A model generated the notes under the pieces. The model ran no database searches. It had not been told where the DNA came from and was given only the letters and a program-made list of their open reading frames with translations. Positions 1 to 32,000 of a DNA stretch of 32,000 bases are shown piece after piece. Source of the DNA: Thermofilum pendens Hrk 5 (GTDB lineage: Archaea; Thermoproteota; Thermoprotei; Thermofilales; Thermofilaceae). The stretch covers positions 870,001-902,000 of the forward strand of contig NC_008698.1 of the NCBI RefSeq assembly GCF_000015225.1. Direction: 5' to 3'. The position numbers and the translations under genes were made by a program. The first letter of the stretch is position 1. Every line of letters begins with the position of its first letter.

Positions 1-808
1 ACGGCGTCGTCGCGGCGACTTTTACCTGGACGCTGTACTGGCTCTTCACAAACGGCCCTAGCTTGCTGACGTTCATGAGGAACTCCAGCGTCCTCCTCTC
101 GTTGACGTTCATGCGCCCCGTTGTGAGAAGGTAGCACTGGACGGGCGCCCCCTCTACCTGGGCTTGGGCGTTCTCGATGTACCCCTCGCCCTGCACCCAT
201 ATGTCGACGAAGAACCTGACGACGTAGGGCTCGTAGTCTATCTTCAGGTAGGGCTCGACGTACACGTACGTCTTCGGCGCTATAACCCTCACGGGGATAC
301 TCGTGAACGCCGAGTAGTAGCCGGACTCCTGTATCGGGGAGCCTCCCTTCGGGACCGCCTCGTAGTAGTACGAGAGGTCTATCCTGAGGCTAGTGTCCTT
401 CACGTCCCCGGGCGCCATCTGCGACGCGAAGAACCTCGGGGTAAGCTTTACGGAGAGGTACGCTTGCCGGCCGAGCGAGAGCGGTATGGGGGTGTCGGGG
501 ACGTACTCGTAGACGCTCGTATCCACCGTGAACCTAAGCGCCTTGAGGTAGAACACCTTGAGGTCTCCCTCCACCTCGGTTATCGTGACGGTCACCGGTA
601 CCTCGTACTCGTTAGTAGCCACGAGCTCCGACGGAACCTTCACCGATACCTTTAACCATATGGGGCCTATCTTTACGAGGGACTCCTTCTGGGTCTGCTG
701 CGAGAAGGCAGGCTGAGGAGCGGCGAAGACTACTAAAAGGAGGAGCACCACCAGGATGAAGCGCGCGGAGGATACTTGCAAGCTCTCTCTCCGTTTACTC
801 CTAACCAT
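1..808 (-). CDS. Secreted protein of unknown function (3' end beyond window start)
   Basis: Absent from the ORF track because it has no stop in the window. My reverse-complement translation from ATG (808..806) reads MVRSKRRESLQVSSARFILVVLLLLVVFAAPQPAFSQQTQKESLVKIGPIWLKVSV... and stays open to base 1. The N-terminus is a basic-hydrophobic signal peptide. The listed + ORF 164..655 is its antisense shadow. Confidence 0.6.
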   Translation of the reverse strand, partial: MVRSKRRESLQVSSARFILVVLLLLVVFAAPQPAFSQQTQKESLVKIGPIWLKVSVKVPSELVATNEYEVPVTVTITEVEGDLKVFYLKALRFTVDTSVYEYVPDTPIPLSLGRQAYLSVKLTPRFFASQMAPGDVKDTSLRIDLSYYYEAVPKGGSPIQESGYYSAFTSIPVRVIAPKTYVYVEPYLKIDYEPYVVRFFVDIWVQGEGYIENAQAQVEGAPVQCYLLTTGRMNVNERRTLEFLMNVSKLGPFVKSQYSVQVKVAATTP

Positions 809-830
809 ACACAACACTCCTCCCATCCGG

Positions 831-838
831 CTATAAAT
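831..838 (-). promoter_or_regulatory. TATA box (minus-strand ATTTATAG) for the secreted-protein gene
   Basis: A/T octamer centred ~27 bp upstream of ATG 808, the leaderless geometry repeated across the window. Confidence 0.45.
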
Positions 839-997
839 CTATAGCGCACAACGTGTTATGCTTGGTCTTGCTTGACGTAAGTTTTCCTCAGTGTCTAATG
901 ACTTCCCGTGAAACTGTGTCTATAAACGGTGTCTATCGAGAGCATTAGAAGTAATGTTAAGGTTCTTGCCCTTAACTTTGATCGGCACGCGTTCCAG

Positions 998-1984
998 CTA
1001 TTCGAGGCCGTACGTCGAGAAGCGTAGCTTCCCAACTTTCTCCTCAACCACTCTCCGGTATCTCTCGTCTAAGTAGGCCCTGTAGAGGCACGTCTTGCAG
1101 AGAGGCCTGGAGGAGGGTTCCCCGCAGACCGCGCACCTCGAGGGCTTTCGGGAGGGCTTCCTAGCCGTTTTCCTCGCGAGCTCCTTTACCGCTAGGACCC
1201 TGTACTTGAAGCCGGGAGAGGAGTCCTCGACTTCGTTTACCCAGTGCCTTATCGGGTGCCTGAGCGCGTAGACTATGTAGGGGCACTCCACGAACGGCGT
1301 GTAGATGTTCCTTATCAGCGTGTAGGCAAGCACCTCCTTCTCCGGTATGAAGTAGAGCGGCTTTATGCGGGGGACGAGGTCCCCCTCTTCCGCTCTCTCA
1401 GAGACGATACCCTCCCTCAGTATCCCCTCGACGTGGTTCTTTAAGGCGTTCATCACGAAGACCTGTACCTCGTCGTCCAGGTTATGCCCCGTTGCGAGCT
1501 TGTCCGCGCCTGCCTCCCGGGCGGCGTGGTTCATCACGTACCTCCTCAAAACGCCGCAGACACTGCACGGCTTTACCTTGAACCCCTTCTCCCTCAGAGC
1601 CTTCACCGCCTCGTCCAGCGTGAAGCCGAAGTACTCTTTGAACGACCCTACGATTATCTCGACGCCCAGCCTGCCGGCAAGGCTCCTCAACGCCTCGAGC
1701 TTGTACTCCCTGTAGCCCGCTATACCCTCGTCTACCGCCACCCCGAAGACCTCCACGCCGAGCTCCCCGGCGAACCTGGAGAAGAGGTAGAGAGTGGTCA
1801 GGCTATCCTTACCCCCGCTAACAGCAACGGCTACTCTCTCGCCCCTCTCGACGAGCTTGTAGAACCTGACGGCCTCCAGGAAGCGCCTCTCGAAGTACTC
1901 CGCGAAGTGCTCGCTACAGAGGTAGTCCCCCAGGTAGGAAACGTACACAGACGCCCTGCGCCCGCACACGTAGCACTTGGCCAA
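998..1984 (-). CDS. ttuA: TtuA/Ncs6(Ctu1)-family tRNA 2-thiouridine synthetase (PP-loop ATPase, Fe-S type)
   Basis: 328-aa ORF with a TTG start. PP-loop SGGKDS. N-terminal CYVCG...CSEHF and C-terminal CAVCG...CKTC zinc-finger motifs. Central cysteines (PCSVCG, ECPY) as in [4Fe-4S] TtuA-type thiolases. Sits immediately downstream of a GG-terminal beta-grasp gene. Confidence 0.85.
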   Translation of the reverse strand: MAKCYVCGRRASVYVSYLGDYLCSEHFAEYFERRFLEAVRFYKLVERGERVAVAVSGGKDSLTTLYLFSRFAGELGVEVFGVAVDEGIAGYREYKLEALRSLAGRLGVEIIVGSFKEYFGFTLDEAVKALREKGFKVKPCSVCGVLRRYVMNHAAREAGADKLATGHNLDDEVQVFVMNALKNHVEGILREGIVSERAEEGDLVPRIKPLYFIPEKEVLAYTLIRNIYTPFVECPYIVYALRHPIRHWVNEVEDSSPGFKYRVLAVKELARKTARKPSRKPSRCAVCGEPSSRPLCKTCLYRAYLDERYRRVVEEKVGKLRFSTYGLE

Positions 1985-1997
1985 CAGGTCCGCCCCG

Positions 1998-2219
1998 CTA
2001 ACCGCCCGATACCACCGAGTGAAGTTTCACGCGCGTCCCAGGCTTCACCGGCTCGTCCTCGGCTACAACCTCCCCGTCGACGGTTACGACCACCTCGCTG
2101 ACCCTAAGCCCGAGCGTAGTGACGAGGTCCCGGAGAGTCGAGCCCCTGGGAACCTCCACCTTCCTCACCTCCCTGCCGAACACGTCTACCTCGACGGACA
2201 CGTACTCCTCGACGCCCAT
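1998..2219 (-). CDS. ttuB: Ubiquitin-like sulfur-carrier protein (ThiS/MoaD/TtuB/SAMP/Urm1-like), C-terminal Gly-Gly
   Basis: 73 aa from ATG 2219 (the track starts at TTG 2231). Sequence MGVEEYVSVEVDVFGREVRKVEVPRGSTLRDL...KLHSVVSGG-stop. The stop lies 13 nt before the ttuA start. Size and GG end fit beta-grasp sulfur carriers. Confidence 0.75.
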   Translation of the reverse strand: MGVEEYVSVEVDVFGREVRKVEVPRGSTLRDLVTTLGLRVSEVVVTVDGEVVAEDEPVKPGTRVKLHSVVSGG

Positions 2220-2392
2220 AGAGCACCCCAAAGGATCCGCTCACCAAGGCTATAGACCTTTCGCGCACGACCCTGCGTATACCCCCGGGAACGGGCACCT
2301 CCTGAACCTATCGGCCTTGCTCTCAGGACGCTCGTCGACTCCCTATGCGCGGTGGCTCTCGGCTTAGAAAACTTCTGAGGTTGCCGCAAGGC

Positions 2393-2399
2393 TTTATAA
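2393..2399 (+). promoter_or_regulatory. TATA box TTTATAA
   Basis: Centred 27 bp upstream of ATG 2423. Confidence 0.5.
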
Positions 2400-2422
2400 C
2401 CGCGCGTACAACATCGCAGACG

Positions 2423-2683
2423 ATGTCGTCGAGTGTTTTCCAGAGGAAGGATGTCCCGGTCGTAAACGTCGGGAAGAAGGGTCTCGACGAGGGGGTCATC
2501 GAGGAGATAAACAACATACTCGAGTCAAGAGGTATAGTCAAGGTCAAGTTGCTAAAGAACTTCAGAGAGACTTACGGGCTATCGCCAGAGGAGGTTGCAG
2601 TCATAATATCGCAGAGGCTCGGAGCGGAAATCCTGGGGGTCAGGGGCTTCGTCATAGCATTCAGGAAACGCAGAGCCGCTTAG
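2423..2683 (+). CDS. YhbY/CRM-domain RNA-binding protein
   Basis: Track ORF is 2345..2683, trimmed to ATG 2423 because of the TATA position. VVNVGKKGLDEGVIEEINNILESRGIVKVKLL...ILGVRGFVIAFRK matches the CRS1_YhbY pattern. Confidence 0.75.
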   Translation: MSSSVFQRKDVPVVNVGKKGLDEGVIEEINNILESRGIVKVKLLKNFRETYGLSPEEVAVIISQRLGAEILGVRGFVIAFRKRRAA

Positions 2684-2718
2684 CCTGTGCTTTGAAAGGC
2701 TACGCGAGCTTTTCCCGG

Positions 2719-2725
2719 TTTTTTT
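2719..2725 (+). terminator. T7 run downstream of the YhbY-like gene
   Basis: TTTTTTT lies 36 nt after the stop. Oligo-T is the usual archaeal termination signal. Confidence 0.4.
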
Positions 2726-2744
2726 GACTTCTGTGAGGCGCTAC

Positions 2745-3533
2745 TCACTGTTCTGAGACGTTTCTCAGGTACTTCACTTCTCCGAAGTCGAATATCCCGG
2801 CTTCAAGGTCGACCCCGTATGCTTTGTATTCGTCTACGCCCGTCTCCCTGAGGAGGGGAGAGAGGAAGGATCTCTCAACGTTCACCTCTGTTCCCGGCAT
2901 GAGGGGGCTGAGGGCGGGTAGCACGTACACCTGCTTTCCTGTGTAGGACCCCTCCAGGAGAGCCTTCAGCTTCACCTTTACACCCAGGCTGTCCCGCAGG
3001 GCGAGGGCGGGGTGCTCGTGCCCCATCGCCACGAACCGTACGTCCTCCCTGAACCCCTCGACCGGGAAGGGCTTATGCCCGTGGATGAACAGCCAATCAC
3101 CCTCCAGCAGGTAGGGGTCGTGAAACGGTATCTCGAGCCTCTTCAAGACGACGACGAGGTAGTTGTCGTGGTTCCCCCTCACAACGTCCACCCTCACACC
3201 GAGCCCCCTCTTCAAGTACTCGAGGAGGTCTATAGTCTCGCGCCACTCCTGCCGCGTAACGTCGCCGAACTCGTGCTTCACGTCCCCCAGTATTATCACC
3301 CTCTCGGCGCCGCTCTCGCCAATCATGGCGGCTAAGGCCTCCTTCATCTCCCTCGCCTGGAGAGGCGGAACGAACACCCCCTGCTCCGCCAGCGCCCCCT
3401 CGTAGCCCACGTGGAGATCCGCGACAAGGAGGCTCCCCAGCTCCTCTACGTAGAGACCATAGCCTACAACTTCCAGCCCCCTGCGTAGCCGGAGGCGGGG
3501 AACCTCCAAGACGCTCGTGCGAGCCACGCACAA
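2745..3533 (-). CDS. Calcineurin-like metallophosphoesterase (SbcD/Mre11-related, PdeM-like family)
   Basis: Motifs ADLHVG, GDVKHEF, GNHD, IHGH, GHEHP in canonical order. 262 aa, TTG/GTG start region. Confidence 0.8.
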   Translation of the reverse strand: MCVARTSVLEVPRLRLRRGLEVVGYGLYVEELGSLLVADLHVGYEGALAEQGVFVPPLQAREMKEALAAMIGESGAERVIILGDVKHEFGDVTRQEWRETIDLLEYLKRGLGVRVDVVRGNHDNYLVVVLKRLEIPFHDPYLLEGDWLFIHGHKPFPVEGFREDVRFVAMGHEHPALALRDSLGVKVKLKALLEGSYTGKQVYVLPALSPLMPGTEVNVERSFLSPLLRETGVDEYKAYGVDLEAGIFDFGEVKYLRNVSEQ

Positions 3534-3607
3534 CCCTACTTAGAGGGCGTCCAGAGGGCTCTTAAACTATTCGCCGCGCCGGATTGGGGCACTTAACCCC
3601 GTAAAAC

Positions 3608-3614
3608 CTATTAA
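3608..3614 (+). promoter_or_regulatory. TATA box CTATTAA
   Basis: Centred 27 bp upstream of ATG 3638. Confidence 0.45.
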
Positions 3615-3637
3615 CGCGTGACTCTGTGTAGAGGTGT

Positions 3638-4924
3638 ATGAGCTCCGAGCAGAGGACTTCGCGTATACCGGAGTTCTACAAGAAGCCGATAGAGGAAAGG
3701 CTGAAGATAGTGGCTGAGTTCGCCGGGCTTACAGAGGAGGAGGTAGCCCTGCTCAAGAACTTCGGCAACCTCGACAGGAAGATAGCGGACTCCATGATAG
3801 AGAACGTTATAGGCGCTATGAGCTACCCCTTCGCAGTCGCCGTGAACTTCCTGATAAACGGGAAGGACTACATAGTCCCGATGGTCATAGAGGAGGCGAG
3901 CGTCGTCGCGGCTGCGAGTAACGCGGCAAGGGTTATGAGGAGGGATGGCGGAATAAAGTCTGTTGCGACCCAGCCCATAATGATAGGCCAGATACAGGTA
4001 CTCGGTGTCAAGGATCCGTGGTACAAGCGGATGGTGTTGCTGGAGCACAAGGAGGAGATACTCCAGAAGGCCAACGAGGTTGACCCCGTCCTCGTGAAGT
4101 TCGGGGGAGGCGCCAGGGACTTGGAGGCGAGGGTTGTTGAGAGCCCCAGGGGACCGATGCTGATAGTACACCTACTCGTGGATGTTCGCGACGCGATGGG
4201 CGCTAACGCCGTAAACACGATGGCAGAGAAGGTTGCCCCGATGATTGAGCGCTTGACAGGTGGGCGCGTACTCCTGAGGATAATCTCGAACCTCGCGGAC
4301 AGGCGCCTGGTGAGATCCTGGGTGAAGGTGTACAAGGAGGACATAGGCGGCGAGGAGGTCGTCGACGCGATAGTGGACGCCTGGGCATTCGCGGCGGCAG
4401 ACCCCTACAGGGCGGCTACCCATAACAAGGGCATAATGAACGGGGTAATAGCGGTGGCGCTCGCAACAGCTCAGGATCACAGGGCGATAGAGGCGGGTGC
4501 CCATGCCTACGCGGCTAGGACGGGGAGGTACATGCCTCTCTCGACTTGGGAGAAGGACCAGGACGGGAACCTGGTAGGAACGCTCGAAATGCCAATGGCT
4601 GTTGGCACGATAGGCGGTGCGACGAAAGTCCACCCGGTGGCGAAGATAGCGCTCAAGATACTCGGCGTGAAGACGGCCACGGAGCTAGCCGAGGTCATGG
4701 GGGCCGTGGGGCTCGCGCAGAACTTCGCGGCGCTACGGGCGCTCGCGACGGAGGGGATACAGAAGGGGCACATGAGGCTACACGCCAGGAACCTAGCCAT
4801 AATGGCGGGGGCAACGGGTGACCTCATAGACAGGGTCGTCGAGATAATGGTGAGCGAGGGTAAGATCAACTTCGCCTACGCCCAAGAGCTCGTCAACAAG
4901 CTCTCAAAGGAGGGTCGAGCCTAG
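3638..4924 (+). CDS. hmgA: Hydroxymethylglutaryl-CoA reductase, class II type
   Basis: 428 aa. ENVIGAMSYPFAVAVNFLINGKDYIVPMVIEEASVVAAAS, PRGPMLIVHLLVDVRDAMGANAVNTMAE, DPYRAATHNKGIMNG and EGIQKGHMRLHARN are near-colinear with the P. mevalonii class II enzyme as I recall it. Confidence 0.95.
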   Translation: MSSEQRTSRIPEFYKKPIEERLKIVAEFAGLTEEEVALLKNFGNLDRKIADSMIENVIGAMSYPFAVAVNFLINGKDYIVPMVIEEASVVAAASNAARVMRRDGGIKSVATQPIMIGQIQVLGVKDPWYKRMVLLEHKEEILQKANEVDPVLVKFGGGARDLEARVVESPRGPMLIVHLLVDVRDAMGANAVNTMAEKVAPMIERLTGGRVLLRIISNLADRRLVRSWVKVYKEDIGGEEVVDAIVDAWAFAAADPYRAATHNKGIMNGVIAVALATAQDHRAIEAGAHAYAARTGRYMPLSTWEKDQDGNLVGTLEMPMAVGTIGGATKVHPVAKIALKILGVKTATELAEVMGAVGLAQNFAALRALATEGIQKGHMRLHARNLAIMAGATGDLIDRVVEIMVSEGKINFAYAQELVNKLSKEGRA

Positions 4925-4932
4925 ACCCTAAG

Positions 4933-5307
4933 TCACCCTTCTTTCTCTCTCAGGGATCTCAGCGTGGACGCGAAGTACTCGTTGAGCACCCTGTCGGACC
5001 CGAGGATCTGCCTAGCCTCCCCCGAGACAAGCCTGATAAGCGAGTCCTTCTCTCCCCCCGCCTTATCGCTGGCCCTCACTCGTTTCTCCACAGAAACCAC
5101 GCCGATTCCCTGAAGCTTCTTCAGAACCTTCTCCACAATTTTCCTATCCCAGGCGTACTCGACCCTCCCGAGCTTCACCCTGTTCACGGCGTCTTCGAGT
5201 TCGCTCGCCCAGAGGCTCCCGCCGAACACTATCAATGCGCGTAGAACATCCCTCGCAACCTCCCCCTCGACACTCCCCTCCTCCAGGAGTTTCTTCAGCT
5301 TGGACAC
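4933..5307 (-). CDS. Hypothetical protein (possible small winged-helix protein)
   Basis: Track ORF 4933..5355 begins at a GTG inside the TATA element. GTG 5307 (VSKLKKLLEEG...) lies ~31 bp from the TATA. No recognisable catalytic motif. Confidence 0.45.
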   Translation of the reverse strand: MSKLKKLLEEGSVEGEVARDVLRALIVFGGSLWASELEDAVNRVKLGRVEYAWDRKIVEKVLKKLQGIGVVSVEKRVRASDKAGGEKDSLIRLVSGEARQILGSDRVLNEYFASTLRSLREKEG

Positions 5308-5334
5308 ACGCCTCCTAGGCAATACCGCACGCAC

Positions 5335-5342
5335 ATATATAA
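5335..5342. promoter_or_regulatory. Single ATATATAA element between divergent genes (candidate bidirectional TATA)
   Basis: Only A/T-rich element between start 5307 (-) and start 5372 (+). It lies ~31 and ~33 bp from them. Confidence 0.4.
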
Positions 5343-5371
5343 CGCTATTGTGCACTAGGAGCGGGGATGGG

Positions 5372-5992
5372 ATGGAGGGGCTCTGGGTAGCCGTCTACGT
5401 TGGGTACGTGGCACTGGTGAACGTTTACCCTGAGGCAGCCTACCTAGAGCTACTGGCCTGCAGCTTCTTCCTTTTACGCGGCAACTCCGCGCTTACGGGT
5501 AGCAGGCTGGACGGCAGGGCGGCGGTTTTCCTGCTGGTAGCCCCCGTGGCGTTCCAGCCGCTCCTATACGTGCGTAGCGTTACCCTCCCGTCTCCGCTCT
5601 CACTCCTCTTCGCTGTTCTGGCGTCGTTCTCCGAGGAGTACTTCTTCCGCGGCTTCCTGTTAGGCGTAGCAGGAAACCCCCTCCAGGCGTACCTCTTTGC
5701 CCTCTCCCACCTAGCCCTCTCAGATCCCGTTTACCTCGTGAACTCCGCACTGCTCGTACCTCACTACTTCCTCTTAGGGCTCGTCGCAGGCCTGCTCGCA
5801 GAGAGGTGGGGGTTGCTAAGCTCTATACTCTTCCACGCGGCTTACAACGCCTGCTCCATCTTCCTGTACGTGGAGTACTCCCTCCAAGCCTTGCTACTCC
5901 TCGTACTCCTAGACGCCGCGTTGCTCGTTGCGACTTTCCTCCTAACGACTTGTAAAAAATCGATTTTAACGGCAAGAGTTTTACCTTTCTAG
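5372..5992 (+). CDS. CPBP-family intramembrane glutamic endopeptidase (CAAX-protease-like)
   Basis: Polytopic hydrophobic protein with SEEYFFRGFL (EExxxR), FALSH and FHAAYN motifs. Trimmed from track start 5300 to ATG 5372. Confidence 0.75.
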   Translation: MEGLWVAVYVGYVALVNVYPEAAYLELLACSFFLLRGNSALTGSRLDGRAAVFLLVAPVAFQPLLYVRSVTLPSPLSLLFAVLASFSEEYFFRGFLLGVAGNPLQAYLFALSHLALSDPVYLVNSALLVPHYFLLGLVAGLLAERWGLLSSILFHAAYNACSIFLYVEYSLQALLLLVLLDAALLVATFLLTTCKKSILTARVLPF

Positions 5993-6045
5993 AGTTGAAT
6001 AACTGCGGGCAAGGCTTATAGAAGGGCGTGTTCGTGCCATCCCCC

Positions 6046-6567
6046 GTGAACCGCACGGCTAAACTGTCTTTAACGGCATTAACGGCTGCACTAGCGCTGG
6101 CGTTCTCCGTTCTCAAGCTAGAGGCGCCCTTCCCCGTCCTACCGTACCTGAAGTTCGACCTGGCGGAGGTTCCCGTTACTCTCGGCTTCCTGCTCTGCGG
6201 CCTGCCTTACGGTGTAGCGGCGGAAACCGTGCACTTCCTCGGGCTCGTAGCGAGAGGCGCCGACCCCCTGGGGGCGTTCATGAAGTTCCTGGCCGTGGTA
6301 TCCATGTTCCTCGGCGCGTATAGGTTCTCCTCGGCTGTCACCAGGCTCGCCTTGGGGGTCGCTGCACGCGTAGCCGCGATGACCCTGGCGAGCTACGCTT
6401 ACTTCTACCTGCTGTTCCCCGGCTTTCTGGGCTACGCTTTGAAGTACACTGGAAGCGTCTACGCGCTGTTCGCTTACACCGCGCTATTCAACGTGATTCA
6501 CGGAGCAGCAACGATGGCTCTCTCTATGCTCGTGGTCCGGGAGGTCAAGAAGAGGGTTAGGATCTAG
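6046..6567 (+). CDS. ECF-transporter S-component-like membrane protein
   Basis: Track ORF 6028..6567. GTG 6046 lies 27 bp from CTTATAGA (6015..6022). About 5-6 TM helices. LKFDLAEVPVTLGFLLCGLPYG resembles the ECF_trnsprt signature. No EcfA/T genes nearby. Confidence 0.45.
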   Translation: MNRTAKLSLTALTAALALAFSVLKLEAPFPVLPYLKFDLAEVPVTLGFLLCGLPYGVAAETVHFLGLVARGADPLGAFMKFLAVVSMFLGAYRFSSAVTRLALGVAARVAAMTLASYAYFYLLFPGFLGYALKYTGSVYALFAYTALFNVIHGAATMALSMLVVREVKKRVRI

Positions 6568-9230
6568 CGCGCGGCTTGCGCCTGAGCTTTTGCTCTGGCT
6601 ATTTTTCTCATTAGTTCTTCGTGGAACTTCGCGATGAGTGCGCGCTTATCCTCCATTAATACGACGTCGCTGAGCCCCTCGAGGATTATGTTGTAGGCGA
6701 ACGGAGTGGGCGTGTCAAGAAGCCCTATGTCCACGACTTCTATCTCGCCGCTGTGCACCTTTTCGAGAACCTCCCTGGCGTGCGCTATGTCCATGTAGTC
6801 CTCGAGTATCTCTCTGAACGTCTCCTTGAGTATCGGGAAGTCCTCCCACTTCCTTATAACCCTGAGCAGGGTGCCTGCGCTCAGCTGTTGTTTCTCGACG
6901 CTTATCTCGTGCCCCTTGTAGTTGCGGAGTATCATTAAGCCGCGGGTAGCCACGTGGCGGAACCTACGCCTCATGAGCTCGGTGTTGAACACCGCCTTCT
7001 TCAGGATATCCTCCAGCTCGCTGGGCGCCACGTCCATGAGGGATACCTGCGGCTCCACGCCCGGAGGGTATATCAGCGCGAACCCGTTGTCGTGCACAGC
7101 TATGCCTATGTTCGCCCCAGCCCTCTTAGACGCTAGGTACGCGAGCGCGTGGCTCAAGGCGTCGTTGGTTCTGCGCCCAAAGAGCGTGTGGAAGACGTGG
7201 TGCACCCTGCCGTCAGCGTCCCTGTACCTCTCGACCAGCACGACCCTGTCGCTCGGGAACTTCTCCACGCCGAGGGACCGCAGAAACAGGTACTCCTCCA
7301 GGAAGTAGCCAGCCACAGCCTCGGCCCCCTCCTCGTTGACCTTGCACTCCCTCTTCAGGTACTCCTTGAGCCTCTCCAGGCCCCCCGGCTTCGAGATCCA
7401 CTCGAACGCCTGTCCTCTGAACTCCCCTATGCGGACAGCGAGGTCGTAGCTGAGGGGTAGCATCTCGCTGAACCATGCGGGTATCGTGGGCTTCTGCTCG
7501 TACGCGGGCTTCACGTACGCCGTGAGCCCGTCGCTCTTGACGAACTCGTACACCTTCCCGCCGAGCACGAACCTATCCCCGGGCATCAGCCTCTCGAGGA
7601 ACTCCTCCTCGATGTTGCCCACGTACTTCCTGTCGAGGGTCAGGACCTTCACGCTCACCTCGTCGGGGATCGTCCCGACGTTCAGCGTGTAGATCACGCG
7701 CGCGTACTTCCCCCTCCTCCCGAAGACCTTCTCCTCGGGGTCGTACCATATCTTCCCGTAGACCTTGTACTCCTCCAGCTCCCCGTACCCTCCTGAGAGG
7801 AACTTTAATACGTTCTCGAAGTCCTCCCACGGGAGGTCCCTGTAGGGGTAGCTCCTCCTCACTATCCTGTACGCCTCCTCCGCGCTCATCTTCCTCTCTA
7901 TAGCCATCCCGACCAGGTGCTGCGCCAGGACGTCTAGGGCATTCCTCGGTATGTGGACCCTGTCTAAGTGGTGCCTGTAAGCCTCCCTCGTCATCACGGC
8001 TACCTCCACGAGGTCGTCCCTGTCCACGCAGACGAAGACACCCTTACTCGTCTCGTGAAGCCTGTGGCCGCTCCTACCTATCCTCTGTAGCGCGCGGGTA
8101 ACGGACTTCGGGGAGCCGACCAGGACGACGACGTCTATGTAGCCTATGTCTATCCCGAGCTCCAGGCTCGTACTGCTGACTATCGCCCTGAGCTCGCCCC
8201 TCTTCAGCTTCTCCTCGACGTCCAGCCTGACGTTGCGGCTAAGCGAGCTGTGGTGCGCCGCTATAGCATCCTCGGGTATGTCGCCCCTCTTCCTCGCTAA
8301 CTGCTTCAAGTGGAAGACTACCCTCTCCGTGCCGCTCCTAGTGTTCGTGAATATCAGGGTGGTCCTGTGCTTCCTCACGATCTCGTAGAGAGTCTCGTAG
8401 AGCTTCGCGGTGACCTCCTGCGCCGGGGTGTGGACGAGGTCGGGGACGGGGGAGACCACCCTCAGGGTCTTCCTCTTGGCGTACCTGGCGTCGACTATCA
8501 CGCACTCCCTCGGGCTCCCGTCGTCGTTGTACCCCACCAGGAACTGCGCGACCTCTTCGAGGGGGTTTATGGTCGCCGATAACCCTATCCTCACGAAGTC
8601 CCTCCCCACTAGCTCGCGGAGCCTCTCGAGCGACAAGGCTAGGTGAACCCCGCGCTTGTTCTCGGCGAGGCTGTGTATCTCGTCCACGATGACCCACTTA
8701 ACGCTCCTAAGCTTCTCCCTGAACTTCGGCGCGACGAGAATAATCGCAAGGGTCTCCGGGGTCGTTATCAGTATGTGTGGAGGCTTGCGGAGCATGCTCT
8801 GTCGCTGGGAGCTCGACGTGTCGCCCGTCCTAACCATGTGCCTAATCTCGGGGATCTCCAGCCCCCTCTTCTCGGCGAGCTCCCTTATCTCCCTCAAAGG
8901 CTCCTCGAGGTTCCTGTAGATATCGTTGTTCAGCGCCCTGAGGGGCGAGACGTAGACGACGTACACTGTGTCCTCCAGCTCGCCTCTCCTAGCCATGCCG
9001 AAGAGCTCGCTCAACGCTATGAGGAAAGCAGTCAGGGTCTTCCCGGTCCCCGTGGGGCTCGACACCAGGACGTTCTTCCCCTCGTGGATAGGTATGAGCG
9101 CGTAGCGTTGCGGCGGCGTCAAGTCCTCGAACTTCCCGGAAAACCACTCCGCGACGAGGGGGTCAAGTACCCTCAACACTTCCTCCTTGCTGTACTCCCT
9201 CGTGGCGAAGGAGATCGCCTTCCCAGACAC
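6564..9230 (-). CDS. lhr: Lhr-family (large helicase-related) DEAD/DEAH-box ATP-dependent helicase
   Basis: 888 aa. Walker A SSPTGTGKT, DEIH box (VIVDEIHSL), SAT (LSATI), helicase C motifs (QRIGRSGHR). The long C-terminal extension is typical of the Lhr core. Confidence 0.9.
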   Translation of the reverse strand: MSGKAISFATREYSKEEVLRVLDPLVAEWFSGKFEDLTPPQRYALIPIHEGKNVLVSSPTGTGKTLTAFLIALSELFGMARRGELEDTVYVVYVSPLRALNNDIYRNLEEPLREIRELAEKRGLEIPEIRHMVRTGDTSSSQRQSMLRKPPHILITTPETLAIILVAPKFREKLRSVKWVIVDEIHSLAENKRGVHLALSLERLRELVGRDFVRIGLSATINPLEEVAQFLVGYNDDGSPRECVIVDARYAKRKTLRVVSPVPDLVHTPAQEVTAKLYETLYEIVRKHRTTLIFTNTRSGTERVVFHLKQLARKRGDIPEDAIAAHHSSLSRNVRLDVEEKLKRGELRAIVSSTSLELGIDIGYIDVVVLVGSPKSVTRALQRIGRSGHRLHETSKGVFVCVDRDDLVEVAVMTREAYRHHLDRVHIPRNALDVLAQHLVGMAIERKMSAEEAYRIVRRSYPYRDLPWEDFENVLKFLSGGYGELEEYKVYGKIWYDPEEKVFGRRGKYARVIYTLNVGTIPDEVSVKVLTLDRKYVGNIEEEFLERLMPGDRFVLGGKVYEFVKSDGLTAYVKPAYEQKPTIPAWFSEMLPLSYDLAVRIGEFRGQAFEWISKPGGLERLKEYLKRECKVNEEGAEAVAGYFLEEYLFLRSLGVEKFPSDRVVLVERYRDADGRVHHVFHTLFGRRTNDALSHALAYLASKRAGANIGIAVHDNGFALIYPPGVEPQVSLMDVAPSELEDILKKAVFNTELMRRRFRHVATRGLMILRNYKGHEISVEKQQLSAGTLLRVIRKWEDFPILKETFREILEDYMDIAHAREVLEKVHSGEIEVVDIGLLDTPTPFAYNIILEGLSDVVLMEDKRALIAKFHEELMRKIARAKAQAQAAR

Positions 9231-9253
9231 CGCCTACCCCTTAACCCTGGGGG

Positions 9254-9261
9254 TAAATAAT
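9254..9261 (-). promoter_or_regulatory. TATA box (minus-strand ATTATTTA) for lhr
   Basis: Centred 27 bp upstream of GTG 9230, in the 37-bp gap after the preceding small gene. Confidence 0.45.
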
Positions 9262-9267
9262 CCTAAC

Positions 9268-9462
9268 TCACTTCTCGACCTCTTTTACCCCCTTCTCTAT
9301 TAGCGCGCTAAGCGCCTCCGCCGCCTCCTCGAGGTGGTAGAGCACGTCCTCGAGGAGCTCGGCGAGCACGCGGTCCTCCTCCGCTAGGTCCCTAAGCAAG
9401 TCTATCGCGTAGTCCACGCTGTCCAGCGCTTTCTCGAGACCCTCCCTCACCTCCCTTTTCAT
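9268..9462 (-). CDS. Small acidic helical protein, unknown function
   Basis: Track ORF 9268..9645 trimmed to ATG 9462 (MKREVREGLEKALDSVDYAIDLLRDLAEEDRVLAELLEDVLYHLEEAAEALSALIEKGVKEVEK). The longer N-terminus is Pro/Arg-rich junk overlapping the divergent gene. Minus-strand ATAAAAG (9485..9492) lies 27 bp upstream. Confidence 0.45.
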   Translation of the reverse strand: MKREVREGLEKALDSVDYAIDLLRDLAEEDRVLAELLEDVLYHLEEAAEALSALIEKGVKEVEK

Positions 9463-9500
9463 AGCAACATTAATGATGCATGGGCTTTTATCGCTAATTC

Positions 9501-11120
9501 GTGAAAATACGGGAAATCGCGTACGAGCTGACATCAGCGTTGCCGCGCGGCGACGTGGTAGCGGGGAGCAGGGAGGAGCACGAATCCCTGGAAGCAGTTG
9601 CAGGGTACCTAGACGGGCTCTCGGCGCAGGTGCACTACTTCCCATGCTCCACGTGGGTCGAGAAGGGGGTCGAGCTGTCCGGGGGAGGCTTACGCGTTAA
9701 GGCTGTCGCCATGCCCGGCTCCCCCTCGGGCGAGCTCTACCTCGAGCCCGTGTACCTGGGCGAGAGGGTTCTCCCGGAGGAGTGGGAGGGGGTAGACCTC
9801 GAGGGCAAGATAGCTGTCGTCAAGATGTACGGAAAGGTCGACGAAGCGGCCTGGCAGTACGTACAGGCGGTGGCGAGGGGCGCCGAGGCTGTCGTCTTCG
9901 TAGACCCCTTCCCGGATAGAAGGAGGAGAATAGTCGTCACCGCTACCCCCGATTACCGCTTCGGCCCAGGCACCCCGCCTCCAGTGCCCGCCGTTGCTGT
10001 CTCGCTGGAGGACGGGTTGAGGCTTGCGAGGGTCTCGGGCAGGGGGGAGAAGCTATACCTCCGCGTTGAGACAGCCTTCGACCACTCCGCGAGGACAGGC
10101 GTCGTGGTGGCCGGGAACGCCGGGGGCCCGCTGTTCACGGCGCACGTCGATAAGTGGCTCTCGGGGTTCACGGACAACGTTCTCGGGGTAGCGCTGGTCG
10201 TAGCTCTCTCCAGGGCCTTCGGGGAGAGCGCGGGCTACGCGGTTTTCGGGGCCGAGGAGTACGGCGCGCCCGGGCATTCCCCGTGGTACTGGATATGGGG
10301 TTCCCGCTCCTACGCCGACTTCTTGGAGAGGAGGGGGGAGCTCGACTCCCTGGGAGTAGTCGTCAACCTCGACGTGCTCGGGGGAGCTGGGATCACGGTG
10401 TCAGCCTCGGGGCCCGACTTCCAGGGAGGGCTCGGGAAGGCTCTGGGAGAAGGCTACAGGTACACCTCGGACCAGGTGATATTCGACAGCTTCAGCTTCA
10501 CCATGAAGGGTGTAGCGGCGGCGACTCTGCACACCTTCCAGGACGTGCTCCCCGTGTACCACACGGACCTCGACGAGCCCCAGAGGGTTGACTGGGAGAA
10601 GGTCTTAGAAGCCTACACGCTGGCAGAGAGGGCGGGCGAAGCTTTCCTTCGGGAGGAGTGGGGGTTGCTGGAATACTCCCTCCTCAAGCGCGTAGCTCTG
10701 GAGAAGCTCGAGAAGGTCTACTTCCTCGAGGAGGCCAGGAGGGTCGCCGGGCTCCTAGAGGGGGTGAACATTAGGGACGAGCACGACGCGCGCCATCTCA
10801 GGCGGCTTTTCACGCGCCCACTGCACAGGGGGAGGTACGGCGAAGTGTTCTCAGAGGTCGAAGCCGTTTACCCATACATCCTCGACGCCGTGGAAGACCT
10901 CCTAGTGCTGAAGAGGGCTGTCGAAGAGGGCTCCCGGAGCGTGCCGGCGAGGATTTTCTTCACCAGGATCGTACCTGGATGGGAGGAGGTTTTAGTAGAC
11001 CTAGAGCCCCCGGGGAAGAGGCACGGAGGAGTGTTGAAAGAGTACTACGAGTCGTTCCTGCGCGCGGTTCGACGTAGCCTTGAATCGATGGAGGAAGCAC
11101 TTCTAGAGCTTAAGAGGTAG
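9501..11120 (+). CDS. M28-family metallopeptidase with PA (protease-associated) domain
   Basis: 539 aa, GTG start. PA-like GKIAVVKMYGKVDEAAWQYVQAVARGAEAVVFVD. M28 metal ligand motifs AHVDKW, FTDNVLGVA, FGAEEYG, NLDVLG, YHTDLD. Confidence 0.75.
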   Translation: MKIREIAYELTSALPRGDVVAGSREEHESLEAVAGYLDGLSAQVHYFPCSTWVEKGVELSGGGLRVKAVAMPGSPSGELYLEPVYLGERVLPEEWEGVDLEGKIAVVKMYGKVDEAAWQYVQAVARGAEAVVFVDPFPDRRRRIVVTATPDYRFGPGTPPPVPAVAVSLEDGLRLARVSGRGEKLYLRVETAFDHSARTGVVVAGNAGGPLFTAHVDKWLSGFTDNVLGVALVVALSRAFGESAGYAVFGAEEYGAPGHSPWYWIWGSRSYADFLERRGELDSLGVVVNLDVLGGAGITVSASGPDFQGGLGKALGEGYRYTSDQVIFDSFSFTMKGVAAATLHTFQDVLPVYHTDLDEPQRVDWEKVLEAYTLAERAGEAFLREEWGLLEYSLLKRVALEKLEKVYFLEEARRVAGLLEGVNIRDEHDARHLRRLFTRPLHRGRYGEVFSEVEAVYPYILDAVEDLLVLKRAVEEGSRSVPARIFFTRIVPGWEEVLVDLEPPGKRHGGVLKEYYESFLRAVRRSLESMEEALLELKR

Positions 11121-11212
11121 GCGCCGGAGCTTCCCGCAACGCCCCAAACTTTTTATTAAAACGTAATGAGAAAGGTTTATCTAGAGGAATATGGGAGTAT
11201 GAACGACAAGCT

Positions 11213-14200
11213 ATGAGAAAAGCCTTGTTGGCGGCTTTACTCCTGGCACAGCTACTACCATTGCTCCTACCCCTAGCATACGCGGAGAACGCTCCGGTAT
11301 TCGAGGACAGGGGGGCAACCGTCTACGTCGACACGGGCGTCGCGAAGATACTGATAAGTAAGACGGGGGCCAGGCCTATAGGCTGGCTTGTCGACGGCGT
11401 GGAGCTTGCGGCTAATGCTGGTAGTAGGGGTGCCATGGGTAATAGCTACCCACTCTACGACTGGTTGCCTACGCAGTCCTGGCCAGGGCTAATAGTAACC
11501 GCGAAGTTCAACGTCGAGACTTCGAGGCCATCGCAGGACGTCCTCGTAGTGAGGTTTACAGCCGTCATACCCGTGACTGACGTCAGCGGCGTAACTTCGA
11601 ACGTCGCCGTGACCCGCGAGTACGTGTTCAAGCAAGGCTCGAGGACGTTTAACCTCACGGTAACCCTCGTGAACATGGGGAGCTCTCCCATGAAGATAGA
11701 GGTGAACTGGGGAGGAGCCCTCGTAGGCTACGCCTTCGCCGTTACCGGCGTGGTAGGGCAGAAGGGCGACAACGACTGGCAACTCTGGGTAGACGGGGAC
11801 TCGCTCTACACCCGCTCACCCGATAACAGGGAGAGCTGGGTTAGGAAGCAGAGCCCCCTCATAAGGCTCGTGGGGATATACGACCCCGACGAGAAAGGGA
11901 TCATCGTCGCCAGGGTGTACAACAGGACGGAGTCCATCTGGTTCGAAGTCGGAGGGTGGGGCACCGAGGTTAGAGTAGAGCATCCCACCCTTGTTCTCAA
12001 CCCCAACGTCCCGGTAAGGTTCACGTACACCGTGTACGGGGGCTCGCCCGACTACCTGGACAAGGAGGGCTTCGCGGATCTGAAGGACAGGCTCATGGGC
12101 AAGCAGCCGCAACAGCAAGCCCCTCCAGCGCCGCAGGCTACGAGGACGCTACCCCCGATGCCCAAGCCTACAGGCAAGATAAGCTACAGCCTCACCCAGG
12201 ACTACGCGCTGGTCGACACCGGAGTAGCGAAGATAAAGATCTCCCTTAGAGGGGCCAGGCCCGTCGAGTGGCAAGCCGGGGGAGTGGAGCTTGCGGCTAA
12301 TGCTGGTAGTAGGGGTGCTATGGGTAATAGCTACCCACTCTACGACTGGTTGCCTACGCAGTCCTGGCCAGGGCTAATAGTAACCGCGAAGTTCTCGGCG
12401 TCCGTTGCCTTCTCAAACGACACGGTCCTCGTCCTCAAAATGGAGGCAGACGTCCCGTTCACCAACCCGAGCGGCGACCAGACCGTTCTACACGTAACGA
12501 AGACCTTCACCTTCTACGCAGGGCTATACGGCTTCGACGAAACCACCCAGATAACCAACAAGGGCAACGTAAAGGCTGAGAGCAAGGTAAACTGGGACAG
12601 GACGATAGGCTACACCTTCGCTGTTACCGGCGTGATAGGGCAGAAAGGTGAGAATGACTGGCAGGCCTGGAAGGACGGCGCGGGGCTCCACCTGCTTTCG
12701 CCGAAGGAGAAGCTCCACTTCACGTGGAAGTCGGCGCAGGACCTCGAATGGATAGGGATGATAGACCCGGAGGAGGGTGCCTGCATAATCGCGTACCTGG
12801 GAACCCCGGGCGCCGGGATAGTGTGGCTTGAAGCGTCGACCTGGGGAACCGAGGTAAGAGCCGAGTACCCGCCCTTCACGCTGAACCCCGGCGACAGCGT
12901 GACCTTCGTCTACAGGGTCTTCGGCGGGCCCGTAGACGCGCTGGCAAGCTACGGCTACAAGGACGTGTACCAGCAGCTAGGCGCGGCGGCGGCTCAACAG
13001 GCCCTCTACCTAGTCGTGTCGACGGACAGCCTACTCTACTCCCCAGGCCAGAAAGCCAAGTTCAACGTAACCGCGTCCTACAGGAGGGGCACCATAAAGG
13101 GAACGCTGACCGTCTCCCAGGGAGGCACCACCCTCTACGAGAGCGAGGTAACGCTCTCACAGCAACCCCAAAGCGTGTTCGTAGAGGTTACGGTTCCGAC
13201 GAAGCCCGGTATCTACTCGTACACAGTGGCGCTGCGAACACAGGAGTTTACAGCTACCCGCGAGGTGAGGATAGGCGTCGTGGACCCGGCTTCGTGGCGC
13301 TCACCGCTCAAGCTCGTATTCGTTTGGCACAGCCACCAGGGCATAAACGCGTGGCCCAACGGGTCGTTCCACGGCCCCTGGGCCTTCAAGCACACATACG
13401 AGGACGAGTTCAAGCCCTACTACGAGGGCGGAGCCTACCTCGTGCAACCAGTGATTCTGTCCAAGTATCCGGGCGTCAAGATGGTGTACCACCTTAGCCC
13501 GAGCCTGCTTTGGCAGTGGGAGTACGGGCTCAAGTACGGCTACTTTGACTCCTTCTCGCAGAAGTTCATCTCGCCAGAGAGCCCCGAGATGGCGCGTGTC
13601 AGGAAGGCCCTAGAGCTCTACAAGCAGCTGGCTAGCAGGGGGCAGATAGAGATATTCAGCGACTTCTTCAACCACCCGATCCCAGGCTACGTCGTCGACA
13701 CCTACCCGTGGGGAGCCGAAGCGATGAAGATAGAGCTCGAGTGGGGCTTCAACGTGACTAAGAGGGTTCTCGGCGTAGACGCTAAGGGCGCCTGGATCCC
13801 CGAGATGTTCTTCAGCGAGAAGCTAGTACCCATACTGGTCCAGCAGGGAGTCAAGTACATCGTCCTAGACTACGAGACGCACTACAAGGGCTCCGACGGG
13901 GAGAAGAGGGGGATATACACGCCCTACCTATACCAAGGCTCCCAGGGCCAGATAATCGTGCTCTTCAGGGACACCCAGCTGAGCAACTACATAAGCTTCG
14001 AGAACAGGTTCTCGACTCCTGAAGACGCCGACGCTGCGGCCAGGAACTTCGTCCTAATGGTGGCTTCGAGGAGGTTCTCCGACCCCACGGCAAGCGTGGT
14101 GGTCATCTCCGCCGACGGCGAAAACTGGATGATCTTCAGCCCGACGGTCGCTACTACGGGCGTATTCTTCGAGAGGCTGTGCGCGTACCTAGAGAGCGTG

Positions 14201-14776
14201 AAGCAGTACATAGTGACAGCCACGGTCGCGGAGGTAGTGGAGGGCGCGCAGAGCTTCCCGAAGCTGACGAGAATACCGACGGCGAGCTGGGCTGGGGGTA
14301 GCGATGTCTGGACCAACAAGCCGGAGCAGAAGCAGCAGTGGGACTGGATAAACAAGGCGGCGTCCGTGCTGGCGAACATCAAGTCGAAGTACGGCGAAAA
14401 CAGCGCCGTCTATAAAGCCGCGCTATTCGCGTTCTTCATGTCCCTCAACAGCGACGTCATACACAGGGACTTCACGTTCCCAGCGCACACCAAGGCCTGG
14501 GTAGACACGGTGCAGGCGCTCTACGACTCCGGCGAAGCCGTAGCCTCGAAGCTGAACAGGATAGGGTTAAACCTCGAAGCAACCAGAGCCCAAGCCGTAA
14601 CCCCGCAACCCGGGACACAGCAGCCACCTCAGCAACAACCCACGCAACCAGGAGGCCAGCAGGCCCCCAGCGAGATCCAACCCCAGTGGCTCGGGCTAGC
14701 AGCGCTCATAGCAGCGGTTGTTGCGGTAGCGGCGGTCTACGCGTACAGGAAACGCGCCGGGAAGAGTAAGCAGTAA
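11213..14776 (+). CDS. Cell-surface GH57-family glycoside hydrolase (amylopullulanase/alpha-amylase-like) with duplicated N-terminal domain and C-terminal TM anchor
   Basis: 1187 aa. Signal peptide MRKALLAALLLAQLLPLLLPLAYA. Two ~290-aa homologous modules are separated by a Q/P linker, followed by an Ig-like segment. GH57 conserved regions: VWHSHQG, GQIEIFSDFFNHP, AWIPEMFFS, ISADGENW. A Q/P-rich stalk is followed by WLGLAALIAAVVAVAAVYAY-RKRAGKSKQ. Many N-x-S/T sequons. Confidence 0.85.
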   Translation: MRKALLAALLLAQLLPLLLPLAYAENAPVFEDRGATVYVDTGVAKILISKTGARPIGWLVDGVELAANAGSRGAMGNSYPLYDWLPTQSWPGLIVTAKFNVETSRPSQDVLVVRFTAVIPVTDVSGVTSNVAVTREYVFKQGSRTFNLTVTLVNMGSSPMKIEVNWGGALVGYAFAVTGVVGQKGDNDWQLWVDGDSLYTRSPDNRESWVRKQSPLIRLVGIYDPDEKGIIVARVYNRTESIWFEVGGWGTEVRVEHPTLVLNPNVPVRFTYTVYGGSPDYLDKEGFADLKDRLMGKQPQQQAPPAPQATRTLPPMPKPTGKISYSLTQDYALVDTGVAKIKISLRGARPVEWQAGGVELAANAGSRGAMGNSYPLYDWLPTQSWPGLIVTAKFSASVAFSNDTVLVLKMEADVPFTNPSGDQTVLHVTKTFTFYAGLYGFDETTQITNKGNVKAESKVNWDRTIGYTFAVTGVIGQKGENDWQAWKDGAGLHLLSPKEKLHFTWKSAQDLEWIGMIDPEEGACIIAYLGTPGAGIVWLEASTWGTEVRAEYPPFTLNPGDSVTFVYRVFGGPVDALASYGYKDVYQQLGAAAAQQALYLVVSTDSLLYSPGQKAKFNVTASYRRGTIKGTLTVSQGGTTLYESEVTLSQQPQSVFVEVTVPTKPGIYSYTVALRTQEFTATREVRIGVVDPASWRSPLKLVFVWHSHQGINAWPNGSFHGPWAFKHTYEDEFKPYYEGGAYLVQPVILSKYPGVKMVYHLSPSLLWQWEYGLKYGYFDSFSQKFISPESPEMARVRKALELYKQLASRGQIEIFSDFFNHPIPGYVVDTYPWGAEAMKIELEWGFNVTKRVLGVDAKGAWIPEMFFSEKLVPILVQQGVKYIVLDYETHYKGSDGEKRGIYTPYLYQGSQGQIIVLFRDTQLSNYISFENRFSTPEDADAAARNFVLMVASRRFSDPTASVVVISADGENWMIFSPTVATTGVFFERLCAYLESVKQYIVTATVAEVVEGAQSFPKLTRIPTASWAGGSDVWTNKPEQKQQWDWINKAASVLANIKSKYGENSAVYKAALFAFFMSLNSDVIHRDFTFPAHTKAWVDTVQALYDSGEAVASKLNRIGLNLEATRAQAVTPQPGTQQPPQQQPTQPGGQQAPSEIQPQWLGLAALIAAVVAVAAVYAYRKRAGKSKQ
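11399..11509 (+). repeat. 111-nt near-identical intragenic repeat, copy 1
   Basis: Matches 12284..12394 at 110/111 positions (single C/T difference). The flanks diverge immediately. Confidence 0.95.
12284..12394 (+). repeat. 111-nt near-identical intragenic repeat, copy 2
   Basis: Offset 885 nt from copy 1. Both encode VELAANAGSRGAMGNSYPLYDWLPTQSWPGLIVTAKF. Confidence 0.95.
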
Positions 14777-14780
14777 CTAA

Positions 14781-14790
14781 TTCTTTTTTT
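14781..14790 (+). terminator. T-rich run (TTCTTTTTTT) after the GH57 gene
   Basis: Begins 5 nt after the stop codon. Confidence 0.4.
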
Positions 14791-14799
14791 CAAGAAATC

Positions 14800-14807
14800 T
14801 TTATAAA
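14800..14807 (+). promoter_or_regulatory. TATA box TTTATAAA
   Basis: Centred 27 bp upstream of ATG 14831. Confidence 0.5.
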
Positions 14808-14830
14808 CATGCCTAGAAACATTTATACCG

Positions 14831-16465
14831 ATGATGAATAAAAAACACCTTTTCCTAGCAGCCATAGCCGTACTAGCACTCTTCCTAGCAACAGCGAGCG
14901 CAGAGCCCGCCTTGAGAAGCTGGAGCGGCACCCCGCCACCCAAGGCTCCCGGGATCACGGTCAGCGCCGGAGAAGTAATAATAACGGACCCCCCGAATGA
15001 TCAGTACAAGTATTATCGGCCTGACTGGAACTGGCCTATTACGAGTGACTTGGACGTTCTCGAGGCTAGGCTTTACAGCGACGGGCAATACCTATACCTA
15101 AGGTTCAAGTTCCAAACACTGAAGAACAAGTACAGCCCCTACGTCATGGTTGTAATGGATTTCACTCCAGATAACCCCAACGACGGGTTCGATTACTGGT
15201 TGCCGGACTGGTCTGACACTAAGCTTCCTTGGAAGTGGGACGCCATAGTCGGGGTGAACCTGGGCAAGTACGAGACACAGCCCTTCGTATTCGACCATAG
15301 CTGGAACCCCAAGCCCGTCGGGCAACTGGAAGTCGACCAGCAGAACGCCGTCATAGAGGCCAAAGTCCCCGTTTCAGAGCTACCCGGCTTCCCCCTCAAC
15401 GGCAAGGTCAAGGTGGTCATACTGGTCTTTGCCAACGACTATGGAGGCATCTGGGACCCAGGGAAGAAGAAAGCCTACGACCCCGAAGTCGGAGTCTGGA
15501 TAGACGACTCCTTCTTCTACGCTAGCAACGTGTACGACATCGCCGGCCAAACACCCACATACGCGGAGGTCTATGGTGGCTGGAGCAACGGCGTACAGGA
15601 AGTAGCAGTCTACTACACCGTTACGACATCTCAGGGAACGTTCACATCCACAACCCTCGGTAGGAAAGTCTCCTACGCCAGGAGCCTTGTCCCCATGAAG
15701 CTGATATACCCGCCACTACCCGGGAGTCTCAGAGCCTGGAGCGGCAAACCACTCCCACCCGCACCGGGCTACGGCGTCGTAGACAACGAAGCAGTACTCA
15801 CAGACCCTGCTGGTGACCAGTACAAGTATTATCGGCCTGACTGGAACTGGCCTATTACGAGTGACTTGGACGTTCTCGAGGCTAGGCTTTACAGCGACGG
15901 GCAATACCTATACCTAAGGTTCAAGCTGTCGCAGCTCAGCAACGAGTACTCGCCGTACATAATGGTGGTGATGGATTTCACTCCAGACAACCCCAACGAC
16001 GGGTTCAACGACTGGTTGCCAGACTGGTCTGACACTAAGCTTCCTTGGAAGTGGGACGCCATAGTCGGGGTGAACCTGGGCAAGTACGAGACACAGCCCT
16101 TCGTATTCGACCATAGCTGGAACCCCAAGCCCGTCGGGCAACTCGCTATCAACAAGTCGCAGGGAGTCATAGAGGCGAAGGTACCGCTCTCAGCGCTACC
16201 GGGCTTCCCCTCGAACGGCAAGATAAAGTACACAATAGTAGTCTTCGCAAACAGCTTTGGAGGCATCTGGGATCCCGGCGAGAATAAAGCTGTAGACCCG
16301 TCTACCGGCAAGACCATAACGAATAACGACTACGCTAGCGACGTGTACGACATCGCCGGCCAGGCGCCAACGAGCGCAGAAGTATATGGTAACCAGGACA
16401 CGGTTAAAACGGCCTTCGTTGCTTCGACTTCCGGAGGTCTCTTCGTGGGAGTCTCTCCGGCTTAA
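14831..16465 (+). CDS. Secreted tandem-repeat protein, probable carbohydrate-binding surface protein
   Basis: 544 aa. Signal peptide MMNKKHLFLAAIAVLALFLATASA. Two ~270-aa modules. The DPPNDQYKYYRP...DLDVLEARLYSDGQYLYLRFKF...VMVVMDF pattern is reminiscent of glucodextranase-C-like domains, and this functional call is weak. Adjacent to the GH57 gene. Confidence 0.7.
   Translation: MMNKKHLFLAAIAVLALFLATASAEPALRSWSGTPPPKAPGITVSAGEVIITDPPNDQYKYYRPDWNWPITSDLDVLEARLYSDGQYLYLRFKFQTLKNKYSPYVMVVMDFTPDNPNDGFDYWLPDWSDTKLPWKWDAIVGVNLGKYETQPFVFDHSWNPKPVGQLEVDQQNAVIEAKVPVSELPGFPLNGKVKVVILVFANDYGGIWDPGKKKAYDPEVGVWIDDSFFYASNVYDIAGQTPTYAEVYGGWSNGVQEVAVYYTVTTSQGTFTSTTLGRKVSYARSLVPMKLIYPPLPGSLRAWSGKPLPPAPGYGVVDNEAVLTDPAGDQYKYYRPDWNWPITSDLDVLEARLYSDGQYLYLRFKLSQLSNEYSPYIMVVMDFTPDNPNDGFNDWLPDWSDTKLPWKWDAIVGVNLGKYETQPFVFDHSWNPKPVGQLAINKSQGVIEAKVPLSALPGFPSNGKIKYTIVVFANSFGGIWDPGENKAVDPSTGKTITNNDYASDVYDIAGQAPTSAEVYGNQDTVKTAFVASTSGGLFVGVSPA
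15002..15327 (+). repeat. Intragenic repeat block, copy 1 (identity patches 15002..15109 and 15155..15327)
   Basis: 15002..15109 is 108/108 identical to 15818..15925. 15155..15327 matches 15971..16143 with about 6 mismatches, including a >120-nt exact run. The ~45-nt spacer and the rest of the module are diverged. Confidence 0.95.
15818..16143 (+). repeat. Intragenic repeat block, copy 2
   Basis: Offset exactly 816 nt from copy 1. The mirrored antisense ORFs in the track (14885..15088/15716..15904 and 15098..15325/15914..16141) are a by-product. Confidence 0.95.
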
Positions 16466-17442
16466 AAAACTAGTTTTTTGTTTTTTCCTTCCATGTACAC
16501 TTCTTTTATGCAGTTGTAGTCGCTCACGACTACTACCTTCTGGGGGTCTACGCCCGCTCCTGTCTTCGCTGCTTCCAGCGCCTTCTCCAGAGCTTGTCTA
16601 AGAGAGGTCGCCCTGAACAAGGCGCCGGCGGCGAACTTGTGTCCTCCACCGCCGAGCCGGGAGGCTACTGTCGAGGCGTCGTAGCTGGACTCGGGCTGGG
16701 CGCCCGCGTACACCCTGTACTTGAACAGCCCGCGCGGCACCAGGACGAGCGTGAACTTCGCGCCCCGTCTCTCCAGGAGTATCGTCAGGTACCTGTACGA
16801 GAGCTTGAGCCTCTTCCGGAAAGCGACTACTGTGACCTCCTCTACTGGGATCTTCTCGGCGAGGGACTCTGTCCTCAACCTGACTTCCTCGTGCCTAGCT
16901 ATCCACTCCTTCACCTTTTCGTCGTTCAGCGCGTCCAGCCCCTTCTCGGCGAGGAGCCTGACCAGGTACAGCTTCCCCCTGTACCCCGCCCCCTTGACCG
17001 CCGAGTCTAGTAGCAAGGCCTCCCTCGACTTGATGTTAGCGGTGTCCGTCTCCACGGCTAGCTCTACGAGGCGGGTAGCCGTGGCGTTGCCTTCGAGCGA
17101 GAGTGCCTTGTAGGCGAGTAGCGCGGAGGCTGGCGCCGACGGGTCGTAGTACTCCTCGTCGGCGCACGGCGTGTTCGTGACGTGGTGGTCTGCCCTCAGC
17201 TTCGCCTTGCCGGGGCACGGGAGGTCGGCGACGAAGTCCCAGTAAACACGCCTGAGGATAGGGCTCCTAGCCACGTCCGTTGGGTGAGCGAGGACGATCT
17301 CCGCGGACGGCCTCGAGATCTTGAAGAGCGTCGCGCTCACTACCCCGTCTACGTCGCCCGCGTCCGAGAGCGCCAAGGGGCGCTTCTCGATGAGGGCCCT
17401 CGCTATCTGGTACGCCCTGTACAGCGACACGTAGAGAGACAC
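16462..17442 (-). CDS. DHH/DHHA1-family phosphoesterase (NrnA-like nanoRNase/pAp phosphatase type)
   Basis: 326 aa, GTG start. Motifs GDVDGV, ADHH, ETDTANI, GGGGHKFAAGA. Preceded by a perfect GGAGGTG Shine-Dalgarno (minus strand, 17449..17455) and a TTTATAAG element at 17477..17484. Confidence 0.8.
   Translation of the reverse strand: MSLYVSLYRAYQIARALIEKRPLALSDAGDVDGVVSATLFKISRPSAEIVLAHPTDVARSPILRRVYWDFVADLPCPGKAKLRADHHVTNTPCADEEYYDPSAPASALLAYKALSLEGNATATRLVELAVETDTANIKSREALLLDSAVKGAGYRGKLYLVRLLAEKGLDALNDEKVKEWIARHEEVRLRTESLAEKIPVEEVTVVAFRKRLKLSYRYLTILLERRGAKFTLVLVPRGLFKYRVYAGAQPESSYDASTVASRLGGGGHKFAAGALFRATSLRQALEKALEAAKTGAGVDPQKVVVVSDYNCIKEVYMEGKNKKLVF
16474..16486 (+). terminator. Two T6 runs (TTTTTTGTTTTTT) after the repeat-protein gene
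   Basis: Starts 9 nt after stop 16465. Overlaps the 3' end of the convergent DHH gene. Confidence 0.4.
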
Positions 17443-17494
17443 GGCGGAACACCTCCCAACACTCCTACATCCCAGCTTATAAAGCCTTGGGCGC

Positions 17495-18625
17495 CTAGCC
17501 TATCACGGCGAGCTCCTTTATCAGCCTTCCCTCCTTGAACCTGGCGAGCGTCAGCCGGGCGGCTTCCTCCGATTTGGGCTTCCCCGACTTGATCCACTCG
17601 GCGAGCTCCTCCGCTACTACGGGCGCCATCATGAAGCCATGGCCGCTGAAGCCCGTTGCAACGTAGAGGTTTTCGACTCCGTCGACGGGGCCCAGTATTG
17701 GGTGGTGGTCGGGTGTCACCTCGTAGTACCCGACCCAGTACCTCAGTATGTTCGCCCCGGGAAGCCACGTGAGCCACTTGCTCCAAGTCGACACGACTTT
17801 CTCGAGGAACTCCAGCTTCACGACAGGCCTCGCGAAGGGCTCCTCCTCCACTTCTACGCCCATCAACACGTGGCCGTGGAACGTTTGAACCGCGTAGGCC
17901 CCAGTCTCGACGTCTATTATCAGCGGGTCGAACAGCCTCCCGAACTCCTCGGTCAGAGCGGCGTGGTGAGGTACAGGCGCGAGCGGTAACTCGACCCCGG
18001 ACCTCCGGAGCAGGAACACCGACTCCGCGCCGGCGGCTACCACCACGCTCCTCGCCGGAATGAGCTCGTTGCCCACAACTACGCCCCTCGCCTCGCCCCT
18101 CTCCACGCGGACGCTATCGACCTCTCTTCCAACCGCGAACTCCACTCCGAGGCTCCTGGCCGCCAGGAATTGCTTGTACACAGCGTCGAATGGGCTAGCC
18201 TTGCCGGCCAGCGGGTCGTAGAGGGCGGCCACCATGCTCGACGTGTCGACGTAGGGGGCAACTCTCTTCACGAAGTCCTCGTCTACGAACCGCGTCTCCA
18301 CGCCGAAGCTGTTGTGCACCCTGGAGTACTCCTTGAACCTCTCGACGTCCCGCTCGCGCGAGATGAGCCACAGGTACCCGCTCCTCTCGTACTTCACCCC
18401 GAGCTTCTCCCTGAGCTCCCCCCAGAGCTCTATGCTCCTCTTCATGAGCACGATGTGCTCCCTGCTCGTGAAGCTGGCCCTTATCCCGCCGGCGCACCTG
18501 AAGGTTGAGCCGCCGCCGAGGTAGCCCTTCTCCAGGAGGAGTACCCTGCCCGCCCCCTCCTCGGCTAGCCTGTACGCGAGCGAGACTCCCACTATACCGC
18601 CGCCCACTATCACCACGTCATACAT
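17495..18625 (-). CDS. FAD-dependent amine dehydrogenase/oxidase beta subunit (sarcosine oxidase beta / L-proline dehydrogenase beta-like)
   Basis: 376 aa. DVVIVGGGIVGVSLAYRLAE dinucleotide fold, DAO-family layout. ATG overlaps the upstream stop by 8 nt. GGTGAGGAAGG Shine-Dalgarno upstream. Confidence 0.85.
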   Translation of the reverse strand: MYDVVIVGGGIVGVSLAYRLAEEGAGRVLLLEKGYLGGGSTFRCAGGIRASFTSREHIVLMKRSIELWGELREKLGVKYERSGYLWLISRERDVERFKEYSRVHNSFGVETRFVDEDFVKRVAPYVDTSSMVAALYDPLAGKASPFDAVYKQFLAARSLGVEFAVGREVDSVRVERGEARGVVVGNELIPARSVVVAAGAESVFLLRRSGVELPLAPVPHHAALTEEFGRLFDPLIIDVETGAYAVQTFHGHVLMGVEVEEEPFARPVVKLEFLEKVVSTWSKWLTWLPGANILRYWVGYYEVTPDHHPILGPVDGVENLYVATGFSGHGFMMAPVVAEELAEWIKSGKPKSEEAARLTLARFKEGRLIKELAVIG

Positions 18626-18887
18626 CCTTCCTCACCTTGAGGAACAGCGAGGCTGGCGCAGGCTCGACCGGTGGGCGCACGCTGACGTAGCCCAGCTTCT
18701 CCGGCGGGACGCCGAGCCTCCGGGACAGTATGGACAAGAGTATGGGGACGCAGTAGCGCCCCTGGCACGGCCCCATGCCCACCCTGAGGAAGCGCTTCAG
18801 GCTTTCGAGGTCTGTGAACCCCATCTCTATCGCCTTCTCGACGTCCTCGACAGTCACTCTCTCGCACATACACACGTACGCCTTCAT
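18618..18887 (-). CDS. Small BFD-like [2Fe-2S] subunit of the amine dehydrogenase complex
   Basis: Track ORF 18618..19157 trimmed to ATG 18887 (MKAYVCMCERVTVEDVEKAIEMGFTDLESLKRFLRVGMGPCQGRYC...), 89 aa. ATGA start/stop overlap with the upstream gene. Confidence 0.7.
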   Translation of the reverse strand: MKAYVCMCERVTVEDVEKAIEMGFTDLESLKRFLRVGMGPCQGRYCVPILLSILSRRLGVPPEKLGYVSVRPPVEPAPASLFLKVRKDV

Positions 18888-19360
18888 CTCGCCGCCCGGC
18901 GTACCGCCCTCACCTCCATCAAGAGGTTCTCGGGGACACTCACCGTTACCACCTGCGTCTTGTTCACCTCGAACACCCTGATAACAGTGCCCTCGCCCAC
19001 CACCCTGCCCTCCCTGTCCAGCAGCTCGACGGTGTCCCCCCTCCTGAGCCTCGGGAGGAACTCGTAGGGAACGGTTACCGCCGCCCCCCTGCTGAGGTCC
19101 AACAAGAACATCGCCTGCCCCGGGCACACACCCACGCATACACCGCACCCCGTGCACCTGTCCCAGTCTATCCTCGGCCTACCCCTGAGCCCCTCGACCC
19201 TGATAGCCTTCACCGGGCACGCCGACTCGCAAACGTTGCAGGGTATCTCCTCGATGCACTCGGTGACCGCGACCGCCCCCCTGATCAGCCTCTCCCTGGG
19301 GGGAACGAGCCCCATCGACTCCAGCTCTCCAGCCGAGACTACGCCGCTACGCCTGAACAC
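18884..19360 (-). CDS. Ferredoxin-like (4Fe-4S) subunit of the amine dehydrogenase complex
   Basis: 158 aa. CNVCESACP and CTGCGVCVGVCP cluster motifs. GTG 19360 overlaps the alpha gene by 14 nt (alternative ATG at 19315). Confidence 0.7.
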   Translation of the reverse strand: MFRRSGVVSAGELESMGLVPPRERLIRGAVAVTECIEEIPCNVCESACPVKAIRVEGLRGRPRIDWDRCTGCGVCVGVCPGQAMFLLDLSRGAAVTVPYEFLPRLRRGDTVELLDREGRVVGEGTVIRVFEVNKTQVVTVSVPENLLMEVRAVRRAAR

Positions 19361-20756
19361 CGACGCTCACCCTGCGTATACCCTCCACGACGCGCGCGGA
19401 GAAGGGAGTCCTCCTGGTCTCGTCGAGCATCCTCAGAGCCTTCTCCCTCTCCTCCACGAGCTCACCCCTCTCCCCGAGGATCCTTATCGCGGCCGAGAGC
19501 CCCGCCACCCTGCCCGTCAGCAGGGCGGTCGTAGCCTCCTCGATCCCCGAGGCGTCCCCCGCCACGTACACCCCGGGGATACTGGTCTCCATGTACCTGT
19601 CCCGGTACGGCACGTAGCCTCCAAGCTCGGTCGACCACGTCATCCTGGCACCCATCTCCGCGAGCAACCTGGACTCAGGGGTCAGCCCCACGGCTAGGAG
19701 CAGGAGGTCCGCCTCTACGCTCCTCTCGTACTCCTTCAGCGGCTGGAAGTCCTTCCCGACCCTCGAGATGACCACCCTCTCGACTCTCCCCCTGCCCTCA
19801 GCCCTCACGACAGTGTGCTCCGTGAGTATGGGGACGCCCAGCCTCCTCAGCTTCGCCGCGTGGACGAACCAGCCTCCTATCTCCGGCCTAACCTCCACGA
19901 CGGCCTCTACGCTTACGCCGGCCTGGAGGAGCTGGTAGGAGACTATCAGCCCGACGTTCCCCGCGCCGACGACCACCGCCTTCTCGCCGGGCTTTACCCC
20001 GTACTCGTTCATCAGCGTCTGGGCAGCGCCGGCGCCCATCACGCCTGGAAGCGTGTTCCCCGGAAAGGGCAGGAACCTCTCGACAGCCCCCGTGCCCACG
20101 ACGACTGCCTTAGCCCTAACCCTGAGCAACCTCCCGCCCTCGTTCACCGCGAAGACCCCCTCCCCGAACCAGCCCAGGACGGGGGACCTCGTGTGGATCT
20201 TCACGCCAGCCCTCTCCGCCTCGGATACGAGCCTCTCCGCTATCTGGAAGCCCCTCAACCCCCCGAAGAGCTCGCCGCTCCCGAAGAACTTGTGCGTCTG
20301 CTTCACGAGCTGGCCGCCGGGTCGGAAATGCCGCTCGAACACGTGTACCTCCAGGCCGGCGGAAGCGCTGGCGAGGGCGGCCGAGAGACCGGCAGGCCCG
20401 GAACCAATTACCATCACGTCGACGTCCAGCTCGCCCGCCTCGCCCGCCTCCCCGACAACCCCAGACGGTAGCGGCTTATCCTCCCTCTCGACGACAGCGC
20501 CGTCCCTCACGGGCTCGAGGCAAGCCCTAACCCTGCTTCTGCCGTCTACGCGCACCATGCAACCCGAGCAGTAGCCTATCATGCAGAAAGGGCCCTGGGG
20601 CCCTTGCTCCCCGCGCCGGAAATCCCTGATCCCCGAAGCCCAGAGAGCCGCCGCTATGCTTTCCCCCTCGAAAGCCTCTACCTCTTCGCCGTCGAAGCGG
20701 AACTTTACGGGGGAGCCCCGCCTGAACTCCAGTATGGGATGCTCCGTTATTCTCAC
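19347..20756 (-). CDS. Alpha subunit: 2Fe-2S-like N-domain plus FAD/NAD(P) pyridine-nucleotide oxidoreductase (SoxA/HcnB/PDH-alpha-like)
   Basis: 469 aa, GTG start. N-terminal FDGEEVEAFEGESIAAAL...CMIGYCSGCMVRVDG. Two Rossmann signatures (VIGSGPAGLSAAL, VVGAGNVGL). Confidence 0.85.
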   Translation of the reverse strand: MRITEHPILEFRRGSPVKFRFDGEEVEAFEGESIAAALWASGIRDFRRGEQGPQGPFCMIGYCSGCMVRVDGRSRVRACLEPVRDGAVVEREDKPLPSGVVGEAGEAGELDVDVMVIGSGPAGLSAALASASAGLEVHVFERHFRPGGQLVKQTHKFFGSGELFGGLRGFQIAERLVSEAERAGVKIHTRSPVLGWFGEGVFAVNEGGRLLRVRAKAVVVGTGAVERFLPFPGNTLPGVMGAGAAQTLMNEYGVKPGEKAVVVGAGNVGLIVSYQLLQAGVSVEAVVEVRPEIGGWFVHAAKLRRLGVPILTEHTVVRAEGRGRVERVVISRVGKDFQPLKEYERSVEADLLLLAVGLTPESRLLAEMGARMTWSTELGGYVPYRDRYMETSIPGVYVAGDASGIEEATTALLTGRVAGLSAAIRILGERGELVEEREKALRMLDETRRTPFSARVVEGIRRVSVGVQA

Positions 20757-20778
20757 AATAAAAACGTTTCTAAGTAAG

Positions 20779-20786
20779 AATAAATA
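20779..20786 (-). promoter_or_regulatory. TATA box (minus-strand TATTTATT) for the four-gene flavoenzyme operon
   Basis: Centred ~27 bp upstream of GTG 20756, in an AT-rich divergent intergenic region. Confidence 0.45.
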
Positions 20787-20864
20787 TTTTTTGGCTCAGC
20801 CATTTGCCGAGAGATTCAAATGTATCTAAGGCTTGGAAAAAATCCATGCATACGATGGAAAAGG

Positions 20865-20872
20865 ATTTATTC
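20865..20872 (+). promoter_or_regulatory. TATA box ATTTATTC
   Basis: Centred ~28 bp upstream of ATG 20897. Confidence 0.45.
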
Positions 20873-20896
20873 CCCGTTTAGCAAGGCTTTCCACAA

Positions 20897-21331
20897 ATGT
20901 ACGTAAAGATAGACATTGACAAAATTAAAGAAAGGTTCGCCGGCGAGCTAGCGCGGCTACTCCGCGAAGGCTACACCCTGAAGTACGCGGTAGCCCTCGC
21001 CGTCGCGGAGTCGCTGAAGGGCTACGACTGGGTCCGAGGGGTGTACTACTCGGAGATAAGCCTAGGCGAGTTCGTCGAGGGAGAGTGTATAGACGGGAGG
21101 GACGTAGACGTACTCGTAGAGACGCGCATAGGGGTGAAAAGCCTGAGCAGCAGGCTCGAGGCAGAGCTCGAGGAGGCTTTCAACGAGGTCCTCTCCAGCC
21201 TCGCGCCGAGAGAATCGCGCCACAAGCTACTAGAGGTGCACGTGGACGACGTCTACGTGAGGGCAGTCGCGAGCGCCGCTAGGCTCGGGAAAACGCCCCA
21301 CAACGCCCTACCGCTATTCGCGAGGGAATAA
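20897..21331 (+). CDS. Minimal nucleotidyltransferase-fold (Pol-beta superfamily) protein, divergent GE variant, paralog 1
   Basis: 144 aa. SLGEFVEGECIDGRDVDVLVE fits hG[GS]-x10-DhDh spacing with G-E in place of G-S, and EVHVDDVYV is a candidate third acidic strand. Clear paralog of the next gene. Confidence 0.55.
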   Translation: MYVKIDIDKIKERFAGELARLLREGYTLKYAVALAVAESLKGYDWVRGVYYSEISLGEFVEGECIDGRDVDVLVETRIGVKSLSSRLEAELEEAFNEVLSSLAPRESRHKLLEVHVDDVYVRAVASAARLGKTPHNALPLFARE

Positions 21332-21342
21332 GTCTCTCAAGC

Positions 21343-21350
21343 TTTATATT
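21343..21350 (+). promoter_or_regulatory. TATA box TTTATATT
   Basis: Centred ~26 bp upstream of GTG 21372. Confidence 0.45.
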
Positions 21351-21371
21351 CCCGGCTAAGGCGTTATCAGT

Positions 21372-21884
21372 GTGGACGCGCTGGCTTCCAGAGTCGAGGA
21401 GGAGCTTAAGAGTAGACTAGCCGAGGTTGTCAGGGAGTCGCTACGCAGAGTCGAGCTCCAGAGGGTTGAGGGGACCTACGTCTACGCCAGGAACTACGAC
21501 CTCCTGAAGTACAGGGTGGCGAAGGCGATAGCATCGTCCCTCTCGGTTATCGACTGCTTGGAGGGCGTCTACTACGCGGACATAGCTTCAGGCGAGTACA
21601 TAACGGGCCAGGTCTACTTCGGCAGGGACGTCGACGTGATAGTACTGCTAGACGAGGGTGGATGCCCCTGGGCGCCCGGGCTTCTCAAGAGAGTGGAGAG
21701 GGTAGCCAACGCTGTGATAGCGGAGGTCGCCAAGAGGGAGGGCGCAGGGTGGCTCGCCGACATAGCGGAGACCAACGGGGTCGTCGAGATACACTTCGAC
21801 GATATCTACGTGAAGATGGTTCGCGACAAGAAGTCGAGGGGAAGCCTCTCGGACCTCAACGTCATCGAAGTAACCCAGCGGTAG
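21372..21884 (+). CDS. Minimal nucleotidyltransferase-fold protein, divergent GE variant, paralog 2
   Basis: 170 aa. ASGEYITGQVYFGRDVDVIVLL and VEIHFDDIYV align with paralog 1 (GVYYSEISLGE/GVYYADIASGE). Confidence 0.55.
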   Translation: MDALASRVEEELKSRLAEVVRESLRRVELQRVEGTYVYARNYDLLKYRVAKAIASSLSVIDCLEGVYYADIASGEYITGQVYFGRDVDVIVLLDEGGCPWAPGLLKRVERVANAVIAEVAKREGAGWLADIAETNGVVEIHFDDIYVKMVRDKKSRGSLSDLNVIEVTQR

Positions 21885-21891
21885 CGAGAAA

Positions 21892-21899
21892 AATATAAA
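21892..21899 (+). promoter_or_regulatory. TATA box AATATAAA
   Basis: Centred ~27 bp upstream of ATG 21922. Confidence 0.45.
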
Positions 21900-21921
21900 C
21901 GTCGCGCGCATTAAGTGGCAC

Positions 21922-22665
21922 ATGATACTCCTCTATACCTCGGAGAACCACAGGGTGGCGGTTTTCAGGGAGCTAACGCCGAAAGGGCAGGTACAGACAA
22001 ACCAGTTCATCATCGTCGACGGGGACGAAGCCCTCTTGGCGGATACAAGCGGGAGGGCTGTCTTCGCGAAGCTCCTCTCTCAAGTCTCCGTGCTCGCTCC
22101 ACCAACCAAGGTGAAGTACCTGTTCTACACGCACCAGGACCCAGACGTCATTGGGGCGGCAGCGAGCTGGTACACCGCTCTTCCAAACGCGAAGATAGTG
22201 TTGCCCGAGCTGTGGGTAAGGTTCCTCCCGCACGTCTTCCCGCCGGACGTGAACATTGAGAACAGAGTCGTACCAGTCGGCGACAGCGGGGCAGAGCTAC
22301 AGCTCGGAAACTGCACCCTCAAGCTCATACCGGCTCACTTCCTCCACTCCCCCGGCAACTTCAGCCTCTACGACCCCTGCTCGAAGATCCTCTACAGCGG
22401 AGACGTCCTTGCATCCCTGTTGCCGCCCGACAAGGACTACGACTTCGCGCCGAGCTTCGAGGAACACGTGAAGTACATGGAGCCGTTCCACAAGCGGTAC
22501 ATGGCGTCCGGGAAAGCCCTCAAAGCTTGGGTATCAAGGGTGAAAGCCCTCGACGTGGAAACAATAGTCCCGCAGCACGGAGCAATTTTAAAGTCCAAGG
22601 AGGTAGTCCAAAAAGCTCTCGCATGGCTCGAAAACCTCGAGGCCGGAGTAGACCTACTCTACTAA
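21922..22665 (+). CDS. Metallo-beta-lactamase-fold protein with flavodiiron/ODP-like metal motif
   Basis: 247 aa. YTHQDPDVIG (H-x-D-x-D in place of HxHxDH / HxExDH), AHFLHSPG, LYSGDVL and VPQHGAIL occur in the order of MBL/FDP metal ligands. No flavodoxin domain. Confidence 0.6.
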   Translation: MILLYTSENHRVAVFRELTPKGQVQTNQFIIVDGDEALLADTSGRAVFAKLLSQVSVLAPPTKVKYLFYTHQDPDVIGAAASWYTALPNAKIVLPELWVRFLPHVFPPDVNIENRVVPVGDSGAELQLGNCTLKLIPAHFLHSPGNFSLYDPCSKILYSGDVLASLLPPDKDYDFAPSFEEHVKYMEPFHKRYMASGKALKAWVSRVKALDVETIVPQHGAILKSKEVVQKALAWLENLEAGVDLLY

Positions 22666-22677
22666 GCACACGTAAGG

Positions 22678-22684
22678 TTTTTAA
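22678..22684 (+). promoter_or_regulatory. Upstream TATA candidate TTTTTAA for the permuted tRNA transcript
   Basis: Centre +27 predicts a TSS near 22708, i.e. at the first base of the leader helix (22709). Confidence 0.4.
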
Positions 22685-22692
22685 CCCTCTCT

Positions 22693-22700
22693 TTATAAAG
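22693..22700 (+). promoter_or_regulatory. Second TATA candidate TTTATAAA
   Basis: Best TATA match in the region. Centre +27 predicts a TSS near 22723-22724, inside the UUU bulge of the BHB. Confidence 0.35.
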
Positions 22701-22724
22701 AAAATCTAGCCGCCCGCCCGAATT

Positions 22725-22741
22725 TCCGGGCGCGGGGACCA
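22725..22741 (+). tRNA. 3' segment of tRNA-Tyr (positions 60-76: U60, T-stem 3' strand, acceptor 3' strand, A73, encoded CCA)
   Basis: U CCGGG CGCGGGG A CCA. It pairs with CCCGG (22849..22853) and CCCCGCG (22743..22749). Confidence 0.8.
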
Positions 22742-22742
22742 G

Positions 22743-22778
22743 CCCCGCGTAGCTCAGCGGTAGAGCATCCGGCTGTAG
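22743..22778 (+). tRNA. 5' segment exon 1 of tRNA-Tyr (positions 1-37, anticodon GUA at 22775..22777)
   Basis: Acceptor 5' strand, D-arm GCUC/AGCGGUA/GAGC, anticodon stem UCCGG, loop CUGUAG. Confidence 0.8.
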
Positions 22779-22837
22779 GCTATGCCACGCGGCGACCGCC
22801 CGGCGTAGACCGGGGGATGAAGCCGCGGCAGCCGGAG
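22779..22837 (+). other. tRNA intron (~59 nt) in the anticodon loop (37/38, or equivalently 35/36 or 36/37)
   Basis: Removal joins CUGUAG to A-CCGGA-GGGCC-CCCGG, giving a standard class I tRNA. AG precedes both junctions, so the exact cut sites are degenerate by up to 2 nt. The BHB is relaxed (see findings). Confidence 0.6.
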
Positions 22838-22859
22838 ACCGGAGGGCCCCCGGTTCGAA
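22838..22859 (+). tRNA. 5' segment exon 2 of tRNA-Tyr (positions 38-59)
   Basis: A38, CCGGA (39-43), GGGCC variable loop, CCCGG T-stem, UUCGAA of the T-loop up to the predicted BHB cut after A22859. Confidence 0.75.
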
Positions 22860-23067
22860 TGGCGGGCGGCCGTTTCGCTTTCCTCCCTTCTCGCCGCTCT
22901 CCCAAGGTGATCGTTACAAACAGCGCGGTGGCGGTTAGGGTGCCGCTAGGAAAAGCGCGCGGGCGGGCACTCTTCTACAGGGGCTCTTGTAAAGCTTGTC
23001 GTGCTACGTTGCTAGCCGCGTTTCCGGCACCGTTTATCGTCGAACGAGCATTCAACGTCAGTTAAAC

Positions 23068-23075
23068 ATTAATAT
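23068..23075 (+). promoter_or_regulatory. TATA box ATTAATAT
   Basis: Centred ~28 bp upstream of ATG 23100. Confidence 0.45.
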
Positions 23076-23099
23076 CAGGGCTTACTAAGCTTTTTCCCA

Positions 23100-24023
23100 A
23101 TGGATATCCCGAGGAACCTCTTCGAGATACTCGTGGCGGTCGTGAACGCCTACGAGGCTACCGGTAGGCCTGTAACGAGCTCCGAGATCGCGGAGGCTGT
23201 GGGGAAGAGCGATGGGACCGTGAGGAACGTGATATCCGCCTTAAAGGCGATGGGGCTCGTCGAGGCGAAGACGGGGCCCGGCGGCGGCTACGTGCCGACA
23301 GTCAAGGGTGTCGAGGCTGTTAAGGGCTCGCTGGCCTTGGATAAGCTCTGGGAGCCGCAGAGGCTCGTGGTGGACGGTCGTGTCTCGAGGCTCTACGTTG
23401 TCGAGCTAGACCTCCTCGCGCTGTCCGGGCCGGGAGCGAAGGCTGTGCTCAAGGTTGCCGGGAGCATGCACCAGGTGCGCAGAGGCTCCCAGGTGATCCT
23501 GGGGCCTACCGGCGGCACGAGGCTCATCATACACGGGAGGGTTCAGGACGTGAACCCGGCTCGCCGCGAGTTGCTGGTAGAGGTGGACTCGATGGTCGCC
23601 GTGCCGAGGCTTAGAGCCAGGGACGTGATGACGCCTAGGCCGGAGCGGGCTACGCGGGGGATGTCGATGAGGGAGGTTGCGCGCCTCATAGTATCAAGGA
23701 ACATCAGGGCTCTCCCGGTGGTAGACGAGGAGGGCGTCTTGGAGGGCTTGGTCTCCGCTCAGCACGTCTCGAAGGCCTACGCCGATGGCAGGCTGGACGC
23801 GAGAGTGGAGGACTACATGGACAGGGACGTGGCGACCGTCGAGCCGGACGAGGACATACTCAGGATAATGAGAATCATGGTCGAGAGGAACGCCGGGAGA
23901 GTCGTAGTCGTGGACCAGTCCGGTAGGCCCCAAGGCATAATCACGAGGACGGACATACTCATGGCGCTGACGAGGCTCTACGAGGTCGCCGACTCATTCG
24001 CGGTGCAGGAACTCGGTGATTGA
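23100..24023 (+). CDS. Transcriptional regulator with N-terminal winged-helix domain and C-terminal CBS pair
   Basis: 307 aa. wHTH-like SSEIAEAVGKSDGTVRNVISALKAMGLVEAKTGPGGGYVPT. Two CBS repeats (VMTPRPERA...ALPVVDEEGVLEGLVS and YMDRDVATV...RVVVVDQSGRPQGIITRTDIL). Confidence 0.75.
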   Translation: MDIPRNLFEILVAVVNAYEATGRPVTSSEIAEAVGKSDGTVRNVISALKAMGLVEAKTGPGGGYVPTVKGVEAVKGSLALDKLWEPQRLVVDGRVSRLYVVELDLLALSGPGAKAVLKVAGSMHQVRRGSQVILGPTGGTRLIIHGRVQDVNPARRELLVEVDSMVAVPRLRARDVMTPRPERATRGMSMREVARLIVSRNIRALPVVDEEGVLEGLVSAQHVSKAYADGRLDARVEDYMDRDVATVEPDEDILRIMRIMVERNAGRVVVVDQSGRPQGIITRTDILMALTRLYEVADSFAVQELGD

Positions 24024-25250
24024 GCGCTGCCTAGTCCTCGCCGCGAGCAACGTGCTCCTCGAGAGCACTAAGTTCAGGGGTACCCTGAGCTTCTCCTTCA
24101 GCGCTTCGAGAGCCTCCCCGAGGCTCGGGAAGCTCTCGCCGCCACCCCTCAGCGCCGCCCTCACGCTTTCCCGTATCTGCCAGTTGCCAACGGGCGCGAA
24201 GTACTCGGGCGTGATCTCCCTCACTGCAAGGACGCTGGCAACCCTTCCCCGCTTCGCGAGGTGTTCGAGCACAGCTAGCCGGATAGCCTCGTAGCCCCCG
24301 TCCTCCCCGCTCGGCTTCCCGTCGCTCCACTCGTGCACGGTGGATACGTAGGGCTCGGAGCCCGGGACCCACACGGAGTTCGGTAGCCAGACTTCGACCA
24401 TTTCGAGCGACCACTTCCCGGGCATGAGGAGCAGGCTGTAGTAGTTGCCGATGTACGACGAGTGGTACAGCTCGTAGGAGGAGACCTCCGGGTAGCCCTT
24501 GACCTTGCCCAGCAGGTAGTCTCCTATCAGCCTGTCGACAGCCGTTATAGCCCACCTGGTGGGCACGAACTTCTTGGATACTCCGAGCGCGCCCGACGAG
24601 AGAACCCTCTGGATGTAGTAGACGTCGAACCCCCTCTCGTAGAGCTCCACGGCGGCGCGGCTCGCCTTAACCCTGTCCTCGATGAGCTGGTCCACCCTCC
24701 TGGGGATGTAGGGGTTGCTGACGACCGACAGCCTCTCGACCTCCGCGGAGAAGCCGACGGGCTTCAATAGCGGGTCGAAGCGCATCGAGAAGTCCGGGGG
24801 ACGCCTGAACACCGCCTCCGACTCCACGGGCTTCAGCGAGAGCGCCGCCTCCCTGACTGACTCCCCGACCCTGCCAACAGCCCTCGACGCGCTGTACACG
24901 CCGTACGAGTAGACCATGGAGGCCCTCAGCCTCAAGACCTCGTAGAGGTCGAGCCTCCCCCACCACGCTCCCGGATCCTCGTAGAGGCTCGGAGACCCCT
25001 CCTCCCCGCCCACGAGGTTAACGCCCACCCGTATGTACGGGTAGCCCTTCTCGCCCACGAGCACCGAGGGGGGAGACGGCGCCTCGAGCTCCCTGCGCCC
25101 CCTCACCCTCTCGTAGACCCCCGCGAGCTCCCTAGCCCTGACGAGTATGGGGCAGTACGGTAGCCCGCAGAGCCTCCTCGAGCCCTTACACCTGGCGCAG
25201 AGGTACGGGGACGGGCGCGAGACAACGCCGGGAAACCGCGGCTCCTCCAC
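23994..25250 (-). CDS. nreA: Nre-family (NreA-like) archaeal DNA-repair protein with C-terminal PCNA-interacting PIP box
   Basis: 418 aa, GTG start. N-terminal Cys cluster CARCKGSRRLCGLPYCP. Conserved FVPTRWAITAVD core as I recall for Nre_N/Nre_C (DUF650/651). C-terminal QRSITEFL matches Qxx[ILM]xx[FY][FYL]. Confidence 0.6.
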   Translation of the reverse strand: MEEPRFPGVVSRPSPYLCARCKGSRRLCGLPYCPILVRARELAGVYERVRGRRELEAPSPPSVLVGEKGYPYIRVGVNLVGGEEGSPSLYEDPGAWWGRLDLYEVLRLRASMVYSYGVYSASRAVGRVGESVREAALSLKPVESEAVFRRPPDFSMRFDPLLKPVGFSAEVERLSVVSNPYIPRRVDQLIEDRVKASRAAVELYERGFDVYYIQRVLSSGALGVSKKFVPTRWAITAVDRLIGDYLLGKVKGYPEVSSYELYHSSYIGNYYSLLLMPGKWSLEMVEVWLPNSVWVPGSEPYVSTVHEWSDGKPSGEDGGYEAIRLAVLEHLAKRGRVASVLAVREITPEYFAPVGNWQIRESVRAALRGGGESFPSLGEALEALKEKLRVPLNLVLSRSTLLAARTRQRSITEFLHRE

Positions 25251-25300
25251 AGCCCACCGCGTCTAAGTCCTATTACGCATTAAAAAAGCTCGCGCGTAAT

Positions 25301-26152
25301 TCAGGCCTTGAGCTCGCTGAACCTCTTCGAGATTGCTCTCCAGTCCTCGTCGCTGAGGCGCCACCCCATCGCGCCGGCGTTCTCCTCGACGTGCGCGAGG
25401 CTGGAAGCCTTCGGGATCGGCACGACTGGGTTCAGCTTGATGAGCCAGTTGAGCGCTACCTGGGCGGCCGTCTTGCCGTACTTCCTGCCTACCTCCGCCA
25501 GGAAGCTGTCGCGGGCGAGCTGGCCCTTCTCGAGCGGCGTGTACGCGAGGTAGAGCATACCCTCCCTCTCGGCGTACGGCACGACGCTCGACTCGTCCCT
25601 CCTGTCTAGCAGGCTGAACTTGTTCTCGACCGCGGCGACGTCCTCCCGGCTCAGGCAGGCCCTAGCCTCCTCTATCAGCTCGAGCCCGAAGTTGCTCACC
25701 CCGATGAACCTGGCGAGCCCCCGCCTCACCACCTCCTCGAGCCCTCTCATCGTCTCGCAGAGGGGGACCTCCGCTGGAGGCCAGTGTATGAGGTAGAGAT
25801 CCATGAAGGTCCCGAGCCTCCTAACACTGGCCTCGGCGGCCTTCACGACGTCGTCGCGCCTCGCGTGCGTCGGCCAGACCTTCGACACGATGAATACCTC
25901 GTCCCTGTCGAACCCCTTTACGGCCTCGCCTACAACCTCCTCGCTGTGGCCGCCCCCGTACATTTCGGCGGTATCTATGAGCGTCATGCCGAGCTCTAAA
26001 CCCCTCCTGAGAGCAGAGACCCACTCCGCGTCGCCGCTGGTATCCGGCGACCAGTACCCGCCACCGATACCCCAGGTCCCCATCCCCAGGGAGGGCAGGC
26101 TCCTCCCAAGCTTCTTGAAGTACTTCAAGTCGCCCGCTCCAGGCATAACCAA
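25301..26152 (-). CDS. Aldo/keto reductase
   Basis: 283 aa (TTG 26152; ATG 26146 is the more likely start). LIDTAEMYGGGHSEEVVGEAV, VSKVWP, IGVSNF and PIPKASS motifs. Confidence 0.85.
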   Translation of the reverse strand: MVMPGAGDLKYFKKLGRSLPSLGMGTWGIGGGYWSPDTSGDAEWVSALRRGLELGMTLIDTAEMYGGGHSEEVVGEAVKGFDRDEVFIVSKVWPTHARRDDVVKAAEASVRRLGTFMDLYLIHWPPAEVPLCETMRGLEEVVRRGLARFIGVSNFGLELIEEARACLSREDVAAVENKFSLLDRRDESSVVPYAEREGMLYLAYTPLEKGQLARDSFLAEVGRKYGKTAAQVALNWLIKLNPVVPIPKASSLAHVEENAGAMGWRLSDEDWRAISKRFSELKA

Positions 26153-26168
26153 GAAGCACCGTCCAGCG

Positions 26169-26180
26169 TTAAAAATATTG
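26169..26180. promoter_or_regulatory. Single A/T-rich element TTAAAAATATTG shared by divergent genes (candidate bidirectional TATA)
   Basis: Centre ~26175 lies ~29 bp from ATG 26146 (-) and ~29 bp from GTG 26204 (+). Confidence 0.4.
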
Positions 26181-26203
26181 CCGATCTAGGCGTGTCTTAG
26201 CGC

Positions 26204-26782
26204 GTGAACAAGCGCTACGTACTGCTGGCCGCGTTGCTCCTAGCGGTACTCCTCGCGGTCGCCTACGTGGCGCTTAGGCCCCGGCGCCCCTCTATAGACG
26301 AGCTTCTAGGAGCCGCGAAGAAGGGTGCACGGGTGGAGCTACGTGTAGCGGGGCTGACTGCTGGGCGCATGCCGCGCGAGTACACGTGCGACGGCGCAGA
26401 CGAGTCGCCGGATGTCAGCTGGGGCGAGCTTCCGCCCGGCACTAGGAGCCTGGTACTACTCTGCGTAGACCCCGACGCGCCCCGGGGAACATTCGTCCAC
26501 TGGGTTCTCTACAACGTACCAGCAAGCGCCACCAGGGTTCCGCGGTCCCTTCCCAAGGCCCCCACAACGCCGTTCGGCCTCCAAGGAGTCAACGACTTCG
26601 GCTTCACGGGGTACGGGGGACCCTGCCCTCCCAGCGGGACCCACCGCTACGTATTCGTACTCCTAGCCCTCGACTCTGAGCTCGCGCTCAGCGGGGGAGC
26701 CGACGCCTTAACTGTGCTCAGCAAGGCTTCCGGGCACGTCATCGGCTACGGCGAGGTAGTGCTAACCTATTCGCGCGGATAG
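26204..26782 (+). CDS. YbhB/YbcL-family PEBP (Raf-kinase-inhibitor-like) protein with N-terminal membrane anchor/signal
   Basis: 192 aa. Hydrophobic N-terminus YVLLAALLLAVLLAVAYVAL. DPDAPRGTFVHWVLYNVP and GYGGPCPPSGTHRYVFVLLALD signatures. Confidence 0.85.
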   Translation: MNKRYVLLAALLLAVLLAVAYVALRPRRPSIDELLGAAKKGARVELRVAGLTAGRMPREYTCDGADESPDVSWGELPPGTRSLVLLCVDPDAPRGTFVHWVLYNVPASATRVPRSLPKAPTTPFGLQGVNDFGFTGYGGPCPPSGTHRYVFVLLALDSELALSGGADALTVLSKASGHVIGYGEVVLTYSRG

Positions 26783-26795
26783 CTCGCGCGCTATC

Positions 26796-26803
26796 AATAT
26801 ATG
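26796..26803 (+). promoter_or_regulatory. TATA box AATATATG
   Basis: Centred ~26 bp upstream of GTG 26825. Confidence 0.45.
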
Positions 26804-26824
26804 TGCCATTTCCATTAGTAGCTT

Positions 26825-27256
26825 GTGGTGCGCGTGGAGGGCTTTGCGTCGCCCCGTGCGGGGCAGGCGGAGACTATAGGCGCGATACTGCTCGTAGTCG
26901 TAGCTGTGGCTGTCTGGGCGGCGGCGTGGGGCTTCTTCTACCCCGTATACCAGCAACTCTCGCAGCGCGTTGAGCGCGAAAGGCTTGTCGCCGAGAAGGG
27001 GCTCCGGGAGTACCTCCTCCTCGAGAGGCTCTACGTGGATCAGGGGAAGGTATGCGCCTACATAACGAACACCGGGGACGTTGAGACCGAGCTCGTATCC
27101 CTGTACTTCAACGATACCCTCGTGTGGAGCGGCTACCTAGACCTCAAGGTCGGGCAGTCGGCACAGGTGTGCACACCGCTAACCTCTAAGGGGACCTACA
27201 GGGTGAAGGCTTGTAGCTATACAGGTTGCTTCGAGGGGGTCGACTATGTCCCGTGA
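26825..27256 (+). CDS. Archaeal type IV pilin-like protein (class III signal peptide)
   Basis: 143 aa. N-terminus ...SPRAG|QAETIGAILLVVVAVAVWAAAW has a basic residue, then Gly, then Gln at +1, then a hydrophobic helix, as in PibD/FlaK/EppA substrates. Confidence 0.65.
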   Translation: MVRVEGFASPRAGQAETIGAILLVVVAVAVWAAAWGFFYPVYQQLSQRVERERLVAEKGLREYLLLERLYVDQGKVCAYITNTGDVETELVSLYFNDTLVWSGYLDLKVGQSAQVCTPLTSKGTYRVKACSYTGCFEGVDYVP

Positions 27257-29438
27257 CGGCTGCGCGAGGGGGCAGGCATCCGCCGTCGGAGCCGTATTCA
27301 TAACCATGGTGTTCATACTCCTCGCGGTACTCGTCTCCAGGCAGATACAGGTTCAGACGGAGGTCCAGAGAATTGCCTCGGAGGTCCTGGAGGCCAGGAG
27401 GTCCGAGGGCGCCCTATCCCTCAAGGTAAACGACACGTATACCTCGAACAGCGCGGGCGTAGCGGTCGCCGAGGAGGGGCAGGGCACGTGCGACCCCGCG
27501 GCTCTCCTGAAGGAGGACGGCTACTACTGCACATTCAACGCGGTAAACATCGGTGGAACCTACGTCTTGAAGCTCAACCTCTCAGCGCAGAGCGTGCCGC
27601 CCACCCTCCTAAACACGACTTGTAGAATGCTCCTCTACTCCAACGCGACGCTCCAGGCATCGCTCTACGAGAAGGTCAACGCAAGCCTCGCGCTCCTCCA
27701 GACGTTCACCCTGCCGAACGCCACGTGGACGCGCCTCTCGGTGGGCTCGAAGACTCCGAGCTACGTGCTCCTCGCCCAGTCCCAGAGCCCCTTCCAGCTG
27801 AAGCTAGACTACCTCGGCTACACATACACCGTCTACAACTCCACAGGCTTCTACGCGATCGTAGCGAACGGGGGCCCCGGGCACGCCTACATATACGCGG
27901 TCTGGGCGGTTACAAGCGAAGCCCCCACAGGCAGGATAGCCGTTAACCGGCTACTGGAGCCCGGCGACAGCGTAACAGTATCGGTGCCCATACCAAGCTA
28001 CAACGTCTCAGAGCTACGCGTAGCGACAAGCACCAGGGTGTACATCTACAAGATACGCGCATCACTGCCGCCTACACGTGGAGCCCCGCCGGGGGCACTC
28101 GCCAAGTTCGCTATTGTAAGCTACAACACCACGGTGACCGGGGCGACGGGCTCTCTGAAAAGGTTCGTAGCCAGTGTCAAGAACGTTGGGAATGCCAGCG
28201 GAACGGTGTCCGTAGAGGTTTACGACCATGCGGGCTCCCTCGTGGGCAAAACGTCGCTGAGCCTAAGCCCCGGGCAGGTGGGAGAAGCTAGCATCACTAT
28301 CACGCTCCCAGGACAGCCCGGGACCTACACGTGGATGGTGCTAGCTAGGAACGCCGCCACGGGAGGCGTAGACGACTCGAAGAGCTTCACCGTGAACGCC
28401 GTGAGCTGGCTCTACTCAGGCTGGCTGTACAGGAAGGGCCACGACATTGTTGGCTCTACTGCGGGGGCTGTTTCCGGCTACCAGGTGAGGCTCAGGGTGT
28501 GTAGTGGTAGCGGGACTGACTCGGGGGATACTGTCTACTTGAACGGGAAGGGGAGGGCGGACTTCGGGGACCTCAGGTTCTCGTACCTCCAGCCCGACGG
28601 GAGAGAGGTAGCTATACCGTACTGGGTGGAGAGCGTTAGCGGCGGCTGCGCCACCGTATGGGTGAAGGTGCCGAGCATACCTGCCAGCCCCGGGACAGCC
28701 AGGATATACGTCTACTACGGAAACCCCTCTGCTACTAGCGAGAGCAACGGAGCGGCGACGTTCATCTACTTCAACGACTTCTCGAGCGCCATAGGTTTCA
28801 CGAGCTTCCCATACGACAAGGGGGCGGACGGCTGGGGCGACGTGGACGGTAGCGACTCTTCTGGCTGGCAGCTCTTCCAGGGGGCTCTCAAGCACCGCGT
28901 GACTGTTGACGCTAGCCACATGTACGCGTTGACGGACGTCCAGAATGGTAACGTGGCTGTATGTGTCCTCATAAACCTCGGGAAGCTCGAGGAGATAGAG
29001 GAGGCGGGAGTAGCGGCTAGGCACAGTGTCGACGCCAACGGCTACATAAGGCAGTACTACGCTAGGCTCATATACGCGCCGAGCCTGATCGACTCGTTAA
29101 CGTTTAGGCCAAGAGTTAACGTGGAGCTCGTTAAGAGTACTGGTCTGCCGAGCGAGGTAGAGCCCGTGCACGTCTATTACAGCTTGCAGGCTAATACTTG
29201 GTACAAGCTTGAGATGAGGCTGTACGGTGGGCACATAACAGTGTACGTGAACGACTCTAAGGTTATCGACTGGACCGACTCAAGCCCGATAACCTCCGGC
29301 TCCAGGCTAGGCCTCTTCAGCGCGTACAACAAGAACGTCGACCACCTATACGACAACTTCTACGTCCGCAACTACGTAGAGCCAGAGCCAAGCCACGGGC
29401 AGTGGCTCCCGGAGGAGACTCCGCCAGCGGATCCTTAA
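27246..29438 (+). CDS. Large type IV pilin-like surface protein: class III signal peptide + CARDB-like Ig domain + DUF2341 + ConA-like lectin/glucanase domain
   Basis: 730 aa. MSRDGCARG|QASAVGAVFITMVFILLAVLV. CARDB-like FVASVKNVGNASGTVSVEVYD...GTYTWMV. DUF2341-like WLYRKGHDI...YQVRLRV...GDLRFSY..DGREVAIPYWVES...ATVWVKVPSIPA...IYVYYGN. C-terminal WYKLEMRLYGGHITVYVNDSKVIDW...LGLFS...DNFYVRNY. ATG overlaps the upstream gene by 11 nt, with a GAGGGGG Shine-Dalgarno. About a dozen N-x-S/T sequons. Confidence 0.7.
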   Translation: MSRDGCARGQASAVGAVFITMVFILLAVLVSRQIQVQTEVQRIASEVLEARRSEGALSLKVNDTYTSNSAGVAVAEEGQGTCDPAALLKEDGYYCTFNAVNIGGTYVLKLNLSAQSVPPTLLNTTCRMLLYSNATLQASLYEKVNASLALLQTFTLPNATWTRLSVGSKTPSYVLLAQSQSPFQLKLDYLGYTYTVYNSTGFYAIVANGGPGHAYIYAVWAVTSEAPTGRIAVNRLLEPGDSVTVSVPIPSYNVSELRVATSTRVYIYKIRASLPPTRGAPPGALAKFAIVSYNTTVTGATGSLKRFVASVKNVGNASGTVSVEVYDHAGSLVGKTSLSLSPGQVGEASITITLPGQPGTYTWMVLARNAATGGVDDSKSFTVNAVSWLYSGWLYRKGHDIVGSTAGAVSGYQVRLRVCSGSGTDSGDTVYLNGKGRADFGDLRFSYLQPDGREVAIPYWVESVSGGCATVWVKVPSIPASPGTARIYVYYGNPSATSESNGAATFIYFNDFSSAIGFTSFPYDKGADGWGDVDGSDSSGWQLFQGALKHRVTVDASHMYALTDVQNGNVAVCVLINLGKLEEIEEAGVAARHSVDANGYIRQYYARLIYAPSLIDSLTFRPRVNVELVKSTGLPSEVEPVHVYYSLQANTWYKLEMRLYGGHITVYVNDSKVIDWTDSSPITSGSRLGLFSAYNKNVDHLYDNFYVRNYVEPEPSHGQWLPEETPPADP

Positions 29439-29500
29439 CGCGAACGTTAGCCTTATGTACGTTCACGCGTCTAGGTACCGGGGGCTCCTTGAGGAAGGAC

Positions 29501-30871
29501 GTGGAGATCGTGAACACAGCTTCTAACGTAGCGGTCGTCACCCTGTGGACTAAGAAGGAAGTCGTCGTCGAGCGCCTCGAGAAGCTCGGGGTGCTCGGCA
29601 AGGTCTACGCGGTTGGGACTCTCTACACGAAGTACGGCGTGAACTACCTTCTCCACACGCTGTCCACGACGCCCCAGGTCGACGTGCTAGTGGTCTTCGG
29701 GGCAGACCTGATGGGTAGCGGGGAGGCTCTGGTAAAGCTCTTCAAGGGCGAAGTGGACGAGGGGTTGAAGCTCCTCTGGAGCCTCGAAGAGCTAAAGCCG
29801 TTGCTCTCCTCGGTCAGGGTCGTCGACCTGAGGGAAGCGTTCAAGAGGGGGGACTGGGGCGCCCTCGCCAGGGCGATAGAGGAGAACTACAGGCCCGGCG
29901 CGAGGAGGCCCGCCGCGCCGCTGAGGATGGAGGAGGTGGAGCTAGAGTCCTGGCCCCTCCAGGTGGCGGGGCTCTACGTGCAGGAGACGAGCCTTTTCAG
30001 GGCGTGGGTCAAGCTCGTCGACGCCGTTATGACGTGGGGCTTCGTGAAGGGTAGCGAGTACGGCGAGAGGCAGAGGCAGCTCCTCGGCGCGGTGGTAGTG
30101 CTGGACGCCTCGCAACCCCTCGACGAGAGGGTGTACAGGTACTTCCCGCGGGAGGACTTCGAGAGGCAGGCGAAGTCAATACTCGAAGGCGAGGAGGGCG
30201 CTGTCTACAGCTACGGCGACAGGCTCAGGAGGCACCGTGAGGCGGGGGACCAGGTGCGGCGCATCGTCGAGAGGCTCGCGTCCTCGCCGGACACGAGGAG
30301 GGCTATAGCGCTCACGTGGGACTTCGCGACGGATACGAACTCCCAGGACCCCCCGTGCCTCGTAGCCGTGCAGGGAGACCTCAGCGGCGACACGTACAAC
30401 CAGGTCGCCTTCTTCAGGAGCCACGACGCCTACGCCGCGTGGCCCCTCAACGCGTACGGGCTACTCGCCCTCATGCGCCGAGTCGCCGGCGAGCTATCCG
30501 AAAGGACCGGCAGAGCCGTGAAGCCCGGGTGGCTCGTCGTCTACAGCTCCTCGCTCCACGTCTACGAGCACGACTGGGGGAGGGCGCTGAGGCTAGTCCA
30601 GGAGAACGCCGCCGAGGCCAGGGGTGCCTTCGTGCCCGACAACAAGGGGAACTTCCTGGTGAGGGTGGAGGGCGGCAGGATAGTCGCGGAGCTGAGGACG
30701 CCGGACGGCCGCCTCTACAGGAGGTACGAGGGCGGTAGCGCCTCCGAGGTCCTGAGGCAGGTCGGCCTGGACGCCTTGATGCCGGGCCACGCCGCCTACC
30801 TCTCGAGGGAGCTCTACAGGGCTGAGAAGGCGCTGAGAGAGGGTGGCGAGTACGTCCAGGACGCCGTCTAG
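29501..30871 (+). CDS. Fusion protein: MtrA-like/DUF4346 N-terminal domain + thymidylate synthase (ThyA-fold) domain
   Basis: Track ORF starts at GTG 29402, which overlaps the previous gene. GTG 29501 is preceded by GAGGAAGG. N-domain: NVAVVTLWT...VGTLYTKYGVNYLLHTLSTTPQVDVLVVFGADLMGSGEALVKLF. TS motifs: RRAIALTWD, DPPCLVAVQ (nucleophile Cys), FFRSHDAYAAWPLNAYGLLAL, SLHVYEHD. Confidence 0.7.
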   Translation: MEIVNTASNVAVVTLWTKKEVVVERLEKLGVLGKVYAVGTLYTKYGVNYLLHTLSTTPQVDVLVVFGADLMGSGEALVKLFKGEVDEGLKLLWSLEELKPLLSSVRVVDLREAFKRGDWGALARAIEENYRPGARRPAAPLRMEEVELESWPLQVAGLYVQETSLFRAWVKLVDAVMTWGFVKGSEYGERQRQLLGAVVVLDASQPLDERVYRYFPREDFERQAKSILEGEEGAVYSYGDRLRRHREAGDQVRRIVERLASSPDTRRAIALTWDFATDTNSQDPPCLVAVQGDLSGDTYNQVAFFRSHDAYAAWPLNAYGLLALMRRVAGELSERTGRAVKPGWLVVYSSSLHVYEHDWGRALRLVQENAAEARGAFVPDNKGNFLVRVEGGRIVAELRTPDGRLYRRYEGGSASEVLRQVGLDALMPGHAAYLSRELYRAEKALREGGEYVQDAV

Positions 30872-32000
30872 CCCGTAGCTAGCTTTTTGATTTTCTCGAG
30901 TACTGCGCCGAAGTACTCCACCTCCTCGGGCGTGTTGTAGAGGTATAAGCTAGCCCTCACGGTGCCCATCGGGCTCCCGAGCCTCTTCACAAGCGGCAGG
31001 GCGCAGTGGTGCCCGCTCCTCACCGCGATGCCCTCCAAGTCGAGCATTGAGGCTACCTCGTGCGGCGTCAACCCGTCTAGGTTGAAGCTTACCACGCCGA
31101 GCCTATCCTTCATGTCCCTGGGGCCGTAAATCCTCGCTCCGACACCCTCCAGCACCTCGAGTAGCTTCGCGGTAAGCCTCTTCTCGTGCTCCTCCACGTC
31201 CTCCATGCCCACGCTCCTCAAGTACTCCACCGCCTTCGCGAGCCCCACGGCGCCGGCAACGTTGGGAGTTCCAGCCTCAAACTTGTGGGGCGGGTGGAGC
31301 CACTCGGCGCTACACGAGTCCTCCGCGCAGCTCACCAGGGATATGGCGCCGCCGCCCGGGAACGGGGGTTCAAGCCTCTCGGCGAGATCCCCCCTTATGT
31401 AGAGCCCGCCCGTACCCATGGGTCCGAGCATCTTGTGCCCCGAGAACGCGAAGAAGTCCGCCCCGATATCCTTCACGTCTACCCGCATATGCGGAGTGCT
31501 CTGAGCGCCGTCTACGAGGCAGAAGGCGCCAGCGTCGTGCGCTAGCCTGCACAGCTCCTTCACTGGGTTCACGACGCCCGTCACATTGCTCACGTGGGTC
31601 ACCGCGACTATCTTAGCGCCCCTCGACAGAGCCTTCTCGTACTCGTCGAGCCTAAGCCTGCCCTCGTCGTCCACGTCGACTACCCTCAGCTCGGCCCCCG
31701 CGAGCTTCGCTACCCGCACCCAGGGCAACAGGTTGCTGTGGTGCTCCATCCTCGTAACGACTATGGCGTCGCCCCTCGATATAAGCCCCGACACCAGCAA
31801 CGAGTAGGCGGCTAGGTTTATGGACTCGGTAGTGTTCTTCGTGAAGACGAGCTCCTCGGGCTTCGCCCCTATAAACGCCGCGACAATCTTCCTCGAATCC
31901 TCGTAAGCCTCGGTAGCCCTGAGCCCAAGCTCGTGCACACTCCTACCTATGTTCGCGTTCAGCGACTTGTAAAACGACTCGACAGCCTCCACCACCTGGA
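30868..32000 (-). CDS. sufS: SufS/CsdA-type cysteine desulfurase (class V aminotransferase), 5' end beyond window
   Basis: The reading frame stays open to the window edge (track M at 31995 is an internal GTG). Motifs HHSNLLPW, THVSNVTG, DGAQSTPH, FSGHKMLGPMGTGGLY (PLP Lys), RSGHHCA (catalytic Cys). Confidence 0.85.
   Translation of the reverse strand, partial: QVVEAVESFYKSLNANIGRSVHELGLRATEAYEDSRKIVAAFIGAKPEELVFTKNTTESINLAAYSLLVSGLISRGDAIVVTRMEHHSNLLPWVRVAKLAGAELRVVDVDDEGRLRLDEYEKALSRGAKIVAVTHVSNVTGVVNPVKELCRLAHDAGAFCLVDGAQSTPHMRVDVKDIGADFFAFSGHKMLGPMGTGGLYIRGDLAERLEPPFPGGGAISLVSCAEDSCSAEWLHPPHKFEAGTPNVAGAVGLAKAVEYLRSVGMEDVEEHEKRLTAKLLEVLEGVGARIYGPRDMKDRLGVVSFNLDGLTPHEVASMLDLEGIAVRSGHHCALPLVKRLGSPMGTVRASLYLYNTPEEVEYFGAVLEKIKKLATG

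Follow-up and report, generated by a model that had tools for sequence, protein, structure and literature searches.

Architecture of the locus

The window, i.e. the whole stretch of 32,000 nucleotides of Thermofilum pendens Hrk 5 that was analyzed (NC_008698 870001..902000), carries beyond an upstream open reading frame (21922..22662) the parts of a tRNA gene in permuted order, with tRNA positions 60-76 at 22725..22741 lying upstream of positions 1-59 at 22743..22859 on the same strand (Table 1). A look-up of the protein record for the open reading frame returned no entry, and its annotated start probably differs. Proteins encoded in the window agree exactly with those of T. pendens Hrk 5 recorded as ABL78342.1, ABL78347.1 and ABL78334.1. 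By its layout the tRNA gene belongs to the circularly permuted class, type IV, with the junction at 59/60. When the segments 22743..22778, 22838..22859 and 22725..22741 are joined in this order they yield a 75-nt cloverleaf in which all stem pairs are Watson-Crick, and which ARAGORN identifies as tRNA-Tyr(gta) irrespective of whether the intron is left in or taken out. The reassembled molecule displays A14, G15, G18G19, C48 and the T-loop UUCGAAU, and the GUA anticodon, the C1-G72 pair and the discriminator A73, which constitute the Tyr identity elements in Archaea, can all be read from it directly.

Table 1. Elements of the permuted tRNA-Tyr gene in the order in which they occur in the window
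Element	Position	Strand	Basis and remarks
TATA-like box TTTTTAA	22678..22684	+	-65 from C1 (22743); same as the promoter of Chan et al. 2011 (PMC3218864)
Outer helix (h), leader strand GCCGCCCGCC	22709..22718	+	10/10 Watson-Crick with 22861..22870; MFE fold; covariation
Central 4-bp helix (H), leader strand CGAA	22719..22722	+	pairs with UUCG 22854..22857 (U54-G57); MFE fold
5' bulge UUU, 3 nt	22723..22725	+	predicted cut 22724/22725, U22725 becoming position 60; geometry, fold, BHB rule
tRNA 3' part (60-76): U60, T-stem 3' strand CCGGG, acceptor 3' strand CGCGGGG, A73, encoded CCA	22725..22741	+	reassembly; equals the published 17-nt 3' half
Intervening nucleotide G between A76 and C1	22742..22742	+	sequence; 1 nt in the literature
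tRNA 1-37: acceptor 5' strand, D-arm, anticodon stem 5' strand, GUA (22775..22777)	22743..22778	+	ARAGORN; begins the published 5' half
Intron, 59 nt, canonical 37/38	22779..22837	+	ARAGORN; Soma 2014 (PMC3978253)
tRNA 38-59: anticodon stem 3' strand, variable loop GGGCC, T-stem 5' strand CCCGG, T-loop U54-A59	22838..22859	+	reassembly
3' bulge AAU, 3 nt	22858..22860	+	predicted cut 22859/22860, A22859 (position 59) joined to U22725; geometry, fold; 59/60 as published
Outer helix, trailer strand GGCGGGCGGC	22861..22870	+	pairs with 22709..22718; MFE fold; covariation

A comparison with the literature showed that this gene had been described in 2011. Table 1 of Chan, Cozen & Lowe 2011 (Genome Biol 12:R38; PMC3218864) lists a T. 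pendens tRNA-Tyr with a 5' half at 892743 (117 nt) and a 3' half at 892725 (17 nt), and the window agrees with this entry base for base under a constant offset of 870,000 (22743 to 892743 and 22725 to 892725). The same work gives the junction as 59/60, an intervening sequence of 1 nt, an intron at 37/38, an encoded CCA and a promoter at -65, and reports the gene as single-copy and the sole tRNA-Tyr gene of the genome; identical values, among them a length of 59 nt for the intron, are listed in Soma 2014 (PMC3978253). As coordinates, lengths, junction, spacer, intron, CCA and promoter all coincide, the gene is already known, and the preliminary description of the locus, which had foreseen a rediscovery should the DNA come from T. 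pendens and had proposed this very comparison, was right on that point; in the gene itself there is no novelty. We hold with high confidence that the locus and the tRNA-Tyr(GUA) gene of T. pendens Hrk 5 described in 2011, circularly permuted and present as a single copy, are one and the same; the maturation proposed for it would pass through a circular intermediate.

The further expectation that standard gene finders pass over the locus was likewise borne out. ARAGORN reported 0 tRNAs on the unrearranged 32-kb window, and an Rfam search of the window recovered nothing at the gathering score and no tRNA at E <= 1, the best tRNA match at the locus being partial, with 16 bits against a threshold of 29. 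This is the outcome to be expected of a permuted gene. No other tRNA, contiguous tRNA-Tyr included, was found within the 32-kb window.

The terminal bulge-helix-bulge and the 59/60 junction

The splicing endonuclease motif termed bulge-helix-bulge (BHB) is cleaved after the second base of each bulge. The strict form, hBHBh', is defined by two 3-nt bulges with a 4-bp helix between them and flanking helices of more than 2 bp (Soma 2014, PMC3978253; after Marck & Grosjean 2003), and the junction formed here by the leader and the trailer is of exactly this form, with a 10-bp h, a 3-nt B, a 4-bp H, a second 3-nt B and a 5-bp h' provided by the T-stem. An unconstrained minimum free energy (MFE) fold of 22705..22875 recovered the 10-bp helix, the 4-bp helix, both bulges, the T-stem and the acceptor hairpin, at -102.3 kcal/mol as against -84.5 +/- 4.0 for shuffled sequences (z = -4.48; 0 of 200 shuffles as good). 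Thus, the preliminary reading of a permuted tRNA-Tyr(GUA) with a strict hBHBh' and a 59/60 junction, all coordinates and pairings of which proved correct when checked against the sequence, is upheld by the reassembly, by ARAGORN, by the unconstrained fold and by the covariation described below. As T22860 is the same base as U60 (T22725), junctions at 59/60 and 60/61 are inseparable from the T. pendens sequence alone. However, the first trailer base is A or G in the other lineages, so that only a junction at 59/60 always restores U60, and position 60 is a T in all 23 homologous sequences.

Promoter and a model for processing

In each of the 23 homologous sequences a TATA-like box occurs at a conserved place, about 24-31 nt 5' of the leader helix, and it is this box (22678..22684) that we prefer as the promoter, because it is the only positionally conserved one and coincides with the published promoter at -65. 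Going by the usual archaeal spacing between TATA box and start, transcription probably begins at approximately 22707..22709, directly ahead of the leader helix. A second AT-rich box, TTTATAAA (22693..22700), was considered as promoter and rejected, as it is not conserved in other lineages. Transcription from that box would start inside or beyond the leader helix. Since a second promoter could not fit into the 1-nt spacer, both halves must reside on one transcript; hence, in silico, the two parts appear to form a single transcription unit behind one upstream promoter.

We propose the following pathway for the maturation of this transcript: 1) The transcript would have its start at 22709 or immediately ahead of it, about 25 nt 3' of the TATA-like box, and would extend beyond 22870. 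2) The leader and trailer would then pair to form the strict hBHBh' motif, in which the 10-bp helix is followed by a 3-nt bulge, the 4-bp helix, the second 3-nt bulge and the T-stem. 3) The archaeal splicing endonuclease, which in T. pendens is a heterotetramer (Soma 2014, PMC3978253), is predicted to cut at 22724|22725 and 22859|22860, after the second base of each bulge. 4) An RNA ligase would join A59 to U60 and thereby complete the T-loop UUCGAAU; with both ends on one molecule, this ligation would close the RNA into a circle. 5) The 59-nt intron at 37/38 would be removed by the same enzymes, either before or after the third and fourth steps. 6) Finally, the circle would be opened at the acceptor loop (...ACCA-G-C1), presumably by RNase P 5' of C1, with subsequent trimming of the extra G from the 3' end. 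The end product would be a 75-nt tRNA with a genome-encoded CCA. The enzymes, the order of these steps, the circular intermediate and the removal of the 1-nt spacer are inferred here.

The same gene could give rise to the same product without a circle, if the acceptor loop were cut first, by RNase P 5' of C1 and/or by 3' trimming after CCA, leaving two RNAs that would stay associated through the acceptor stem, the T-stem and the leader/trailer helix and would then undergo BHB cleavage and ligation in the manner of split tRNAs. In the fold of the linear precursor the acceptor stem is already a hairpin closed by ACCAG, so that the RNase P site would be present before ligation; split tRNAs are joined via similar helices in other Crenarchaeota, and Soma 2014 (PMC3978253) left it open whether archaeal permuted tRNAs pass through a circular intermediate. 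On the other hand, according to the account of Soma et al. 2007 given in PMC3978253, circular intermediates are reported in Cyanidioschyzon merolae, whose genes have the same 59/60 layout, and a 5-nt loop with a 1-nt leader may be a poor substrate for RNase P before the full tRNA shape is attained. We regard the route without a circle as rather unlikely, though deserving of consideration, and favor the passage through a circular RNA.

Conservation and covariation in Thermofilales

Sequence pattern searches recovered the same permuted gene at 27 further loci (28 with that of the window), comprising 23 distinct sequences from about 9 lineages, in Thermofilales genomes and metagenomes, hot-spring ones included. 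As the pattern fixed the acceptor and D-arm sequences, the conservation of these two elements among the matches is in part an artefact. Every reassembled homologue was identified by ARAGORN as tRNA-Tyr(gta) and had a canonical cloverleaf (23/23). All 10 pairs of the outer helix show compensatory double changes among the 23 homologous sequences, and in alignment A1 94.4% of the cells are paired as against 84.7% in shuffles, a value reached by 0 of 500; when the partner is slid by one column, pairing falls to about 50%. The central helix H is paired in 91% of the cells and is maintained via G-U and A-U changes. Spacers in the acceptor loop vary in length between 1 and 10 nt, with 2, 8 and 10 nt at L007, L002 and L024, respectively; the bulges measure 3 or 4 nt, with the strict motif being relaxed in some homologues by a 4-nt bulge or by a U.U mismatch in H. 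Synteny is shared with the closest lineage only (the L016 group).

Several matches outside Thermofilales were rejected as permuted tRNA-Tyr genes. Two loci of Thermoplasmata (L005 and L009) proved to be normal, contiguous genes for tRNA-Tyr that by chance have a GGACCA upstream; they score 4/7 in the acceptor test. The other, bacterial matches either do not pass the acceptor-complement test, or resemble YrlA (L011, L013), or lie in a tRNA cluster (L047).

These comparisons bear on the possibility that the locus is a non-functional relic, left by a tandem tRNA duplication or an integration, with Tyr decoding carried out by another gene. Standard finders make no call here, and a standard model derives permuted genes from a tandem duplication of which the outer halves were subsequently lost (Soma 2014, PMC3978253). 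Nevertheless, about 9 diverged lineages have retained the layout, with its junction at exactly 59/60, as well as U60, the encoded CCA and a leader and trailer able to pair, the promoter box stands at a fixed distance upstream, and no other tRNA-Tyr gene exists in the genome according to Chan et al. 2011 (PMC3218864). As a relic would not maintain a layout while its helix is rewritten by compensatory substitutions, we consider this reading highly improbable. The idea that the locus is instead the tRNA-like module of another non-coding RNA, as in bacterial YrlA/Y RNAs, and no tRNA precursor at all, draws on a sub-threshold Rfam YrlA match (RF02553) at 22731..22766 and on the capture by our pattern of L011 and L013, where a T-arm, an acceptor hairpin and a D-arm are arranged in this way next to Ro60/TROVE genes, but is hardly tenable, given that the match attains 16.3 bits against a threshold of 69, that the locus has an ODP-family metallo-beta-lactamase and a CBS-domain regulator as its neighbors and no Ro60 nearby, and that the locus has a full GUA anticodon arm, the Tyr identity elements, the 37/38 intron and a BHB restoring the 7-nt T-loop.

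We lean slightly towards the view that the permuted arrangement is an old trait common to many Thermofilales lineages, which was fixed once and kept by selection, and not a peculiarity of T. pendens. Neither the order-wide breadth of the arrangement nor the intron features described below were found in the literature searched, which cites only the 2011 report on T. pendens. As regards that report, the homologues and their covariation were beyond its reach, because T. pendens was then, to our knowledge, the only genome of its family.

The intron at 37/38

The BHB at the borders of the intron departs from the strict hBHBh' form. As read from the sequence, its central helix CUGU/CCGG has 3 of 4 pairs, because U35 stands opposite C22832, and its h' is about 2 bp; this relaxed motif agrees with the BHB type 'no H' assigned by Soma 2014 (PMC3978253) to the 59-nt 37/38 intron of T. 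pendens tRNA-Tyr. The crenarchaeal enzyme is nevertheless expected to accept it as a substrate. At this BHB the nearest-neighbour model of RNAfold favors an internal loop or an exon-intron helix. In the central part of the precursor, exon positions 27-35 are engaged with the intron in the free MFE fold, at the expense of the anticodon stem, the difference being 2.1 kcal/mol.

Within the intron, an inner helix (22788..22793 / 22822..22827) is conserved, with compensatory changes among the homologues, and is flanked by an invariant GA and an invariant AUGA in a kink-turn-like arrangement. An invariant CAGCCGG in the intron is able to pair with the 5' strand of the anticodon stem. Two more specific interpretations were rejected: 1) A canonical kink-turn is suggested by the GA and AUGA elements, but the bulged strand is one base too long for the standard register. 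2) For a box C/D guide RNA, as judged by eye, most lineages lack a D box or CUGA, and guide complementarity is limited to the CAGCCGG segment.

Implications

The permuted tRNA-Tyr of T. pendens is the textbook archaeal example of its kind, and it was recognized correctly from raw sequence. If an essential, single-copy tRNA is made only via cutting and rejoining the ends of its transcript, the splicing endonuclease and the ligase become indispensable. The set of 23 sequences, with covariation throughout the terminal helix, constitutes an independent evolutionary proof of the leader/trailer structure, and represents a modest extension of the published work in that the arrangement is widespread in Thermofilales; it should also be of use in the design of processing experiments. 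Should the arrangement indeed be an old trait of this order, the permutation event would have to be dated much earlier than an acquisition by T. pendens, and the homologues would offer a natural series of substrates for studying the opening of acceptor loops with spacers of 1-10 nt.

Comparison with known systems

With respect to the permuted tRNA-Tyr of Chan et al. 2011 the gene is the same, and no difference was found in it. The permuted tRNA-iMet(CAU) of the same organism (Chan et al. 2011, PMC3218864) shares with it the junction at 59/60 and likewise has a canonical intron and a gene-encoded CCA, but is of another isotype, has an intervening sequence of 7 nt, and lies outside the window at 539254. 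Soma 2014 (PMC3978253) classes the two T. pendens junctions as 'no H or hBHBh'' without assigning them to a gene; given that the Tyr junction is a strict hBHBh', the iMet junction would by elimination be the 'no H' case.

In the permuted genes of Cyanidioschyzon merolae, too, the 3' half comes first and the 5' half second, the ends of the transcript form a BHB, and the junction is at 59/60 in the T-loop (PMC3218864), but these genes differ in that CCA is not encoded, the intervening sequences span 8-38 nt and the sequences are unrelated. Circular intermediates and aminoacylation are experimental findings in C. merolae, as related in PMC3978253, whereas the archaeal gene is known here from its sequence. 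The likeness to the bacterial YrlA/Y RNA domain is one of layout only, with the T-arm, acceptor hairpin and D-arm following in the same permuted order; YrlA is not processed to a tRNA and lacks an anticodon arm, an intron and a BHB. Finally, in the split tRNAs of Nanoarchaeum, Caldivirga, Aeropyrum and Staphylothermus a GC-rich helix similarly unites the pieces and offers the splicing endonuclease and ligase a BHB, but their halves are separate transcripts with promoters of their own. The T. pendens tRNA-Tyr, the halves of which share one strand and one promoter and are separated by 1 nt, is accordingly not a split, trans-spliced tRNA but a permuted one.

Organization of the gene and fold of its precursor

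The permuted tRNA-Tyr(GUA) gene carries the 3' part of the tRNA upstream of the 5' part, and a reading of 22500..23100 with extraction of each named segment confirmed all of the coordinates and sequences in the preliminary description (see table). Joining 22743..22778, 22838..22859 and 22725..22741 yields a 75-mer in which, as claimed, all stem pairs are Watson-Crick and which ARAGORN calls as tRNA-Tyr(gta); the same call is obtained when the 59-nt intron (22779..22837) is retained. The expectation that standard finders miss the gene also held: ARAGORN reports 0 tRNAs in the native 32-kb window, Rfam returned nothing for it at the gathering score, nor at E <= 1 across the entire window, and a local Rfam search gave only a partial tRNA match of 16 bits vs a 29-bit threshold. 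An 82-codon ORF (22817..23065, plus strand), which overlaps the intron, T-arm and trailer, is almost certainly not a gene.

Features of the permuted tRNA-Tyr(GUA) gene in window coordinates
Feature	Position	Strand	Description
Outer helix, leader	22709..22718	+	GCCGCCCGCC, perfect complement of trailer
Outer helix, trailer	22861..22870	+	GGCGGGCGGC, perfect complement of leader
Central helix	22719..22722 / 22854..22857	+	CGAA pairing with UUCG
Bulges	22723..22725; 22858..22860	+	UUU; AAU
tRNA 3' half	22725..22741	+	17 nt, U-CCGGG-CGCGGGG-A-CCA
Spacer	22742	+	single G
tRNA 5' half	22743..22859	+	117 nt, opens with CCCCGCG (22743..22749)

The motif proposed for the termini, a bulge-helix-bulge (BHB), emerged from an unconstrained fold of 22705..22875, which contains the 10-bp outer helix, the 4-bp central helix and both 3-nt bulges, with the T-stem formed and the acceptor stem closed by ACCAG. 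At -102.3 kcal/mol, this fold is more stable than any of 200 dinucleotide shuffles (-84.5 +/- 4.0 kcal/mol; z = -4.48), and the terminal structure is more than chance.

Permuted relatives in the Thermofilales

Genomes and metagenomes were scanned with a pattern of the form GGACCA, a gap of 0-12 nt, then CCNNNNN-TAGCTCAG...GGTAGAGC. As this fixed the acceptor and D-arm sequences, leaving leader, trailer, spacer and intron free, the invariance of the former two among the matches is partly ascertainment. The pattern matched 13 genome and 35 metagenome loci. Pairing was then demanded between the 7 bases preceding ACCA and the 7 following the spacer, and 27 Thermofilales-type loci (5 genomic and 22 metagenomic) passed this filter, giving, with the window included, 28 loci with 23 distinct sequences from about 9 lineages. 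The five genome matches are Thermofilales, Thermofilaceae or Thermofilum MAGs, and one Logan contig (L001) reproduces the T. pendens locus exactly. The genome scan returned none of the other cultured Thermofilum/Infirmifilum genomes, either because their tRNA-Tyr differs from the pattern or because it could not be assessed.

All 23 sequences share the permuted order, with the 3' part upstream, carry T at position 60, encode CCA, and contain both an intron at 37/38 and a leader/trailer helix of 9-16 bp; upon reassembly 23/23 are called tRNA-Tyr(gta), with 4 distinct mature sequences. Only the closest lineage, the L016 group, retains synteny with the window, with proteins ~50-85% identical. The neighbors in T. 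pendens, an ODP-family metallo-beta-lactamase (21922..22665) and a CBS-domain winged-helix regulator (23100..24023), are both unrelated to tRNA processing. Four loci of the closest lineage (L020, L021, L022 and L036) have an extra 3.5-4.2 kb between the tRNA-Tyr and its immediate T. pendens neighbor gene, and these may be insertions.

Covariation of the terminal helix and position of the junction

Pairs were counted on an alignment of the permuted tRNA-Tyr homologues (A1), using the structure as given in the preliminary description. Paired cells amount to 94.4% vs 84.7% in column shuffles, with 0/500 shuffles reaching the former value, and the covariation score is 0.245 vs 0.090 in shuffles. 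When the 3' partner is shifted by one column, pairing falls to ~50%. Each of the 10 outer-helix pairs has changed on both of its sides. The only unpaired outer-helix cells come from the six L016-group sequences in A1, in which the trailer bulge is 4 nt and 13-14 of 14 positions pair in their own register. The terminal motif tolerates variation across the homologues: the L016 group has a U.U mismatch within the central helix, the L015 group has a leader bulge of 4 nt, and the T-loop of L030/L037 is UUCAAAU. The first base of the trailer is T in T. pendens and so matches U60, which makes the products of junctions at 59/60 and 60/61 identical; since this base is A or G in other lineages, only 59/60 always restores U60, which bears out the junction originally assigned.

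The intron at 37/38

The BHB at 37/38 is relaxed in T. pendens, with C32-G, U33.G and G34-C paired and U35 opposite C22832, in agreement with the 'no H' class given to it in Soma 2014 (PMC3978253). In most other lineages all 4 bp of the central helix form, with GCGG or GCAG opposite CUGU as read from their sequences. Within the intron there is a conserved helix, CGCGGC/GCCGCG (22788..22793 / 22822..22827), in which lineages differ by compensatory changes from G-C to A-U, and it is flanked by a conserved GA (22794..22795) and AUGA (22817..22820), the T and G of the latter being invariant and both A's present in at least 90% of the A1 sequences. This arrangement resembles a kink-turn, which we keep only as a lead because its bulged strand is one base longer than the canonical register allows. 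By pairing with exon positions 28-34, an invariant CAGCCGG (22829..22835) is able to compete with the anticodon stem, and for the T. pendens precursor the free MFE fold favors this pairing over that stem by 2.1 kcal/mol. In L003 (and L025), L007 and L014, 78-81 nt separate G37 and A38, vs 59-63 nt elsewhere; the extra ~20 nt are bracketed by a short repeat, ACCGGT or AACCG, which suggests a second small intron in or adjoining the 3' strand of the anticodon stem.

Promoter and proposed processing

In every lineage the leader helix is preceded, ~24-31 nt upstream of its first base, by a TATA-like box (CTTAAAAG, CTTTAAAC, CTTATATAC, CTAATAAAT, TTTTTAAC and similar). With the spacing from TATA box to start that is usual in archaea, transcription is predicted to start at the leader helix or just before it. 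A second AT-rich box, TTTATAAA (22693..22700), lies between the TATA-like box and the leader helix, and its use would place the start within the leader or beyond it; this box lacks conservation in the other lineages. Transcripts always devoid of the leader (22709..22718) had been named as an observation that would refute the permuted gene, and in silico the conserved box predicts that the leader is included.

Beyond the observed anatomy, fold and conservation, the proposed maturation steps are based on known BHB processing biochemistry (reviewed in PMC3978253). The splicing endonuclease would cut the precursor at 22724|22725 and 22859|22860, and a ligase would join A59 to U60, the product being a circle since both ends belong to a single transcript. 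The circle would then be opened at ACCA-G-C1 and the extra G trimmed. Alternatively, the acceptor loop may be cut first, with a two-piece intermediate like that of a split tRNA. The natural spacers of the 23 sequences, with lengths of 1, 2, 8, 9 and 10 nt, would be useful substrates for the question of how a 1-nt spacer is removed.

Other matches to the pattern

One metagenomic match, L047 (Ga0222714_10013323, 3640..3790), has a tRNA 3' end, comprised of a T-arm and ATGGGGG-A-CCA, followed after 1 nt by the matching 5' acceptor strand and D-arm, where it breaks off. It was set aside as it sits in a bacterial tRNA cluster, just upstream of eight genes, and could be a rearranged or fragmentary tRNA. 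Two bacterial loci, L011 (Kineosporia rhizophila, 2865..3130) and L013 (an alphaproteobacterial MAG, 6290..6470), show, in this order, a T-arm, an acceptor hairpin closed by ACCA and 4 further nt, and a D-arm, enclosed in L011 by a 21-bp long-range helix. Both are directly followed by a Ro60/TROVE gene (Pfam E = 1e-44 and 1e-12). They resemble Y RNAs of the YrlA type and were likewise set aside; in Rfam they stay below the threshold for YrlA, and ARAGORN reports nothing for either. Two Thermoplasmata loci are ordinary contiguous tRNA-Tyr genes.

Relationship to the published gene

Chan, Cozen & Lowe 2011 (PMC3218864) described two permuted tRNA genes in Thermofilum pendens, and three proteins encoded in the window are identical to T. 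pendens Hrk5 proteins (ABL78342.1, ABL78347.1 and ABL78334.1). Their Table 1 and text assign to tRNA-Tyr(GUA) a 5' half of 117 nt from 892743 (+), a 3' half of 17 nt from 892725 (+), ligation at 59/60, an intron at 37/38, an intervening sequence of 1 nt, a genome-encoded CCA and a promoter at -65. The halves at 22743 and 22725 have the published lengths, which makes the window 870001..902000 of NC_008698, and -65 from 22743 is 22678, where TTTTTAA has its first T. The same gene appears in Soma 2014 (PMC3978253) under type IV, its intervening sequence given as 1 nt and its intron at 37/38 as 59 nt. As coordinates, half lengths, junction, intron, spacer, CCA and promoter all match, the caveat that this might be a rediscovery applies: the permuted tRNA-Tyr gene of T. 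pendens is already known, and the present description is a correct, base-exact rediscovery. In literature searched from 2014 to 2025, archaeal permuted tRNAs are credited only to Chan et al. 2011; hence the breadth of the gene in the Thermofilales and its covariation may be unreported, and represent an incremental extension of a known gene.
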